Shown one piece after another: positions 1 through 64,000 of a DNA stretch of 64,000 bases. This DNA is from Clostridia bacterium. GTDB taxonomy: Bacteria > Bacillota > Clostridia > TANB77 > CAG-508. The DNA lies in contig JAFXOY010000160.1 of NCBI GenBank assembly GCA_017528375.1, forward strand, positions 37,398 to 101,397. The letters run 5' to 3'. Within the stretch, counting starts at the first letter, position 1. Each line of letters opens with the position of its first letter. The notes beneath the pieces are model-generated. The model was not told the origin of the DNA, made no database searches, and saw only the letters and a program-made list of their open reading frames with translations. The translations under genes were made by a program, and so were the position numbers.

Positions 1-179
1 GCTTCGTTTACTGAAACTACTTGTTCTCCATTATAATATCCGCAACTTGGGCAAGCTCTATGTTGCATCATCATTTCATGACAGTGTGGGCATTCAACTA
101 AGTTTTTAGCTTTTAATTGCCATGTAGATCTTTTTAAATGTGTTCTAGCTTTTGACCATCTTCTTTTTGGTTGTGCCAT
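1..179 (-). CDS. rpmF: 50S ribosomal protein L32 (3' end beyond window edge)
   Basis: Own translation of the minus strand from ATG at 179 gives MAQPKRRWSKARTHLKRSTWQLKAKNLVECPHCHEMMMQHRACPSCGYYNGEQVV... This carries the L32 N-terminal signature plus a CxxC..CxxC zinc ribbon. AAGGAGGG SD upstream. Absent from the ORF track because it is truncated by the window edge. Confidence 0.9.
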   Translation of the reverse strand, partial: MAQPKRRWSKARTHLKRSTWQLKAKNLVECPHCHEMMMQHRACPSCGYYNGEQVVSVNE

Positions 180-256
180 TGTTATTCCCTCCTTATGTCC
201 ATAGAATTGTATATTTCTATATAATTAATTTATACCTTTTTTAATGTCACTTTAAA

Positions 257-285
257 ATTATACTAGGGTTTGACAAATTTGTCAA
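257..285 (-). promoter_or_regulatory. sigma-A type promoter upstream of rpmF
   Basis: Minus strand TTGACA (285-280), 17 nt, TATAAT (262-257), about 70 nt upstream of the rpmF ATG. The -35 lies inside a perfect 16-nt palindrome TTGACAAATTTGTCAA (270-285). Confidence 0.6.
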
Positions 286-304
286 TAGTTGTATTGGATT
301 TTTT

Positions 305-1201
305 TTATTTACTTGTTACCGCTTCTTTTTTCTTTTTCTCTTCTGGCTTTTTGTTATATTTATCATATATTTTGCCTACTTTTCCAATACTTTCAATTAA
401 CTCACTGTATTCAATATCTTTTGCATAAAAATATGTTTTTTGATATACTTTCCATCTTTTTTGCATATCTTCATCATCACGTAATAATTCTAAAGATTTC
501 TTCCAATCATGTATTAAGTCTAAAGACTCTCTGTGTTCTGATGTCAGGTTAATTGCAACTGTTAAAAGCTTTTTATTTATTTTCTCGTCTTGAGTGTTTA
601 TAAGCATATATACATCATAAAAATCCCTTATTCTTGTTCCGGTTATACCTCTTTTTATAACTGCTTCAAACTTTTCTGCTAAAATTGTTTCTAGGTTATA
701 TGACCATACTGGAATTTTTCTGTCTTCTAACATTAAATTATAATCATATTCTATTTCTTTATATGTAATTGCATCACCCGTTGTAATATCTATTTTAAAT
801 ATTACTGGCATTGCATTTTTGAATTTAGCTTCAAATGTTGCTCTGTATCCGTTGTAATCATCATCTTCACGAATTAATTCTATTTTATTCATTTTGAATG
901 TAATATCATCATCTAATTGAATAGCACATATTTCTTCTAAAATCTTTGTTGCATTTTCTTTGGTTAGCTCAAAACCTTTTACAGTTGTATCCATATCCAT
1001 TGTCGATCTACTAGACATTCCGAGAATCGCTGAAATTAGCATTCCTCCTTTTAAAATAAAGTTATCCTTATATGGTGATAACGCTATTCTTTCTAATAAT
1101 CTTTCTAACATATATACTTGTAAAACTGATTGTGGTGCTACTTTTTTCTCCTTTGATAGATTGTTGATTTTTGCTTTAAAACTCATTACGTTTCCTTGCA
1201 T
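305..1201 (-). CDS. AbiEii/AbiGii-family nucleotidyltransferase toxin (type IV TA)
   Basis: 298-aa ORF. The N-terminus (SFKAKINNLSKEKKVAPQSVLQVYMLERLLERIALSPYKDNFILKGG) matches my memory of the DUF1814/AbiEii family. GGAGG lies 7 nt upstream of ATG 1201. The gene sits immediately downstream of an AbiEi-like gene. Confidence 0.75.
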   Translation of the reverse strand: MQGNVMSFKAKINNLSKEKKVAPQSVLQVYMLERLLERIALSPYKDNFILKGGMLISAILGMSSRSTMDMDTTVKGFELTKENATKILEEICAIQLDDDITFKMNKIELIREDDDYNGYRATFEAKFKNAMPVIFKIDITTGDAITYKEIEYDYNLMLEDRKIPVWSYNLETILAEKFEAVIKRGITGTRIRDFYDVYMLINTQDEKINKKLLTVAINLTSEHRESLDLIHDWKKSLELLRDDEDMQKRWKVYQKTYFYAKDIEYSELIESIGKVGKIYDKYNKKPEEKKKKEAVTSK

Positions 1202-1278
1202 ATTTTTTCCTCCGTTTATATTACGTCTTTTGTTATGACATCATTATATAATAAATGACAAAAATTGCAACAGAATAT

Positions 1279-1309
1279 AAAAAATGTTGGGATATTTTTT
1301 ATCCCAACA
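1279..1309 (-). terminator. intrinsic terminator-like hairpin between abiEi and abiEii
   Basis: Minus strand reads GTGTTGGGAT-AAAAAAT-ATCCCAACA followed by TTTTTT. It overlaps the abiEi stop codon (1299-1301) and lies 78 nt upstream of the abiEii start. Confidence 0.55.
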
Positions 1310-1883
1310 CTTCTAAATACATCTTTAATATCTTCAAAATATTAAACTCTTTGGCATACTCATATAATAAATTTAAGTTTTTATCATTACGTTTTATATA
1401 TTCGTTTAATGCAGTATTAAATATTTGTGAATCTATTTTATTTCTATCTCTGATGATATCACATATAGTTCTTTCCATATTATAGATTCTGATTGTTGTT
1501 CCATCTTCTAATTCTTTCGTGATTAAACCTAATTCTAATTTATCTTTTGAAATATAATGAGTTTTTATCATATCATTTGAAATACGTACATTACTTGGGA
1601 ATGTCATATCTAATTCAAATGGAGTTCTGTCTGTTAAATCATAAAAATATAGTGCAGTATTATGGGAAAATATACCAGATTTATACTGTTCGCCCATAAT
1701 ATAATATTCATTTATATCTTTATCAGGTCTAACATACATACCTCTTGATACTTTAACTACATAACCATCATCAACCAATTGTTTTAAGTACTGTCTATGA
1801 ATATTGTTTTCTTCTAGCATTTTTGTTGTAAGTATACCATTATTCTTTTCAACTATTTTTTTAATCATATCTGTTTTTACCAT
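1299..1883 (-). CDS. AbiEi-family antitoxin / transcriptional regulator (type IV TA)
   Basis: ORF-track ORF 1299..1946. I prefer the internal ATG at 1883 (MVKTDMIKKIVEKNNGILTTKMLEENNIHRQYLKQLVDDGYVVKVSRGMYV...) because GGAGGTGAG precedes it. N-terminal winged-helix-like region plus a C-terminal domain, as in AbiEi. Confidence 0.7.
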   Translation of the reverse strand: MVKTDMIKKIVEKNNGILTTKMLEENNIHRQYLKQLVDDGYVVKVSRGMYVRPDKDINEYYIMGEQYKSGIFSHNTALYFYDLTDRTPFELDMTFPSNVRISNDMIKTHYISKDKLELGLITKELEDGTTIRIYNMERTICDIIRDRNKIDSQIFNTALNEYIKRNDKNLNLLYEYAKEFNILKILKMYLEVLG

Positions 1884-1927
1884 AATACTCACCTCCTTTT
1901 TTGACTTTGAAATACATTTTGTTTTTG

Positions 1928-1992
1928 ATATGTATTTATTTGTCATTTGACTTTCTAATACATATTATACACCATATGTATTTGTTTGTCAA
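1928..1992 (-). promoter_or_regulatory. abiE promoter with two 18-nt direct repeats (candidate AbiEi operators)
   Basis: Minus strand TTGACA (1992-1987), 17 nt, TATAAT (1969-1964). ATATGTATTTATTTGTCA (1928-1945) and ATATGTATTTGTTTGTCA (1974-1991) are 17/18 identical and 46 bp apart. One overlaps the -35 and the other lies in the leader. Confidence 0.6.
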
Positions 1993-2060
1993 GTTCAAGT
2001 AATATTTTCCATACTAATTATATTCAGAAGAATTTGATTCTATTCATTGTTTAATGAAAA

Positions 2061-2093
2061 TAACACAAAATGAGTCCGTCCCCATATGTGTCA
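2061..2093. repeat. family A repeat, single 33-nt unit (reverse orientation)
   Basis: TAACACAAAATGAGTCCGTCCCCATATGTGTCA is the reverse complement of the family A consensus, with 2-3 mismatches. It creates the spurious N-terminal extension MKITQNESVPICV of ORF 2054..2338. Confidence 0.85.
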
Positions 2094-2134
2094 TTTTTAT
2101 ACTTTTTGCATATACTAAAACTGGAGGTATTTAT

Positions 2135-3983
2135 ATGTGTGGAATAGTAGGTTTTGTTAACTTAACAAAAGATATATCAAACAGTAAAAATGTTATAACA
2201 ACGATGAATGAATCTATAAAAAAAAGAGGACCAGATGAAGATGGCTATTATTATAGTAAACATGCTGTATTTGGACATAAAAGACTTATTGTTATAGATC
2301 CAGAACGGTGGAAAACAGCCAATGTCTGTGAAATATAACAATTGTACTTATTCTATCGTTTATAATGGACAGTTATATAATACTAATGAATTGCGAGAGG
2401 AATTAAGAGAAAACGGATTTGAATTTGAAACATATTCTGATACTGAAGTCTTACTTAAAAGCTATATTTTATGGGGTTATGAAGTTGTAAACAAACTAAA
2501 TGGAATTTATGGTTTTGCAATTTGGAATGATGCAAAACAGGAATTGTTTGTTGCTCGTGATCATTTTGGCGTTAAGCCCTTTTATTATACTTTAAATAAT
2601 AATAATTTTGTATTTGCATCTGAAATAAAAGCTATATTGAAATTCCCAGGTGTTGCTTCAAAATTAGATAAGCAAGGAATTTGTGAGTTGTTTGGACTTG
2701 GTCCTGCTCATACTCCTGGAACTGTTGCTTTTAAGGATATCTACGAATTAAAGCCTGGACATTTTGGCATTTATAATTCAAGTGGATTGCATACTGAAAA
2801 ATATTGGTCCTTGGTAAGCAAGCACCATGAAGATAGCTTAAAAACAACCTGTGAGAAAACTAGATTCTTGCTAGAAGATTCTATTCGAAGACAGCTTGTT
2901 TCTGATGTTCCTTTATGTACATTCTTATCTGGCGGATTAGATTCCAGCATCATAACTTTATATGCTGCTAATTATTGCAAAGATAAAAATTTAGACAATT
3001 TAACCACATACTCTGTAGATTACAAAGATAATGATAAAAATTTCGTTAAAACGGATTTTCAGCCAAATTCTGACAATTATTATATTGACATTATGAAAAA
3101 TAAACTAGGAACTAATCATAAAGTTGTTATGCTTGATACACCAGAATTAGCGACTGCATTAAAAGACGCTATGATCGCAAGAGATTTGCCTGGTATGGCA
3201 GATGTTGATTCTTCTTTGTTATTGTTCTGTCAAAATGTTAAACCTGAGGCTACTGTTTCTTTGACAGGAGAATGTTCTGATGAAATTTTTGGTGGATATC
3301 CTTGGTTCTTCAGAGAAGATGCTTTGAATAGCGGAACTTTCCCATGGTCAATTGCTTTATCTGAAAGACAGCAGTTATTAAATCCTGTAATTAGCAAACA
3401 AGTAAATTTAAAAGAATATATTGATTATAGATATTATGAAAGTTTGAGAGATGTTCAAATTTTAGACGAAGATTCGATGGAGACAGCTGAAAAAAGAAAA
3501 ATATCACATTTGACAATGAACTGGTTCATGCAAACATTGTTAGATCGCTCAGATAGAATGGCTATGTATAACGGTTTCGAATTACGTGTTCCATTCTGTG
3601 ATTATCGTCTAGCTGAATATGTATGGAATATTCCATGGGAAATGAAAGCATTGAATGGACGCGAAAAGGGATTATTACGTTATATTATGAAAGATTTATT
3701 GCCAGAAGAAATTGTAGACCGTAAAAAAAGTCCGTATCCTAAGACATGGAACCCTACTTATTTGGCTACTGTTAAACAAATGCTTACTAAAATTATGGTT
3801 GATAAAAATGCTCCTATTAATAATTTGCTTAATAGAGAATATATTTTGGAGATACTTGCAACTGATGGTAAGGCTTTTTCTAGACCATGGTTTGGTCAAT
3901 TAATGACTGGACCACAACTTATGGCTTATTTGTGCCAGGTTAATATGTGGCTTGAGAAATATCAACCTGTTATTGAAATTTAA
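2135..3983 (+). pseudogene. asnB: asparagine synthase (glutamine-hydrolysing), frame broken near 2306
   Basis: GGAGG (2123-2127) then ATG 2135 gives MCGIVGF (catalytic Cys2) ... HKRLIVIDPE. The zero frame then hits a stop at 2336. The +1 frame continues (N)GGKQPMSVKYNNCTYSIVYNGQLYN... to 3983, with the SGGLDSS PP-loop present. ORF-track ORFs 2054..2338 and 2322..3983 are the two halves. Confidence 0.85.
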
Positions 3984-3984
3984 A

Positions 3985-4023
3985 TGCACAGTTGAGGACG
4001 CGTCCTCAACTGTGCATTTTTTT
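3985..4023. terminator. bidirectional terminator formed by a single family B-like palindrome
   Basis: Perfect 32-nt palindrome TGCACAGTTGAGGACGCGTCCTCAACTGTGCA (3985-4016) followed by a T-run. It lies between the convergent asnB (stop 3981-3983) and the minus gene ending at 4022. It equals the family B unit with a paired G->A / C->T change. Confidence 0.8.
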
Positions 4024-4513
4024 ATCCTATTATTGCTCCTGCAGCTCCAAATACTCCAGCTGCTGCTAATCCCATAATAATTCCTGCTAGAATAACTCCA
4101 GCCATAACTGCAACCATGCTTTTCTTGAAATCCATATCTAAAAAGCTTGCTGCAAGTGTTCCTGTCCACGCCCCTGTTCCAGGTAGTGGAATACCTACAA
4201 ATAAGAATAACGCGAAATATAAACCTCTTCCTGCTTTTTCTTGCAATTTTTTTCCGCCTTTTTCTCCTTTTTCATAACAGAAATTAAAGAATTTTCCTAT
4301 AAATTTTTTGTCTTTACCCCATATTAATACCTTTCTCGCAAAGAAAAATATTAATGGCATAGGAACCATGTTTCCTAATATACAAATAATGTAAAGTGGC
4401 ACTGTTGGAAGTGGTTCTCCAAGCCATGGGCTTAACCCTAATGGCACTGCACCTCTAAGTTCTATCAATGGTACCATTGATACTAAAAAAACTAATATAT
4501 ACTTTAATAACAT
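4022..4513 (-). CDS. small multidrug-export-like membrane protein (COG2426 type)
   Basis: 163-aa polytopic ORF containing PLIELRGAVPLG and GIPLPGTGAWTGTLAA motifs, which I associate with the Sm_multidrug_ex family. Confidence 0.6.
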   Translation of the reverse strand: MLLKYILVFLVSMVPLIELRGAVPLGLSPWLGEPLPTVPLYIICILGNMVPMPLIFFFARKVLIWGKDKKFIGKFFNFCYEKGEKGGKKLQEKAGRGLYFALFLFVGIPLPGTGAWTGTLAASFLDMDFKKSMVAVMAGVILAGIIMGLAAAGVFGAAGAIIG

Positions 4514-4556
4514 CTAATTCTCTCCTTTTCATTCGAATCTTTTTTTAAGCTAAGAG

Positions 4557-4573
4557 TGTCCCAAAATGTGTCA
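4557..4573. repeat. family A remnant (two 7-mers, core missing)
   Basis: TGTCCCAAAATGTGTCA contains the two terminal heptamers of a unit without the GGGGACGGACTC core. It lies 4 nt from the stop codon of the gene at 4577. Confidence 0.5.
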
Positions 4574-4576
4574 AAA

Positions 4577-5071
4577 TTATAAATCAAGCTTAATTTCTAA
4601 ATTTTTTTCATCATATTTTCTATATTTAACGCCACAATAATCAAGCATTTTCTTTGATACAACATTTCCTTCTGTACCATTATATTTATCTGACTTGTAA
4701 ATTATTTCTTTAATTCCAGATTGAATAATTGCTTTAGCACATTCATTACATGGAAATAAATCAACATATATTCTTGCTCCCTCTAATTTTGAGCCCTTAT
4801 TATTCAAAATTGCATTTAATTCTGCATGGCAAACATATGCATATTTAGTATTAATGAAATCTCCTTCTCTATCCCATGGCATATGCTCATCATCATATCC
4901 GTTTGGTGCTCCATTATATCCTAATGATAAGATTTTATTGTCTTGGCTTACAATACACGCTCCAACTTGTGTGTTTGGATCTTTACTTCTTTGAGCTGAA
5001 AGCATTGCTACTCCCATAAAATATGTATCCCAGCCTATATAGTCTTCTCTCTTTTTTTGCATTGAATTCAC
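4577..5071 (-). CDS. dCMP deaminase (ComEB-type cytidine/deoxycytidylate deaminase)
   Basis: 164 aa with the zinc-binding motifs HAELNAI and PCNECAK. Confidence 0.85.
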   Translation of the reverse strand: MNSMQKKREDYIGWDTYFMGVAMLSAQRSKDPNTQVGACIVSQDNKILSLGYNGAPNGYDDEHMPWDREGDFINTKYAYVCHAELNAILNNKGSKLEGARIYVDLFPCNECAKAIIQSGIKEIIYKSDKYNGTEGNVVSKKMLDYCGVKYRKYDEKNLEIKLDL

Positions 5072-5140
5072 TCCTCTTTTTTGGTCTTAAAGTATTATAT
5101 TATTTTTTTTATTTATTGTAAATATCCCTGTAAACATAAT

Positions 5141-5177
5141 AAAAGCCTAAATTATATTTTTTATAATTCAGGCTTTT
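5141..5177 (-). terminator. intrinsic terminator
   Basis: AAAAGCCTAAATTATA-TTTTT-TATAATTCAGGCTTTT, with one mismatch in the stem. On the minus strand a T-rich tract follows. It lies downstream of the small CDS 5204..5365. Confidence 0.6.
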
Positions 5178-5203
5178 ACTTTTATAGCTTATAAGTATTT
5201 TAA

Positions 5204-5365
5204 TTAATTTCTTCCGCAACATCCACAATTAGTAAATAATAGTAAGAAAACAATAATAAAGAATAATATTTCGCTATTGCAACATCCATCTCCACCGAAT
5301 ATTCCTCCTAAGATTCCATTATTGTTTCCGCATCCACATCCGCAATTTCTTCCTTCTTCTGGCAT
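5204..5365 (-). CDS. 53-aa Cys/Gly-rich tiny membrane protein (YjcZ-like sporulation-peptide type, tentative)
   Basis: Not in the ORF track (under 60 aa). AGGAGG sits 9 nt upstream of ATG 5365. Codon-by-codon translation: MPEEGRNCGCGCGNNNGILGGIFGGDGCCNSEILFFIIVFLLLFTNCGCCGRN. It has its own terminator. Confidence 0.55.
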   Translation of the reverse strand: MPEEGRNCGCGCGNNNGILGGIFGGDGCCNSEILFFIIVFLLLFTNCGCCGRN

Positions 5366-5444
5366 ATTCCTCTACCTCCTTTATATTTTATATGATATAG
5401 TATGCAAATTCGAAAAAATATGTTACAATAGTATGTAAATTAAA

Positions 5445-5582
5445 TGACACATTTGGGGACGGACTCATTTTGGGTCAAAAATGGCACAAAAAGGGACGGT
5501 CTTTAAATTTCACTCTAAATACTAAAAGTGTCCCCAAATGTGTCAAAAATGTCCCAAAATGAGTCCGTCCCCAAATGTGTCA
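5445..5582. repeat. family A composite element (inverted terminal units, about 138 nt)
   Basis: The left end TGACACATTTGGGGACGGACTCATTTTGGG and right end CCCAAAATGAGTCCGTCCCCAAATGTGTCA form a perfect 30-nt inverted repeat. Degenerate units (GGGACGGTCTT, GTCCCCAAATGTGTCA) lie between them. The element ends 22 nt before the U32 start codon. Confidence 0.9.
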
Positions 5583-5604
5583 CAATGGACAAAAGGAGCA
5601 AAAA

Positions 5605-8052
5605 ATGAATAAAATTGAACTATTGTCGCCTGTTGGTGATTTTGATTGTTTAAAGGCTGCTGTTCAATCAGGAGCAGATTGCGTGTATTTTGGTGGTGAA
5701 CTTTTCAACGCTAGGGCCTCTGCTAATAATTTCAGTGATGATGAATTAAAGCACGCTATTGAATATGCAAAAATTAGGAATGTTAAAACTAATTTAACTT
5801 TAAACATTTTAATTAAAAATGATGAATTTGAAAATGCTATTGAACTTGCAAAAAAAGCTTATGAATATGGCATAGATGCAATTATTGTTCAAGATTTAGG
5901 CTTAGCTAAAAAGCTTATCAAGCTTTTCCCTGATTTACCTATTCATGCCAGTACTCAAATGACTGTACATAATTTAGATGGTGTTTTAGAAGCTGAAAAA
6001 CTTGGATTTAAAAGAGTTGTTCTTTCAAGAGAATTATCTATTGAAGAAATTAAATATATTTGTGACAATTCGAATATTGAAATTGAAGTATTTGTTCATG
6101 GAGCTTTGTGTATGAGCTATTCTGGGCAATGTTTACTTTCAAGCATGATTGGTGCTCGTTCTGGTAATCGTGGAAAATGTGCTCAGCCTTGTAGATTACC
6201 ATATGAATTGATTCGTAAATCTATTGAATCAAGCGATAATAATGACCAATCTGTTACCCTTGACAAAGGACATTTACTAAGTCCGAAGGATTTATGTTCT
6301 TTAGACCTACTTCCTACTCTTGTTAACTTAGGAATCACATGTTTTAAAATTGAAGGAAGATTAAAAAATCCTGAATATGTGTCAACTGTAACCAGAATTT
6401 ATAGGAAATATATTGATTTAGCTCAATCTGGCGAACCTTACATCATAGAGGATAAAGATAGAAAAGATTTGTTACAAGTGTTTAACAGAGGTGGTTTCTC
6501 TTCAGGATATTTAGAAGGAAAACCAAACACAGAATTTGTGTCTAAAGCTAAACCCAATAATATGGGATTATTCCTAGGAACAGTACATAATTTTAACGAC
6601 AATAAAGGATACATTACTTTTAAATTGGAAGACGATATATCAATTGGTGATTCTGTTAGTCTTGAAAAAGAAAAAGGATTGTATACTATTTCTGAATTAA
6701 TGATTAATAATCAAAATGTTCCAAGTGCTAAAAAAGGCGATATTGTCAAGATTGGTAGAATTAAGGGACGTATTTCTGTTAATGATAAAATTTTTAAAAT
6801 AAGCTCTAAAGAATTAAACAATCTAACTGATGAATATTTAAAAGATGAAAAGAAAAAATCTAAATTGAATTGTAAAATCAGCATTCACAAAAATGAACCA
6901 ATAAGTATGAACATATATACTGATTCTTCTAATTCATCAGAATTATATAACAACATTAATTTTACAATAACATCAGACTTGATACCCGTTGATTCAATCA
7001 ACTCCCCTATCACATCAGAAAGAATTACAGATCAAATTAACAAATTAGGTGGAACACCATTTGAATTTAGAAAAATTAATGTTGATTTAGATGATAATTT
7101 ATATGTACCAAGTATTAGCAAATTAAATCAATTGCGTAGAGATTGCATAGCTAAGCTAGAAGAAATTTTATTTGATAGAATTCATCGAAAAACTAATGTT
7201 GATAGTACATCTTTTGGCAACCAATTAATTGAAAATAAAGAAACTCAAGCAAAAGATTTCGCTATTTTATTAAATAACCTAAATTTAACTTTTGATTATT
7301 CAAAAATTAGTAATATTGATAAAATATATATTCCATTGAAATATTTTGCCGACCAAAGTTATGTTGATAAAATTAGAGAAATAGCTGGAGTTGCTAGAAC
7401 ATTTATCTATATGCCATCAATTATGAAAGATTCAGTTGTTAATAATCTTAAATCACATATTGACAGTATTTTAAAAACATTTGATATTAAAGGATTTGTT
7501 ATTTCAAACATATCACATATTAATATTTTGAAAGATTATTTTAACAAATATGAAATAATAGCAAATTATACAATGAATGTTTACAATAATTATACTATTA
7601 CTGAATTAGAAAATTTAGGTATTAATACTATCACCCTATCTCCTGAATTAGATAAAGTAACACTAAACTCATTTAATTCTACTGTAAAAACAGAAGCTAT
7701 AATATATGGTAATTTGCCAGTTATGACTACAAATTACTGTCTTCTTTCAAGAAGTAACTATTGCTTAGATAAATGCAAAAATAATTGTGGAAATTCAAAT
7801 CAGGCTTATTATTTGAAAGACAGAATGAATATGGAATTCAAAGTATCTCCTGATTCTTTTACTAAAACTACTATAATTTATAATAGCAAAAAAACAAGTA
7901 TTAGTATTAATGAAATAAATACTGATTCTGTAAGATTAGATTTTAATGACGAAACTATGGATGAAATCATTTCTATTATAGATACATTTAAAAATGGTGG
8001 AATTCTTGAAGGCAAAAATTTTACTAACGGAAATTTTAAAAGAATCGTTTAA
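5605..8052 (+). CDS. U32-family peptidase (collagenase-like, long form)
   Basis: AAGGAG then ATG 5605 gives MNKIELLSPVGDFDCLKAAVQSGADCVYFGG..., with E..GALC.SYSGQC and CAQPCR motifs. The ORF-track start at 5575 lies inside the repeat and is rejected. Confidence 0.85.
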   Translation: MNKIELLSPVGDFDCLKAAVQSGADCVYFGGELFNARASANNFSDDELKHAIEYAKIRNVKTNLTLNILIKNDEFENAIELAKKAYEYGIDAIIVQDLGLAKKLIKLFPDLPIHASTQMTVHNLDGVLEAEKLGFKRVVLSRELSIEEIKYICDNSNIEIEVFVHGALCMSYSGQCLLSSMIGARSGNRGKCAQPCRLPYELIRKSIESSDNNDQSVTLDKGHLLSPKDLCSLDLLPTLVNLGITCFKIEGRLKNPEYVSTVTRIYRKYIDLAQSGEPYIIEDKDRKDLLQVFNRGGFSSGYLEGKPNTEFVSKAKPNNMGLFLGTVHNFNDNKGYITFKLEDDISIGDSVSLEKEKGLYTISELMINNQNVPSAKKGDIVKIGRIKGRISVNDKIFKISSKELNNLTDEYLKDEKKKSKLNCKISIHKNEPISMNIYTDSSNSSELYNNINFTITSDLIPVDSINSPITSERITDQINKLGGTPFEFRKINVDLDDNLYVPSISKLNQLRRDCIAKLEEILFDRIHRKTNVDSTSFGNQLIENKETQAKDFAILLNNLNLTFDYSKISNIDKIYIPLKYFADQSYVDKIREIAGVARTFIYMPSIMKDSVVNNLKSHIDSILKTFDIKGFVISNISHINILKDYFNKYEIIANYTMNVYNNYTITELENLGINTITLSPELDKVTLNSFNSTVKTEAIIYGNLPVMTTNYCLLSRSNYCLDKCKNNCGNSNQAYYLKDRMNMEFKVSPDSFTKTTIIYNSKKTSISINEINTDSVRLDFNDETMDEIISIIDTFKNGGILEGKNFTNGNFKRIV

Positions 8053-8074
8053 AAAGAAGAATGCAAGTGAATTA

Positions 8075-8356
8075 TCACTTGCATTCTTCTATGAGATCAT
8101 GAAGCTGTTTCCACTGTGGATTTCCGCTTCTTTTAATAAACCTCTGAGAAATGAAACTTGCATCAGCGATTTTTGTAGGATCTTTGCAGAGGATCTCAAG
8201 ATTTGAAAGTAAATCTTTTGCCTCTTTAAGTGTCAGCGGACACATATCGATCAAACAAGATTCAGCATGTGCATTTTCACTTTGCTCAATTGCGTCTCTT
8301 ACCTCCGGTATTAAGTCAATTGCTATTTTCCTCGCCATAATTAACCGAATGTTCAT
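8075..8356 (-). CDS. hypothetical protein (93 aa)
   Basis: ORF with GGGGG SD 9 nt upstream. It has its own TTGACC-17-TGGTATAAT promoter (8392-8420, minus strand). It is visibly more GC-rich than its neighbours. No family recognised. Confidence 0.5.
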   Translation of the reverse strand: MNIRLIMARKIAIDLIPEVRDAIEQSENAHAESCLIDMCPLTLKEAKDLLSNLEILCKDPTKIADASFISQRFIKRSGNPQWKQLHDLIEECK

Positions 8357-8453
8357 TAATATTTCCCCCTTTAGGTTTATTGATAATTAATATTATACCA
8401 CAAATACTATTTCAGGTCAATTAATAAATAAAAACATTTAGATTTTTGTAAAC

Positions 8454-8494
8454 AAAAAAAGCAGATACTAGGTCCAATTAGTATCTGCTTTTTT
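8454..8494. terminator. bidirectional intrinsic terminator
   Basis: AAAAAAA-GCAGATACTA-ggtccaat-TAGTATCTGC-TTTTTT. Confidence 0.7.
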
Positions 8495-8571
8495 ATTTTT
8501 ATTTATAAAGATTTAACATTGTTCTATAAAAATAGGTAGTAGCTTAACTTTAGTGTCCTTCTCTCCTTAAT

Positions 8572-8676
8572 TTAAGATTTTTTTCCCTTATCCTGAGTAT
8601 CTGTTTTATCAGCCTTTACTAAAACAACAATAGTTACAATTAAAGCTAACACGCCGACAATTTGAAGAATAATCAT
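8572..8676 (-). CDS. 34-aa small membrane peptide
   Basis: Not in the ORF track. GGAGG 8 nt upstream of ATG 8676. Codon-by-codon translation: MIILQIVGVLALIVTIVVLVKADKTDTQDKGKKS, a hydrophobic helix with a charged tail. It has its own promoter and a leader of about 110 nt. Confidence 0.5.
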   Translation of the reverse strand: MIILQIVGVLALIVTIVVLVKADKTDTQDKGKKS

Positions 8677-8792
8677 AAGATAGCCTCCTACAAAATAGTT
8701 TGGACCTTAATTATTTGAGATTATTTTTATGTGTAACTGACCTACACATATTTATGATATATAAAACTGGTACTTGACCAGGACATATGCTC

Positions 8793-8821
8793 ATTATACC
8801 ATATATTTACATAAAATGCAA
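8793..8821 (-). promoter_or_regulatory. sigma-A type promoter for the 34-aa peptide gene
   Basis: Minus strand TTGCAT (8821-8816), 17 nt, TATAAT (8798-8793), with a TGG extended -10. Confidence 0.55.
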
Positions 8822-8828
8822 CTATGTT

Positions 8829-9644
8829 TTAAGCTTTAACGACTTTACTCCAAACTGTACTAAATAAAAGCACACCGATATAAACCATAACAATACTTGC
8901 ACCTGTTGGTAAGTTTAATAATGATGATACAACTAATCCAAACAAGAAGCATAGAATTGATATAATTACTGACATTATTGCCATTCCCTTAAATGAATGT
9001 GTTATCTTTCTAGCTATAATTGCTGGGAATACTATTAAGCTTGAAATTAGCAAAGTTCCCATCATTCTCATTCCTATTACAACAACTAAGGCTGTAAATA
9101 ATGCAATTAAGAATTGATAGAATGTAACATTAATTCCGCAGACTTTTGCATATTTTTCATCATATGTTATCATAAAAAGTCTATTGTAAAAGAACATATA
9201 CGCAATTACCAATAATACTGATAAAACAATACTTATAATTACATCTGTTTTTGTCATTGTTAAAATACTTCCAAACATGTAGTTATAAACGTCTATATTA
9301 AATCCACTTGTCAATGCTGTTATAATAACCCCAAATGCTAGTGCACCTGCTGAAACCAATGCTATTGTTATATCTCCTGATTCACCCTGCTTCTGGCTAA
9401 TTATCAAAATAATAAATGACGAAACAATTACAATTGGAATTGCTACATACATTTGTGGTAAGTTTAATACTAGTGCCAAAGAAAGAGCAGCAAATGAAAC
9501 TTCTCCTAGTCCATGACCTATCATTGAATATCTTTTTAGTACTAATATAACCCCTATTAATGCTGCACAGAATGATATAGCAATTCCACAAACTAATGCT
9601 CTTTGCATAAAAGGGTATTGTAATAAATTAATTAAAAATTCCAT
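8829..9644 (-). CDS. znuB: zinc/metal ABC transporter permease (ZnuB/AdcB type)
   Basis: Polytopic membrane ORF. The start MEFLINLLQYPFMQRALV at 9644 (GAAGGGG SD) is preferred over the ORF-track start at 9662. Last gene of the zur-znuA-znuC-znuB arrangement. Confidence 0.8.
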   Translation of the reverse strand: MEFLINLLQYPFMQRALVCGIAISFCAALIGVILVLKRYSMIGHGLGEVSFAALSLALVLNLPQMYVAIPIVIVSSFIILIISQKQGESGDITIALVSAGALAFGVIITALTSGFNIDVYNYMFGSILTMTKTDVIISIVLSVLLVIAYMFFYNRLFMITYDEKYAKVCGINVTFYQFLIALFTALVVVIGMRMMGTLLISSLIVFPAIIARKITHSFKGMAIMSVIISILCFLFGLVVSSLLNLPTGASIVMVYIGVLLFSTVWSKVVKA

Positions 9645-9646
9645 TT

Positions 9647-10309
9647 TTATAACCCCTTCCATTCTTTAATATTTCCATCAAATTTTATACTAGATGCCAT
9701 GCAAATTACACGAGCATCGGCATTTTCAACTTCATCTAAATCATGAGTAGCCATGATAATTGTTAAACCTTTTTCTTTATTCAATTTACTTAAAGTATCA
9801 TAAAATTCTTTTGTAATATTAACATCAAGACCACTACAAGGCTCATCTAGTATTAATAATTCTGGCTCTCTTATCAATGCTCTAGCGAGCATAATTCTTT
9901 GCCTTTGGCCTCCTGATAAATCTCCAATTTGTCTGTTTGTAAGGCTTCTTATTCCTAATAAATCACATACTTCTTCAAATTTTTTATGATCTTCTTTTTT
10001 ATAAAAAGGTAATACTCTATGCTTTTGAACACCTGTCATAATAATTTCTTTTGCTGTTGCTGGGAAATTTAAATCAACTAAATTATTTTGTGCTAGATAT
10101 GAAATCTTATCTGCATCTATATTTTTGCTAATTTCTCCTGAATCTTTCTTATTAAGACCTACAATAGTCTTTAGAAGAGTACTCTTACCAGAACCATTTT
10201 CACCAATAAGACATACATATTCACCTTGTTTAACAGTGAATGAAATATCTTTTATAGCAACATGTCCATTATATGTAGTTGTTACATTTTTTACTTCAAT
10301 TATATTCAT
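9647..10309 (-). CDS. znuC: zinc/metal ABC transporter ATP-binding protein
   Basis: The start at 10309 (MNIIEVKNV...) has AAAGGAAAAG upstream. Walker A GENGSGKST, signature LSGGQRQR, Walker B LLILDEP. The ORF-track start at 10396 lies inside a repeat and is rejected. Confidence 0.9.
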   Translation of the reverse strand: MNIIEVKNVTTTYNGHVAIKDISFTVKQGEYVCLIGENGSGKSTLLKTIVGLNKKDSGEISKNIDADKISYLAQNNLVDLNFPATAKEIIMTGVQKHRVLPFYKKEDHKKFEEVCDLLGIRSLTNRQIGDLSGGQRQRIMLARALIREPELLILDEPCSGLDVNITKEFYDTLSKLNKEKGLTIIMATHDLDEVENADARVICMASSIKFDGNIKEWKGL

Positions 10310-10326
10310 TTTACTTTTCCTTTCTG

Positions 10327-10395
10327 TGACACATTTGGGGACGGTCTTTTTTGTGTCATTTTTGAAACATTTTAAGACCGTCCAGGAATGTTTCA
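10327..10395. repeat. family A element (two units, inverted) inside the znu operon
   Basis: TGACACATTTGGGGACGGTCTTTTTTGTGTCA, then TTTT, then TGAAACATTTTAAGACCGTCCAGGAATGTTTCA. It fills the znuA-znuC spacer (znuA stop 10402, znuC start 10309). Confidence 0.9.
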
Positions 10396-10401
10396 AATAT
10401 G

Positions 10402-11406
10402 TTATAGAGCTTGCTTTAAGTTTTCTAAATTCTGTTGCATAATGCTTATATAAGTTGCTCCATTTTGCATTTCTTCTTTTGATACATTGTGTACCGTGTT
10501 AAATACTAACATTTTTGTGCCTGTTGCTTCTGAAATTGTTTTTGCTATGTTTCCTGATGAGTATTCTTTATAAAAAACTACCGGAATATGATTTTCCTTT
10601 ATGTAGTCTATTACTTCTTTTATTTGTGTTGTACTTGGCTCTGCACTTTCTCCACATGTTTCGTAGGCACTTATAAACTCTAAATTATATCTTTCAACAA
10701 AGTACGCATATGCAAATGCTCCACCAAATGCAATTTTATTATTGTTTGAGTTTTTTACTGTTTGTTCAAATTGATTATCTAACTCTTGGATTTCTGCTAT
10801 GTATTTCTCTGCATTACTTTTGTAATATTCTGCATTTTCTGGATCAATTTTAATTAACTCTTCTTCAATGCTTTTTGCCATTTTTATCGCATATTGAGGA
10901 TTTAACCAGATGTGTGGATCATATGTATGATTATGTTCATCTTCATGGTGGTGTACGTGCTCATGTTCATGTTCATGCTCTTCATCTTCATCTGCATCTG
11001 AATGATTTTCATGTTCTTCCTCAAATTCTTCTACATTTATTAAATCTACTGTTTTTGACAAATCTAAAACATTAATATCATTCTTCATTCCAGAAATTAG
11101 ATTTTCTGCCCATGGCTCCATTTCAGCTCCTGTAAAAACAAATAAGTCAGATTCGTTTATTTGAACCATATCTTGTGGAGTTGGCTCATATGTATGGCTT
11201 TCAGTTCCAGGTGGCAATAATAATGTAACATTAACTTTATCTCCTCCGATTTGTTTTGCAAAATCATATTGCGGGAATAATGTTGCAATCACTTCAATTT
11301 TTTCTCCCTTATTTTTATTGGCTGGATGTTTTACATTGATAATCAAAGCTGTTATTGCTGTAAAAATCAATATTAAAACAAGCACAAATGCTATATTCTT
11401 TTTCAT
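10402..11406 (-). CDS. znuA: zinc ABC transporter substrate-binding lipoprotein with His-rich loop
   Basis: 334 aa with an N-terminal signal/anchor. ZnuA/AdcA-like fold cues. Acidic His-rich loop HENHSDADEDEEHEHEHEHVHHHEDEHNH. Confidence 0.85.
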   Translation of the reverse strand: MKKNIAFVLVLILIFTAITALIINVKHPANKNKGEKIEVIATLFPQYDFAKQIGGDKVNVTLLLPPGTESHTYEPTPQDMVQINESDLFVFTGAEMEPWAENLISGMKNDINVLDLSKTVDLINVEEFEEEHENHSDADEDEEHEHEHEHVHHHEDEHNHTYDPHIWLNPQYAIKMAKSIEEELIKIDPENAEYYKSNAEKYIAEIQELDNQFEQTVKNSNNNKIAFGGAFAYAYFVERYNLEFISAYETCGESAEPSTTQIKEVIDYIKENHIPVVFYKEYSSGNIAKTISEATGTKMLVFNTVHNVSKEEMQNGATYISIMQQNLENLKQAL

Positions 11407-11816
11407 TTTTTTCTACACTCCTTACATATTCCATATAAAACGGTTTTTATACTATCTAATTCAAAATCGTGTTCTTTTGAAATGTGTTTTTGTATTTCTT
11501 TTAATTCATCACATTCTAAATGGATTATTTTATTACATTTCTCACATTTCAAATGATAATGCTCATTACAATTCTCATCTTCTATATATTGATAACAGCT
11601 ACAATTTCTGCCCTCTACCATATATTTTTTTATGATATTTTGCTTTACTAAATCATTTAAAAATCTGTATACTGTTGCCTTTCCTATGTTTTCATTTATT
11701 GATTTAAAATACTGTAATATTTCATCTGCTGTTATGTTTGAATCTTGATTTTCCTTCAAATATGTAAGTATTTTTTCTCTTTGTTTTGTATTATATCTAT
11801 TTTTCAAATTTATCAC
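11403..11816 (-). CDS. zur: Fur-family regulator, probably Zur
   Basis: 137 aa with a winged-helix N-terminus and HYHLKCEKCNKIIH..C..C metal sites. It overlaps the znuA start by 4 nt and heads the zinc transporter operon. Confidence 0.8.
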   Translation of the reverse strand: MINLKNRYNTKQREKILTYLKENQDSNITADEILQYFKSINENIGKATVYRFLNDLVKQNIIKKYMVEGRNCSCYQYIEDENCNEHYHLKCEKCNKIIHLECDELKEIQKHISKEHDFELDSIKTVLYGICKECRKK

Positions 11817-11905
11817 CTCATTACATTGAATTTGAAACTGAGTATCATTTTATCATAGCTGTTTAATTATGTCAATACATATTTAAACATATTACTAAAT
11901 AAAAT

Positions 11906-11948
11906 AAAAAACTATCAATAAAGCAAAATGCCTTATTGATAGTTTTTT
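11906..11948 (-). terminator. intrinsic terminator
   Basis: AAAAAACTATCAATAA-gcaaaatgcc-TTATTGATAGTTTTTT, just downstream of the gene ending at 11959. Confidence 0.7.
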
Positions 11949-11958
11949 GTAGCTGTTC

Positions 11959-12240
11959 TTAATGATTCATTAATTCTCTTATTCTTTCTTCTCTACGTAA
12001 TTTTTCAGCCTCATCTAACTCAAGGACTTCTGTTACGTTTTTTCCCGCATGCTCCACAACATAAATATTGCCTTCTGCCACAGGAAACTGTTTGTCAAAA
12101 AACAAACTTACAGGGAGTGTAACATAATCGCAGTCAACTTTTCCATAAATGTCTGGTGTGCTTAGATAACTTGGAATACTTTCAACTTCACAAGCAACCC
12201 GTGTGCCTTCCGTTTTTTCAATGCATAAAAAACTTCTCAT
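11959..12240 (-). CDS. DUF3006-like protein
   Basis: 93 aa. It resembles the small DUF3006 proteins that commonly follow ComEC-like MBL hydrolases. More GC-rich than its surroundings. Contains an in-frame CGG (12199-12201). Confidence 0.55.
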   Translation of the reverse strand: MRSFLCIEKTEGTRVACEVESIPSYLSTPDIYGKVDCDYVTLPVSLFFDKQFPVAEGNIYVVEHAGKNVTEVLELDEAEKLRREERIRELMNH

Positions 12241-12254
12241 AGATAAGCCCCCTT

Positions 12255-13280
12255 TTAGTTTTTAGCAAGACTGACTCCATCTTTATAGTCTCCTGGTTTC
12301 TTATTAAAAGAAACAGAATCACTTGTTACAGTGAGAACTATATCCCCTTGTTCATCAGTCCGGTAAACTTTGACTTTGCGTTTTTTAAGATTTTTCATTG
12401 TTTCAGTTGATGGATGTGCGTATGAATTCCCGGTTTCGCAAGATATTAGTCCATACTCAGGATTAACCTCATCAAGAAATTTTTCACTTGTTGAAGTATT
12501 TGAACCATGATGTCCTAATTTTAAAATTTCACATTCTAATGAGATTTTAGAATTTTCAAGCATAGCCTTTTCTGCTTTGGATTCTGCATCTCCAGTCATT
12601 AAAATGTCCATTTCTCCAAACGAAACTTTGATAACAGTTGAATACTCATTAAGATTGCTGCCTGCTGCCTCAGATGATAACTGACCTACCACTCTAAAAA
12701 CTGCATCGCCAAGCTTAAATTTAGTATTCACCTTTGGATTTACCAACTTAATGTTATCTTCCTTTATTTTGTTTAAAAGTTTCATATACCATTGTGATGT
12801 AGCTAAACCATTTTCATCTGGTAAATAAACTTTTTCACATTTAAAAGAATTTAGTACATCATACATGCCACCTATATGATCATCATGTTGGTGAGTGCCA
12901 ACTATGAATTGAAGTTTACTAACTCCCTGTTTTTGCAAATAATAAACAACATCTTTTCCTGTAGACCGCGTTCCACAATCTATTAGACCGTATTTACCAT
13001 TTTGCTCAAATAAGAAGCTATCTCCTTGACCGCAATCAATCATATGGACATATAATATTCCTTCTACATTGGAAGTTCCATTTTCATTGGTTGATAATTC
13101 GTCATCTTCATCTGTAGGAATTTCGTCGTCATCCCATACAATCGGTGTATTTATGGATTCGACTACGTAGTAGTGTTTGAAATAATATCTAATCAAAAAA
13201 ACTGCTACTATGGTAATTAGTATTGCAAGTAAAATCTTTTTTAAGACCTGCAACTTGTTTTTCCGCTTGTCAATTGCCAT
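12255..13280 (-). CDS. membrane-anchored MBL-fold metallo-hydrolase (ComEC C-terminal-domain-like)
   Basis: 341 aa with an N-terminal TM helix. HQHDDHIGG (HxHxDH) motif, GHHGS, and a conserved ...VYRTDEQGDIV end. The in-frame CGG at 12360-12362 encodes the conserved Arg. Confidence 0.8.
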   Translation of the reverse strand: MAIDKRKNKLQVLKKILLAILITIVAVFLIRYYFKHYYVVESINTPIVWDDDEIPTDEDDELSTNENGTSNVEGILYVHMIDCGQGDSFLFEQNGKYGLIDCGTRSTGKDVVYYLQKQGVSKLQFIVGTHQHDDHIGGMYDVLNSFKCEKVYLPDENGLATSQWYMKLLNKIKEDNIKLVNPKVNTKFKLGDAVFRVVGQLSSEAAGSNLNEYSTVIKVSFGEMDILMTGDAESKAEKAMLENSKISLECEILKLGHHGSNTSTSEKFLDEVNPEYGLISCETGNSYAHPSTETMKNLKKRKVKVYRTDEQGDIVLTVTSDSVSFNKKPGDYKDGVSLAKN

Positions 13281-13357
13281 GTGGGAAACCTCCTTAAAAA
13301 ATAATAAAACGATTATAACATATTTTTCAATAAATTACAACCGTTTGAATTTTGCAT

Positions 13358-14152
13358 TTAATATTCTGTTATTTCTATGCTTTCGATAACTACTGGATTT
13401 GTTGGCTTATTATTTGAATCAGTTTCAGTTGCAGCAATCTTATCTACAACATCCATTCCCTCAAATACTTGCCCAAAAACAGTGTGTTTTCCAAATAAAT
13501 GCATACTTCCACCATAAATTTTATATGCAGCTAAAATATTATCTGGATATCCGTATTGACTTAGTGTTTTAGCAGTTTGCTCATCATATTTAGCTTGCTC
13601 AATAAAAAATTGGCTTCCATTTGTGTTTGAACCTGAATTTGCCATACATAAAGCACCTCTGTATGGAACTAAATCATAAGAAAACTCATCTTCAAAGCTT
13701 TTCTTCCAAATGCTTTCTCCACCATAACCTGTTCCAGTTGGATCTCCGCCTTGAATCATAAAATCATTCATAACTCTGTGAAATATAAGACCATTATAAT
13801 ATCCGTTTTTAGCATGAGTTACAAAGTTTTCTACTGCTTTAGGTGCAACATCTTTGAAGAATTTTATTTTAATATCTCCGTAATTTTTAATATGCATTAT
13901 TGCAATTGTTTCACTTTTTTCAGGCTCAGCGACTTGCTTTTTAGCTTTTTCAGCAAAATTTATTGATTCAACATCAACTCCATTTTGATTTTGGTTATTA
14001 TTTTGAGTTTTAGTTGAATTAGATTGTGTATTTGTATTATTAGCTGTGTTTGAATCAGAATTATTATTTGAACTAATATCACAACCAGTTAAACATAGAA
14101 CTACACTAGTTAATATGCTAATTAATAATAAACATTTTTTTAAAATTTTCAT
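13358..14152 (-). CDS. cyclophilin-type peptidyl-prolyl isomerase lipoprotein
   Basis: The start at 14152 (AAGGAGAA SD) gives MKILKKCLLLISILTSVVLCLTGC (lipobox). An N/Q/T-rich linker is followed by a cyclophilin core (FHRVMNDFMIQGGDP, GSQFFI). The ORF-track start at 14257 overlaps the upstream gene and is rejected. Confidence 0.85.
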   Translation of the reverse strand: MKILKKCLLLISILTSVVLCLTGCDISSNNNSDSNTANNTNTQSNSTKTQNNNQNQNGVDVESINFAEKAKKQVAEPEKSETIAIMHIKNYGDIKIKFFKDVAPKAVENFVTHAKNGYYNGLIFHRVMNDFMIQGGDPTGTGYGGESIWKKSFEDEFSYDLVPYRGALCMANSGSNTNGSQFFIEQAKYDEQTAKTLSQYGYPDNILAAYKIYGGSMHLFGKHTVFGQVFEGMDVVDKIAATETDSNNKPTNPVVIESIEITEY

Positions 14153-14162
14153 AGTTTTCTCC

Positions 14163-14573
14163 TTAATATTCCTCAATTTTAACTTGAAGCTTTTCTTCAG
14201 TTGCATACAACTTTTCAACTTCGATTTTTGTAATTTGAGTATCATCTTTGAAAGCAAATTTATTCATTGCGTCCAAAACAATTTTTACAACATTATCAAT
14301 ATCTGGTTTTTTTGTTGGACTTATTTTATTTTCTAACATTTGCTCTTTCATAGCTTTACTTGCTGATTTTGGTACTTCAAAGAAAGCTGTAATACTAACC
14401 TTTGCTCGTCCCTCCATTGATTTGTATCTTGGGTATTTAAGCAAGAAATATTGTTCTACTAGACTTTCATAATCCTTTGTTCTTGTTGGAGTATATACCT
14501 GTCCAGTATAACTATTTAATCTAGGTCTACCTTTTCCAATAATCTTTGCTGGGACTTCAAATTCATATATCAT
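14163..14573 (-). CDS. rusA: RusA-family Holliday junction resolvase
   Basis: 136 aa containing GKGRPR...YTP..T..YE...KPDIDN..K...D. The ATG overlaps the upstream stop (TAATG). Confidence 0.7.
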   Translation of the reverse strand: MIYEFEVPAKIIGKGRPRLNSYTGQVYTPTRTKDYESLVEQYFLLKYPRYKSMEGRAKVSITAFFEVPKSASKAMKEQMLENKISPTKKPDIDNVVKIVLDAMNKFAFKDDTQITKIEVEKLYATEEKLQVKIEEY

Positions 14574-16084
14574 TAGTGCATCTCTCCTACCTTTTCAACT
14601 AATATCATATTATAAGTGTAATTTTCATATCCTGTTTTAATAGTTTTTCTACTTATTACATTGTAATTATCATTATTAAATACTGTATTGTAATAATCAG
14701 AATTTTCAGAATCTATAATCCAAATTCTTCCGTTACAATCATTTAAGAAATCTAAGTTAGTATATATTTTAAGTTGTTCTCCAAAAGCTTTGTATGCAGC
14801 TTCTACTCCCCAATCTGATGGGTTGTAATAGAACTGTTTGTTATCTGTAAAATTAAGCGATACAACTGAACCAGTTCCAAAATTTGATTCATCAAAAACA
14901 ATTACATCGTCTTGTTTAACATTTTCTTTTAAATATTCTATTGGTGTCATGTTGTTCTTGTCATATGCTTCCGTTATTTGTAAATAATTACTCCAAATTG
15001 CGAAGCCTAATGTGATTACGCAAATTGCGCCTATTATGTATTTATTTTTTTCTTTAGCTATACAATAGCTTATAAAGAAAATAAATAGTCCCGTTATTAC
15101 AAATAAGTATCTGAAATATAAGATTGATGTTCTTAATACTGCTGTAATAACAATTGCAGCTAATATTACAGCAAAATATATTGCAATTGATGTTATTGCT
15201 GCAACATTATTTTTATCATTATCTGTTTTCTTGCTTTTTACTAATCTGAAAATCGCATATGCAAACACTAAAATTGCTAAAACAAATCCTATTGCATCAT
15301 ATTTTCCTTCTAAATTACCAGAGAATTGAACTCCTATTAATTGGAATAATGTTTTTGGAAATTCGAATCCTATCCAAAAACCTTTTGAAACATTACTCAA
15401 TTGCTTCATAAAATACATTATCCATGGAATGTATGCAATCAATTGAATTACTCCTGATACCATAATTTTAACAATTGATGATATCTTCTTTTGTTTTATA
15501 AAATAGAATAATAACACACAATTAATTATTCCTGCTGCCATTAGACCATAATAATGAACGTATATACATGCTAAACTAGATAATCCAAAAATAATCCAAT
15601 TTTTAATTTTTGAATCATCTTTATATAATCTATAAGCATAAATTGCAAGAATTGTAACTAGCAGTACTGCTAATGAATACATTCTAACTTCTGCAGCATA
15701 GATGCATATAACTGGTAAGAAATAAGAGAAAAATGAAAATAAAGCACCTGTCTTTTCTCCAAAATCTTTTTTAATATGAGTAAATCCAAGTATTCCAAGT
15801 AATGAAATACATACTGATGAAAATACTCTGTATGCAATAATTGTTCCATTCATTGACAATCCAAATAAATTATGTGTAATCAAATAAATAATATGTAAAA
15901 TCCAATAATACAAAATCGGATGAACATCATTTCCGCCAATCTTCCATATATCAGCAAAAGATTTATCCGCTAACCCAACTGAGTATGCCTCATCAAACCA
16001 TAAATTTGGATGAAAAATACTTATACAGTTAAATAAAATTCCTATAATTATAATTGCTATATGTATGTTTTTTATTTTTTTCAT
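14573..16084 (-). CDS. polytopic membrane glycosyltransferase (GT39/ArnT-like, tentative)
   Basis: About 503 aa from ATG 16084 (GAAAGGAAAT SD). More than 10 predicted TM helices followed by a soluble C-terminal domain. The ORF-track start at 16141 lies inside a family B repeat and is rejected. Confidence 0.55.
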   Translation of the reverse strand: MKKIKNIHIAIIIIGILFNCISIFHPNLWFDEAYSVGLADKSFADIWKIGGNDVHPILYYWILHIIYLITHNLFGLSMNGTIIAYRVFSSVCISLLGILGFTHIKKDFGEKTGALFSFFSYFLPVICIYAAEVRMYSLAVLLVTILAIYAYRLYKDDSKIKNWIIFGLSSLACIYVHYYGLMAAGIINCVLLFYFIKQKKISSIVKIMVSGVIQLIAYIPWIMYFMKQLSNVSKGFWIGFEFPKTLFQLIGVQFSGNLEGKYDAIGFVLAILVFAYAIFRLVKSKKTDNDKNNVAAITSIAIYFAVILAAIVITAVLRTSILYFRYLFVITGLFIFFISYCIAKEKNKYIIGAICVITLGFAIWSNYLQITEAYDKNNMTPIEYLKENVKQDDVIVFDESNFGTGSVVSLNFTDNKQFYYNPSDWGVEAAYKAFGEQLKIYTNLDFLNDCNGRIWIIDSENSDYYNTVFNNDNYNVISRKTIKTGYENYTYNMILVEKVGEMH

Positions 16085-16100
16085 TTTATATTTCCTTTCT

Positions 16101-16217
16101 TGCACAGTTGGGGACGCGTCCCTGCTGTGCATTTTGCACAACTGGGGACAGGTAATTTTAGCTGACCCGTCCCTGACTGTGCATTTTGCACAGTTGGGAC
16201 GCGTCCCCAGCTGTGCA
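16101..16217. repeat. family B element, full length (117 nt, three hairpin units)
   Basis: TGCACAGTTGGGGACGCGTCCCTGCTGTGCA, TTT, TGCACAACTGGGGACAGGTAATTTTAGCTGACCCGTCCCTGACTGTGCA, TTT, TGCACAGTTGGGACGCGTCCCCAGCTGTGCA. It abuts the pfk stop codon (16218-16220) and ends 16 nt from the next start codon. Confidence 0.9.
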
Positions 16218-17363
16218 CTAGTCTCCTAAACAAATTCCTATATTACGTGCTGTTTTAACTAAATCATTGTCCATGTTAACTTTTCTGATATTGCTTTCTG
16301 CTGTATTACCTGAAACTGCGCCGATTTTCTTGTTGTTTCCAACTACATCTTCTAATGGTACACAATCTAATTTGCCATCTTTTATAACTGTTAATACATT
16401 AAATTTTCCTTCTAATGCCAATTCCATGGCTTTTGAACCATACTTTGTTGATAAGACTCTATCGAATGCTGTTGGAGTACCTCCTCTTTGAACATACCCT
16501 AAAACTGTACATCTTGCTTCTAGTCCAGTTAATTCTTCTAATTGTTTTGTAACTATTTGACCGATTCCACCTAGTTTTGTATTATCAACACCTGAACCGT
16601 TGTCTCTTGTTCCTTCAACTGTAATTGTTCCGCCTTTTGGCATTGCACCTTCAGCAACTACAACAATACTGAATTTTTTCCCTTTTTCCTGTCTATGTTT
16701 AATTTTAGCAACAACTTTATCCATATCATATGGAATTTCTGGAATTAATGCAACATCTGCTCCTCCTGCTATTGCAGATTCTAATGCTATCCATCCTGCA
16801 TATCTTCCCATTACCTCTAAAACCATTATCCTATGATGAGTTTCTCCTGTTGTGTGAAGTCTGTCAATTGCATCTGAAGCAACTGAAACAGCTGTGTTAT
16901 ATCCAAAAGTAATATCTGTACATGCAACATCATTGTCTATAGTTTTTGGAACACCTATAACCTTTATACCTTTTAAACTAAAATCTCTAGCTGACTTTTG
17001 AGTTCCATCTCCACCTAGTGTGAAAAGGCAATCAAATCCATCATTTTTTATATTTTCAACACAGATATCTGACATATCTTTATATACAACTTTACCATCT
17101 AATTGTGTAACTTTATAATTAAATACATTTGCATTTGTTGAAGAACCTATAATAGAACCTCCTTTAGGTAAAATTCCTGAAGCTTTTCTACTATCAGAAG
17201 TGCTTAATGGAATAAAGTCGTTTTTTAATAAACCTCTATATCCATCTATAAATCCATAGCATTCAACACCATGCTCTTCTGCAGTTTTAACAATTGCTCT
17301 AATTACTGCATTAAATCCCGAAACATCCCCTCCGTTAGCTAAAATAGCTACCTTTTTTATCAT
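16218..17363 (-). CDS. pfk: 6-phosphofructokinase (long form; GGDG motif suggests ATP-dependent)
   Basis: ILANGGDVSGFNAVIR, LGGDGTQKSA, PKTIDNDV, MGRYAGWIAL. The ATG at 17363 has better SD spacing (GGAGG + 8 nt) than the ORF-track start at 17369. Confidence 0.9.
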   Translation of the reverse strand: MIKKVAILANGGDVSGFNAVIRAIVKTAEEHGVECYGFIDGYRGLLKNDFIPLSTSDSRKASGILPKGGSIIGSSTNANVFNYKVTQLDGKVVYKDMSDICVENIKNDGFDCLFTLGGDGTQKSARDFSLKGIKVIGVPKTIDNDVACTDITFGYNTAVSVASDAIDRLHTTGETHHRIMVLEVMGRYAGWIALESAIAGGADVALIPEIPYDMDKVVAKIKHRQEKGKKFSIVVVAEGAMPKGGTITVEGTRDNGSGVDNTKLGGIGQIVTKQLEELTGLEARCTVLGYVQRGGTPTAFDRVLSTKYGSKAMELALEGKFNVLTVIKDGKLDCVPLEDVVGNNKKIGAVSGNTAESNIRKVNMDNDLVKTARNIGICLGD

Positions 17364-17450
17364 TTGCATGTCCTCCTTTGTTTTCCATTATATTCTTTAT
17401 TATTATACCAATATTTTGTAAATTTACAACAGGAAATTATAAAGTTTTAA

Positions 17451-17518
17451 TAACATTTTATGACCGTCCCTTTTTGGGACATTTTTGTCCCATTTTGAGT
17501 CCGTCCCCAATTGTGTCA
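17451..17518. repeat. family A element (reverse-orientation units)
   Basis: TAACATTTTATGACCGTCCCTTTTTGGGACATTTTTGTCCCATTTTGAGTCCGTCCCCAATTGTGTCA. Confidence 0.85.
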
Positions 17519-17555
17519 AACAAAAAAAGAAGCTTTGTTTTAACAAAGCTTCTTT

Positions 17556-18398
17556 TTATTTAAATACTTGTTGCATACAAGTATAAACCTTTTTAGGCCA
17601 TGATGTTGGGTTACAATAACATCTACCAACGCCAGTAATTGTAGCACCGTGATATAAACTTCCTTTAGGTGATAAATATTTTTGTCCTAATAGTTTAATC
17701 ATAGCTTCAAATCCGGCTGCATCTGAAGAATACGGTATTAACTTACCTCCAGACATTAAACTTGAATAGTTATGTGTGTTTTGATGTTGTGGTGCTGAAC
17801 ACCAAGCAGACTCAATACCACATATACCTAATACGAATATTTCATTAACACTGTATTTTTGGCAACATTCCCAAATCCATGCAGCGTTTTTCTCTAATAT
17901 TCCAGTTCTATCATATTTCATATTAGTTACTAAAGTAACGAAATCTTCTTTTGATAAACCTGTTGTTTTTGAAACGTCCATATCAAAACTTATTCTTACA
18001 TCTTCAATTTTTATATATTGTTTTAATTCTTCATATTCATCTGATGCTTGATATGAATCAGCATTTGTGTTTATATACATACTACCAGATCTGTTTACCT
18101 CAGAACGGCTAGATAATGTTCCTATTATGCTGTTATTGTTTATAGCAGCTGATCTAGCTTCTTGCATATTGTTTGTGTCAATTCTTTCAGAATCATCTTC
18201 TGAAACTTCTTCTAATGTTTCTTCTGTGTTGTTTTCTTGAGTTTGATTTTCTGTATTTGTATTTTCTAAAATTTCATCATTTTTAGCAACTTTTACTATG
18301 TTTGCTTTAGAAATGTTAATTACACTAATTACAATTCCTAGAATTAGTAAAACTGATATTGTAACCACCATAGTAATTATTACTTTTTTGTTTTTCAT
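17556..18398 (-). CDS. membrane-anchored protein with C-terminal glucosaminidase-like cell-wall hydrolase domain (tentative)
   Basis: 280 aa with an N-terminal TM helix and an acidic low-complexity linker. The C-terminal region (GICGIESAW...NYSSL...) loosely resembles the LytD/FlgJ glucosaminidase fold. Confidence 0.4.
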   Translation of the reverse strand: MKNKKVIITMVVTISVLLILGIVISVINISKANIVKVAKNDEILENTNTENQTQENNTEETLEEVSEDDSERIDTNNMQEARSAAINNNSIIGTLSSRSEVNRSGSMYINTNADSYQASDEYEELKQYIKIEDVRISFDMDVSKTTGLSKEDFVTLVTNMKYDRTGILEKNAAWIWECCQKYSVNEIFVLGICGIESAWCSAPQHQNTHNYSSLMSGGKLIPYSSDAAGFEAMIKLLGQKYLSPKGSLYHGATITGVGRCYCNPTSWPKKVYTCMQQVFK

Positions 18399-18461
18399 TT
18401 TACATACATCCTTTTTTATTTAATTTGTGCTAGAATCTGTTCAATTCCAACAACAGTTATA

Positions 18462-18490
18462 ATTATACCATATTTTGGCTATAATGTCAA
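18462..18490 (-). promoter_or_regulatory. sigma-A consensus promoter
   Basis: Minus strand TTGACA (18490-18485), 17 nt, TATAAT (18467-18462), preceded by TGG. It lies upstream of gene 17556..18398. Confidence 0.6.
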
Positions 18491-18516
18491 AATATGTATC
18501 TCCAATGTACCAATTT

Positions 18517-19833
18517 TTAAGCATTTTTTATGATTCTTATACCTTCTTCAAGAGATACAGAAACCTGTTCTCCTGTTTCCATATTTTTTAATGCGATTGT
18601 ATTATTTTTTATTTCATCTTCTCCAATTACAATTACATATGGAATATTTAATCTACTTGCATATTTAAATTGATTTTTTATTTTAGCATTATCTGTATAA
18701 ATTTGAGTATTAATACCATTATTCCTTAACTGAGTAGCTATTTCAATGCTTTTACTAAAATCATCAGCCATAGAAACAATCATTACTTTAGAAATACTTC
18801 TATTTCCCGCTTCTATAATCTTATTATCTGTCAATTGGAAGAACAATCTAGTTAATCCAATTGAAATTCCAACACCTGGCATTTTCTTGTCTGTATAATA
18901 GCTTGATAAATTATCATATCTTCCCCCTGAACATACACTTCCTAATTGTCTATATTGATTTAAAAAAGTTTCATATACTGTTCCTGTGTAATAATCCAAT
19001 CCTCTAGCTATTGTTAAGTCTATTTTATAATTTTCTGTTGGAACACCAAATAATTTAATATTAGATGCTACTTCCTCTAATTCATTTACACCTAAATTAA
19101 ATAATTCATTATCGATATTTAATTCTCTTAAAGCTGATATTGTTTCTTCAATGTTTCCAGTAATAGATATGAAATTCATAATAGTGTCTATTTTATTGCT
19201 ATCTACACCAAGTTCTTGAATTTCTTTAATTACATTTTCTTTACCTATTTTATCAATCTTATCAATAATTCTCAATATTTGTACAGAAAGATTATTTAAT
19301 TCTAAAGCTTCAAACAAGCCGTTTAATATTTTTCTGTTATTGATACTTATTGTAAAATCATCAAATCCTAATTCTTTGAAAGTATTATAAATAATGCTTG
19401 GAATTTCTGCATCATTTATTAAACTTAATTCATTTTCACCAATTATATCTACATCACATTGATAAAATTCACGATATCTTCCTCTTTGAGCTTTTTCTCC
19501 TCTATACACTTTTCCTATTTGATATCTTCTGAATGGGAAAGTTAAATTTGGATAATACTCTGCTACATATTTAGCAAGTGGAACTGTTAAATCAAATCTT
19601 AATGCTAAATCAGAATCTCCTTTATTAAATCTATATATTTGTTTTTCTGTTTCACCACCTGCTTTTGCAAGTAATACTTCTGCTGATTCAACAATTGGTG
19701 TATTTAATGGTAAAAATCCAAATTTTTCATATGTTTTTTGAATTTTTTCCTTCATTTCATTAAATAATATTTGTTCATTTGGTAATAATTCCATAAATCC
19801 TGGTAATGTTTTTGGTTGTACTTTTTCGTTCAT
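18517..19833 (-). CDS. hisS: histidine--tRNA ligase
   Basis: GGAGG + 7 nt then ATG 19833 gives MNEKVQPKTLPGFMELLP... Class II motifs RFDLTVPLAKY, FRRYQIGKVYRGEKAQRGRYREFYQCDVD, GGRYD. Confidence 0.9.
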   Translation of the reverse strand: MNEKVQPKTLPGFMELLPNEQILFNEMKEKIQKTYEKFGFLPLNTPIVESAEVLLAKAGGETEKQIYRFNKGDSDLALRFDLTVPLAKYVAEYYPNLTFPFRRYQIGKVYRGEKAQRGRYREFYQCDVDIIGENELSLINDAEIPSIIYNTFKELGFDDFTISINNRKILNGLFEALELNNLSVQILRIIDKIDKIGKENVIKEIQELGVDSNKIDTIMNFISITGNIEETISALRELNIDNELFNLGVNELEEVASNIKLFGVPTENYKIDLTIARGLDYYTGTVYETFLNQYRQLGSVCSGGRYDNLSSYYTDKKMPGVGISIGLTRLFFQLTDNKIIEAGNRSISKVMIVSMADDFSKSIEIATQLRNNGINTQIYTDNAKIKNQFKYASRLNIPYVIVIGEDEIKNNTIALKNMETGEQVSVSLEEGIRIIKNA

Positions 19834-19934
19834 TTTAATTCCTCCTTCTAAATCTTTAAGGATAGTTATCACTTCCTAAAATTAACATAAATTTACTATT
19901 TTTGTCAATACATTTTAAATAATCTTATGCTATA

Positions 19935-19984
19935 CAAAAAAGACTATTTGCAAGTATTTTACACATCCCACAAATAGTCTTTTA
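19935..19984 (-). terminator. leader terminator (attenuator) upstream of hisS
   Basis: Minus strand AAAAGACTATTTG-(20-nt loop)-CAAATAGTCTTTTTTG, located about 100 nt upstream of the hisS start and downstream of the leader ORF. Confidence 0.7.
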
Positions 19985-20061
19985 AAATTTTATTTTTAAA
20001 TATTTTTAAACTATCGTAGGCATGCTTTTTAGCCTGTACCTACGCAATAATTTTGCAATAG

Positions 20062-20115
20062 TTACAAGCTCTTACAATGATGATGCACTTTGTTTAAAAA
20101 TATTTCTAATTTCAT
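20062..20115 (-). CDS. 17-codon leader peptide MKLEIFLNKVHHHCKSL (three consecutive His codons)
   Basis: GAGGTA SD with 5-7 nt spacing, then ATG 20115. Codon-by-codon translation ends at TAA 20062-20064. CAT CAT CAT occupies 20077-20085. Confidence 0.6.
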   Translation of the reverse strand: MKLEIFLNKVHHHCKSL

Positions 20116-20147
20116 AATTTTACCTCTTTTCTTTTTGATATACTGAA

Positions 20148-20176
20148 ATAATAACATTTTTTGGAAGAAATGTCAA
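20148..20176 (-). promoter_or_regulatory. sigma-A type promoter of the hisS leader
   Basis: Minus strand TTGACA (20176-20171), 17 nt, TATTAT (20153-20148). Confidence 0.65.
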
Positions 20177-20178
20177 TC

Positions 20179-20940
20179 TTATTTAACACTAATATGTATG
20201 TCTTCTACCTTAACGCCTATTTCTCTACATACAATATTTTGTATTTGAGCAATATCTGCTTCTGAAAGCTTTTCAGCTTTTACAATAACACTTGTACTGT
20301 TATCATTAACAAATATAACAACATCTTCAAATCCTAAATTTTTAATTAAGTTTTCTGCTATCATTATAGAATTCTTTTTATTATTTATCTTAGCAATTTC
20401 CTGAGTTGAGATGTTTTTTTGATCAGCTGCAATATTGCTGTTTTCAACTAGCCCTTGATATGATTCTAACATTTGTGAATACATTTTATCTCTTTCAAGC
20501 CTTGAAGCTACAAAGTAATCAGCTTGATAAGTTGTTGTTGAAGTTGTTTTAGTTGATTGGGTATTGTTATTCTCTGTTGATTTTTCTGTTGATGTACTGC
20601 CTGTTGATGTACTGCTAGCAGAGGTATTGTTAGATCCATTTGTATTATTAATACCGCTCTCTGCTGTTTGAATTGCCCCTGGATTATTGTCGTTAGAGTT
20701 TTCTTGATTTGATTCATCTTCTAATTCAATTTCTAAATCGTCATTGCCATTGTTATTCTGATTGACAGTATTGCTATTTACCAATTTTGCATCACCAATT
20801 CCTGCCATTTTTTCAGCATCCATTAGTGCACCTGTTTCAACAGAATTGTGCATATTATTTGAAAAACTCATGTAACCTACTGTTATTAACATTAATGCTA
20901 AAACAGAAATTATAATTTGATTTCTTTTTAAAACTTTCAT
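20179..20940 (-). CDS. spoIIIAH: stage III sporulation protein AH
   Basis: 253 aa with an N-terminal TM helix and an N/S/T-rich linker. The C-terminus YFVASRLERDKMYSQMLESYQ...IMIAENLIKNLGFEDVVIFVND... is typical of SpoIIIAH. It is the last gene of the spoIIIA cluster. Confidence 0.85.
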   Translation of the reverse strand: MKVLKRNQIIISVLALMLITVGYMSFSNNMHNSVETGALMDAEKMAGIGDAKLVNSNTVNQNNNGNDDLEIELEDESNQENSNDNNPGAIQTAESGINNTNGSNNTSASSTSTGSTSTEKSTENNNTQSTKTTSTTTYQADYFVASRLERDKMYSQMLESYQGLVENSNIAADQKNISTQEIAKINNKKNSIMIAENLIKNLGFEDVVIFVNDNSTSVIVKAEKLSEADIAQIQNIVCREIGVKVEDIHISVK

Positions 20941-20942
20941 AA

Positions 20943-21566
20943 TTAATCTCCTTTCATTTCAAACACCTGAATTTTATGAGTTGGAAGTCCTGTTGCTGCT
21001 TCTACAGCTTGAATAATATTACTTTTAACAACGCCATTACTTGCCCCCTTAGCTAAAACAACAGCCCCCTTGATTTCAGGAGTTACAACACTACTTGTAA
21101 CAACACTTTTTTGACCATTATTTTCCTGATAAACAACTTCTTTTTTGCTCGAATTCTCATTTATAGTTCTAACACCTCCTTGAGTATCTTCTTCTTGTGT
21201 AGTACTTTGCTGAATATCTTCATTATACATAGGTACTACTTTATTAGTTTCTGCATAGGTTATCAAAACCTTGACATTTCCAACCCCCTCTAGCTTTTTA
21301 AGAATTTCCTCAAGCTGATTTTCTAAAGCGCTATTACCCGAATTATTTTGTACTACAGAACTTTGTTCATCAAATTGATTACTTCCTATTATTTCATTCT
21401 GGTCATTATTAATATTTTTCTTATTCTTTTTATCCCCATTCCATATATAATTAATAAATATTATAGTTGCTATCAGAATTATTACAAAAACAACCAGGTT
21501 TTCTATAGTTTTCTTATTTCCTTTATTTTCGAACTTTGCAAGAAACTTTTCTTTAATAGTATCCAA
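20943..21566 (-). CDS. spoIIIAG: stage III sporulation protein AG
   Basis: TTG start with GGAGG SD. C-terminus GVGNVKVLITY...PEIKGAVVLAKGASNGVVKSNIIQAVEAATGLPTHKIQVF. Confidence 0.85.
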   Translation of the reverse strand: MDTIKEKFLAKFENKGNKKTIENLVVFVIILIATIIFINYIWNGDKKNKKNINNDQNEIIGSNQFDEQSSVVQNNSGNSALENQLEEILKKLEGVGNVKVLITYAETNKVVPMYNEDIQQSTTQEEDTQGGVRTINENSSKKEVVYQENNGQKSVVTSSVVTPEIKGAVVLAKGASNGVVKSNIIQAVEAATGLPTHKIQVFEMKGD

Positions 21567-21593
21567 GTTTTTAATCCTCCTTCTTGAAACATT

Positions 21594-22217
21594 TTAATTC
21601 ACAATAATATTATTTTCTTTTACATCATATACTCCGCTTAAATATTCCCTTAGCTTTCTCTTCTCGCTTTCATTTAAAATAGATTTTTCTTCCTTTTTCT
21701 CATCTTTTCTGCTTCCACCTAAACTAACTTTTATATTTTCGATATTATCAACTATTGTTGTAGCATTATTAAGATTGCTCGTTTGATTTCCAGATTCAGT
21801 TTTACCTGTAACTTTGAATTCAATTTTATTTAACGTATATTCTTTATTATTCAATATTTCCAAATTAATATTTTCAGTAATATATCCTTTTTGAGATACT
21901 TTTGATTTGATATCTATTTTTAAATTTTCTTCGAACATCTTTTTAATAGTTTCCTCAGTATTTATGTTGCTTGTTGATGTTTGTATTGTTCCTGATTTTG
22001 AGTTTTTTACATATAAGTCAAAATCTGATGATGTTAAATCAATTTTATCCTTAAATTTACTTATCACAGGTGAGATTATGCTAAATAGCACAAATATCCC
22101 AACAACTGTTTTTACATATTTACCATTTCCGTTATTAGGTAACAACATTTCAATTATAGTTGCTACAATTACTGCAACTATTATACCTTGCGCCCATGAA
22201 CTTATAGCACCAATCAA
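21594..22217 (-). CDS. spoIIIAF: stage III sporulation protein AF
   Basis: TTG start with GGGGGTG SD. WAQGIIVAVIVATIIEMLLPNNGNGKYVKTVVGIFVLFSIISPV. Confidence 0.8.
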   Translation of the reverse strand: MIGAISSWAQGIIVAVIVATIIEMLLPNNGNGKYVKTVVGIFVLFSIISPVISKFKDKIDLTSSDFDLYVKNSKSGTIQTSTSNINTEETIKKMFEENLKIDIKSKVSQKGYITENINLEILNNKEYTLNKIEFKVTGKTESGNQTSNLNNATTIVDNIENIKVSLGGSRKDEKKEEKSILNESEKRKLREYLSGVYDVKENNIIVN

Positions 22218-22244
22218 GTTTAATCACCCCCACCAAAAACATCA

Positions 22245-23403
22245 TCAGCCGTACATAGCTCCACTATTTGATATTTTTACTATTAGCGTAACTCCTATAA
22301 TCAACATCACAGATACACTACATAGCACTGCCAACAATAATTTAAATGTATCTCCCATGTGCGCTAAAAGTTTGATAATTTTGCCATCTGCAATTGGCTG
22401 ACATAGTGCTGATCCCAGATAATACATTGTCATTAGAGTGGCAAGTTTTAAAATTGGTACTATGCAAATTCCAATTATAATTATTACCCCAACAACGCCA
22501 AGTGCATTTTTTAAAATTATGCTGCACCCTAATACTGTATCAACTGCATCACCTAATATTTTCCCTACAACCGGAATAAAGTTTGACACTGCTGCTTTAG
22601 TGGTTTTAGCGGTAACTCCATCTACACTACTGCTTAAATTTCCCTCCAAAGATGTAACACCTACAAATAAAGTAAGAATAACACCTAAAACCCATATAGT
22701 GCTTGATTTCATAAATTTAGCCAACTTATCTATTTGAATCTTGTCCGAAATTTGAGAAATAATTCCAAGTGCAGTTGAAACAAGTACAATAGGTATTACA
22801 ACATTTACAATAAAATTTCCAATTATTGTAACCATAAATAATATTATCGGCTCCAAAATGCCAGCTGACGTTATGCAACCTGTGGTTATCATTAGTGTAA
22901 TTAATATTGGAATTAATAGATTAATAAATGATACTAAATTTTGAACAGATTGCCTTACCATACTTATTATTTCTGCAAAGCTGGTCATTACCAGTGCAAC
23001 TATCATTATGTATTGAACGTAATATGCAACTTGGGAAACTCCTTTATTTCCAAGACCATCACTTATACTTTTTAAAATTCCATGAATTACTACAATCACG
23101 ATTATGCTACTTAAAATAGCTGCCGAATTTAGAACCTCTTTTCCGAAGTAAACTCCAAAATAACTTCATCAACTTTACATTGTCTATATTCCCTGAAATA
23201 GCTGTCGAAAGTAAATTGTTTAAATCAACACCTGGCATTGATTCTTTAGTATATTGTTGCGCTTCATTTATGAAATCTGATATTTTTAAGTTTTGCTTTT
23301 GACTTTCTATTATTTCATTTGTATTATTAGCAGTTACGCTTAGCGGTTTTATAAAAATTAATATTTCAAATAAAATTATTAATATAGTTATTGTTTTTTT
23401 CAT
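22245..23403 (-). pseudogene. spoIIIAE: stage III sporulation protein AE, frame broken near 23143
   Basis: ATG 23403 gives MKKTITILIILFEILIF... (signal peptide) ...KLMKLFWSLL, and the zero frame stops at 23107. The +1 frame continues (G)KEVLNSAAILSSIIVIVVIHGILKSISDG... to 22245. Together the halves give about 385 aa, the normal SpoIIIAE size. Confidence 0.8.
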
Positions 23404-23418
23404 TAGCTTTATCCTTTT

Positions 23419-23488
23419 TGTCCCATTTGGGGACGGACTCATTTTGGGACATTTTTGACCCAAAACGAGTCCGTCCCCAAATGGGTCA
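23419..23488. repeat. family A inverted doublet (70 nt) between spoIIIAE and spoIIIAD
   Basis: TGTCCCATTTGGGGACGGACTCATTTTGGGACA, TTTT, TGACCCAAAACGAGTCCGTCCCCAAATGGGTCA. The two arms are near-perfect reverse complements. The last TCA (23486-23488) is the stop codon of the restored spoIIIAD frame. Confidence 0.9.
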
Positions 23489-23873
23489 TGGTAGAATTTT
23501 AGTTACAGTTTCTAGCAAGCTCGAAATTATCGGTATAGATACTGAAATAATCATTATTTTGCCTCCTATATCCATCTTGTTTGCTATTGCTGTTTCTCCG
23601 GCAATCTTTGCATATACTTACCCCAAATTCTGTTAATATCGCAATTCCTGTTATTTTTAGTAATAATGCTATATATGTTGTGTTTATAGCGGTTTTACTA
23701 GCCAAGTTATTTAATAGATTTACAACATCAAATAATTTGTCAAAGACTAGCATTAATATTAAAACACTTGCTGCTAGTGATGCATATAGAGCAAATTCTG
23801 GTTTATATTGCTTTAGTATTACAATCATCACTAATGAAATTAATCCCAAACCAATTACTTTTACAATTTCCAT
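23486..23873 (-). pseudogene. spoIIIAD: stage III sporulation protein AD, frame broken near 23600
   Basis: MEIVKVIGLGLISLVMIVILKQYKPEF...ITGIAILTEFGVSICKD, after which the zero frame reads CRRNSNSKQ... The +1 frame reads the canonical AGETAIANKMDIGGKIMIISVSIPIISSLLETVTKILP, ending at 23486. Confidence 0.8.
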
Positions 23874-23902
23874 CTTTTGTTAATATCCTTTCTCTTTTAG
23901 TC

Positions 23903-23973
23903 TGCACACATTTTAAGACCGTCCCTTTTTGGGACATTTTTGACCCAAAATGAGTCCGTCCCCAAATGGGTCA
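23903..23973. repeat. family A element between spoIIIAD and spoIIIAC
   Basis: TGCACACATTTTAAGACCGTCCCTTTTTGGGACA, TTTT, TGACCCAAAATGAGTCCGTCCCCAAATGGGTCA. Confidence 0.9.
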
Positions 23974-23975
23974 AA

Positions 23976-24170
23976 TTAAAGATTAAACATAGTTTTCACA
24001 GTATTAAATAAGGTGCTAATTTCTTTTATAACCATCGTCAAAACAATCACTAGTCCAGCTAAAGTGGTCATCATGGCTTGATCCTCACGTCCTGCTTTTA
24101 CTAATACTTGATGTAGAACTGCAACAAGTATTCCTACACCTGCAATTTTAAATAACAAATCTATATTCAT
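23976..24170 (-). CDS. spoIIIAC: stage III sporulation protein AC
   Basis: 64 aa: MNIDLLFKIAGVGILVAVLHQVLVKAGREDQAMMTTLAGLVIVL... Confidence 0.85.
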   Translation of the reverse strand: MNIDLLFKIAGVGILVAVLHQVLVKAGREDQAMMTTLAGLVIVLTMVIKEISTLFNTVKTMFNL

Positions 24171-24202
24171 ATGTATTTATCATCCTTTCGATTTATATAC
24201 TT

Positions 24203-24718
24203 TCATATAAGTACAATAACTATAATTAAACCTATGATAGCTCCTAATTTTTGATACATTTTTTCATTCTTATTTTTAGATTCTGTTGCTTCATTTATCT
24301 GTTTTTCAAGAAAGTTGCTTACTAATTCTATTTGACTAACTTGTCCTTCTATATCAGTTCTTCCAAGAAGCTTTCCTAATGTTTTTATGCAATTTATATC
24401 TTCTTTTTTTAGATTATAACTGTTAACTTCTACCGACTTTTCCCATGCTTCACCTGCCAATAAATTATCTTCATTTATGTATTTAACTGTATTAGAAAAT
24501 ATTTTTGCAATTGTACCATCAAATTTATTAGCTATTTCATTAAATATTTCTGGAATTGTTTCGAAAGAAAAATTTATTTTAACTTCAAACATATTTAACG
24601 CATTTTTCAAATCTTTTAATATTTGAACTCTGTTAGAATATCTCTTGGAAATTAAAATTCCTATAAATGTGCTTGTACAAAACAGAACTGTTAATAATAT
24701 AAATTTAAGCATATACAT
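24203..24718 (-). CDS. spoIIIAB: stage III sporulation protein AB
   Basis: GAGGTG + 6 nt then ATG 24718. MYMLKFILLTVLFCTSTFIGILISKRYSNRVQILKDL... with a C-terminal TM helix. Confidence 0.8.
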   Translation of the reverse strand: MYMLKFILLTVLFCTSTFIGILISKRYSNRVQILKDLKNALNMFEVKINFSFETIPEIFNEIANKFDGTIAKIFSNTVKYINEDNLLAGEAWEKSVEVNSYNLKKEDINCIKTLGKLLGRTDIEGQVSQIELVSNFLEKQINEATESKNKNEKMYQKLGAIIGLIIVIVLI

Positions 24719-24771
24719 GTAAGTCACCTCTTTCTGTATATAGTATATTCTGGCATTTATTGTTTTAGAAC

Positions 24772-24812
24772 AAAAAAATAAAAGACAAAGTTATTAAAAC
24801 TTTGTCTTTTTG
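24772..24812 (-). terminator. intrinsic terminator of the inserted membrane-protein gene
   Basis: Minus strand AAAGACAAAGTT-TTAATA-ACTTTGTCTTT followed by TATTTTTTTG. It overlaps the stop codon at 24794. Confidence 0.65.
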
Positions 24813-25159
24813 TTCTGGTCGATTTGTTTCAAAATATCTTTGTTTTTTTGCAGTTCCGATACATGTACTCTAATGTTCTTAGGTTCTTCATGCGTTGTTT
24901 CATAATATGTTTTGAACTCATATGCTCGTAATACTAAAGCAAAACAGTACAAAATAACTAACAATGCTGAAACCATTAGAATATCACAAACAAATATTGA
25001 TATTCCCCATGCTACCATAAGTGCAGAAGAAGTCACGACCGGTACAATAAGCTTAAATGTTGATTTCTCACTCCATGGATGCGTATTTACTACAAAAAAT
25101 ATAATGTCAATGATTGATAATATAATTATGAACGCATACAAAATATCAATCAATTTCAT
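24794..25159 (-). CDS. hypothetical 3-TM membrane protein lying between spoIIIAA and spoIIIAB
   Basis: GGAGG then ATG 25159 gives MKLIDILYAFIIILSIIDIIFFVV... (121 aa). It has its own terminator. No family recognised. Confidence 0.55.
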   Translation of the reverse strand: MKLIDILYAFIIILSIIDIIFFVVNTHPWSEKSTFKLIVPVVTSSALMVAWGISIFVCDILMVSALLVILYCFALVLRAYEFKTYYETTHEEPKNIRVHVSELQKNKDILKQIDQNKKTKF

Positions 25160-25340
25160 TATTATACCTCCTAAATACTTATTTCGGAAGTTACAAGTGT
25201 CTGACCATGCCACTTGTTTACGGATGAAATTAGCATGCTGACCATAAATTCATGCTAACTATAAGTTTTATTGAATATCAAAGTAAATTATAACACATTT
25301 ATTATTTATTTTCAACCGCGACTTTATTTTGTAGAGTTTT

Positions 25341-26241
25341 TTAAACTACCTTTTTAATTACTCCTTTTTGAAAAGAATCTAAAAAAATAATCTTCTCAAA
25401 AACTCCTAAATTTATCAGCTTATTGATTTCGGGATTTAGTCGCAAGTCTTGGAAATTATTACCATGAGCTGTAAAAATCCCTTTTACACCTGAACAAATT
25501 GCATAATTTATAACTTCACTATCATCTTTATTTCCGTATTTCATCAGCAACAATTACTTGCGGTGCTAAAGACCTTACAGCCATTCTAATACCTATGTTT
25601 TTAGGTACATTATCTAATACATCTGTTCTAATACCTATATCATTTTGAGGCACACCTCTATGCATTGCAGCAATCTCTCCTCTTTCATCAATTACAGAAA
25701 CCGTTAAACCTTTAAAATTAATTTCTGGCATACCATTGCTTATTTTATTAACAAGATCTCTTAGCATTGTTGTTTTTCCTGCTCCTGGAGGTGAAACTAT
25801 TAAAGTGTTAAAAATACTATTTTTAGACATGTCAATTATATATTGTAGCAAAGACATACTGCAACTTGGAATTTCTTTGGCAATTCTTATGTTTAGCGAA
25901 TATAAATTGGTTATATTTATTACTTTTCCATCTTTAACAACAACACTTCCGCTTACTCCTACTCTGTGCCCTCCCGGAATAGTTATAAAACCTCCACATA
26001 TTTGATTCTGATATGTATAAATAGAATTACTGCAAAACGTCTGCAAAATATTCAAAATTTCTTCTGTATTAATTTTATATTTCAAAATAAGTTCATTTAC
26101 ACCCATTTTCAAGATAACCGGCCTGCCAACTCTAATACGTATTTCTTCTATTTTTTCAAGATTCACATTATTAATAGCTTGTACCAGTTCATCTGGAAAA
26201 CATTTTGAAATTGATAATTTAAGAAGTTCTAATTTGTTCAT
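25341..26241 (-). pseudogene. spoIIIAA: stage III sporulation protein AA (ATPase), frame broken near 25534
   Basis: MNKLELLKL...PPGAGKTTMLRDL (Walker A) ...PQVIVADEI, then the zero frame reads RK-stop. The +1 frame continues (G)NKDDSEVINYAICSGVKGIFTAHG... to 25341. ORF-track ORFs 25528..26241 and 25341..25553 are the two halves. Confidence 0.8.
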
Positions 26242-26252
26242 ATTTCCTCCTT

Positions 26253-26335
26253 TGCACAGTTGGGGACGCGTCCCTGCTGTGCATTTTGCACAGCCAGGGA
26301 CAGGTTAGCGAATATGATGTGTCCCCAACTGTGCA
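26253..26335. repeat. family B element, truncated (two units)
   Basis: TGCACAGTTGGGGACGCGTCCCTGCTGTGCA, TTT, TGCACAGCCAGGGACAGGTTAGCGAATATGATGTGTCCCCAACTGTGCA. It ends 11 nt from the spoIIIAA start; its terminal TGCA runs directly into the AAGGAGG SD. Confidence 0.9.
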
Positions 26336-26371
26336 AAAAAAGCATACTATATTAATATAGTATGCTTTTTT
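26335..26371 (-). terminator. intrinsic terminator downstream of yebC
   Basis: AAAAAAAGCATACTATAT-TAA-TATAGTATGCTTTTTT. Confidence 0.75.
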
Positions 26372-26389
26372 CGTTAATATTAGAACTAA

Positions 26390-27115
26390 TTATTCTTCCC
26401 AGTTATGATATACATTTGTTACATCGTCTAAATCATCTAACATATCTAGGAATCTTTGCATTTTTGCTGCTCCATTTTCATCTAATGATGTGTATGTAGT
26501 TGGAACCATTTGCACTTCTGCTTCTAAGAATTCTAATCCTTGTTCTTCTAATTTTTCACGAACTGATGAGAAATCTTCTGGAGATGTTGTAATTTCATAT
26601 ACTTCATCTTCAGCTGAGAAGTCTTCTGCTCCACTTTCTAGAGCAAGCATCATTAAATCATCTTCTGATAATGATGTTGATTCTTTATCAATTACAATTA
26701 CACCTTTTTTATTGAACATGTAAGATACGCATCCAGATGTTCCTAAATTTCCACCTGATTTATCAAATGCATGACGTACATCTGCTGCTGTTCTGTTTTT
26801 GTTGTCTGTACTTCCTTCAACAATAACAGCAACACCATTTGGTCCGTATCCTTCATATATTACTTCTTCATAATTTGCTGTATTTCCAGCACCTGAAGCT
26901 TTTTTAATTGCATTATTTATTGTATCGTTAGGCATGTTTGCTGCTTTACATTTAGCAATAACATCCTTTAATTTTGAATTTCCTGCTGGATCTGGTCCAC
27001 CATTTTTTACAGCAACTAAAATTTCTCTTCCTAATTTTGTGAATATTTTACCTCTTGCTGCATCTGCTTTTCCTTTTTTTGCTTGAATATTGTGCCATTT
27101 TGAATGTCCTGACAT
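26390..27115 (-). CDS. yebC: YebC/PmpR-family transcriptional regulator
   Basis: [32 protein letters not shown]...; 241 aa. Confidence 0.9.
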
Positions 27116-27359
27116 TGTTATTCCTCCTCTTATTTTTCTTTATTTTAAGGCCTTAAGCCTTTATATTAACTAATTAAAAAAAGTAACTTTAAAAATTACC
27201 TTTTCTATTATAACACATTAATTATTATTTGAATAGAGTTTTTTTGCAATTTTAGTGATAAGTTGCTTTTTATCAATAAATATGTTATAATTAAACTATT
27301 CGTTGGGATAAATTCCCATTCACACGTTATCCATCTTAAAACTTTAAGGAGGAATTTAT

Positions 27360-27824
27360 ATGAATCGGAAAAAAGAATTATTGTACAAACTGTTAGGTGT
27401 TGTATTCTCGCTAATGTTTGTTGTCAGCGTATTTAGCCTAATTGCTAAAAACCTTTGGCATCCTTTAACAAAAGCAGATATTGAACAGTGTACACTAATT
27501 GCAAGCGATATTTACTACAATCAGAAAGATGTACTAATCTATGATGTACCTGAAAACTACAAAGTAAAAATCAATGATAACGCTATTACCGTTATTCCAA
27601 CTGACAACAGATATGGATCAGTTAATTTTAGAATGCAAAACGGTAAATTGGTGTCTGATTACGATGATGAATTATGGGCCTACTGTGTAGTCTGTGGTGT
27701 ATTAACAATTGTAGCATATATATTGCTCTTATTATTTGTCATATTAGTTTATAAAATCACTTTCAAAGTATGTGACATCATTAATAAGAAGAAAAAATCA
27801 CAATCCGAAAATGCAACTGCATAA
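27360..27824 (+). CDS. hypothetical membrane protein (154 aa)
   Basis: AAGGAGG SD. An N-terminal and a C-terminal TM helix. In-frame CGG at codon 3 (27366-27368). Followed by a terminator. Confidence 0.55.
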   Translation: MNRKKELLYKLLGVVFSLMFVVSVFSLIAKNLWHPLTKADIEQCTLIASDIYYNQKDVLIYDVPENYKVKINDNAITVIPTDNRYGSVNFRMQNGKLVSDYDDELWAYCVVCGVLTIVAYILLLLFVILVYKITFKVCDIINKKKKSQSENATA

Positions 27825-27826
27825 CT

Positions 27827-27857
27827 AAAAAAAGCCTACTTACTAGTAGGCTTTTTT
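27827..27857 (+). terminator. intrinsic terminator
   Basis: AAAAAAAGCCTACT-TACT-AGTAGGCTTTTTT. Confidence 0.75.
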
Positions 27858-28011
27858 ACTTTTCTCCCATATTTTTCTAACTAATGATAATGTAGATAAT
27901 GTGAAACCAATTACTGGCACTAATGAACTTAAGAATATATTGTCGAATTCTTTTATTACATAAGAATAAATTATTACAACTATACATGTTAAAATCATTA
28001 TGCATATTTTT

Positions 28012-28941
28012 CTATTGAAAGATTATATTTTCATTTAATCTTTTTAAAATACCATCATCGTCTATTTTTGAAATAGCAAAGCACTTCTTTCCTAAATCTT
28101 TTAATGATGCACCACAATGATATAAATCTTTGTTGTCTATAATAATAAATCTATCATGAAATTTATTCGTTGTAGCAATCTTTAGGGTTGGATACTGTTC
28201 ATTAAATTTCTTTATGTCTAGTTTTGTAATTGTACAATTCTGTAATGTTAAAATAACTACTTCTACATTCTTATTTTTCTTTTGTAACATTTTTAATATT
28301 GTATCATCTATGTAGTTGTCTATTATTAGAATCTTATTTTGAGCTGTTTTTATTATATCTATTATTAGTTCATAGCTATCCCATATTTGTCCTTTGAAAA
28401 AAATTCTCTGGTTTATTTGTTCTTTCTTATCGAATTTAGCAAATAACTCATTTATATTTTTGTCTTGTTCCAATAGTTTGCTTTCAATATTTGTTAGTCT
28501 CTCGAATACTTGTCCATTTGATGATAAAAATTTTCTCATTTCAATAAAAGCTCTTATTATTTTTATACTGACTTGTATAGCAATTTCATTCTTTAGTAAT
28601 CCCGAAAGCATTGCAACACCTTGCTCTGTGTATACATATGGTAAATATTTGACATGTTGTCCTCGTCCATTTTGATTCTTTAAGGTTCCATTTTGGAACC
28701 TTAAAGAATTCATTTCCTCATCATTTATTTGAAAACAAAAATCTTCCGGGAATCTGTCAATATTTCTTTTCATTGCTTTATTAACATTTTTGGTTTCATA
28801 TTTATACAACCTAGCAACATCACTGTCTAGCATTACTTGTTTTCCTCTTATTGTATAAATTAGACTTTTTATATCTTCTATTTCGTATTCTACTACATTT
28901 AAATCTTCATTTATTGGCGCGATATTATTTTCATTATTCAT
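28012..28941 (-). CDS. ORF6N (KilA-N-like) DNA-binding domain protein with a C-terminal PLD-like/HxD domain
   Basis: IRGKQVMLDSDVARLYKYETKNVNKAMKRNIDRFPEDFCFQ is the ORF6N pattern. The C-terminus has ILIIDNYID...KFHDRFIIIDNKDLYHCGASLKDLGKK. ATG 28941 is preferred over GTG 28950. Confidence 0.6.
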   Translation of the reverse strand: MNNENNIAPINEDLNVVEYEIEDIKSLIYTIRGKQVMLDSDVARLYKYETKNVNKAMKRNIDRFPEDFCFQINDEEMNSLRFQNGTLKNQNGRGQHVKYLPYVYTEQGVAMLSGLLKNEIAIQVSIKIIRAFIEMRKFLSSNGQVFERLTNIESKLLEQDKNINELFAKFDKKEQINQRIFFKGQIWDSYELIIDIIKTAQNKILIIDNYIDDTILKMLQKKNKNVEVVILTLQNCTITKLDIKKFNEQYPTLKIATTNKFHDRFIIIDNKDLYHCGASLKDLGKKCFAISKIDDDGILKRLNENIIFQ

Positions 28942-29092
28942 AATTATCACATCCTTTTGTTTAATTTTATTTTAAAGAACTTTTGTTTGTATTATATCAT
29001 TTTTTAAAGTTACATTCAACAACTTTTCCATAAAAAGTATTAAAAGATATCGACATCTTTCGACATCAATATCTTTTAATTTTTTGGCACAT

Positions 29093-29887
29093 TTACTCTC
29101 TTTCAAATATTTCTTTTAACTTCTCTCCCACTTCATATCCTTTTTTATAAAAATCTTCTATACTCATATCTAAATATTCATTTCTATAGCAAAGTTCTAA
29201 TGTTACAGGTCCGTCGTAATTACATTCCTTTAAATTCTTTATAGTTTCTTCCCAATCCAAAGTACCTTCAAATGGCATCAAATGCAAATCATCACTTTGA
29301 TCATTATCATGTAAATGTACTGCAAATATTCTATCCTTAAATTTAGGAAAATCAAGATCATCATTAAAATGCACATGATAATGTCCTGAATCAAAACAAA
29401 TACCTACATTTTCATTATCTATGTTTTCAATAACATAATCTAAATAACCTTTTATTTTTGTATTTTCAAAAGCTACTTTTATATTTAGTTCCTGTGCATA
29501 ATCAACAATTTCCTTTAATCTTTTTAGACCTGTTTCATTATATTTAGGAGCTTCACTTTTGCTTGTTAAATGCATTACAACCATTGGAATATTGTTTTCT
29601 TTACATATTTTAATATCATTTTTATATCCTTCAACCAGCTTATCTCCAACTTCGTTTTCAAGCCATAAATCATTTATGTTTTTATATCCTAAATGTGCAA
29701 AAATAACATTTAGACCTTTTTCTCTTATATATTTAAGTTGTACTTCTTGTGTTGGATTCCACTCCTTATTGTACCATTGTATAAAAACGTTTTTGAAACC
29801 TGCTTTTTTAATTGCGTTTATTGTATCTATTGCAGTAACATTTTGGTTAGCATTACTTACTACAACTGCAATTTCTCTATTATTCAT
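29093..29887 (-). CDS. sugar-phosphate isomerase/epimerase, xylose-isomerase-like TIM barrel (AP endonuclease 2 family)
   Basis: 264 aa with the His/Asp/Glu metal-ligand pattern (...FDSGHYHVHF..., VHLHDND..., LELC). Confidence 0.65.
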   Translation of the reverse strand: MNNREIAVVVSNANQNVTAIDTINAIKKAGFKNVFIQWYNKEWNPTQEVQLKYIREKGLNVIFAHLGYKNINDLWLENEVGDKLVEGYKNDIKICKENNIPMVVMHLTSKSEAPKYNETGLKRLKEIVDYAQELNIKVAFENTKIKGYLDYVIENIDNENVGICFDSGHYHVHFNDDLDFPKFKDRIFAVHLHDNDQSDDLHLMPFEGTLDWEETIKNLKECNYDGPVTLELCYRNEYLDMSIEDFYKKGYEVGEKLKEIFERE

Positions 29888-30056
29888 GTCTTACTCTCCT
29901 TTTAATTCAATGACTTTATCCTTTATAAATTTCTATCTAATTATACCATAACTGTTTATTGAAGGAAAGGGATAATTACTAAGAACTATTAAATAATTCT
30001 TGATTGTTCTTTACTAATTTGTCGTATTTTGTCGTACGAAATAGCGTTGTAGGATA

Positions 30057-30085
30057 TTGTTTTGAACTATCTAAAATGATATAAT
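30057..30085 (+). promoter_or_regulatory. promoter of the 28-aa peptide gene
   Basis: TTGTTT (30057-30062), 17 nt, TATAAT (30080-30085). The tandem GTCGTA-N4-GTCGTA (30021-30036) lies 20 nt upstream. Confidence 0.5.
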
Positions 30086-30135
30086 ATACGCATCCTTTTC
30101 ATAAAGGAAATCTTTGTGAAAGGAGGTGTTTTAAA

Positions 30136-30222
30136 TTGAGTAGTTTCGATTTAATTTTCTTCTCAATTGTCCTTTTGCTTGACAAAAAAGACAATGAGAA
30201 GAAAGAAAACACCAAAGATTAG
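30136..30222 (+). CDS. 28-aa hydrophobic peptide, candidate type I toxin (Fst-like architecture)
   Basis: AGGAGG (30121-30126), 9 nt, then TTG 30136. Codon-by-codon translation: MSSFDLIFFSIVLLLDKKDNEKKENTKD. Followed by a terminator. Not in the ORF track. Confidence 0.55.
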   Translation: MSSFDLIFFSIVLLLDKKDNEKKENTKD

Positions 30223-30235
30223 TACATAACTAATC

Positions 30236-30265
30236 AAAGAGCAGCCTGACCAGCTGCTCTTTTTT
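30236..30265 (+). terminator. intrinsic terminator of the peptide gene
   Basis: AAAGAGCAGC-ctgacca-GCTGCTCTTTTTT. Confidence 0.75.
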
Positions 30266-30276
30266 ATATATAAATG

Positions 30277-30350
30277 AAAAAGAGATATGTGACCAACATA
30301 TCCCTTTTTTCGTGTTTTAAATTAACAAGTTTCGATTTAACGCTTTCGCT
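30277..30350 (-). ncRNA. candidate ~70-nt antisense-type small RNA (antitoxin candidate)
   Basis: Bounded by a perfect TTGACA-17-TATAAT promoter (30385-30357) and a hairpin GGGATATGT-tggtc-ACATATCTC plus T-run (about 30304-30277). No SD-led ORF. It contains UUAAAUCGAAACU, complementary to 30142-30154 in the peptide ORF. Confidence 0.5.
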
Positions 30351-30356
30351 AATAGT

Positions 30357-30385
30357 ATTATAACACCTATTATATAGTATGTCAA
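30357..30385 (-). promoter_or_regulatory. perfect sigma-A consensus promoter of the small RNA
   Basis: Minus strand TTGACA (30385-30380), 17 nt, TATAAT (30362-30357). The tandem CGACAC-N4-CGACAC (30418-30433) lies 32 nt upstream. Confidence 0.6.
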
Positions 30386-30580
30386 ACACTCTTTAAAATT
30401 TCAGCCTAAAAACTTCTCGACACTTTTCGACACTTTTTATTCTCTTGCTATTTCTTTTTCTAATTTCTTACTACTGTCTCAATCCCAACTCCATCTCCCA
30501 CACACTTAATAACCTCAACTTTATTCTTTTTTACAATTATTTGCATATAAAAACGCACCCAATTAAATAGGTGCGTTTTG

Positions 30581-30609
30581 AAAACCTCTGTATATGACAA
30601 GAGGTTTTT
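30581..30609 (-). terminator. intrinsic terminator downstream of gene 30627..30860
   Basis: AAAACCTCT-gtatatgaca-AGAGGTTTTT. A second hairpin, AAAACGCACC..GGTGCGTTTT, lies at 30549-30579. Confidence 0.65.
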
Positions 30610-30626
30610 ACTAAATGTACTATTCT

Positions 30627-30860
30627 TTACTTAAAAGACTTTGAATCATCATTGTTGAAACTATTTGGCTTAGTGTCATCTTTGCGCTTCTCGCGGAAAG
30701 TTGATGTAACAGCTACACGTGGATACCCTTCGAATAATGCATATCCAGGTGCACTTCTGTATATTTCTTCTAATCCGTTTTTTTCAGTAAACTCATAAAT
30801 CTGATCATTTAACCGAGCTACATTCTGAGCTTCAAATGTCATAAAGAATTCATTTTTCAT
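30627..30860 (-). CDS. hypothetical protein (77 aa)
   Basis: AAGGAGG then ATG 30860 gives MKNEFFMTFEAQNVARLNDQIYEFTEKNGLEEIY... The ORF-track start at 30905 lacks an SD. In-frame CGG at 30813-30815. Confidence 0.55.
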   Translation of the reverse strand: MKNEFFMTFEAQNVARLNDQIYEFTEKNGLEEIYRSAPGYALFEGYPRVAVTSTFREKRKDDTKPNSFNNDDSKSFK

Positions 30861-30945
30861 AGTGTTCCTCCTTACCAGTATATTGGCGGTTTTCAATGTA
30901 CACACTCTTTCAAGTGTATGGTAGGACTTTCCTACTCATATAATA

Positions 30946-30974
30946 ATTATACCACATTATGTTAATTGTTTCAA
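30946..30974 (-). promoter_or_regulatory. promoter (paralogous copy 1)
   Basis: Minus strand TTGAAA (30974-30969), 17 nt, TATAAT (30951-30946), with a TGG extended -10. Confidence 0.55.
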
Positions 30975-31055
30975 ATATAAAATTTTGGACGAAGATTTTT
31001 TTGAAATTTTCTCCGTCCACAATTGTATTTATGCTTTTTTCACTTTTGTCAAATT

Positions 31056-31325
31056 CTATTTTTGATTAAGTTCTATTTTATTAACAAAATCGTCAAATTC
31101 TTTTTTAGTACTTTCTGTATTTTCTTTTAAAGATTCACCCATAACAAATACAACATAATTTTCTTTTTCGTCAAACGTAATTGTTGTAATATAAAAATAA
31201 TGTTGACCACCACCATATTTTGTTGCACTACATCTATGTGTTATAACGTTTTTCCCTTCATCATTTTGTGTTTCTTTTTCTAATACTTTAAAATCATTAC
31301 GTGTTTTTAACAATCTTAAAAGCAA
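31056..31325 (-). CDS. hypothetical protein, possibly a 5'-truncated gene remnant
   Basis: 89-codon ORF with only a TTG start and no SD. The nearest ATG (about 31350) is out of frame. The C-terminal region looks like a soluble lipoprotein-type domain. Confidence 0.3.
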   Translation of the reverse strand: MLLRLLKTRNDFKVLEKETQNDEGKNVITHRCSATKYGGGQHYFYITTITFDEKENYVVFVMGESLKENTESTKKEFDDFVNKIELNQK

Positions 31326-31356
31326 AGCACGGATGACTCTTTGTCATCTTATAAAC

Positions 31357-31385
31357 ATTATACCATATTATGTTAATTTTCTCAA
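31357..31385 (-). promoter_or_regulatory. promoter (paralogous copy 2)
   Basis: Minus strand TTGAGA (31385-31380), 17 nt, TATAAT (31362-31357), with a TGG extended -10. About 28 of 32 nt are identical to the copy at 30946-30977. Confidence 0.5.
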
Positions 31386-31389
31386 ATTT

Positions 31390-31965
31390 CTAGAACATCT
31401 CTCTTAATTTTGCTAACGCCCTTGCTCTATGTGAAACCGCATTTTTCTCTTCTGGTAACATCTCTGCACTTGTTCTATTTACTCCGTCTGGGATGAATAT
31501 TGGATCAAATCCAAATCCATTATTTCCTCGTGGTTCAGTTGCTATTTTACCTGTCCAATATCCTTCTGCATATTTCTTTTCTCCGTTTTCATCTATGTAA
31601 CAAATGCAACATACAAAACGAGCATTTCTTTTGCTTTCTTCTACTCCTTGTAACTTTCCTAATATGCAGTTTCTTCTATCTTCGTCATTATTTAATCCCA
31701 TATATCTAGCAGAATATACCCCTGGCTCTCCGTTTAAAAATTCTACTTCAAGTCCGCTATCATCAGCTAGTACTGATGTGTGTGTTAAGTTGTAAATTGC
31801 TTCTGCTTTTAGTGTTGCATTTTCTTTAAATGTTGTTCCTGTTTCTTCTACTTCTATGTTTATTCCTGCTTCGCTTTGTGATAACACTGTGTATCCTAAT
31901 GGTTCTAGCATTTTTTTAAATTCTCTTATTTTTCCTTGATTATTACTTGCTATTATTATATTCAT
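31390..31965 (-). CDS. rdgB: XTP/dITP diphosphatase (RdgB/HAM1 family)
   Basis: MNIIIASNNQGKIREFKKML...DDSGLEV..L.G.PGVYSARY...GFGFDPIF. Confidence 0.9.
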   Translation of the reverse strand: MNIIIASNNQGKIREFKKMLEPLGYTVLSQSEAGINIEVEETGTTFKENATLKAEAIYNLTHTSVLADDSGLEVEFLNGEPGVYSARYMGLNNDEDRRNCILGKLQGVEESKRNARFVCCICYIDENGEKKYAEGYWTGKIATEPRGNNGFGFDPIFIPDGVNRTSAEMLPEEKNAVSHRARALAKLREMF

Positions 31966-32055
31966 TTTAATCTCCTTACATAATTTCTTATATTGTAATT
32001 ATAAACTATTATATTTTATTTTTCTACTCTTTTTTATATCAATTCTTACAAAATG

Positions 32056-32092
32056 AAAAACACCCTATACTTTTCAGTATAAGGTGTTTTTT
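32056..32092 (-). terminator. intrinsic terminator
   Basis: AAAAACACCCTATAC-TTTTC-AGTATAAGGTGTTTTTT, with one mismatch, just downstream of the stop at 32095. Confidence 0.65.
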
Positions 32093-32094
32093 CA

Positions 32095-32418
32095 TTAATC
32101 AATAATGTCGTACATGCGAGCCATGTTATTCGCTTCTCTTTCTATTTCACACTTCTCTTTGGCTGAAAGTGATGCAGGGAAAAATACATAAAAGTTGTCT
32201 GCAATATGCATAACACCCACATTTTTTCCTTTTAATGCATTAATGATCCGAGTGCGATTTTCCTTTTTTCCTACTACATCATATTCCATTCCTATTTCTA
32301 ATTTTGGATAATACGTAGGAAATAAAGTAAATAATGTTTTGCCCTTGTATACATTTTCCTGGATACACTTGATAACATCATCCACGTTGTTTGTCTTAAA
32401 CATGTCATTTGGTTTCAT
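32095..32418 (-). CDS. hypothetical protein (107 aa)
   Basis: GGAGG SD then ATG 32418. No family recognised. In-frame CGG at 32248-32250. Confidence 0.5.
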   Translation of the reverse strand: MKPNDMFKTNNVDDVIKCIQENVYKGKTLFTLFPTYYPKLEIGMEYDVVGKKENRTRIINALKGKNVGVMHIADNFYVFFPASLSAKEKCEIEREANNMARMYDIID

Positions 32419-32652
32419 AATTGCTTCCTCCGATTCAGTTAGTATCTGGAGGTTACATAGCCCCCCAGATTGGTTTAAATGTCAATTTGGGTACTCTATG
32501 TAAGTACTAAAAAACTATACTGATTGTACCATATTTAGAATCAAAAGTCAATTTATGTAAATTATGTTCAGTTTTACTGTATAATTTATTACTATAGCGC
32601 ATAAGGTCCCCGAAAATTTCATGGACCTTTGCGTTCTAATATTTGATAATTA

Positions 32653-32681
32653 TTGACATTTTTCGACAAAGATGTTATACT
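32653..32681 (+). promoter_or_regulatory. sigma-A consensus promoter
   Basis: TTGACA (32653-32658), 17 nt, TATACT (32676-32681). The -35 overlaps the tandem GACA-N6-GACA (32655-32668). Confidence 0.6.
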
Positions 32682-32772
32682 GTTCCAGGCCTTAATGCTT
32701 ATCATTTAAAACGCTTCTAACTAGAAGCATCAACACATTTTAACTCTATTTGAGTAGAAAGGAAATATTAAA

Positions 32773-33204
32773 ATGATACGGGAACTTTTAAATGAAAGAA
32801 TTGCTGAACAGCGTCAGAAGGAAATTGATGATGCTGAAAAAGCAAGGAAAAAAGCAATTGCTCACGCAGAAGCAATTGCAAGCGCAGAAAAAAGTATTGA
32901 AAAGCTGATTAAATCTGCGCAGATTGACAGTTTTAAAATCCCTGACGAAACATTTCCGGCACTTATTATTAATCATCCGTCCAATCATTCTAAAGGAGAC
33001 TTTAAGAAAAGCTATGAGCTCTTTTTAGGATATTCAATCGAAGAGGATGATGGTGAAGTAAACACAGCAAAAGCAACCGAAATAGGCATACTCGAAATTG
33101 AAATGCCTTACGTTTTTGGTAATTTTGATTTCTCGGATTTATTTAAATCCGAAAGTCCTGTTACTTCAAACGGACGCAATTGCAGTATCTTTACTTTTAT
33201 GTAA
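32773..33204 (+). CDS. hypothetical protein (143 aa, coiled-coil-like N-terminus)
   Basis: AAAGGAAA SD. MIRELLNERIAEQRQKEIDDAEKARKKAIAHAEAIASAEKSIEKL... In-frame CGG at codon 3. Confidence 0.5.
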   Translation: MIRELLNERIAEQRQKEIDDAEKARKKAIAHAEAIASAEKSIEKLIKSAQIDSFKIPDETFPALIINHPSNHSKGDFKKSYELFLGYSIEEDDGEVNTAKATEIGILEIEMPYVFGNFDFSDLFKSESPVTSNGRNCSIFTFM

Positions 33205-33210
33205 TAATTT

Positions 33211-33246
33211 AAAAAGACCGTTTGTATAATGCAAACGGTCTTTTTT
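33211..33246 (+). terminator. intrinsic terminator
   Basis: AAAAAGACCGTTTG-tataatg-CAAACGGTCTTTTTT. Confidence 0.75.
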
Positions 33247-33286
33247 CTTTATAAAATAATTTCAACATATTTAAGAGCGATAACTA

Positions 33287-35107
33287 CTATTGAGCAGCAT
33301 TTCTTCTTGCTTCTCTTTCTCTTGTCTTACTGTCTAAAATAACCTTACGTAATCTAATGTTTAAAGGTGTAACTTCAACTAATTCATCTTCAGCTATAAA
33401 TTCAATAGCTTTTTCTAATGAGAATTGTAGTGGTGGTACTAAACGAAGTGCATCGTCAGAACCTGAAGCTCTTGTGTTTGTTAAGTGTTTTTCTTTACAT
33501 ACGTTTATTGCAATGTCTTCATTTCTTGAGTTGATACCTACTATCATTCCTTCATAAACTTCAACACCAGCACCAATTAATAATTCTCCTCTTTCTTGAG
33601 CATTATATAATCCATAAGTTACAGATGTTCCTGGTTCAAATGCTACTAGAACACCTCTTGTTCTTGAAGAAATTTCACCTTTGTATGGTTCATAACTATC
33701 AAATATACTGTTCATTGTTCCTTCACCTTTTGTATCTGTTAAGAACTCTGTTCTATATCCAATTAAACCACGTGCAGGAATTCTAAATTCTATTTTTGTG
33801 TGTCCAATTTCAGCAGGTTCCATATTTACCATTTCAGCTTTACGTCTTCCCAATTTTTCAATAACTGTACCAATTGAATCATCTGGAACGTTTACAACTA
33901 ATCTTTCCATTGGTTCACATTTTACACCATCAATTTCTTTGAAGATAACTTTTGGACGAGAAACTAATAATTCAAAACCTTCTCTTCTCATTGTTTCAAT
34001 TAATACTGATAAGTGTAATTCACCACGTCCACATACTTCAAAGCTATCTGCTGACTCTGTTTCTTTAACACGTAAACTTACGTTTCTTTCTAATTCTTTA
34101 AATAATCTATCTCTAATGTGTCTTGATGTAATATATTGCCCTTCTTTACCAGCTAAAGGTCCATTGTTTACACTGAATGTCATAGAAACTGTTGGTTCAT
34201 CAATGTCAACAAATGGGATTTTATCTGGATTATTAATATCACAAATTGTATCGCCGATATTAATATCTGCAATTCCTGATAATGCAACAATATCACCTGC
34301 TTGAGCTTCTTCAACTTCTGTTTTCTTTAATCCAACATAAGTGAATAATTTAGCAATTTTTCCTTGTTGATTTTTATCTTGTTTACAAATTGCTATTGGC
34401 ATACCATTTTTTATTGTTCCTCTTTCGATTCTACCTACAGCAATTCTTCCTAAATAATCATCATAATCAATATTAGATACTAATAATTGAGCAGGACCTT
34501 CCATTTCGCATTTTGGTGGCTCAATTGTATTGATGATTGTATCAAAAATGCAGTGAACATTATCTGTTTCATCTTCTAAATTCATTTTAGCTATACCATT
34601 TTTAGCTGAAGCATAGATTACTGGGAAATCTAATTGTTCATCAGATGCGTCTAATTCGATGAATAATTCAATAACTTGATCTACAACTTTTAATGGGTTA
34701 GCCCCTGGTCTGTCTATTTTATTAATTACAACTATTGGTTTTAAATTAGCAGCTAATGATTTCTTTAATACTTCTCTTGTTTGAGGCATTGGTCCTTCAA
34801 AAGCATCTACTAATAGTAAAACACCATCAACTGTTCTTAAAACCCTTTCAACTTCTCCACCGAAGTCAGCATGCCCTGGAGTATCAACAATGTTGATTTT
34901 AATTCCATTGTACATTACTGATGTATTTTTAGAAAGAATTGTAATTCCTCTTTCTTTTTCCAAATCATTTGAATCCATTACTCTTTCAGCAACTTGTTCA
35001 TTATCTCTAAAGATATGGCTTTGTCTTAATAAAGCATCTACTAGTGTAGTTTTTCCGTGGTCAACGTGTGCAATTATCGCTATGTTTCTTATTTTTTCGT
35101 TTCTCAT
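33287..35107 (-). CDS. typA: translational GTPase TypA/BipA
   Basis: MRNEKIRNIAIIAHVDHGKTTLVDALL...DTPGHADFGGEVER...; 606 aa. Confidence 0.95.
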   Translation of the reverse strand: MRNEKIRNIAIIAHVDHGKTTLVDALLRQSHIFRDNEQVAERVMDSNDLEKERGITILSKNTSVMYNGIKINIVDTPGHADFGGEVERVLRTVDGVLLLVDAFEGPMPQTREVLKKSLAANLKPIVVINKIDRPGANPLKVVDQVIELFIELDASDEQLDFPVIYASAKNGIAKMNLEDETDNVHCIFDTIINTIEPPKCEMEGPAQLLVSNIDYDDYLGRIAVGRIERGTIKNGMPIAICKQDKNQQGKIAKLFTYVGLKKTEVEEAQAGDIVALSGIADINIGDTICDINNPDKIPFVDIDEPTVSMTFSVNNGPLAGKEGQYITSRHIRDRLFKELERNVSLRVKETESADSFEVCGRGELHLSVLIETMRREGFELLVSRPKVIFKEIDGVKCEPMERLVVNVPDDSIGTVIEKLGRRKAEMVNMEPAEIGHTKIEFRIPARGLIGYRTEFLTDTKGEGTMNSIFDSYEPYKGEISSRTRGVLVAFEPGTSVTYGLYNAQERGELLIGAGVEVYEGMIVGINSRNEDIAINVCKEKHLTNTRASGSDDALRLVPPLQFSLEKAIEFIAEDELVEVTPLNIRLRKVILDSKTREREARRNAAQ

Positions 35108-35138
35108 TTTTTTAATCTTCCCTTCTATTTTTTACATT

Positions 35139-35234
35139 TGACACATTTGGGGACGGACTCATTTTGTGTCATTTTTGACACATTCCGGGACGGTCTTGTT
35201 CTTTATAAAAAACAAAGCTGTCCCCAAATGTGTC
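35139..35234. repeat. family A element
   Basis: TGACACATTTGGGGACGGACTCATTTTGTGTCA (self-complementary ends), TTTT, TGACACATTCCGGGACGGTCTT ... GTCCCCAAATGTGTC. Confidence 0.9.
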
Positions 35235-35314
35235 GTTTGTCCATTATAATCCCCTTTATAACATCATATTTGCCAAGCATTGATTTATTATTTATCAATT
35301 ACTTGGCAAGTATT

Positions 35315-36460
35315 TTACACTTCATCAGTGTTATTTGAAACATTTTCAGCAGCATTTTCAGCAGTATTTTCAGCAACATCTTCAATCATTTCATTAGATG
35401 TTCCTTCTAACTCTCTTATTGAAAGTTCTATTTTTTTGTTTTCTAAATCTATGTTGATAATTTTAGCATTAACCTTTTGTCCTACTTTTAGAACTTCTTC
35501 TGGTTTTGCTATTCTTTTTTCACTAATTTGTGATATATGCACTAATCCTTCAACACCTTTGTCTATTTTAACAAATGCACCAAAAGGCATTAAATTTGCA
35601 ACTTTTACTGTTACTATATCATTAACATTATATTTTTCTGCAAATTTATCCCAAGGATTTGCTCCCTTTTTATCATATTCAAGTTTTAATCTTTTATTTT
35701 CTTTATCAAATTCTAAAACTTTAACTTTTATTTCTTGTCCAAGTTTGACAATATCTTCTGGCTTTTTATCTCTTTCCCATGTCATTCCTGATATATGTAA
35801 TAATCCTTGAATTCCATCTATATCAACAAATGCTCCATATGAGCTTAAACTTGTTACAGTTCCTTTATATAATTTACCAACTTCTACATTGTTCCAAAAT
35901 TCTGATTCTTTAGCTTGTTTTTGTTCGTCTAAGATTACTTTTACAGAACCTATAATTTTTCTTGCTTGTTCATTATATTCAATTACTCTAAAAGTAACTT
36001 CTTTTCCTTTATAATTTTCTGGCTTTTCGTCTCTTGGAATTGCTGATAATGAAAGTGGAATGAAAATTCTTATTCCTTTGTAATCAACAATTAATCCATT
36101 ATCATTTACTGATGTTACTTTTTCTGTAAAAACATAGTTATTTTTTACTTTGCTTTCAAAGTCTTGTTTTACAATTTTTGAATTTGCTTTTTTGTATGAT
36201 AAAAGTACATTTCCTAAACCATCATTTAATTTTACTACATCAGCTGTAATTCTATCTCCAACTTTGAACATTTTTGATGGATCATCATCTTCATTGTATG
36301 AAAATTCTGATTTTGGTATAATTCCGTCTGCTTTATATCCTAAATCCACAAAAATCTCTCCTTGTGAATTAATATTAATTATATTTCCTGTTACTGTTTG
36401 TCCTACTTTAATTTCTTTTAATGTTTGATTTAATAATTCTTCAAAACTCATATTATCCAT
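35315..36460 (-). CDS. rpsA: 30S ribosomal protein S1 (four S1 domains)
   Basis: Repeated S1 OB-fold modules (G..V.G.V......G.FV.....GL.HIS). The start at 36460 (MDNMSFEELL) has an AAAGGAAAA SD. Confidence 0.85.
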   Translation of the reverse strand: MDNMSFEELLNQTLKEIKVGQTVTGNIININSQGEIFVDLGYKADGIIPKSEFSYNEDDDPSKMFKVGDRITADVVKLNDGLGNVLLSYKKANSKIVKQDFESKVKNNYVFTEKVTSVNDNGLIVDYKGIRIFIPLSLSAIPRDEKPENYKGKEVTFRVIEYNEQARKIIGSVKVILDEQKQAKESEFWNNVEVGKLYKGTVTSLSSYGAFVDIDGIQGLLHISGMTWERDKKPEDIVKLGQEIKVKVLEFDKENKRLKLEYDKKGANPWDKFAEKYNVNDIVTVKVANLMPFGAFVKIDKGVEGLVHISQISEKRIAKPEEVLKVGQKVNAKIINIDLENKKIELSIRELEGTSNEMIEDVAENTAENAAENVSNNTDEV

Positions 36461-36520
36461 TTTAATTTTCCTTTCGGTATGCTTTATTTTAAGACATATT
36501 ATATAGTTCAATATTATATA

Positions 36521-37840
36521 TTATTTATTTTTATTTGTCAACATAATGATATTATCCATTATTTCCTTTGTTGCTTGTTCTTGGCCTTCTTTTTCTTGAC
36601 CTTTTACCTTGTATTTTGATAAGTCTATTGGTTCACCATAAGTTATATAGAACTTACTGAATGGTTTGAATGTTCCAGAAATTCCAACTGGTACAACAGG
36701 AACGCCTGATCTAATTGCCATAAAAGCAGCTCCATTTTTAACTTTTTGATTCTTTTCCATTCCTCTTCTTGTTCCTTCTGGGAATATTCCTAGAATTTCT
36801 TTGTTTTTTAATGCTTTCAAGCATCTTTTCATAGCTTCTAGATCTTGTGTATTTCTTTTAATTGGAATAACGTCAAATAGATGCTCAAGCCATCTGATAA
36901 TTCCAACTCTTGCTAAATCATATTTACCAATGAATCTTATCTTCTCTTTACTGAAAACAACAACTGCAACAGCATCTAAGAAATTAACGTGATTTGCACA
37001 TATTATATAACCACCATTTTCTGCTGCTTTTGTTTTATTTTCTTCCCCTGAAATTCTCATTCTGAAAGCAATTCTATAAAGTGTTCTTAAGAATCCTTTT
37101 GTAATTGTTCTTACAAAAATTTTCCATTTAGTCTCAGGTCTTTCTCTATAAATTTCTGGTTCAAGTTTTTTTACTTTTTGAGCCCTTTTTATTATTTTTT
37201 CAATTTCTTTTATAGTTTGCTTTTGAGTTAAATGAGTTGAATCAACTAATATTGCATCATCAGCCTTTTTCAATGCACCAAATGGTTTATTCATATCATT
37301 TTCGTCTCTTTTTTTCATTTCTTCAAGAACTTCTTCAAAATTACACTCTATATTTTTAGATTGATTTTGAGCAAATCTTCTCTTTGCTCTTTCTTCTACA
37401 TCTGCATCTAAATAAATTTTGACATCGGCATTTGGAAATACAACTGTTGTTATATCTCTTCCTTCCATAATTATATCTTGTGTTTCCGCCATTTTTCTCT
37501 GTAATTCAACAAGTTTTTCTCTAACTTCTCTAATTGCAGATACTTGAGAAACGATTTTATTTACAGGATTATCTCTTATTTCCTTTGATACATCTTCTCC
37601 ATTTAGTTTTACAATTAAATTATCTTTTTCTTTTAATAATTCAATATTAACAGTTTCTAAAACTTCCTTAACTTTTTCTGTATCGTTGATATCAACGTTG
37701 TTTCTTAAGCATGCTAATGCAACACATCTGTACATTGCACCTGTATCAATACTGTTTAGTTTCATTTTCTTTGCTATTATTGATGTTACTGTACCTTTTC
37801 CACTTCCTGCAGGTCCATCTATTGCAACTATAAATCCCAT
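36521..37840 (-). CDS. cmk: in-frame fusion: cytidylate kinase (N) + 1-acyl-sn-glycerol-3-phosphate acyltransferase (C)
   Basis: N-terminal IVAIDGPAGSGKGTV...IDTGAMYR...EGRDITTVVFP (Cmk, about 218 aa). C-terminal ANHVNFLDAV (HX4D) ... GIFPEGTRR (PlsC motifs). A single 439-aa ORF. Confidence 0.8.
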   Translation of the reverse strand: MGFIVAIDGPAGSGKGTVTSIIAKKMKLNSIDTGAMYRCVALACLRNNVDINDTEKVKEVLETVNIELLKEKDNLIVKLNGEDVSKEIRDNPVNKIVSQVSAIREVREKLVELQRKMAETQDIIMEGRDITTVVFPNADVKIYLDADVEERAKRRFAQNQSKNIECNFEEVLEEMKKRDENDMNKPFGALKKADDAILVDSTHLTQKQTIKEIEKIIKRAQKVKKLEPEIYRERPETKWKIFVRTITKGFLRTLYRIAFRMRISGEENKTKAAENGGYIICANHVNFLDAVAVVVFSKEKIRFIGKYDLARVGIIRWLEHLFDVIPIKRNTQDLEAMKRCLKALKNKEILGIFPEGTRRGMEKNQKVKNGAAFMAIRSGVPVVPVGISGTFKPFSKFYITYGEPIDLSKYKVKGQEKEGQEQATKEIMDNIIMLTNKNK

Positions 37841-37861
37841 TTTAATTCCTCGCTTTCACAT

Positions 37862-38710
37862 TTATAATCTGGTTAAATCTTTTGGCATATTTATTCCCTT
37901 TGCCATTACATCTATCTTTGAAACGTTCATAGCTGTAAGTCTTTCAATTTCCTTCTTTGATCTTATTTGAAAATCTTGTAAAATATCAACAATCTTTTTT
38001 CCGTAATTTACAATAACTTCCATGTAAATTTCAGTTCCCTGTTCTCCTGTATTTACTCTTGTTCTTGTGACTTTGTAAATTGATGGTTCTTTGTTGGCTA
38101 AATACTCAATTATCTGTTTAAACACATTGTCTGAAATAGTAAAATTACCCATATAACTAAATGTTGGTCTAATAATTGATTTTTCAGCCATATATGGAGC
38201 TTTGCCTCTTCCTGTTGATTTAAATATTTGCAACGGATCTAAAAGATATCCTGAAAACTCTTTCTTTATTTCAAACGTTGGAACTGGAATTACGTGTTTT
38301 CCTTCTGTAACACGAATTCTTCTCGCATTTTCCATTTCTTCCTCTGTAGCCACATCATTAATATAAACTGTTTTGCTTATTTCAGGCAAACCTAAATTAG
38401 CTGCAATTTTTGCAACCATTCCATCAGAAGTCCCTAAAATCAAAATTGCATCAGGATTAAATCTTACAAAAGCTTCCTGCATCTCTCTTTTTTCATTTTC
38501 TTCATAAAACAACGCATGTTTTACTGTTTCAACTTTTGTAGGAGCTTTTTTTGCTGATGTACCTGCCACAACCGCATTACCTTTTATAAGTAACCCATCA
38601 TCTATAATAAATTCTATGTTATTTTCTCCCGCAACCATCTGTGCTCTGTAACTTTTTCCTGTACCTGAAGGTCCAACAAAAGCACATACTCTAATATTGC
38701 TAAAATCCAT
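37862..38710 (-). CDS. P-loop (GPSGTGKS) N-terminal domain fused to an Asp23/Gls24-like C-terminal domain
   Basis: 282 aa. Walker A VGPSGTGKS at the N-terminus. The C-terminal about 110 aa (...ISDNVFKQIIEYLANKEPSIYKV..V......IYMEVIVNYG..I.....IQ..) resembles the alkaline-shock Asp23 family. Confidence 0.5.
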   Translation of the reverse strand: MDFSNIRVCAFVGPSGTGKSYRAQMVAGENNIEFIIDDGLLIKGNAVVAGTSAKKAPTKVETVKHALFYEENEKREMQEAFVRFNPDAILILGTSDGMVAKIAANLGLPEISKTVYINDVATEEEMENARRIRVTEGKHVIPVPTFEIKKEFSGYLLDPLQIFKSTGRGKAPYMAEKSIIRPTFSYMGNFTISDNVFKQIIEYLANKEPSIYKVTRTRVNTGEQGTEIYMEVIVNYGKKIVDILQDFQIRSKKEIERLTAMNVSKIDVMAKGINMPKDLTRL

Positions 38711-38786
38711 AAAAATTTTCCTTCCTTTTTGGCATAATTTAACAAGGTTATTATATCACTTCCAGAGGTGAAAAAGCAAGACGTTT

Positions 38787-38863
38787 TGAAACATTTGACA
38801 CATTTGACACATTTGGGGACGGACTCATTTTGGGACATTTTTGACACATTTAGGGACGGTCTT
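38787..38863. repeat. family A cluster (forward-orientation units) 3' of the transposase gene
   Basis: TGAAACATTTGACACATT, TGACACATTTGGGGACGGACTCATTTTGGGACA, TTTT, TGACACATTTAGGGACGGTCTTC. It lies 29 nt beyond the stop at 38893. Confidence 0.9.
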
Positions 38864-38892
38864 CAGACTTTTTTAATTTTCTTAAAACTTGG

Positions 38893-39642
38893 TTAATCAA
38901 GATTATTCATAATTCTATACAAAGTTTTTCTGCTTATTCCAAGCAAATCAGCTATTTCATTATAGCTTAATTTTGATTTTTCTTTTAGTAAAATTGCTAA
39001 TTCTTTTACATGTTTTTTACTAATAATTTCTTTAATGTTTTCAATATTATTGACTTTTAAATAACTTTTAATTACTTTTTGTGGAGAAATTCCGCGAAAG
39101 CTGTAGAAATCCAAATTCTTTGACTTAATAAAAATATTTTTGAATTGTTCTAAATCTAGATTTAATAGTTCTAAAACTTTAGATTTTAAAATATAACTAT
39201 CTGATAAAAAAGCATTGTAACTTGAGTATTTATATTGTTCAGGCTTATCAACAATTTTAGCCTTCACTGGATTATTATGTACATAAATTATGCAAGAATA
39301 CAAGTAATGAAAATCAAATATTTGCTCACTTTTATATCTATCACGAAAAACATACCCTACTCTTTCTTTTTTATTGTTGTACCATTTGGCATAAGCTGTA
39401 TTAATTTTTTTCATAAACATAGATAATTCATCAACTTCCTTGTAATAGATAACCAAATGAACGTGATTATCCATGATACAATAAGAAATTAAATTAATAT
39501 TAAAATCACTTTTTTTCTTTTGCAATAAATCCCAGTATTTCTTTTTGCATGAATCATCTTGGAAAATATACTCTTTGTTTATGCCTTGAGCCATTATATG
39601 CACATAATTTGACACTAAATCTTTTCTAGCATGTCGTGGCAT
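38893..39642 (-). CDS. IS200-like HUH/Y1 tyrosine transposase of the REP-associated (RAYT/COG1943) type, with C-terminal HTH
   Basis: GGAGG + 8 nt then ATG 39642. MPRHARKDLVSNYVHIMAQGINKEYIF..., HUH motif in CIMDNHVHLVIY, Tyr region GYVFRDRYKSEQI, YVHNNPVKAKIV, C-terminal LSYNEIADLLGISRKTLYRI. 249 aa. Confidence 0.8.
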   Translation of the reverse strand: MPRHARKDLVSNYVHIMAQGINKEYIFQDDSCKKKYWDLLQKKKSDFNINLISYCIMDNHVHLVIYYKEVDELSMFMKKINTAYAKWYNNKKERVGYVFRDRYKSEQIFDFHYLYSCIIYVHNNPVKAKIVDKPEQYKYSSYNAFLSDSYILKSKVLELLNLDLEQFKNIFIKSKNLDFYSFRGISPQKVIKSYLKVNNIENIKEIISKKHVKELAILLKEKSKLSYNEIADLLGISRKTLYRIMNNLD

Positions 39643-39684
39643 ACTTTTCACCTCCTCTTTAATATATTTTTGATGAACATCCCT

Positions 39685-39712
39685 ATTATATAACGATTTT
39701 TACATTTTTCAA
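39685..39712 (-). promoter_or_regulatory. possible promoter of the transposase gene
   Basis: Minus strand TTGAAA (39712-39707), 16 nt, TATAAT (39690-39685). Confidence 0.45.
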
Positions 39713-39768
39713 GTAATATTTTTATTCTTCAATCATAAAAATATATTATCGTTTAATTGAAATCGTAC

Positions 39769-39873
39769 AAGACCGTCCCTTTTTGGGACATTTTTGACAC
39801 ATTTTGAGTCCGTCCCAAAATGTATCAAAAATGTCCCAAATTGAGTCCGTCCCCAAATGTGTCAAACGTTTCA
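39769..39873. repeat. family A cluster (three reverse-orientation units) 5' of the transposase gene
   Basis: AAGACCGTCCCTTTTTGGGACA, TTTT, TGACACATTTTGAGTCCGTCCCAAAATGTATCA, AAAA, TGTCCCAAATTGAGTCCGTCCCCAAATGTGTCA, AACGTTTCA. It ends 13 nt before the asd start. Confidence 0.9.
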
Positions 39874-39886
39874 AAAGGAGGTTTTT

Positions 39887-40897
39887 ATGAAAAATTATAA
39901 ATTAGCTGTAGTTGGTGCTACAGGTGTTGTTGGTCAAAAGATGATTGAAGTTTTGCAAGAGAAAAATTTACCTATTAGCGAATATGTATTTTTTGCTTCA
40001 AAAAGATCTGCTGGTAAAACTTTAAGATTTGGTAATGATGTTTATGTTGTAAAAGAACTAACTAATGATTCTTTAAAAGATAACTTTGATTTTGCACTAT
40101 TTTCTGCTGGTGGTGATACCTCACTAAAATATGCGCCCATTGCTGTTGAACACGGTTGTATTGTTATTGATAATAGCAGTGCTTTTAGAATGGATAATAC
40201 AGTTCCATTGGTCGTTCCTGAAGTAAATCCTGATGATATAAAATGGCATACAGGAATTATTGCTAATCCAAATTGTTCTACTATTCAAGCTGTGTGTGCT
40301 CTAAAGCCTTTGAATGATGCTTTTGGAATTAAAAGGATTGTGTACTCTACTTATCAGGCTGTTTCTGGAGCTGGATCTAAGGGAATTCATGATTTGGAAA
40401 ATGGAATACAAAATTACATTGAAGATGATGATACTACTACCTATTATTTAGAAAAATTTAAATATCCTATTTTTAATAATTGTTTGCCACATATTGATAA
40501 ATTTTTAGAAAACGGATATACCAAGGAAGAAGAAAAAATGATTAATGAAACCAGAAAAATTCTAGGAAAGCCTAATTTAGCTATAACCGCCACAACTGTG
40601 AGAGTTCCTGTTTTCAATTGTCATTGTGAAAGTATAAATATTGAGTTTGAAAAATCATTTGAAATTGAGAAAGTTTTAGATATTTTGAAGAATGCTCCTG
40701 GAATTATTGTTCAAGATTCGTCTAAAGACGAAATTTATGCAATTCCTACTACAGTGACTGGACATGACGAGGTATTTGTAAGTAGAATCAGGCGTGATTT
40801 TAGTGTTAATAATGGTTTGAATCTATGGGTTGTTGCTGATAACATTAGAAAAGGGGCAGCTAGTAATGCTGTTCAAATTTTAGAAAAACTGCTTTAG
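39887..40897 (+). CDS. asd: aspartate-semialdehyde dehydrogenase
   Basis: AAGGAGG then ATG 39887. MKNYKLAVVGATGVVGQ..., active-site IANPNCSTI, SGAG. The ORF-track start at 39857 lies in the repeat and is rejected. Confidence 0.9.
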   Translation: MKNYKLAVVGATGVVGQKMIEVLQEKNLPISEYVFFASKRSAGKTLRFGNDVYVVKELTNDSLKDNFDFALFSAGGDTSLKYAPIAVEHGCIVIDNSSAFRMDNTVPLVVPEVNPDDIKWHTGIIANPNCSTIQAVCALKPLNDAFGIKRIVYSTYQAVSGAGSKGIHDLENGIQNYIEDDDTTTYYLEKFKYPIFNNCLPHIDKFLENGYTKEEEKMINETRKILGKPNLAITATTVRVPVFNCHCESINIEFEKSFEIEKVLDILKNAPGIIVQDSSKDEIYAIPTTVTGHDEVFVSRIRRDFSVNNGLNLWVVADNIRKGAASNAVQILEKLL

Positions 40898-40898
40898 C

Positions 40899-41014
40899 GA
40901 AACATCTTTGGACGGTCTTAATTTGTTTCAAAAATGGAAAAAATTAAGACCGTCCCCAAATGGGTCAAAAATGTCCCAAAATGAGTCCGTCCCCAATTGT
41001 GTCAAAACGTTTCA
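40899..41014. repeat. family A element filling the asd / 41012-gene spacer
   Basis: GAAACATCTTTGGACGGTCTTAATTTGTTTCA...AATTAAGACCGTCCCCAAATGGGTCA, AAAA, TGTCCCAAAATGAGTCCGTCCCCAATTGTGTCA, AAACGTTTCA. It starts 1 nt after the asd stop. Its last TCA is the stop codon of the convergent gene. Confidence 0.9.
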
Positions 41015-41713
41015 AATCATTGCAACAATGCAGAAAAATATTATCTTTGTTAAATAACCAAATAATAAATTAAAGTTATATAATTTAACTCCGTTCTCGT
41101 TTATTCTATCATAATTATTAACAATAATTTCAATATTTTCCTTGCTTATTAAATCTGATTTTGTTTCCATATATTCTTTTGCAACATATCTTGCCCTTGT
41201 CATTGCATCAGTTTCTAAATATGATCTAACTATGTATAAAATTGCTGACATAGTAACTAAAATAATTGCTAATATGTTTGGAAATGGTATTTTATTGAAA
41301 AACGTTAATGCAGTTGCTATTAGGAAATACAATAAATATATATTTGAAAAGATAAAATTAAACCATAATAGCCTTTTGTCTTGAATTGAATGTATGCATT
41401 CGTGAGCTATAGTTTGAATACGTGTGAAAGTCTCTTTTATGTTTGCTATTACTATACTATTCGTAGCAACTATATATAGACTTGTTTTGGAATCATCTGC
41501 TCCATGTTTTATTTTTACATTCTTATTTCCGAGCATGGATAATATATCTTTACAAACCTGCTCGTTATCTGGCAAAACATTGGTTATTTCGTTTAATTCT
41601 TTATCTTCCCCTAATTTTTTTATTGTCATAAGATTTTTCCAACTTACTTTAAACAATATTAAGAATAGTATAAAAACTATTATTGATAATATTAATATAA
41701 CAACTATATCCAT
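41012..41713 (-). CDS. membrane protein with HExxH motif (putative zinc metalloprotease)
   Basis: 233 aa with an N-terminal TM helix, AHECIHSIQD (HExxH), and three C-terminal TM helices. GGAGG SD. Confidence 0.5.
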   Translation of the reverse strand: MDIVVILILSIIVFILFLILFKVSWKNLMTIKKLGEDKELNEITNVLPDNEQVCKDILSMLGNKNVKIKHGADDSKTSLYIVATNSIVIANIKETFTRIQTIAHECIHSIQDKRLLWFNFIFSNIYLLYFLIATALTFFNKIPFPNILAIILVTMSAILYIVRSYLETDAMTRARYVAKEYMETKSDLISKENIEIIVNNYDRINENGVKLYNFNLLFGYLTKIIFFCIVAMI

Positions 41714-41774
41714 TCAAAACCTCCTTGCTAATAATGTAAAATAAGCGAAGATTAAAACACCTTCGCTTATTTAT

Positions 41775-42107
41775 CTACAAAACATCCTTAATTGCCTCTG
41801 CAATAATCTTATTAACATCAGCAACCATAACATTAAACTTCACTTCTAAATCAAAATATTCCTTAATTTCTTTATTCTCAACCAAAATAGTATACAGTTG
41901 TTGCAATTTTTGCATTTTTTCAGAGTCACCCTCACCTTTTTGAATTGCTAAAACTTGTGATTCATATCTAATTTTTTCAAACTCTTCTATTTTCTCTTTC
42001 ATTTCTTGGTTTTGCATTACTTTTTCTTTTGCTTCTTTGTAAGCTTTGTACTCTTCTGAGTTTTTCATTTCAAAAGCTAATTTGTTAGCTGTATCATATA
42101 CATTCAT
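41775..42107 (-). CDS. ylbF: YlbF/YmcA-family regulator
   Basis: MNVYDTANKLAFEMKNSEEYKAYKEAKEKV...; about 110 aa, helical. The ATG at 42107 has better SD spacing. Confidence 0.7.
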   Translation of the reverse strand: MNVYDTANKLAFEMKNSEEYKAYKEAKEKVMQNQEMKEKIEEFEKIRYESQVLAIQKGEGDSEKMQKLQQLYTILVENKEIKEYFDLEVKFNVMVADVNKIIAEAIKDVL

Positions 42108-42132
42108 TTTCATTTCCTCCTATTTATAAATT

Positions 42133-42220
42133 TGAAACATTTTAAGACCGTCCCTAAATGTGTCATTTTTGACACAAAATAAGACCGTCCCCAAATGTGT
42201 CAAATGTGTCACAAATGTCA
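42133..42220. repeat. family A element
   Basis: TGAAACATTTTAAGACCGTCCCTAAATGTGTCA, TTTT, TGACACAAAATAAGACCGTCCCCAAATGTGTCA, AATGTGTCACAAATGTCA. Its final TCA (42218-42220) is the stop codon of the GT4 gene. Confidence 0.9.
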
Positions 42221-43510
42221 CGCATATGCATGTTTCTTTTTGAAATCAAGCAACTTTGTGATTTCCTTCTCTGAATTTTTTGCTTTTGCTGTTTTTTGCG
42301 CATTTTCTTGTGCAATTTCTCTTGCTTGTTTTTCCGCCATTGTTTGGCAAATGGCTTTTTCGTATGTAAAATAAGTATCTTTTGCGATTTTTGTCCAATT
42401 AAATTCTTTCTTTACTTTAGCTTTTGCATTTTTAGTAATATTATCACATAATTGATGATTATATAATAAACTTAAAACAGAATCTGCAATTGAATTGCTG
42501 TTTCCAGCATAACTTTTCATTCCTGTTACTCCGTGATCAATAATTTCGTTAAGGCCTCCAATATCAGAAACAACTGTTGGAACACCTGCAAGCATTGATT
42601 CTAAAGCAACTATTCCAAATGGTTCATATGTACTTGGAAATACAGCGATATCTGCGCATTTATACATTTTTTGTACTTCTTTTGATGAAAGATATCCCGT
42701 AAAATATACTTTATTTTCTATTCCAAGATTTCTTGCTTGTTCTTTTAGTTCATCATACATTCCGCCCTTTCCTCCAATTATCAATTTTGTGTCATTGTAT
42801 CCATTAATAATTTTAGGCATGGCTGAAATTAAGTGTTGAACACCTTTTTCATGAACTAATCGTCCTATATAAAGAATAATTTTTTCATTATCCATAGCAT
42901 ATTTTCTTCTAAAATCATAATCTCTGTCAATTCCATTAAAATTCGTTAAATTAATTCCATTTGGAATTACATTTATTTTTTCAAATGGCAATCCAAATAG
43001 TCTTTGTAATTCACATTTCATGTAATTACTATTTACTATTACTTCACTTGACTCATATGTTAATAGCCATTCAGTATCATTTATATATCTTTGTACATCA
43101 TCATGAATTCCACTATTTCTTCCTGATTCTGTAGCGTGTATTGTAGAAACAATTGGGATTTGGAAAGCATCTTTTAATGTTTTAGCTGAATAAGTCACAA
43201 GCCAATCATGAGCGTGTATACAATCAAAAGGACCTTGTTCATTTATAATTTGAGTTGCTTTTGCTGTTAGTGTAAAATTCATTTGCATTATCCAATCTGT
43301 AAAATTGTTTGGATGGATCATGTAGTTTTCGACTCTATAAACTTTAACTCCTTTGTCGTTTTCGAACTCTGGAACATTGCCTTCTTTGTATGTTACAACA
43401 GTTACCTCATTTCCATCTTTTACTAGTTTATGAGATAAATCATGTACAACCCTTGCAATTCCTCCAACAATGCGTGGTGGATACTCCCAAGTCAACATTA
43501 AAATTTTCAT
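42218..43510 (-). CDS. GT4-family glycosyltransferase (glycogen-synthase-like)
   Basis: MKILMLTWEYPPRIVGGIARVVHDL...; C-terminal E..G....E......P.V.S..GG..E motif. Confidence 0.75.
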   Translation of the reverse strand: MKILMLTWEYPPRIVGGIARVVHDLSHKLVKDGNEVTVVTYKEGNVPEFENDKGVKVYRVENYMIHPNNFTDWIMQMNFTLTAKATQIINEQGPFDCIHAHDWLVTYSAKTLKDAFQIPIVSTIHATESGRNSGIHDDVQRYINDTEWLLTYESSEVIVNSNYMKCELQRLFGLPFEKINVIPNGINLTNFNGIDRDYDFRRKYAMDNEKIILYIGRLVHEKGVQHLISAMPKIINGYNDTKLIIGGKGGMYDELKEQARNLGIENKVYFTGYLSSKEVQKMYKCADIAVFPSTYEPFGIVALESMLAGVPTVVSDIGGLNEIIDHGVTGMKSYAGNSNSIADSVLSLLYNHQLCDNITKNAKAKVKKEFNWTKIAKDTYFTYEKAICQTMAEKQAREIAQENAQKTAKAKNSEKEITKLLDFKKKHAYA

Positions 43511-43720
43511 TTTTATCCCCTTGCTCCTTTCATTTTTTTCTTTATCTTTAGTAGTTTTCTCTCGTTTTTTCTACAAATATTCTATATAAGATTATTTTAA
43601 AAGTCAATATGTTTTTTCTACAATTTTTAACATAATTTTTCGTGTTTTCTATTGTTTTTTTTGCTTCAATGGTATAGTATAATACTAGTTAATTTAGAGA
43701 TTTATACTAAGGAGGAAATT

Positions 43721-44650
43721 ATGCCAAGAAAAGCAAAAGATAAAGTTGAAGAAAACGAAAAAATTGATGAGAAAAAAACTACAACAAAAAAATCTACAGC
43801 TAAAAAATCAGCATCTACTAAGAAAACTACTGTTAAGAAGGCTGAACCAGCTGTAAAAAAAGCAGCTACTAAAAAAGAAACAAATACTACATCAAAGAAA
43901 TCTACTACATCTAAAAAAGCTACTACTTCCAAAACAGCTGCAAAAACAACAAAAACAACAAAAACAACTACAAAAAAAGCTGCAACTAAAAAGACTACTG
44001 CCCAAAAAAGTACAGCTAAAAAAGAAGAACCTACAAAGAAAACAACAACCAGAAGAAAAACCACCAAAAAAGCTACAGTTGTTGAAGAACCTCCTGTTCA
44101 AATTGTAGAGTACTATGATTTACCATATAAATATGGAAATACTGTAGTAAGACTTTTAGCACAAACGCCAAAAACCCTTTTTGTATACTGGGAAGTTTCT
44201 GAACAAGACATAGAAAACTTTAAAAAACTATATGGAGAAGATTTTTTCAGCAAAACAAAGCCTGTTTTAATTGTACATAATTTAACTCTTAATAAAATAA
44301 ATGAAATTGAAATTAATGATTTTGCCAATTGCTGGTATTTAAATACTGAAGATTCTGATTGCAAATTTGATATAGAATTAGCAAGAAAATTTATTGATAA
44401 TACAGCAAATGATGTAGATAACCCGGACAATTATCTTTATATTGCAAAATCAAATAATCTTCAATCTCCTAACAACCACATTCTATTTGAAAAAATTCAA
44501 GAATTTGTGGTTTTTAGAAATGCAAGTAATGATAATATAATTAAGAAAAATATAAAATCTTTTAAATTCTTAAAAGATATTTATAAGTTTTACAAAGATA
44601 TGTATGATGAAGATGTTTTAAATAATCCATCATCACAATTTAAATTTTAG
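43721..44650 (+). CDS. DUF4912-like protein with Lys/Thr/Ala-rich basic N-terminal region
   Basis: GGAGG then ATG 43721. About 125 aa of KKxTTxKK low complexity. Then YDLPYKYGNTVVRLLAQTPKTLFVYWEVS, typical of DUF4912, which I recall as a partner of GH57 genes. Confidence 0.6.
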   Translation: MPRKAKDKVEENEKIDEKKTTTKKSTAKKSASTKKTTVKKAEPAVKKAATKKETNTTSKKSTTSKKATTSKTAAKTTKTTKTTTKKAATKKTTAQKSTAKKEEPTKKTTTRRKTTKKATVVEEPPVQIVEYYDLPYKYGNTVVRLLAQTPKTLFVYWEVSEQDIENFKKLYGEDFFSKTKPVLIVHNLTLNKINEIEINDFANCWYLNTEDSDCKFDIELARKFIDNTANDVDNPDNYLYIAKSNNLQSPNNHILFEKIQEFVVFRNASNDNIIKKNIKSFKFLKDIYKFYKDMYDEDVLNNPSSQFKF

Positions 44651-44667
44651 CAAAGGAAGATATTTTT

Positions 44668-46257
44668 ATGAACACAACCACAGGATATGTAAGTTTTGTT
44701 TTACACGCTCATTTGCCTTTTATACACCATCCCGAAAGTGATGATTATTTAGAAGAGCAATGGCTTTTTGAAGCTATTTCTGAGACTTATATTCCTCTTT
44801 TAACTAATTTTGAGATGCTTGTTAGTGAAGGGGTAGATTTTAGGATTACAATGTCCTTAACTCCACCTCTTCTTTGTATGCTTGATAATAAGTTGTTGCA
44901 GAAAAAATATATAAAATATTTGGAACAGCATATTGAATTATCTAAAAAGGAAATTGAACGTACTAAAGATAATGAAAAACTAAACATTTTAGCTAATTAT
45001 TATTTTAATAGATATTCTAATGATTTAAAGATTTTTAAGAATAAATATAAATGTAATTTAATAAATGGATTTAAACATTTCCAAGATTTAGGTGTCTTGG
45101 AAATAATTACTTGCGGAGCAACACATGGTTACTTCCCTATTTTGTATACAACTGAGCAAACAGTAAAAGCTCAAATTGCTGTTGGTGTTCAAACTTATGA
45201 AAAATATTTTGGTAGAAAGCCGAAAGGAATTTGGCTTCCTGAATGTGGTTATGTTCCAGAGGCTGATAAATATTTAAAAGAATTTGGAATTGAATACATT
45301 ATTACAGAATCACACGGAATTTTGTATGCCAATCCTGCTCCCCTATTTGGAACTTTTGCCCCTATTATTTCTCCTAATGGAATAGTAGCTTTTGGTAGAG
45401 ATATTGAGTCTTCTAGACAAGTTTGGAGCTCTGAAATTGGCTATCCTGGAGATTTTAATTATCGCGAATTTTATAGAGATATTGGCTATGAGGCTGATTA
45501 TGATTATATAAAACCTTATATTGCTCATAATGGTGTTAGAGTTCATACTGGTATTAAATACTATCGTATTACTGGAAAAACTGAAGAAAAAGATTATTAT
45601 AATGTTCAATGGGCAAAGGATTCTGCTGAAAAACAAGCTGGTCATTTCTTTGACTGCAGAACCGCTCAAATAGATTATGCTAGTAAATATACCGAAAATC
45701 CGCCTATTATTCTTTGCCCTTATGATGCTGAATTATATGGACATTGGTGGTATGAGGGGCCTTATTGGTTGTATATATTATTCAAAAAAATTTACTATAA
45801 CAAATCTAATTTTGAATTAATAACTCCAAGCGAATATATTAAAAAATATCCACTAATGCAAGAATGTACACCTTGTAGATCTAGCTGGGGTGCAAATGGT
45901 TATAGTGAAGTATGGCTAAATGGCTCTAACGATTATGTTCATAAGCATTTACATCATATTGGTGAAAAAATGGTTGAGCTTGCTCATACTTATTATAATG
46001 AGACTGATAAATTAAAAATTCGTGTTTTAAATCAATGTGCTAGAGGGGTTTTACTTGCTCAAAGTAGTGATTGGTTGTTTATTATTACAAATGGAACTAT
46101 GGTTGATTATGCTAAAAAAAGAATTAAAGATCATGTTGGTAGATTTAATAAATTTTATGATGAACTGGCAAATGGCAAAATTGATGAAGTTTTTTTAGAA
46201 TATGTTGAGAAGCAGGATTGTATTTTTGAAGATATTGATTTTAAAGTTTATTTTTGA
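44668..46257 (+). CDS. GH57-family 1,4-alpha-glucan branching enzyme-like protein
   Basis: GYVSFVLHAHLPFIHHPE...EQWLFEAISETYIPLL...WLPECGY...ELYGHWWYEG. Confidence 0.8.
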   Translation: MNTTTGYVSFVLHAHLPFIHHPESDDYLEEQWLFEAISETYIPLLTNFEMLVSEGVDFRITMSLTPPLLCMLDNKLLQKKYIKYLEQHIELSKKEIERTKDNEKLNILANYYFNRYSNDLKIFKNKYKCNLINGFKHFQDLGVLEIITCGATHGYFPILYTTEQTVKAQIAVGVQTYEKYFGRKPKGIWLPECGYVPEADKYLKEFGIEYIITESHGILYANPAPLFGTFAPIISPNGIVAFGRDIESSRQVWSSEIGYPGDFNYREFYRDIGYEADYDYIKPYIAHNGVRVHTGIKYYRITGKTEEKDYYNVQWAKDSAEKQAGHFFDCRTAQIDYASKYTENPPIILCPYDAELYGHWWYEGPYWLYILFKKIYYNKSNFELITPSEYIKKYPLMQECTPCRSSWGANGYSEVWLNGSNDYVHKHLHHIGEKMVELAHTYYNETDKLKIRVLNQCARGVLLAQSSDWLFIITNGTMVDYAKKRIKDHVGRFNKFYDELANGKIDEVFLEYVEKQDCIFEDIDFKVYF

Positions 46258-46315
46258 TTTAATTTTTGGACGGTCATTTTTTAAATTTTTACAATTAAAG
46301 ACAGATAATAACATT

Positions 46316-46346
46316 AAAGAGGACGAATTAATCCGTCCTCTTTTTT
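46316..46346. terminator. bidirectional terminator between GH57 gene and ruvB
   Basis: AAAGAGGACG-aattaat-CCGTCCTCTTTTTT. Confidence 0.7.
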
Positions 46347-46358
46347 ATTTAATTCATA

Positions 46359-47369
46359 TTACAAACTCTGTTGCACTGGATATCCCAAATGCTCATACGC
46401 AGCAGGCAATGGAATTCTTCCTCTAACAGTTCTTGAAATAAATCCAATTTGTATTAAAAAAGGCTCATAAACATCTTCTAGTGTTTCAACTTCTTCACCT
46501 ATTGTAGTAGCTAAAGTATCAATTCCAACAGGTCTGCCACCATATTTTGAAATCATTACATCTAGCAATTTTCTATCTATTTCATCAAGTCCCATTTCAT
46601 CTATTTCTAGTCTATTTAAAGCTGTTTTTGTTACTTTTAAATCAATATTCCCATCACCTAAAACTGCTGCATAATCACGAACACGTTTTAGCAATCTATT
46701 TGCAATTCTTGGTGTACCCCTTGAACGCCTTGCAATTTCTGTTGCTGATTCATTATCTATTCCAATACCTAAAATTTTTGCAGAACGTTTTACTATAAAT
46801 GCTAAATCTTCAACATTATATAATTCTAATCTATCAACAATACCAAATCTATCCCTTAGTGGAGTTGATAAGGTTCCAGCCTTTGTTGTAGCACCAATCA
46901 ATGTAAATTTAGGCAAATCTATTCTAATTGACTTGGCTGTTGGTCCTTTTCCTATAATGATATCTAAAGTAAAATCCTCTAAAGCAGGATATAAAATTTC
47001 TTCAACATTTTTGTTAAGTCTATGAATCTCATCTATAAAAAGAACATCAAATTCCTGTAAATTTGTAAGTAATGCTGCTAAATCCCCTGCCTTTTCAATT
47101 GCAGGGCCTGAAGTTACTTTAATATTTGAATTCATCTCATTCGAAATAATATTAGCTAAAGTTGTTTTTCCAAGTCCAGGAGGTCCATATAATAAAACAT
47201 GATCTAATGGCTCTTTTCTCTTTTTCGCAGCTTCAATATAAACTTTCATATTCTCTTTAACTTTAGACTGACCAATATATTCATTTAAAAATCTTGGTCT
47301 TAAAGATGTTTCTAATCTTTCCTCACTAAAATCTTCAATTTCCGGCCTTAGTAATCTGTCATCTTCCAA
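46359..47369 (-). CDS. ruvB: Holliday junction branch migration helicase RuvB
   Basis: TTG start with [19 protein letters not shown]...[14 protein letters not shown]...FIDEIHRL... Confidence 0.95.
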
Positions 47370-47386
47370 TTTATTACATCCTCCTT

Positions 47387-47519
47387 TGCACAGTTGGGGA
47401 CGCGTCCCGGCTGTGCATTTTGCACAGTCAGGGACAGGTCAACATCAATGTCCGTCCCTAAATGAGTCAAAAATGTCCCAAAATGAGTCCGTCCCCAAAT
47501 GTGTCACCAAAATATGTCA
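47387..47519. repeat. composite element: family B units fused to family A units
   Basis: TGCACAGTTGGGGACGCGTCCCGGCTGTGCA, TTT, TGCACAGTCAGGGACAGGTCAACATCAATGTCCGTCCCTAAATGAGTCA, AAAA, TGTCCCAAAATGAGTCCGTCCCCAAATGTGTCA, CCAAAATATGTCA. Its last TCA (47517-47519) is the ltaS stop codon. Confidence 0.9.
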
Positions 47520-49523
47520 TTTTAACAAATTCAATATGTTTGTAGAAAGCGAAATGTCTAATTCTGTTTGTAGTGAGTCACAATAGTCGTTTAGCTTTTC
47601 AACTTCCGCTTCTGGCAAATTCGATAAATCTAGTTTTTCTCCTGTTTTTATTGAATACCAGTTTCCATCATAAAAATATTTGTCTGTTATGATTTTTCCA
47701 TTATTTAAACATACAAAGTCTTTGTTTGAAAATAGGCTTTGACCTAATGAAAATGTGTCTTCTATGCCACATATTTCCATTAATGTTGGTTTCATGTCTA
47801 GCTTGCTTGTAGGTTTTGTTATTTTCATTGGCTCTACTCCCGGAATTTTCATTCCGCATAGTACATTTGAATAGTTTATTTGTGTTTGTATATCATTTAG
47901 TGGTTTTACTTCTTTTATGAAGTCTTGCATTTCCCAGTTATACATTTGAAGTCCTGCATGATCTCCATATACAAGAATTACTGTATCATCATATAAACCT
48001 GCTTTTTTTAGTTCATCAATAAATATTCCAAAAGCATAGTCAGCATAATTTACAGCTTCTAGATAATTTCCAAAGTATATTCCTCTATACTCGTCACCTA
48101 CATCGATGTTTACCTTTTTGTCTTTATCTTGTAATCCTGGTAAATCAAATGCTGTGTGTGATGATGCAGCTACTATATTAACCATAAATTTGCCGTCATA
48201 AGTTTTTATTTCATCAATTACTTTTCTATAAACAGCTTCATCTGATACATAGTTATTTACTCTTTCGACATCAGAATCAAATACATTATCAAATAGCAAA
48301 TTATCTATTTTCAATCTAGAATATACAGCTTGTCTGTTCCAGAAAGAACCTTCATTTCCGTGAATATATGTAGTTGTGTAATCATTTTCTTTAAATTTTG
48401 CGTACATATTATCATAATTATTTGATGGATATTGAGCAAAACACATTCCGTTTTCTAGCGGATATATTGAATTCATCACTGTAAATTCAGAATCCGCTGT
48501 TGATGAATAACTTTGATTTTGCATATTTGTAAACTCTATATTTTCATTTATAAATTTATTTAAATTTGGAGTTATTTCTTTTCCGTTTATTTTTCTATTT
48601 ACAACAAAGTTTTGAACTGATTCTAATTGCACTATAATAACATTTTTGTCTTTCGCAATTCCTGCTAAATCATATTCTAATGTATATTTGTCTGTGTACT
48701 TATCCATTAAAGAATTATATGCCTTCATCATTTCTGATTTTGATTTATATTTAACATTCTTTTTCATATCAATATTATTTCTAAAATCTAAATAGTGATA
48801 TCCAAATATACTTGATGATTCTATTTGTTGGACCTTGTTATATTGATGTGTTTCAGCCTCTTTAAGCCATTCAGAAATTGGCTTACTTACAACAAATATC
48901 ATTAACAATAAATATACAATTCCAACAATATATGCCTTAATGCTGTGTTTTTTTATTTTAATTCTAAATGCGAAAAATATAATAATTACTGCAATAATAT
49001 CTATAAAATATAATATATGTCCTATATGTAATAAATTTGGTAATGCTATTGAAATCTCTCTTCCATATTGCAAATTTGATATTTGAGAAAATGATACCAA
49101 GTTGGCTGAATATGAATAATATAATGCATTAACAAACAGTAATATACTTACTAATAAATTTATAATTATAGTACACCAAAATCTTAATTTATCTTTTAAC
49201 AACATTGGTAACGTTAATAATAGATATATAAAAGCTGCTGCCATTTGAATGTATTCCGGTTTTAATGGTTCTATTTTAAATATTTGAGTTTTATATAATA
49301 AAATGGTTTTTAAAAGTAATGCAACTCCTGTTAGAACAACAATTAGTCGAGTTTGAAATATAGTTTGAAAAACTGTTTTAATTGCTTTATAAACTTTGTT
49401 TTCTTTCTTTTCGTTTGTCTCTACTACCTTAAACTCACTTTTATCCTCTACTTCTTCTAAATTCACATCAACTTCCTGACTTAAATTTTCATTTTCAACT
49501 TCTTTTTCTTTTAATTCATCCAT
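47517..49523 (-). CDS. ltaS: LTA synthase family protein (sulfatase-domain phosphoglycerol transferase)
   Basis: 668 aa. An acidic N-terminal tail and five TM helices are followed by an extracellular sulfatase-like domain. Confidence 0.75.
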   Translation of the reverse strand: MDELKEKEVENENLSQEVDVNLEEVEDKSEFKVVETNEKKENKVYKAIKTVFQTIFQTRLIVVLTGVALLLKTILLYKTQIFKIEPLKPEYIQMAAAFIYLLLTLPMLLKDKLRFWCTIIINLLVSILLFVNALYYSYSANLVSFSQISNLQYGREISIALPNLLHIGHILYFIDIIAVIIIFFAFRIKIKKHSIKAYIVGIVYLLLMIFVVSKPISEWLKEAETHQYNKVQQIESSSIFGYHYLDFRNNIDMKKNVKYKSKSEMMKAYNSLMDKYTDKYTLEYDLAGIAKDKNVIIVQLESVQNFVVNRKINGKEITPNLNKFINENIEFTNMQNQSYSSTADSEFTVMNSIYPLENGMCFAQYPSNNYDNMYAKFKENDYTTTYIHGNEGSFWNRQAVYSRLKIDNLLFDNVFDSDVERVNNYVSDEAVYRKVIDEIKTYDGKFMVNIVAASSHTAFDLPGLQDKDKKVNIDVGDEYRGIYFGNYLEAVNYADYAFGIFIDELKKAGLYDDTVILVYGDHAGLQMYNWEMQDFIKEVKPLNDIQTQINYSNVLCGMKIPGVEPMKITKPTSKLDMKPTLMEICGIEDTFSLGQSLFSNKDFVCLNNGKIITDKYFYDGNWYSIKTGEKLDLSNLPEAEVEKLNDYCDSLQTELDISLSTNILNLLK

Positions 49524-49553
49524 TAATCTACCTCTTAACTAAAAAATAATGCT

Positions 49554-50639
49554 CTATTCTTTGTCATTTTTTACTCTCATAAATTCTTTATAACCAACCG
49601 CAATTATTGCAACAATCATTAATGCAAAAGATATAGCTTTCCATATTCCACTTTCTAGCAGAATAATTGCAAACATTCCAAAACAAGCGCTAATTCCGTA
49701 TAAAATTAAAACTGCCTGTTTTTGTGTGTATCCTTTTTTCATTAATTTATGATGTAAATGTCCTGTGTCTGGGGCAAAAATGGCCTTAATTGATTTTCCT
49801 TTTATTACTCTTCTAACTATCGCAAATAAAGTATCTGCAATTGGAATCGCTAAAATAATTAGTGGTGAAATTAACACTAAAAGTGTATATGTTTTAGCAG
49901 TTCCAAGAATCGATATTACCGCAAGTGAGAACCCTAAAAATTGAGCTCCTATATCTCCTATAAAAGTTTTTGCTGGATGAACATTATATGGCATAAATCC
50001 TACTATTGCACCTGCTAATGCTGTTATTAAAATTATTGCTATTATTGGTGATTGGTTCATTGTGAAAACTATCATCAATGAAAAACATGATATCAAAGTT
50101 ATTCCTGATGATAAACCATCTAACCCATCTATTAAATTAATTGCATTTGTAATTCCAATTATCCAACCTACAGATAAAATATAAATATATATACTATTGT
50201 TTATGTGTAATGTTTGCTCTAAAAATGGAATATTTACATTATCAATTTGTGTTCCAAATGATACCACTATTACAGCAGCTATAGTTTGTCCAAGTAATTT
50301 CACAATTGCTGGAAGACCTTTTACATCATCTACAAAACAGAACACAGCTAAAACTAATATTCCTAGCAAAATTCCTATTAATTTATGAAAATACTGTTCT
50401 TCGCCAAATGGAAAGAACGTTTTCTCTAGTGTCATTATCGTTAGCAAATATGTGCATGATAATAAAAATCCTATAATGACTGCTATTCCGCCAAGTCTTG
50501 GCATCGGGCTTAAATTAATTCTTCTTTTTCCTGGCTTATCTATTGCTCCTAATCTTTTAGATAACCTTATCGTATATGGAGTTATTACAAATGCTGTTAC
50601 AAATGCTAATAGAAATGCTATTGATATATCTCCCCACAT
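49554..50639 (-). CDS. tagO: undecaprenyl-phosphate GlcNAc-1-phosphate transferase (MraY/WecA/TagO family)
   Basis: GAGGTG + 6 nt then ATG 50639. Polytopic. NAINLIDGLDGL and IGD.GAQFLGF motifs. Confidence 0.8.
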   Translation of the reverse strand: MWGDISIAFLLAFVTAFVITPYTIRLSKRLGAIDKPGKRRINLSPMPRLGGIAVIIGFLLSCTYLLTIMTLEKTFFPFGEEQYFHKLIGILLGILVLAVFCFVDDVKGLPAIVKLLGQTIAAVIVVSFGTQIDNVNIPFLEQTLHINNSIYIYILSVGWIIGITNAINLIDGLDGLSSGITLISCFSLMIVFTMNQSPIIAIILITALAGAIVGFMPYNVHPAKTFIGDIGAQFLGFSLAVISILGTAKTYTLLVLISPLIILAIPIADTLFAIVRRVIKGKSIKAIFAPDTGHLHHKLMKKGYTQKQAVLILYGISACFGMFAIILLESGIWKAISFALMIVAIIAVGYKEFMRVKNDKE

Positions 50640-50659
50640 AGGGTTCACCTCACCTTATT

Positions 50660-51037
50660 TTATACTTTTTTATAATTCATTATTATAAGACCAATTATTA
50701 TTATACTCGCTCCTATAATTCCCTGTTTTGAAATACTTTCTTTAAATACAACTGATGATGCAACTAAAGATAAGATTTGTACTATACCAGTAGTAAGCGG
50801 CATTATATAACTTAAATCAAACATTATAACCATTCTAGTAAATAGTAAAAAACTACATATGTAACATACAAAACCAATTGCACTCACCCAATTTATTGAA
50901 AATGCTATGTCTCCATTATTCAGTTGTATGTTTCCTGCATTTCCACCTTTTTTCATTAATATTAAACCTGACACAGTTAATATTAAATATAATATTACAA
51001 ATATTACCTTCATAATACTTTTCCTCTTTTCTATCAT
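50660..51037 (-). CDS. small 4-TM EamA/SMR-like membrane protein (possible lipid-linked sugar flippase subunit)
   Basis: AAAGGAGAAAAAT then ATG 51037. About 125 aa, four TM helices. Confidence 0.45.
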   Translation of the reverse strand: MIEKRKSIMKVIFVILYLILTVSGLILMKKGGNAGNIQLNNGDIAFSINWVSAIGFVCYICSFLLFTRMVIMFDLSYIMPLTTGIVQILSLVASSVVFKESISKQGIIGASIIIIGLIIMNYKKV

Positions 51038-51060
51038 ATTTTTCTCCTTTTTTGGTTCTA

Positions 51061-52188
51061 TTAATCTACTAACTTGAACCATTTTTCTTTTATGTTTTGA
51101 ACTTCAAACTGTTCACTTTTTTCCCTAGCGTTTTTTCCAAAAATCATTAATTTATCTTTATTATTAACTAAATCTATGACTTTATTTGCCATTTCTTCAA
51201 AATTTCTATTTTCTATAATATAACCATTTTTGTCATTATCTATTATTTCTTTTGCACCTTCAGCAGAACTAAATGCTACACAAGGAATTCCATAACTAAA
51301 TGTTTCCATTAAAGCTAGTCCAAAAGATTCAGTGTATGAAGTATTGATTCCAATTGATGTATTTAACATTATTTCTTCCAATTCAGACTTTGATTTATAG
51401 CCTTGCATGAAAGCGCAATTTTCAAGATGGTTTTCTGATATTTTTTGAATCATTTTTTCTTTTAATTCTCCATCTCCAACTATATTTAATCTAAACTCAT
51501 CATCTTTATCATGTATCTTTTTGAAAACCTCAATTAAATCTATTACTCCTTTTTCTTCAGATAACCTTCCTATGTAAGTTATAACTTTATTGCTTAATTC
51601 AGATGTTTTTTCAGGCATATAATCCAAAATTAGTGGAATATTTACAACTTTACAGTTACTACTCATCATCTTTTTAGAATAAATATCAGCTAATTGCTTT
51701 GATGCAATTACTAAGTAATTTAAATTTTTACATGATTTGATAACATTGTTTATATAGTTTTTTTCATCATTTTTGTAATTGTGTTCTGTTGCAATCTTAA
51801 TTGAATCTTTCTTTCCATATTTGGAAAGCAATTTATTGTGTGGTTCTATTGTTGAAATTACAACATCGCTTTCAAGATTTTTTATTGCTTTTTTCATTTT
51901 ATATTTTTTTAAATGCAAAATTTTTAGTGATATAAAAGATTGTTTTATTAATTCTAACACTTTAAATTTTTTCAAACTTTCATAAAACTCATCTCTATTA
52001 GGCTTCAAATCTTCTAATAAATACGTAATTTTCACATTAGGATTTATATAAAAAGGTGGATTATCATATAATTTATATATTGAAATAATTTCCACTTGAT
52101 TATTTTCTTCAAACATATTTGCAATATTACTTATGAATTTTTCTATTCCTCCATAGCCTAGATGGAGTGCTAATATTGTAATCTTCAT
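51061..52188 (-). CDS. GT4-family glycosyltransferase
   Basis: 375 aa. MKITILALHLGYGGIEKF...; C-terminal E.FGLALMETFSYGIPCVAF motif. Confidence 0.75.
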   Translation of the reverse strand: MKITILALHLGYGGIEKFISNIANMFEENNQVEIISIYKLYDNPPFYINPNVKITYLLEDLKPNRDEFYESLKKFKVLELIKQSFISLKILHLKKYKMKKAIKNLESDVVISTIEPHNKLLSKYGKKDSIKIATEHNYKNDEKNYINNVIKSCKNLNYLVIASKQLADIYSKKMMSSNCKVVNIPLILDYMPEKTSELSNKVITYIGRLSEEKGVIDLIEVFKKIHDKDDEFRLNIVGDGELKEKMIQKISENHLENCAFMQGYKSKSELEEIMLNTSIGINTSYTESFGLALMETFSYGIPCVAFSSAEGAKEIIDNDKNGYIIENRNFEEMANKVIDLVNNKDKLMIFGKNAREKSEQFEVQNIKEKWFKLVD

Positions 52189-53621
52189 ATAATCTCCTTT
52201 GATTCATATTCTCTAAATAATTGTATTAATATAACTGAAATGTAAATGCTTACTGCAGGAGCAACTAATGTATGACCTGCAACCGCACATATTAAGCCAT
52301 TTAAAATAATAATAATATAACAAAATTTATAATCATCTTTTAATAATAAGATTATTTTATTTTTTATTACTCTTTTAATTACTATTACTGCAATTATTAT
52401 AGCAGGAAGAAAATAAATTATAAACCCTAAAATGCCAAAATTATATAAAATATCAAAATAATCCGTTTCTATTAAATATTCGTCATTATTTTCAATATCA
52501 ATTCTGCCTAATCCAATTATTTTTGTTATAATATTTGAATTGCCGAATTTTATATTTATATTAGACATAGTTTCTAGCCTTCCACTATGAATAATTGTTG
52601 CAATTTCGTCATTTGTAAGATTTACATCTTCAATTTTCTCTTTAGTTTGTTCCTGACTTTGTTCTTGTTTTACATTATTTTGATTTTCATCATTATCAAC
52701 ACTTATAGTAGTATTTTCTTCCGAATTTTCTATAACATTCTCTGGAGCAGGATCTGCACTTGATTCAACTACTTCCTGCTTATCCCTTGTTGCAATTAAA
52801 AAGTTTTTATAAATATCAAAGTTTTTCATTACTGGAGATGTTATAAATATGACAGAAAAAACACATATCAATCCTACACCAGCGCACAATGATTTAATAT
52901 AATTTTTATCTTTTGTGCTTATATATTGAATTAAATAAAACATTAAAAATGCAATTATTGCAATTATTGCAGAAACAGCTGGCATTTTAGTACCTATCTG
53001 CAAAACCGTATAAAAACTAACAATTATTAATCCAAAATATACCGCAATATTTTTTATATATTTATAACTAAAAACTATTAATACAATCAAAATTGAAAAT
53101 ATGCTACTTATCTCATTTGCTGAGAAGAACCAACCTATTGTTCCAATTTTATCTTCTGCGTAACTTTCATATCCCAAGTTTAATATACTCGGTAAAAATA
53201 GTAATAAAATGTATTCTATCATAACAAAAAATAATAATTTTAAGTCGATTTTATAATCTTTTGTTTCAACATAATTTAATAAAGTTATTATACAAATTGG
53301 AAAATAGAATGCTTTTATTAACCCTTTTGCCTCTGCCAATATGTACGAACTTCCTTTATTTATATAAACATTAACCATAAAAAATATTGAATACAAAATA
53401 AACATTGCTAAATATGATATTGTTATCTTTTTGTATTTATAACTACTTTTAACTAACGTAAACATTGTCATAAAAAATAGAAGAAAAGACCTTATAATAA
53501 GGCCTAAAGATATATCTATGTTTAACGTTCTTTGGGATACTGATGTTAATATATCAATAATTGGGCTTAAAATTAGTACAATTTCTAGTATATTAAATTT
53601 TTTATATATCAAATTCTTCAT
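52185..53621 (-). CDS. O-antigen polymerase/ligase-like polytopic membrane protein
   Basis: 478 aa, more than 10 TM helices, with an acidic extracytoplasmic loop. Its position in the polysaccharide locus supports the call. Confidence 0.5.
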   Translation of the reverse strand: MKNLIYKKFNILEIVLILSPIIDILTSVSQRTLNIDISLGLIIRSFLLFFMTMFTLVKSSYKYKKITISYLAMFILYSIFFMVNVYINKGSSYILAEAKGLIKAFYFPICIITLLNYVETKDYKIDLKLLFFVMIEYILLLFLPSILNLGYESYAEDKIGTIGWFFSANEISSIFSILIVLIVFSYKYIKNIAVYFGLIIVSFYTVLQIGTKMPAVSAIIAIIAFLMFYLIQYISTKDKNYIKSLCAGVGLICVFSVIFITSPVMKNFDIYKNFLIATRDKQEVVESSADPAPENVIENSEENTTISVDNDENQNNVKQEQSQEQTKEKIEDVNLTNDEIATIIHSGRLETMSNINIKFGNSNIITKIIGLGRIDIENNDEYLIETDYFDILYNFGILGFIIYFLPAIIIAVIVIKRVIKNKIILLLKDDYKFCYIIIILNGLICAVAGHTLVAPAVSIYISVILIQLFREYESKEII

Positions 53622-53633
53622 ATATTTCCTCTA

Positions 53634-54599
53634 TTATTTTAACCAATCTTTATTTTCTAAATACCAATCTATTGTTTTTACGATTCCGTCTTCAAATTTT
53701 GTTTTAGGCTCCCAACCTAATTCGTTTTTAATCTTTGTAGGATCGATTGCATATCTGTAATCATGTCCTTTTCTGTCTTCAACATAAGTAATTAAGCTTT
53801 CTGGTTTATTTAAATGTTTTAATATTAATTTAACAATTTCAATATTTCTTTTCTCATTATGACCACCTATATTGTATCTTTCTCCAGCTTTACCATTATG
53901 TAAGACTAAATCAATTGCTTCACAGTGATCTTCTACATATAACCAATCACGAATGTTTAATCCTTCACCATAAACAGGTAATTTTTCATCATTTAATGCA
54001 AGTTTAATCATGTGAGGAATTAATTTTTCATTATGTTGGTATGGTCCATAATTGTTTGAGCAATTTGTTACAGAAACGTTCATCTTAAATGTTTCATGAT
54101 ATGCTAAAGCAATTAAATCTGAACCAGCTTTAGAAGCTGAATATGGGCTGTTTGGCTGAATTGGAGATTTTTCTGTGAAATATCCTTCTTCTCCAAGTGT
54201 TCCATATACTTCATCTGTTGAAATATGTACAAATTTATTTGGTGAGCCTTCTCCCCAAACTCTTTTTGCAACTTCCAATAAGGTATGTGTACCAATTACA
54301 TTTGTTTGAGTAAATATAAATGGTGTTTTAATACTATTATCAACGTGTGACTCAGCCGCAAAATGAACAACACTATCAATATTATATTTTTCAAAAGTTT
54401 CTGTAACTTTTTCTAAATCACAAATATCTCCTTGTACAAATGTTATTTTATCTTGTACTTTCTTAAGATTGTCCATATTTCCAGCATAAGTTAATTTGTC
54501 GAATACAACAATATTATAATCTGGATGTTTGTTAACCATAAATTCTGCGAAATTACTTCCTATAAAACCAGCAGCACCTGTTACTAATATGTTTTTCAT
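53634..54599 (-). CDS. rfbB: dTDP-glucose 4,6-dehydratase
   Basis: MKNILVTGAAGFIGSNF...HISTDEVYG...YSASKA... Confidence 0.95.
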   Translation of the reverse strand: MKNILVTGAAGFIGSNFAEFMVNKHPDYNIVVFDKLTYAGNMDNLKKVQDKITFVQGDICDLEKVTETFEKYNIDSVVHFAAESHVDNSIKTPFIFTQTNVIGTHTLLEVAKRVWGEGSPNKFVHISTDEVYGTLGEEGYFTEKSPIQPNSPYSASKAGSDLIALAYHETFKMNVSVTNCSNNYGPYQHNEKLIPHMIKLALNDEKLPVYGEGLNIRDWLYVEDHCEAIDLVLHNGKAGERYNIGGHNEKRNIEIVKLILKHLNKPESLITYVEDRKGHDYRYAIDPTKIKNELGWEPKTKFEDGIVKTIDWYLENKDWLK

Positions 54600-54619
54600 A
54601 TTTTAATCTTCCTTTCTTT

Positions 54620-54652
54620 TGAAACATTTGGGGACGGACTCAAAATGTTTCA
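54620..54652. repeat. family A single unit (perfect 33-nt hairpin form) between rfbC and rfbB
   Basis: TGAAACATTTGGGGACGGACTCAAAATGTTTCA, with self-complementary ends TGAAACATTTTG / CAAAATGTTTCA. Confidence 0.9.
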
Positions 54653-54654
54653 AT

Positions 54655-55233
54655 TTATAAATTTTTAAATAAATCTGTTTCTTTTAATTCTTTTAATGAT
54701 GGCCAAAGTGCATCTTTTTCAGATGTAATTAAATCTTCCTTTTTCAAGTCTCCCATTGGCCAAACTATATTTACATCTGGATCATCAAATTTTAATCCAC
54801 CTTCTGCTGAATGATTGTAAACATCATCACATTTATATGCAAACTCTGCTTCATCAGATAAAACTAAAAATCCATGTGCAAAACCTTTTGGTATCATAAA
54901 CATTTTCTTATTTTCTTCTGTTAATACAACACCTTCCCATTTTCCATAAGTTTTACTTCCTGGTCTTAAGTCTACGGCCACATCAAATACTTCACCTTTA
55001 ATACATCTTACAAGCTTTGCTTGAGTATTTTCTTTTTGGAAATGTAAGCCTCTTAATACGCCTTTTTTTGATTTTGATTGATTATCTTGTACAAAATCAT
55101 AATTTAATCCTATTTCTTCGAAATCAGCTTTACTGTATGTTTCCATGAAGTATCCTCTGTTATCTCCAAAAACAGTTGGTTCTAATACGCATACTCCTTC
55201 AATTGAAGTATCTATTCTTTTGAATTTTCCCAT
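54655..55233 (-). CDS. rfbC: dTDP-4-dehydrorhamnose 3,5-epimerase
   Basis: VFGDNRGYFMETY...LRGLHFQ...QAKLVRCI.GEVFDVAVDLR... Confidence 0.95.
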   Translation of the reverse strand: MGKFKRIDTSIEGVCVLEPTVFGDNRGYFMETYSKADFEEIGLNYDFVQDNQSKSKKGVLRGLHFQKENTQAKLVRCIKGEVFDVAVDLRPGSKTYGKWEGVVLTEENKKMFMIPKGFAHGFLVLSDEAEFAYKCDDVYNHSAEGGLKFDDPDVNIVWPMGDLKKEDLITSEKDALWPSLKELKETDLFKNL

Positions 55234-55254
55234 TTTTTATCATCCTTTCGTTTT

Positions 55255-55370
55255 TGCACAATTGGGGACGCGTCCCCGCTGTGCATTTTGCACAGCTAGG
55301 GACGGGTAAGGTTGCTGACGTGTCCCTGACTGTGCATTTTGCACAGTTGGGACGCGTCCCCAATTGTGCA
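55255..55370. repeat. family B element, full length (116 nt) between rfbA and rfbC
   Basis: Same three-hairpin architecture as 16101-16217, differing at roughly a dozen positions. The terminal arms TGCACAATTGGGGACGCG / CGCGTCCCCAATTGTGCA are perfectly complementary. There is a 1-nt gap to the rfbA stop codon. Confidence 0.9.
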
Positions 55371-55371
55371 A

Positions 55372-56262
55372 TTATTCTTCTCCAAATTTGTTTTCTGCTA
55401 AATCTTTTAAATATCTTCCATAATCAGTTTTCATATATTTTTGTGCTAGTTCTAATAATTGCTCTGCGTTAATCCATCCATTTTTGAAGGCGATTTCTTC
55501 TGGGCAGCTTATTTGAAGTCCTTGTCTTTTTTGAATTGTTTGTACAAAGCTTGCTGTTTCTAGTAATGCGTCATGTGTACCAGTGTCAAACCATGTCATT
55601 CCTCTTCCAAGTTTTTCAACTTTTAATTTGCCTAATTTCATGTATTCTTCATTTACTGTTGTTATTTCTAATTCTCCCCTTGCAGATGGTTTGACATTTT
55701 TTGCAATTTCTATTACATCATTTGTATAGAAATATAATCCTGGAACTGCATAATTTGATTTTGGTTTTTCAGGTTTTTCTTCAATTGAAATAGCTTTTCC
55801 GTCTTTATCTATTTCAACAACCCCATATGCTGTTGGGTCCTTTACATAGTATCCAAATATTGTAGCTTCATCTTCTCTTTCCATTGCATTTTTAAGAACT
55901 TTATTTAATCTCTCACCATAAAACATGTTGTCACCAAGAATCATTGCTACATTGTCTTCTCCAATAAAATCTTCTCCTATTATAAAGGCTTCTGCTAATC
56001 CATTTGGCTTTTCTTGAACTTTATATTCGAAATGCATTCCCCATTGAGATCCATCTCCTAGTAAACTTTCAAAAGTAACAACATCTCTTGGAGTTGAAAT
56101 TATTAATACATCCTTTATTCCAGCATTCATTAAAACTGATAATGGATAATAAATCATAGGCTTGTCATAAACTGGCATTATTTGCTTTGAAATTGCAATT
56201 GTTAATGGGTATAAACGAGTTCCACTTCCACCTGCTAAAATTATACCTTTTCTATTCTTCAT
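55372..56262 (-). CDS. rfbA: glucose-1-phosphate thymidylyltransferase
   Basis: The start at 56262 gives [37 protein letters not shown]. Confidence 0.95.
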
Positions 56263-56295
56263 AAAATCTACTTCCTTTCTGTTCTGCATTTATAT

Positions 56296-57156
56296 TTACA
56301 TTCTTCCTTCTTTTTTTAGATATCTCTTTAGCGCATCTTCCCAATTTGGAATTTCTATTCCGTTTGAAAGTAATTTATTCTTAGATAATTGTGAATTTTT
56401 AGGTCTATTAGCTGATGTCGGATATTGTTTTGAATATTCTTCAGATGTTATTGGATTTACTTTTGTTGATATATTTGATAATTCAAAAATCTTTTTAGTA
56501 AACTCACTCCATGTTGTAAACTCTTGGTTTGTTGAATGATATATTCCAAATGGAATTTTCTTTTCTATAGCTTGATATATAATGCTTGTTAAATCCTCTG
56601 TATATGTTGGACTTCCATGTTGATCACATACTACACTTATTTCATCACGAGTTTCACTTAATGTTAGCATTGTTCTTACAAAGTTCTTTCCTTCACCATA
56701 TAACCATGCTGTTCTAAATATGTAATATTTATCACAATTATTCGCTATTGCTTGCTCTCCATGCAATTTTGTACGACCATATGCTGTAACTGGACCAGTT
56801 GCATCTTCCTCAGTATATGCCTTTTCAACATCTAAATCTCCTGGAAAAACATAATCTGTGCTAATATGTACTAGTATAGCATTGTTTTCTTTAGCTGCTA
56901 ATGCCAAGTTTTTAGGCCCATCAGCATTTATTTTTTCAGCTAGTTCCTCATTTTCTTCAGCTTTATCGACAGCTGTATATGCTGCACAGTTTATAATATA
57001 ATCAGGTTTTACACGTGCTATAAAATCTTTTACTGCTTGCTCGTTTGTTATATCTAAATCTTGTACATCTGTAAGAATTAGTTCATTTTTCTTTTCAAAT
57101 TTTTCTTTTACTGCTTGTGCAAGCATTCCTTTTGCTCCTGTGATTAGTATTTTCAT
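56296..57156 (-). CDS. rfbD: dTDP-4-dehydrorhamnose reductase
   Basis: MKILITGAKGMLAQ...NCAAYTAVDKAE...; 286 aa. Confidence 0.9.
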   Translation of the reverse strand: MKILITGAKGMLAQAVKEKFEKKNELILTDVQDLDITNEQAVKDFIARVKPDYIINCAAYTAVDKAEENEELAEKINADGPKNLALAAKENNAILVHISTDYVFPGDLDVEKAYTEEDATGPVTAYGRTKLHGEQAIANNCDKYYIFRTAWLYGEGKNFVRTMLTLSETRDEISVVCDQHGSPTYTEDLTSIIYQAIEKKIPFGIYHSTNQEFTTWSEFTKKIFELSNISTKVNPITSEEYSKQYPTSANRPKNSQLSKNKLLSNGIEIPNWEDALKRYLKKEGRM

Positions 57157-57177
57157 ATTCCCAATTCCTCTCTTTTT

Positions 57178-57546
57178 TTATTTATCATCAATTTGTTGCT
57201 TTTTTTCAAGCTCATTTACTCTTTCTTTTAGAATTGAAAGTTCTTGAATCAATTTTACATTTTTTCTATGTAGGTCTGATGTAATAATCATAAGTTGAAA
57301 AATCAAGTATAAAATCATAAAAATCGATAAGCAAAACAACATATTTGAAGTTACTTCAAACCCTAAGAAACTTGATATTTTCCCCATTAAAGAAGGAGTT
57401 GCCAATGCAATAATCATTGCAATTCCAGTAAATATAGAAAAAATTGAAAATGATAACTGCAATTTTCCGTCTTTAATGTTTTTTACAATAATTAAAATTG
57501 CCAAAATGATAATCACAATAAAACCAATTTTTAAATTAACTGTCAT
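57178..57546 (-). CDS. DUF2304-like small membrane protein
   Basis: 122 aa, three TM helices plus a C-terminal coiled coil. It lies directly after a GT2 gene, the usual DUF2304 context. Confidence 0.6.
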   Translation of the reverse strand: MTVNLKIGFIVIIILAILIIVKNIKDGKLQLSFSIFSIFTGIAMIIALATPSLMGKISSFLGFEVTSNMLFCLSIFMILYLIFQLMIITSDLHRKNVKLIQELSILKERVNELEKKQQIDDK

Positions 57547-58266
57547 TTATTTCACCCTTTTCTTCTTATTTAAACTATCAATTAATATTGCTAAAGAAAC
57601 TTTAACCATATAACTAATTGATTTCCATGCATGTATTGAAGAAACCCCTTCTTTTCTTTCATTCATACTTACAGGTACTTCCATAATTTTATACCTTGCT
57701 TTATTTAAATTTACCAATGATTCAGGTTCAGGATAATCTGTTGGATAATCCTCTGCAAATAATTTAATTATATTTTTATCAACAGCTCTAAATCCTGAAG
57801 TAGGATCTGTTACTTTTTCCCTAATAAATATTCTTAACATTATAGATATAATATTTTTTCCAAGCCTTCTCATAAATGTTGATTTAAACTTGCTTGTTGA
57901 GTTATCTAAATATCTTGAACCTATACAAATATTAGCATTTCCATCAATAATAGGTTGGCAAATATTTTTAACATAATTCACATCATGTTGACCATCCCCA
58001 TCAAATTGAACAGCAATATCATATCCATTATAATAAGCATATTTGTAGCCAGTTTGAACGGCTCCACCTATTCCTAAATTTTGTATTAAATTAATATGAT
58101 TAATATTGTTATCTTGTAACACTTTTAATGTATTATCCTTTGAACCGTCATTAATTACAATATAATCATAGTTTTCTTTATTTTCCTTTATAGAATTCAC
58201 TGTATTTATAATGTTTTTTTCTTCATTATATGCAGGTATAATAAGTAAAATTCGACTTTTTTCCAT
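57547..58266 (-). CDS. GT2-family polyprenol-phosphate glycosyltransferase (GtrB/DPM1-like)
   Basis: ATG 58266 gives MEKSRILLIIPAYNEE...VINDGSKDNT...QFDGDGQHD. Confidence 0.8.
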   Translation of the reverse strand: MEKSRILLIIPAYNEEKNIINTVNSIKENKENYDYIVINDGSKDNTLKVLQDNNINHINLIQNLGIGGAVQTGYKYAYYNGYDIAVQFDGDGQHDVNYVKNICQPIIDGNANICIGSRYLDNSTSKFKSTFMRRLGKNIISIMLRIFIREKVTDPTSGFRAVDKNIIKLFAEDYPTDYPEPESLVNLNKARYKIMEVPVSMNERKEGVSSIHAWKSISYMVKVSLAILIDSLNKKKRVK

Positions 58267-58291
58267 ATTTATCTCCAAACTTTTTTAAATT

Positions 58292-59716
58292 TTAATTACA
58301 CCAAAATCTTAACAATATTGTTATACAAGAAATTGTAAGTATTACGCTTGAAACAACATAACTATTTTCTAATACTTTACTTAAAAACGTTTTTACTTTT
58401 GCGCTTTTTACTAAAACTTTATTAGATAATAGTGTTATAGCTATTGGAATTAATGGCAAGAAATATCTTCCTTGTACCCCAGTTATTGATTCTGCTCCAA
58501 TTCCATAACCTTCCATAATGCTTGTCCAGAACAAATACATTGCTAAGAAGATTCCAAATATTGAAGCAATTATTCCTAAAATAGCCACAATTTTATACTT
58601 CCAATTAAACTTCTTTTCCTCTAAACTTACATCAGATAGCACAATAAATGTAAACACAATACTATACATTACTGTAACCGCTGTAACCATAAATGTATCT
58701 GATAATCCAAATATTCCAAACATTCCAGTATAATAATAATTACGTCCACCTAACATTGTATTTATCCAAATTTTTATATAATATATTGGATGTTGAATAA
58801 CCATTTGCAATTGTTGCATTGCTGCTATACTATCATCACTTGTTGTTTCTTTCAAGAATAGTGATGGAATTTTATTAATAGCATAAATTCCTAAAACAAT
58901 TCCAGCCATTATTGCTAAATTCTTAAATATATTTTTTACTGGTTTATCTCCAAATTTTTCTTTTGGAATAAAAATCAAAGGCAATAGAGCTGTTATATAT
59001 ACTGTTTTTACTGATAATAAAATAAATCCCATTATTCCTAAAGCAACTGCATACTTATACGTAATTTTCTTTACATTATCATCAAAAATCAATTTAAAAA
59101 TCAAAGCTGTACTCAATAATGTAATGCCTATTAAAACACTATCATAAGATATTGCCGCTGCAAGAGATAAACTCATAGGAATAAGCCCTATTAAACAAAA
59201 TGTTTTCTTTAAAATCGGTGTTGTTTTTATTGCTAGCCCAACTAATATAATATATAAAATTAAGCTAAAAAATCTAGCAAAATACAACATATTAACTATT
59301 GATATATTCTTTAATCCTATTATATGAGACACACATCTAGAAAAAACAATTCCTAAAGCAGGTGCAGCATACACAACAGGCGTTGTTTCTACAGTTGAAA
59401 AGTTTTGAAATGAACTTTCTGAGTATTCAACAGGAATTCTGTCATCACATACTAATTCATTATAAGAATACTTTCTATTTCTATCTCCTATAAAAGTCAA
59501 TTTATCGTTTATGTAATCTACCATTTTATTTGGAAGATTAAAACCTACTTTACCATCTTGTGTTGTTGGATAAAATTTTCCATAAGAAACTACATATGCC
59601 CTTTTAAAATGGCTATCTTCATCTGGTGATTGAAAAGGTGGTATTAATACTAAAAGTATAGTACCAAAAATCAATGCACAATATATAAAAAATTTTACCG
59701 GACTCATTTTTAACAT
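58292..59716 (-). CDS. DUF2142-like polytopic membrane protein (putative glycosyltransferase C type)
   Basis: GGAGG then ATG 59716. MLKMSPVKFFIYCALIFGTILLVLIPPFQSPDEDSHFKRAY. Confidence 0.6.
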   Translation of the reverse strand: MLKMSPVKFFIYCALIFGTILLVLIPPFQSPDEDSHFKRAYVVSYGKFYPTTQDGKVGFNLPNKMVDYINDKLTFIGDRNRKYSYNELVCDDRIPVEYSESSFQNFSTVETTPVVYAAPALGIVFSRCVSHIIGLKNISIVNMLYFARFFSLILYIILVGLAIKTTPILKKTFCLIGLIPMSLSLAAAISYDSVLIGITLLSTALIFKLIFDDNVKKITYKYAVALGIMGFILLSVKTVYITALLPLIFIPKEKFGDKPVKNIFKNLAIMAGIVLGIYAINKIPSLFLKETTSDDSIAAMQQLQMVIQHPIYYIKIWINTMLGGRNYYYTGMFGIFGLSDTFMVTAVTVMYSIVFTFIVLSDVSLEEKKFNWKYKIVAILGIIASIFGIFLAMYLFWTSIMEGYGIGAESITGVQGRYFLPLIPIAITLLSNKVLVKSAKVKTFLSKVLENSYVVSSVILTISCITILLRFWCN

Positions 59717-59718
59717 TA

Positions 59719-61887
59719 CTATTCCTCCATAACATATAGATTTACTACATCTTTTTCTATTTCTGACCATTCTCTTTTTTGGGCAGTTTCTAAACCATTT
59801 TTAATTAGTTTTTCTCTTAATTCTTTATCATTACTTAATCTTTCTATTTGTTTTACAGCTTGTTCAACATTTCCTTGTTCATAAAATAAGCAATTATATT
59901 CATCTTGTAAATATTCGACATTTCCCTCATTTGGAGCAACTACAACAAGTCCTCCTGTTGCCATCATTTCTAATGGTGGATATGAAAAGCTTTCTAGAAT
60001 ACTAGATTTGATTAATATATCACAACTAGAATATACTTTTCCAACTTCATCAAAAGGAACTCTATGCATGAAATTATCTACGTAATACCATTTTTTAGGT
60101 TTACCTTGATATGATAAGAAATTAATTTCATACTTGCTCTTATCTAATTTTTCAACAATTTTAAAGCTTTCATCTACATTTTTATAATAATCTGCACTAT
60201 TTCCTTCTACTAGTATTTTTATTTTTCCATCAAACTTTCTTTCTCTAAAAGGAAATTGCTTTATATTTATTCCGTTCGGTACATATTTACAATCTTTATG
60301 ATAATCATCCTTCAACCAGTTTTCACACCATTTAGAAATTGTCAAATAGTTAACTGGAATAAATGAATTATAAGTTGCATTTGCCATTATTTTCAAATAA
60401 TTTCCATTTTCAAAGAAATTTGTTTCAAAATTTTGAACCAAATATGATCTATTCAAAACATTTGGATATTCTTTAACAAATTGTAAGGTAGACCATAATG
60501 TAGCAACCATAGTATTAATTTGCGCTTCATAACTTACATTTTTTAATTTTAAAACTCTTACAATTCCATCTTTATTAACTATGTCATCATCATTATTATC
60601 CATGTTTATAAAGAATGCATCATATCCGGCTTTTTTTAAAATATTACAATGTTTTATAGCAACATTTACACCACCACTTATATTCGTAGTTGGTAAAACA
60701 AATGCTACATTTTTCTTTAATTTGCTTTGAATAAAATCACAAAGTCCTAATCCTGTATATGTTGTTACTTTATTTTTAATAACTGCATTAAATGCATTAT
60801 TAGCAATCTTATTTCTGTATTGTTTGTCTTTAATTACTTTGCTTAATTTTTCATACCATTCTTCTTCATTGTTACATAATAAACCATCTTCACCATCTTT
60901 AATACATGTCTTAAAAGCTCCAAAATTGCTTGCAACTGTAACAACTTTGCAAAGTGCCGCTTCTACCCATTTGTTTTCTGATTTTGCTTCATTAAAAATA
61001 GATACCTCTAATGGGGCTAAATTAATATCTATTGAAGCTATTATTTTTGGTAATTCAAGCCATGAAACAAATGGTGCAGTTAAAATTCTTGATTTAAATT
61101 CTTGTAACTCTTCAGGAATGTCTAAAAGTCCTACTACTTTCAAATATAAATTGTCATTTTCTTTCATCAATCTTTGAACAACTGGTAAAATCATTTTAAA
61201 ATCATCATTATGTGTAATACTTCCACTTAAATAAGACATTATTACTTTAGATTCATCTTTTTGAACTTCATTCAATGCTTTTAAAGACATTTCTACCATT
61301 TTCTCTGAAGCAACATTTCTATTAATATAAACTTCTTTTACATAATTTTTTAATTCTTCAGCTAATCTTTCTGTAGTAGTAATAGCGTAATCACACATTC
61401 TTAAAGTTTGCTGAGTTCTATTAACTCCATCATTATATACAGCCAACTCTTCCTTTGTCATTGTTTTTAAATATTTTATTGTATCTGTATATTTTTGATC
61501 TATCACTAAATCATCTATATCAAAAAATACTGTTTTGTTTTCAGCTTTTGCTGTTTCAATGAATTCTTTAACTTCATTTGTAATAGGACATCTGAAGAAA
61601 ACAAATCCCCTATAATATTTAATATCATTTATATCAATTTTATCGTAATTAACTCTTTTGCAAGAAAATCCTGAAGCTTCAAGTTGTTCAATTTGATGAT
61701 CAACACGATATCTTTGTGGATGTGGTAATGTACACCCATTTATAAATAAAATATCTTTATATATTTTTTTATTGTCTTTTACTAAATGACCTTTAATAAA
61801 GTATTTACCCTTAATATATAATCCTTTAGCACCTTCAATTTTTAAAGTTTCAATTGATTTTTTTGATAATTCTTTTATCCTACTCAT
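59719..61887 (-). CDS. large multidomain glycosyltransferase (rhamnan-type, RgpF/GT4-like)
   Basis: 722 aa. Two Rossmann-like GT modules with a C-terminal E..SYPPLEMMATGG motif. Confidence 0.6.
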   Translation of the reverse strand: MSRIKELSKKSIETLKIEGAKGLYIKGKYFIKGHLVKDNKKIYKDILFINGCTLPHPQRYRVDHQIEQLEASGFSCKRVNYDKIDINDIKYYRGFVFFRCPITNEVKEFIETAKAENKTVFFDIDDLVIDQKYTDTIKYLKTMTKEELAVYNDGVNRTQQTLRMCDYAITTTERLAEELKNYVKEVYINRNVASEKMVEMSLKALNEVQKDESKVIMSYLSGSITHNDDFKMILPVVQRLMKENDNLYLKVVGLLDIPEELQEFKSRILTAPFVSWLELPKIIASIDINLAPLEVSIFNEAKSENKWVEAALCKVVTVASNFGAFKTCIKDGEDGLLCNNEEEWYEKLSKVIKDKQYRNKIANNAFNAVIKNKVTTYTGLGLCDFIQSKLKKNVAFVLPTTNISGGVNVAIKHCNILKKAGYDAFFINMDNNDDDIVNKDGIVRVLKLKNVSYEAQINTMVATLWSTLQFVKEYPNVLNRSYLVQNFETNFFENGNYLKIMANATYNSFIPVNYLTISKWCENWLKDDYHKDCKYVPNGINIKQFPFRERKFDGKIKILVEGNSADYYKNVDESFKIVEKLDKSKYEINFLSYQGKPKKWYYVDNFMHRVPFDEVGKVYSSCDILIKSSILESFSYPPLEMMATGGLVVVAPNEGNVEYLQDEYNCLFYEQGNVEQAVKQIERLSNDKELREKLIKNGLETAQKREWSEIEKDVVNLYVMEE

Positions 61888-61921
61888 ATGTATACTCCTT
61901 TATAGCATTTTATAATTAGTA

Positions 61922-62797
61922 TTAATTACTATATCTATACTTTCCTGTAATTCCTTTTTTATAATCTAAATATCCTCTTAAACAATTCCTTATTTTTCTG
62001 TATTTATCTTTTTCAAAAAGTAATATAGTTATAATATTTCTCTTTTGTTTTGCAATTCTATCGACATATTCCTTGTTGTAATCTTGATACATATCTCTAA
62101 TATATAAATAATTTCTAACCATATAATATCTTCTTAAATAGTTGTGATTTGTACAAAGTATGTCCTTTTCCCATAGTAAGTTTTTATACTTAATATCTCC
62201 TAGATTATGATCTATTGTAACATCATTTAGTCTCATAATTTTATAGCCATTTTTATTTAGATTTAATCCAAATTCAATATCAATACCATCAATAAACATC
62301 CAATCTTTATATCCTCCAACCTTTTGGTAAGCATCTAAATTGACCAAATTCCCAGATGTCATTACTTCAAGTGGATAATCAATACTTTCAGTTGGCTTAT
62401 TAATTATCAATTTTGTATCATGCCAAGGCGTTACAATTCCGACGTTTGTAGTGTCATGAGTTTCAATTGCATTTTTCAATCTGCTAATAGTATCAAATTT
62501 AAATTTTGTATCCTGATCCATTGTAAGTAACCATGAATATCCTTCTTGAATTGCTTTTTGAGCACCCATGTTTAATGCCTTGCTAACACCTATGTTATCA
62601 TTATTGAAGATATATACTATCTTTGCATTCTTAGGTAGACTATCATCATTTCTACTTTTAGAATTATCTATAACATATAAAACATCTATATCTTCAATAT
62701 ATGAATTTATATTATTTAATTCATTTGGAGTAGGTTCATATAAAACAACTACTCCTGCTATTTTTCCGTATTGACATTTTATCCTCCAATTAAACAA
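61922..62797 (-). CDS. GT2-family glycosyltransferase (rhamnosyltransferase-like); start uncertain
   Basis: ...KIAGVVVLYEPTP...VIDNS... GT2 core. The only in-frame start is TTG 62797, which has no SD. A GGAGG-led ATG at 62777 is in the -1 frame relative to the ORF (see findings). Confidence 0.7.
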   Translation of the reverse strand: MFNWRIKCQYGKIAGVVVLYEPTPNELNNINSYIEDIDVLYVIDNSKSRNDDSLPKNAKIVYIFNNDNIGVSKALNMGAQKAIQEGYSWLLTMDQDTKFKFDTISRLKNAIETHDTTNVGIVTPWHDTKLIINKPTESIDYPLEVMTSGNLVNLDAYQKVGGYKDWMFIDGIDIEFGLNLNKNGYKIMRLNDVTIDHNLGDIKYKNLLWEKDILCTNHNYLRRYYMVRNYLYIRDMYQDYNKEYVDRIAKQKRNIITILLFEKDKYRKIRNCLRGYLDYKKGITGKYRYSN

Positions 62798-63574
62798 TTA
62801 TAATTCTTCTGCAAATCTCTTTTCAAATTTCTTAAATATAGTATATCCAACTACAATTCCAACTAAACCAATAACAAACCATATTCCTAAAGCTTTTAAA
62901 TCAGGCATAGTTTTGTAGTAAAAAATATTTCTGTATGCATTTACTATTTGAACCATAGGATTTAAATAGAAAAGCTTTGCAAATTTTGCTGGTATTAATG
63001 AAATTGAATATAATACTGGAGTTATATACATCCATAATTGTAACAAAACATTTATAAAATACTCTAAATCTCTTATATATACTGTAAATGCAGATAATAC
63101 AAAGCAAAATGCTAATGTAATAATACATTGTACCAAAAGTACTAATGGTAAAAACAATATATATTGTGATATACCTATTCCACTTATTAAAAGTGCAATA
63201 AATATAATAATGCATGATACTAAAAAGTTAATTGCGCCACTTAAAACAATTGAAATTGGCAATATTTCTCTTGGAAAGTATACCTTTTTCAAAATACCAC
63301 CGTTACTTATAATTACAGAAGTACTTTGTGACAAAGTAGCTGAGAAAAAGTTCCAAGGAACTAATGCTGTAAATAAAAACATAATATAATTATCTTCTTG
63401 AATTTTTAAAATAAATGGAAATACTAGTGCATATACCAATAATTGCAATAGTGGATTGATAAATGACCACAATACTCCAAAAAATGATTTTTTATATTTT
63501 CCTCTAAATTCTTTTTTTACTGATGTATATAAAAATTGTCTATACATATATAATTCTTTAAATTTTTTTAACAT
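62798..63574 (-). CDS. ABC-2 type polysaccharide/teichoic-acid export permease (TagG/RgpC-like)
   Basis: AAAGGAGAAAT then ATG 63574. MLKKFKELYMYRQFLYTSVKKEFRGKYKKSFFGVLWSF...; six TM helices. Confidence 0.85.
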   Translation of the reverse strand: MLKKFKELYMYRQFLYTSVKKEFRGKYKKSFFGVLWSFINPLLQLLVYALVFPFILKIQEDNYIMFLFTALVPWNFFSATLSQSTSVIISNGGILKKVYFPREILPISIVLSGAINFLVSCIIIFIALLISGIGISQYILFLPLVLLVQCIITLAFCFVLSAFTVYIRDLEYFINVLLQLWMYITPVLYSISLIPAKFAKLFYLNPMVQIVNAYRNIFYYKTMPDLKALGIWFVIGLVGIVVGYTIFKKFEKRFAEEL

Positions 63575-63611
63575 TTTATTTCTCCTTTTTCTGTATTTAA
63601 TCAATTTTTTC

Positions 63612-64000
63612 TTATGAACATTCTTTTATATATTCTTGTAGTACTTCTGAAGATTTTCCATCCATTCTTATTTTACCTTGGTTTAGCCATATACATCTAT
63701 CACAAAGCTTTTCAGCTGATGCTAAATCATGAGTAACTAGTACTATTGTTTTACCTTCATTTTTTAATTCTTGCATTTTTTTATAACATTTCTCTTGAAA
63801 ATGTCTATCACCAACAGATAAAATTTCATCAATTAATAAAATATCAGCATCTACATTTATAGCAATAGAAAAAGCAAGTCTCATATACATACCTGATGAA
63901 TAAGTTCTAACTGGATTATCTATAAAATCTCTTAATTCAGAAAATTCTATAATTTGTTCTAATCTGCTATCAATTTCTTTTTTTGATAATCCAAAAATTG
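63612..64000 (-). CDS. polysaccharide/teichoic-acid export ATP-binding protein (TagH/RgpD-like), 5' end beyond window
   Basis: The frame is open to the window edge. ...YSSGMYMRLAFSIAINVDADILLIDEILSVGD (ABC signature and Walker B) ...HD. ORF-track ORF 63612..63890 is only the part after an internal Met. Confidence 0.85.
   Translation of the reverse strand, partial: IFGLSKKEIDSRLEQIIEFSELRDFIDNPVRTYSSGMYMRLAFSIAINVDADILLIDEILSVGDRHFQEKCYKKMQELKNEGKTIVLVTHDLASAEKLCDRCIWLNQGKIRMDGKSSEVLQEYIKECS

Follow-up and report, generated by a model that had tools for sequence, protein, structure and literature searches.

A TIRYT-type Y1 transposase gene between inverted arrays of an amplified repeat family in an uncultured Clostridia bacterium

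RAYT Group 1, or TnpA-Y1 subclass 2.1, is the largest, most widespread and least understood group of domesticated Y1 transposases, and we know of no substrate for it. The branch carries three names, having been described as TIRYT with its 'TIRtron' (Di Nocera et al. 2013, PMC3733652), as RAYT Group 1 (Bertels et al. 2017, PMC5581495) and as subclass 2.1 (Quentin et al. 2018, PMC6006769). Its presence in Clostridia (PMC5581495) and the long inverted repeats around TIRYT class genes, which share the GGGG-rich motif GGGGWSAS (PMC3733652, PMC6006769), are already known. Two surveys found the group to be weakly or not associated with repeats and to have no secondary structure nearby. The 16-mers that flank Group 1 genes occur about 12 times genome-wide (Bertels et al., PMC5581495), and no REP-like secondary structure was seen near subclass 2.1 genes (Quentin et al., PMC6006769).

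Here, a window of 64 kb, which is the whole stretch of DNA analysed, was examined; the host is an uncultured gut or rumen Clostridia bacterium. The REP/RAYT-type system in this window is real, well supported and a member of the known class. New are the core and arm structure of the repeat unit, the layout in every relative checked, the amplified units, and the one-unit indels and the cassette swap between strains. With a probability of roughly 80%, we read the locus as a domesticated class-2 Y1 (HUH) tyrosine transposase of the TIRYT/RAYT Group 1/subclass 2.1 type together with a repeat family that is maintained by it, that is, as a REPtron-like 'TIRtron'. The author of a preliminary description of this DNA had not been aware of a characterised REP/RAYT system in low-GC spore-forming Firmicutes. 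Since the class is known in Clostridia (PMC5581495), the absence of REP/RAYT-type systems from Firmicutes holds only for a characterised, amplified repeat family; in the literature searched, no amplified repeat family of the TIRYT type was described in Firmicutes.

The Y1 (HUH) tyrosine transposase-like gene (38893-39642, minus strand) is present once in the 64-kb window and encodes 249 amino acid residues. The MPRHARK ATG was chosen over an alternative GTG at 39651 because a GGAGG box lies 8 nt ahead of it. A promoter-like site (39685-39712, minus strand; TTGAAA-16-TATAAT, 11/12) is located within the cassette that differs in strain L012 (see below), and its ACTTGAAAAA...TATAAT stretch is present in the loci of relatives, too. 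The protein consists of an N-terminal Y1 domain, a helical linker and a C-terminal HTH at about residues 209-245. Pfam Y1_Tnp (PF01797) matched residues 13-108 with 46.8 bits (cut-off 23), HTH_23 matched residues 215-246 with 26.3 bits (cut-off 24.6), and HTH_28 scored 20.8 bits. The HUH motif is H60-V-H62, and the catalytic tyrosine is Y120 in YVHNNP, which aligned with the tyrosine of YIYINP in the E. coli TnpA_REP (4ER8). The residues H60, H62, Y120, H122, N124, P125, R100, R102 and S140 were invariant across 39 homologues with identities down to 37%. In the AlphaFold model (pLDDT 87.5) a three-helix bundle is predicted at 209-245. When the model was used for a fold search, all of the top 26 PDB matches were Y1 transposases and 4ER8 ranked first (E=2e-6, TM 0.69 on the target); it was also the best PDB match by profile (E=1e-3). 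The profile was required, as a PDB search with the single sequence retrieved no Y1 structure. The assignment to the HUH/Y1 family and the C-terminal HTH had both been proposed in the preliminary description, which had also suggested the HMM search, and both are borne out. Of the motifs that it had placed in the tyrosine region, YVHNNP holds Y120, whereas FRDRYK is a conserved motif without the catalytic residue.

The class was determined by comparison with the published TIRYT and RAYT reference sequences. With phmmer, the window protein matched the TIRYTs pca 3049, tkm 1558 and dau 2153 with 80, 75 and 73 bits, respectively, and sml 1152 and sml 4509 with 62 bits each. The canonical RAYT pfs 3939 reached 17 bits and eco b228 gave no match. 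With a profile of the family, the TIRYTs listed scored 75-120 bits, against 22 bits for eco b228. The class-2 signature Y---NP (PMC6006769) and the Ser motif that follows it are both present (YVHNNP, YKYSSY), and the N-terminal MPR..R, the HUH motif and the HTH_23-type C-terminal HTH are likewise shared with this branch, in which the C-terminal extension is of the Bac_DnaA_C, HTH_23 or HTH_28 type. By its sequence, the protein with its C-terminal HTH thus falls into the TIRYT/RAYT Group 1/TnpA-Y1 subclass 2.1 branch. The earlier REPtron-like reading was essentially right, and the class can now be given more precisely, with 60-80 bits to this branch against at most 17 bits to canonical RAYTs. 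The NCBIfam model REP_Tyr_transpos (NF047646) matched all 39 family members (best E-value 5.5e-21) and gave 60.1 bits for the window protein, which is under its curated equivalog cut-off of 80; in this, and in its weak matches to them, the protein differs from canonical RAYTs, although TnpA_REP is its closest solved structure. The NCBIfam IS200 model (NF033573) scored 20 bits with a cut-off of 55. These results support a position on the RAYT side of the HUH/Y1 family and not among the IS200/IS605 transposases.

On both sides, the gene is bordered by arrays of a short repeat. The stop-side array (38787-38863, plus strand) starts with extra arm copies (38787-38804), after which comes a full unit with the core GGGGACGGACTC (38805-38837). 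Its terminal unit (38842-38863) is truncated, has the core GGGACGGTCTT and faces the Y1 gene. The start-side array (39767-39875, minus strand) has the opposite orientation. Here, a truncated terminal unit (39767-39787, AAGACCGTCCC) faces the gene, and two full units are found at 39794-39828, the middle one within a 36-nt nested hairpin, and at 39831-39865. The gene stops 29 nt from the first array and starts 126 nt from the second, as had been described; the two and three units counted there are one full plus one truncated unit after extra arms, and two full units plus one truncated terminal unit, respectively. The inverted flanking clusters noticed earlier form a 69-nt terminal inverted repeat (38794-38862 and 39807-39875) that is 91% complementary, and the whole 'TIRtron' extends from 38794 to 39875. 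The segment between its two outermost cores (about 38803-39830) is the part replaced in strain L012. A long terminal inverted repeat around the gene is a feature of the TIRYT/Group 1 loci as well, and a low copy number and a GGGG-rich motif in the repeat are probably shared with them, too. In contrast to these loci, the terminal inverted repeat of the window is made up of arrayed units of 36-37 nt, in which covarying arms enclose a conserved core.

The unit has a length or period of 36-37 nt in the window and consists of the conserved core GGGGACGG(A/T)CT between 7-nt arms that covary between lineages. GGGGACGG matches the published consensus GGGGWSAS at 7 of 8 positions, when compared with the motif string only. 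A MAFFT alignment of 65 units was gap-free despite a shift of the 3' arm by one base between lineages with a 36-nt and a 37-nt period, and because of this difference in register the pairing was measured with a register-free script. At least 6 consecutive Watson-Crick pairs around the core were found in 65% of 128 non-redundant units from 12 lineages, compared to 3.8% with shuffled arms and 19% with arms from another lineage. For pair counts, 30 units in one register were picked solely by invariant frame positions. In these, 94.3% of the cells were paired (84.9% in shuffles) and the covariation score was 0.218 (0.063 in shuffles); neither value was reached by any of 500 shuffles. The arms are able to pair over the core as well as over the spacer that separates two units, and either hairpin may be the relevant one. 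The commonest unit of the window (TGACACA...TGGGACA) has mismatched arms and did not fold alone, so that the unit hairpin proposed in the preliminary description fails for this unit and holds for the family and for inverted doublets.

A canonical REP is a short palindrome whose stem is conserved and which bears an unpaired GTAG on one side. As had been noticed before, the units of the window are of another kind: they have no GTAG tag, and the conservation is in the core between variable arms and not in the stem. A conserved nick site in the loop of a variable stem is known from the origins of rolling-circle Rep (HUH) proteins. The geometry of a single unit, with variable paired arms around an invariant sequence, is similar, but the resemblance is limited to the layout, as the window protein is a Y1 transposase-type HUH enzyme and not a Rep. 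Three further candidates were rejected. CGTC-tagged REPs came into question because CGTC is found in the complementary strand of the core, but they differ in stem and loop, with 8-9-bp stems, 4-5-nt loops and no associated transposase (PMC3733652). A CRISPR-like array was rejected since the units abut without spacers, and a known RNA since a scan of the whole window with Rfam at the gathering threshold gave no family.

The units are amplified in the window. The 33-mer unit query had 10 matches with at most 3 mismatches in the 64 kb and none in 100 shuffles, and GGGACGG/CCGTCCC was observed 27 times with 0.53 expected. With the unit profile, 28 matches (E<0.05) were obtained in 14 clusters, namely the two Y1 flanks and 12 others, in agreement with the at least 12 other intergenic sites reported earlier. 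All 14 clusters are in non-coding DNA, which makes up about 11% of the window, and are located in the short stretches that separate co-directional genes; with 14 clusters over 64 kb, about 1 in 5 intergenic regions has units. For TIRYT/Group 1, too, repeats are found as dimers and clusters at other places of the genome, whereas the density in the window of about 0.4 units per kb is REP-like.

In this lineage, the units were observed alone, head to tail with a period of 36-37 nt, and as inverted doublets. Single units are located at 2061-2093 (minus strand) and 54619-54653 (plus strand), the latter folding into a 10-11-bp stem whose loop holds the core (-8.9 kcal/mol, z -5.0). Two tandem units are found at 23906-23974 (minus strand), at 42132-42215 (minus strand, with extra arms) and at 35138-35234, where a degenerate inverted partner is added. 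A unit is accompanied by a degenerate terminal unit at 17453-17519 (minus strand) and by a degenerate unit at 47450-47506 (minus strand). REPIN-type inverted doublets are present at four sites, and the segments 5442-5585, 10325-10398, 23415-23492 and 40900-41008 folded with z values of -5 to -13. The doublet at about 5445-5582 has no gene and is a miniature of the Y1 flanks, with outer ACTC-type units and inner TCTT-type terminal units that form one long DNA hairpin (-47.9 kcal/mol, z -13.5). The head-to-head pair at about 23419-23488 has perfectly paired arms in each unit (TGTCCCA/TGGGACA, TGACCCA/TGGGTCA) and also forms a long hairpin (-32.7 kcal/mol, z -9.3). An inverted doublet of TCTT-type units lies at about 10327-10396 (-16.2 kcal/mol, z -5.4), and three units, one of them inverted, at about 40899-41005. 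In the folding into long hairpins, the doublets resemble the REPINs of Proteobacteria. The frequent head-to-tail arrays and the additional HTH domain of the protein distinguish the window from the proteobacterial REP/RAYT systems.

The exact Y1 protein was found on 11 contigs, and in 11 of 11 the context was asd <- Y1 -> Asp23-like ATPase -> cmk/plsC -> rpsA. The same asd/rpsA slot contains a Y1 protein of 62-74% identity in six other lineages, and homologues of 42-44% identity are each at one fixed locus elsewhere. The gene is at a single locus, is probably vertically inherited and has kept all catalytic residues. As in the REP/RAYT systems of E. coli and Pseudomonas, a Y1 gene that is probably single-copy and vertically inherited stands between inverted copies of the dominant intergenic repeat. 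These data bear on the idea that the 1.1-kb element is an ordinary autonomous, multi-copy IS200/IS605 insertion sequence and the short repeats its MITE-like debris. Such elements (IS608, ISDra2 and their PATE/MITE derivatives) share the HUH/Y1 fold with the catalytic motifs, hairpin-containing ends and short non-autonomous derivatives, and here the Pfam Y1_Tnp domain, the inverted repeats that bound the gene, the gene-less miniature at 5445-5582, the cassette difference between two near-identical strains and the many homologues on contigs of about 0.9-1 kb that end at repeats would all fit. However, the gene has one copy in 64 kb, no tnpB is present, and the slot is syntenic across species; the multi-copy case, named earlier as one that would speak against a REPtron, was not observed. 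The ends are inverted, whereas IS200/IS605 elements have same-strand subterminal hairpins and no terminal inverted repeats (PMC6006769), and the protein groups with TIRYTs and matches the IS200 model more weakly than the REP-type model. We regard an ordinary insertion sequence as very improbable.

The functional link between gene and repeats had been proposed from adjacency. With about 1 in 5 intergenic regions carrying units, the two might be neighbours merely by chance. Inverted units with the GGGACGG core flank the Y1 gene in every lineage checked, in orthologues at the same locus as well as in the homologues of 42-44% identity, and also in a Fibrobacterota MAG with a 32% homologue, whose locus was found solely through a blind scan for a DNA pattern. 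The TCTT-type terminal unit faces the gene on both sides in every lineage examined. In the lineages L130 and L135, which have the gene at other loci, the units are confined to its flanks, with terminal inverted repeats of 52 and 31 nt in L130 and of 36 nt in L135. Because the layout recurs in all relatives examined, the link now goes far beyond adjacency, and a chance neighbourhood is hardly credible.

Differences between close relatives were analysed in several strains. Over 13 kb, strain L012 and the window share 99-100% identity apart from three places. Two of these are exact 37-nt array indels, by which one unit is missing in L012 at about 40899-41005 and one at 42132-42215. The third is the Y1 cassette, which is only 51-81% identical in nucleotides and 68% in amino acids, and whose divergence begins and ends at the outermost GGGGACGG / CCGTCCCC. 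When four strains of a different species were compared, the sole indel of at least 8 nt was 36 nt long and comprised one unit, and among eight strains with 99.8-100% identity no repeat differences were found. The arrays of near-identical strains differ by the gain or loss of exactly one period, and the whole Y1 cassette was exchanged once with breakpoints at the outermost cores. A comparison of relatives had been suggested before; it confirmed the co-occurrence of gene and repeats, and the polymorphism consisted of one-unit indels, while no case was seen of a unit inserted at a site that had been empty. A search for the donor of the L012 allele gave no protein above 70% identity. What looked like a break near 46270-46350 proved to be a stretch of N in a scaffold together with an AT-rich tandem repeat, and no unit is involved there.

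One-unit indels and breakpoints at the cores are equally expected from replication slippage or homologous recombination between repeats. That the strain differences are the product of these ordinary processes and uninformative on Y1 catalysis has, in our view, close to an even chance. All junctions lie within 10-12 nt of identity common to neighbouring units (TTGGGGACGG, GGGACGGTCTTA), tandem arrays are classic substrates for slippage, and in a cross with a divergent donor the repeats would be the best-conserved stretches for a crossover. On the other hand, the cassette has symmetric breakpoints that coincide exactly with the outermost inverted core on either side, directly beyond which the identity is 99-100%, and a donor with flanks of about 80% identity would usually leave some divergent flank.

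We infer that the Y1 protein of the TIRtron acts catalytically on the repeats. In single-stranded DNA, for example at a replication fork, the arms would pair and present the core. The Y1 domain would recognise the core and nick next to it; a cut directly 3' of GGGGACGG would agree with the breakpoints seen between strains. A 5'-phosphotyrosyl link would be formed via Tyr120, and rejoining of the strand to another core could add, remove or move units and doublets. The C-terminal HTH may tether the enzyme to duplex repeats or regulate its own promoter. A wider proposal, which we put forward as speculative and rather improbable, is that Group 1 RAYTs/TIRYTs have a recognition mode of their own, in which the near-universal core GGGGACGG, present in Clostridia of 25-62% GC and in Fibrobacterota, is offered between pairing arms that are specific to each lineage and is cut directly on its 3' side. 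If so, cleavage and rejoining from core to core would explain the one-period changes of the arrays, the spread of inverted doublets and also the swapping of the enzyme gene, as a cassette, from strain to strain; the domesticated transposase would then be self-replaceable.

The repeats might instead be kept mainly for a host function, with the Y1 protein as a domesticated DNA-binding or processing factor and units that no longer move selfishly. Transcription punctuation, protection of mRNA 3' ends, binding sites for nucleoid proteins or the HTH, and signals for recombination or replication are candidates, and such roles are known for REPs elsewhere (PMC3733652). In species with only about 80% identity in the flanking genes, clusters are found at orthologous intergenic sites; this agrees with elements that are old and stable or serve the host, but equally with continuing mobility. 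Moreover, the clusters fill short gaps between co-directional genes, and the Y1 gene has the same fixed locus throughout a genus-level clade. However, compared with the flanking minus-strand genes the units point either way, and this speaks against an RNA role tied to one strand; a terminator role was rejected as only a single terminator-like match coincides with a unit. In addition, the unit number varies between 99%-identical strains, and the invariance of the catalytic HUH and Tyr residues indicates that the nicking activity is under selection and not binding alone. We therefore consider a mainly host-serving role unlikely, though worth weighing beside the preferred reading of a Y1 enzyme that maintains its repeats.

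For Group 1, this lineage supplies a clear candidate substrate, namely the core that is conserved between arms which covary and that can be synthesised as oligonucleotides, and the natural breakpoints suggest a putative cleavage position. There are also natural pairs of strains in which single units and the whole gene cassette differ. REP-like amplification is not confined to Proteobacteria and Cyanobacteria but is found in AT-rich gut/rumen Clostridia, too. Such repeats break metagenome assemblies, leaving many homologues alone on contigs of about 1 kb. A scan of JGI metagenomes with a window-specific 23-mer yielded 4 short contigs only. When a genome collection was scanned for the pattern core-N25-29-core, 89 of 109 among the matches listed came from DNA with at least 42% G+C and were nearly all chance matches; the scan yielded at least 4 low-GC MAGs, at least 4 higher-GC Clostridia MAGs and the Fibrobacterota loci.

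The Y1 gene was found between the two halves of a 69-nt inverted repeat (38794-38862 and 39807-39875) with 91% complementarity. In the AT-rich window (29% G+C), the 33-mer of the preliminary description had 10 matches at no more than 3 mismatches, compared with 0 in 100 shuffles. A unit profile gave 28 matches at E<0.05, grouped into 14 clusters, and the heptamer GGGACGG was counted 27 times on both strands where 0.53 were expected. All 14 clusters fall in the approximately 11% of the window that long ORFs leave free; where a few nominally overlap, the overlap is with the 5' extension of a maximal ORF. On re-examination, the coordinates, the distances of 29 and 126 nt between the gene and its flanking units, and the 12 other sites described previously were all correct. 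Of the flanking units, one per side is a truncated terminal unit.

In each unit, a core separates a 5' arm from a 3' arm, as in TGACACA-ttt-GGGGACGGACTC-atttt-GKGWCA. Units stand alone, follow one another head to tail in arrays that repeat every 37 nt (36 nt in some relatives), or form inverted doublets. The arrays have a polarity: their innermost unit shows the core variant GGGACGGTCTT and no 3' arm, and on both flanks this terminal unit faces the Y1 gene. A gene-less miniature of this layout is located at 5445-5582, with ACTC-type units outside and TCTT-type units inside. It folds as one DNA hairpin (-47.9 kcal/mol, z -13.5), and the doublet at 23415-23492 reached -32.7 kcal/mol (z -9.3); both elements are REPIN-like. 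The single unit at 54617-54655, which has matched arms, folds so that the loop contains the core (-8.9 kcal/mol, z -5.0). The most frequent unit in the window (TGACACA...TGGGACA) gave no fold on its own; its arms pair with those of inverted neighbours, for instance within the nested hairpin 39771-39851. Since the units are found in both orientations relative to the surrounding minus-strand genes, an element acting at the DNA level is favoured over one acting at the RNA level. No Rfam family matched the units. The arm and spacer in the window, for example TTTGACACA at 38840-38848, fit the DnaA-box consensus TT[AT]TNCACA at 8/9 positions; this consensus is quoted in PMC6006769, where a DnaA_C-like HTH is described for some subclass 2.1 proteins. 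The resemblance is probably coincidental, because sister lineages have different arms.

The relation between core and arms was analysed with 128 non-redundant units of 12 lineages (the window, four Clostridia MAGs of higher GC and six related lineages from metagenomes or MAGs). The units shared the constant core GGACGG(A/T)C, and the arms were lineage-specific: GACACA/TGTGTC, GAAACA/TGTTTC, GAGAC/GTCTC, AGGGA/TCCCT, ATTTTC/GAAAAT and GGAACG/CGTTCC. At least 6 consecutive Watson-Crick pairs around the core were formed by 65% of the units, compared with 3.8% when the 3' arm was shuffled and 19% when it was taken from another lineage. Covariation was then scored in 30 units of one register, picked solely by invariant frame positions. 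Here, 94.3% of the cells were paired versus 84.9% in shuffles, the double-change cells numbered 18 versus 7.0 and the covariation score was 0.218 versus 0.063. None of 500 shuffles attained any of the three values, and every slid control was far below. Judged from these sequence comparisons, the pairing of the unit arms is shown to be under selection. Within arrays, an alternative pairing is possible over a 4-5-nt spacer, between the 3' arm of one unit and the 5' arm of its successor.

The 249-aa Y1 protein (38893-39642, minus strand, N-terminus MPRHARK) belongs to the HUH/Y1 family, as had been proposed. The Pfam model Y1_Tnp matched residues 13-108 with 46.8 bits (cut-off 23), and in an alignment of 39 homologues, with identities down to 37%, the HUH motif H60 and H62 was invariant, as were R100 and R102, the residues Y120, H122, N124 and P125 of the class-2 signature Y---NP (PMC6006769), and Y137 and S140 of the Ser motif. 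Residues 215-246 matched several HTH families in Pfam, and HTH_23 exceeded its cut-off. The top NCBIfam model was REP_Tyr_transpos with 60.1 bits, under its curated cut-off of 80; the IS200 model reached just 20 bits (cut-off 55). A profile search of PDB sequences returned E. coli TnpA_REP (4ER8) first (E=1.1e-3), with the HUH motif and YIYINP aligned, and ISDra2 TnpA next (E 0.11). In the AlphaFold model (pLDDT 87.5, pTM 0.79), a helical linker connects the N-terminal Y1 domain with a three-helix HTH at the C-terminus. The best Foldseek match was 4ER8 (E=2.2e-6, TM 0.69 on target), followed by the IS608, ISDra2 and IS200 transposases. A promoter-like site of the gene, TTGAAA-16-TATAAT, is present at 39712-39685.

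Y1 genes with long flanking inverted repeats have been described as TIRYTs in 'TIRtrons', many of whose repeats have GGGGWSAS in common and some of which form moderately abundant families in dimers or clusters (Di Nocera et al. 2013, PMC3733652). They correspond to subclass 2.1, with a C-terminal Bac_DnaA_C, HTH_23 or HTH_28 domain, near whose genes no REP-like structure was found (Quentin et al. 2018, PMC6006769), and to RAYT Group 1, whose flanking 16-mers have merely about 12 occurrences per replicon (Bertels et al. 2017, PMC5581495). Reference sequences were rebuilt from Additional file 5 of Di Nocera et al. In single-sequence searches, the Y1 protein scored 47-80 bits with HTH-type TIRYTs (62-80 bits with pca 3049, tkm 1558, dau 2153, gbm 2474, hch 1378, sml 1152 and sml 4509) and 17 bits or no match with canonical RAYTs. 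The family profile gave 75-120 bits for TIRYTs versus 22 bits for E. coli. By these scores, high for TIRYTs and low for RAYTs, the Y1 protein classes as a TIRYT of Group 1 and subclass 2.1. The core GGGGACGG agrees with the motif GGGGWSAS at 7/8 positions.

All close relatives known are metagenome contigs, apparently of ruminant gut, or MAGs that bear the label Clostridia or Lachnospiraceae. The possibility of an ordinary multi-copy IS, raised in the preliminary description, does not agree with the single gene copy in the window and the one context on 11 contigs from different samples, where the identical protein is encoded in the constant order asd <- Y1 -> Asp23-like ATPase -> cmk/plsC -> rpsA -> typA. 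Six more lineages have homologues in the same slot that are 62-74% identical, within flanking DNA of 78-85% identity. The Y1 protein has diverged faster than most of its neighbours (62-74% versus 78-96% identity). Remoter homologues are each at one fixed locus different from that of the window, such as P0080 (42% identity) between a U32 peptidase gene and rimP-nusA, and P0120 (44% identity) between recD2 and a comF-like gene. The constant positions point to a single locus and to vertical descent. The Y1 enzyme is shown to be a member of the TIRYT branch and, judged by its conserved residues, catalytically intact. Many close homologues (P0002, P0004-P0006, P0016, P0017; loci L008, L011) were the sole gene of a contig of 0.9-1.0 kb with both its start and its end inside the flanking repeats; metagenome assemblies evidently break here because of the repeats or because the cassette varies between alleles.

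The link between gene and repeats, proposed originally from adjacency alone, was corroborated: in every lineage compared, including the same-slot lineages and those of P0080 and P0120, the gene is placed between inverted units with the arms of its own lineage. Two relatives (L130 and L135) have units solely at the gene flanks within 8.7 kb, AGACA-ta-GGGACGGAG-ctt-TTGTCT and TGAGACA-ataa-GGGGACGGAGC-ttttt-TGTCTCA. When 185,579 species genomes were scanned blindly for pairs of cores at a distance of 25-29 nt, mostly chance matches in GC-rich DNA were listed. Among the matches listed were two Fibrobacterota MAG loci with an adjoining Y1 homologue of 32% identity over the catalytic domain; at L049, a 328-aa gene is enclosed by inverted GGGGACGGACT motifs. 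Since the cores flank the gene in Clostridia lineages and in Fibrobacterota, the core is tied to the TIRYT protein branch across phyla. Dense amplification of the units is lineage-specific, being seen in the clade of the window (0.35-0.7 heptamers per kb) and in some of the higher-GC Clostridia MAGs (in RUG199, 13 units in 8 kb).

The Clostridia MAGs RUG199 (L117), RUG363 (L034), RGIG4436 (L027) and CAMHSI01 (L085), with 55-62% G+C, have the core GGGACGGTCTTTTT and GC-richer arms (GGAACG/CGTTCC, GAAACG/CGTTTC); their 8-kb pieces contained no Y1 gene. In Chitinispirillaceae MAGs (L056 7200-7320, L054, L125), four copies of the 18-nt tandem repeat GGGACGGACTACATAGAT, which includes the core, are found upstream of the Fibrobacterota Y1 homologue without obvious arms, differing from the unit arrangement. 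REP-like palindromes from the same decamer, such as GGGACGGTCTGAAGACCGTCCCCTACC and GGGGACGGACTTAAGTCTGTCCCC, were seen in Betaproteobacteria MAG252 (L052, L026) and a proteobacterium MAG (L040). GGGACGGTCTGAAGACCGTCCCCTACC ends in CTAC, which is GTAG on the opposite strand, and these palindromes may reflect a connection of GTAG REPs with this core or be coincidental.

Eight strains with 99.8-100% identity showed no repeat differences. Over 13 kb, strain L012 showed 99-100% identity with the window, save for a modestly divergent stretch in the DUF4912 gene and three repeat-associated differences. Two of these are exact 37-nt, one-unit indels in the clusters 42132-42203 and 40934-41005. The third covers the Y1 gene and its inner units (38803-39830), with 51-81% identity for the DNA and 68% for the protein, whereas the neighbouring proteins are all 99-100% identical. 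The divergence starts directly after GGGGACGG and stops directly before CCGTCCCC; nothing closer than 70% was found as a donor. In a second species (four strains, 99.3-99.7% identity), a 36-nt one-unit indel was the sole indel of at least 8 nt. These differences show that the unit number turns over and that one cassette exchange, bounded by cores, has occurred. They are compatible with cleavage and rejoining at the core; slippage or homologous recombination between repeats would account for the same events equally well.

For cleavage at the core, the paired arms would present the core on single-stranded DNA to the Y1 enzyme, which would recognise it and nick beside it via Tyr120, possibly 3' of GGGGACGG. 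Rejoining to another core would move or copy units and doublets, in parallel to the RAYT/REPIN proposals (PMC6006769, PMC3479197); IS608 and the cleavage of REPs by TnpA_REP are established precedents (PMC6006769, PMC3479197). The HTH might contact repeats in duplex form or the promoter of the Y1 gene itself. The repeats might serve a host function, which is compatible with domestication.

The class is already known and its occurrence in Clostridia is on record. To our knowledge of the searchable literature, an amplified repeat family of REP density that is linked with a Group 1 RAYT is new for Firmicutes. Also new are the unit architecture, in which covarying arms surround a fixed core within arrays of 36-37 nt period, the conservation of the core from AT-rich Clostridia to Fibrobacterota and the natural swap of a Y1 cassette. 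The finding is solid and useful for the neglected Group 1 RAYTs, and is not a new category.

Some further observations were made in the neighbourhood. The DUF4912 gene (43881-44480) is 92-96% identical between L012 and the window, against 99-100% around it; this second, smaller divergence patch is unrelated to repeats. The 282-aa protein encoded next to Y1 (37862-38710) combines a P-loop at the N-terminus with an Asp23-like domain at the C-terminus. It is highly conserved (90-94% identity across species) and always encoded directly downstream of the Y1 cassette in the clade. A predicted 233-aa membrane protein without Pfam match (41012-41713) has diverged much faster than its neighbours, with 59-64% identity across species versus 78-96% for most adjacent genes. 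The spacer between ruvB and a GH57 gene (46258-46352) has a terminator-like hairpin GAGGACGGATTAATTCGTCCTC, a degenerate core ATGACCGTCC and a AAATTTAAAAA tandem, whose copy number in strains L002 and L004 is unlike that in the window.
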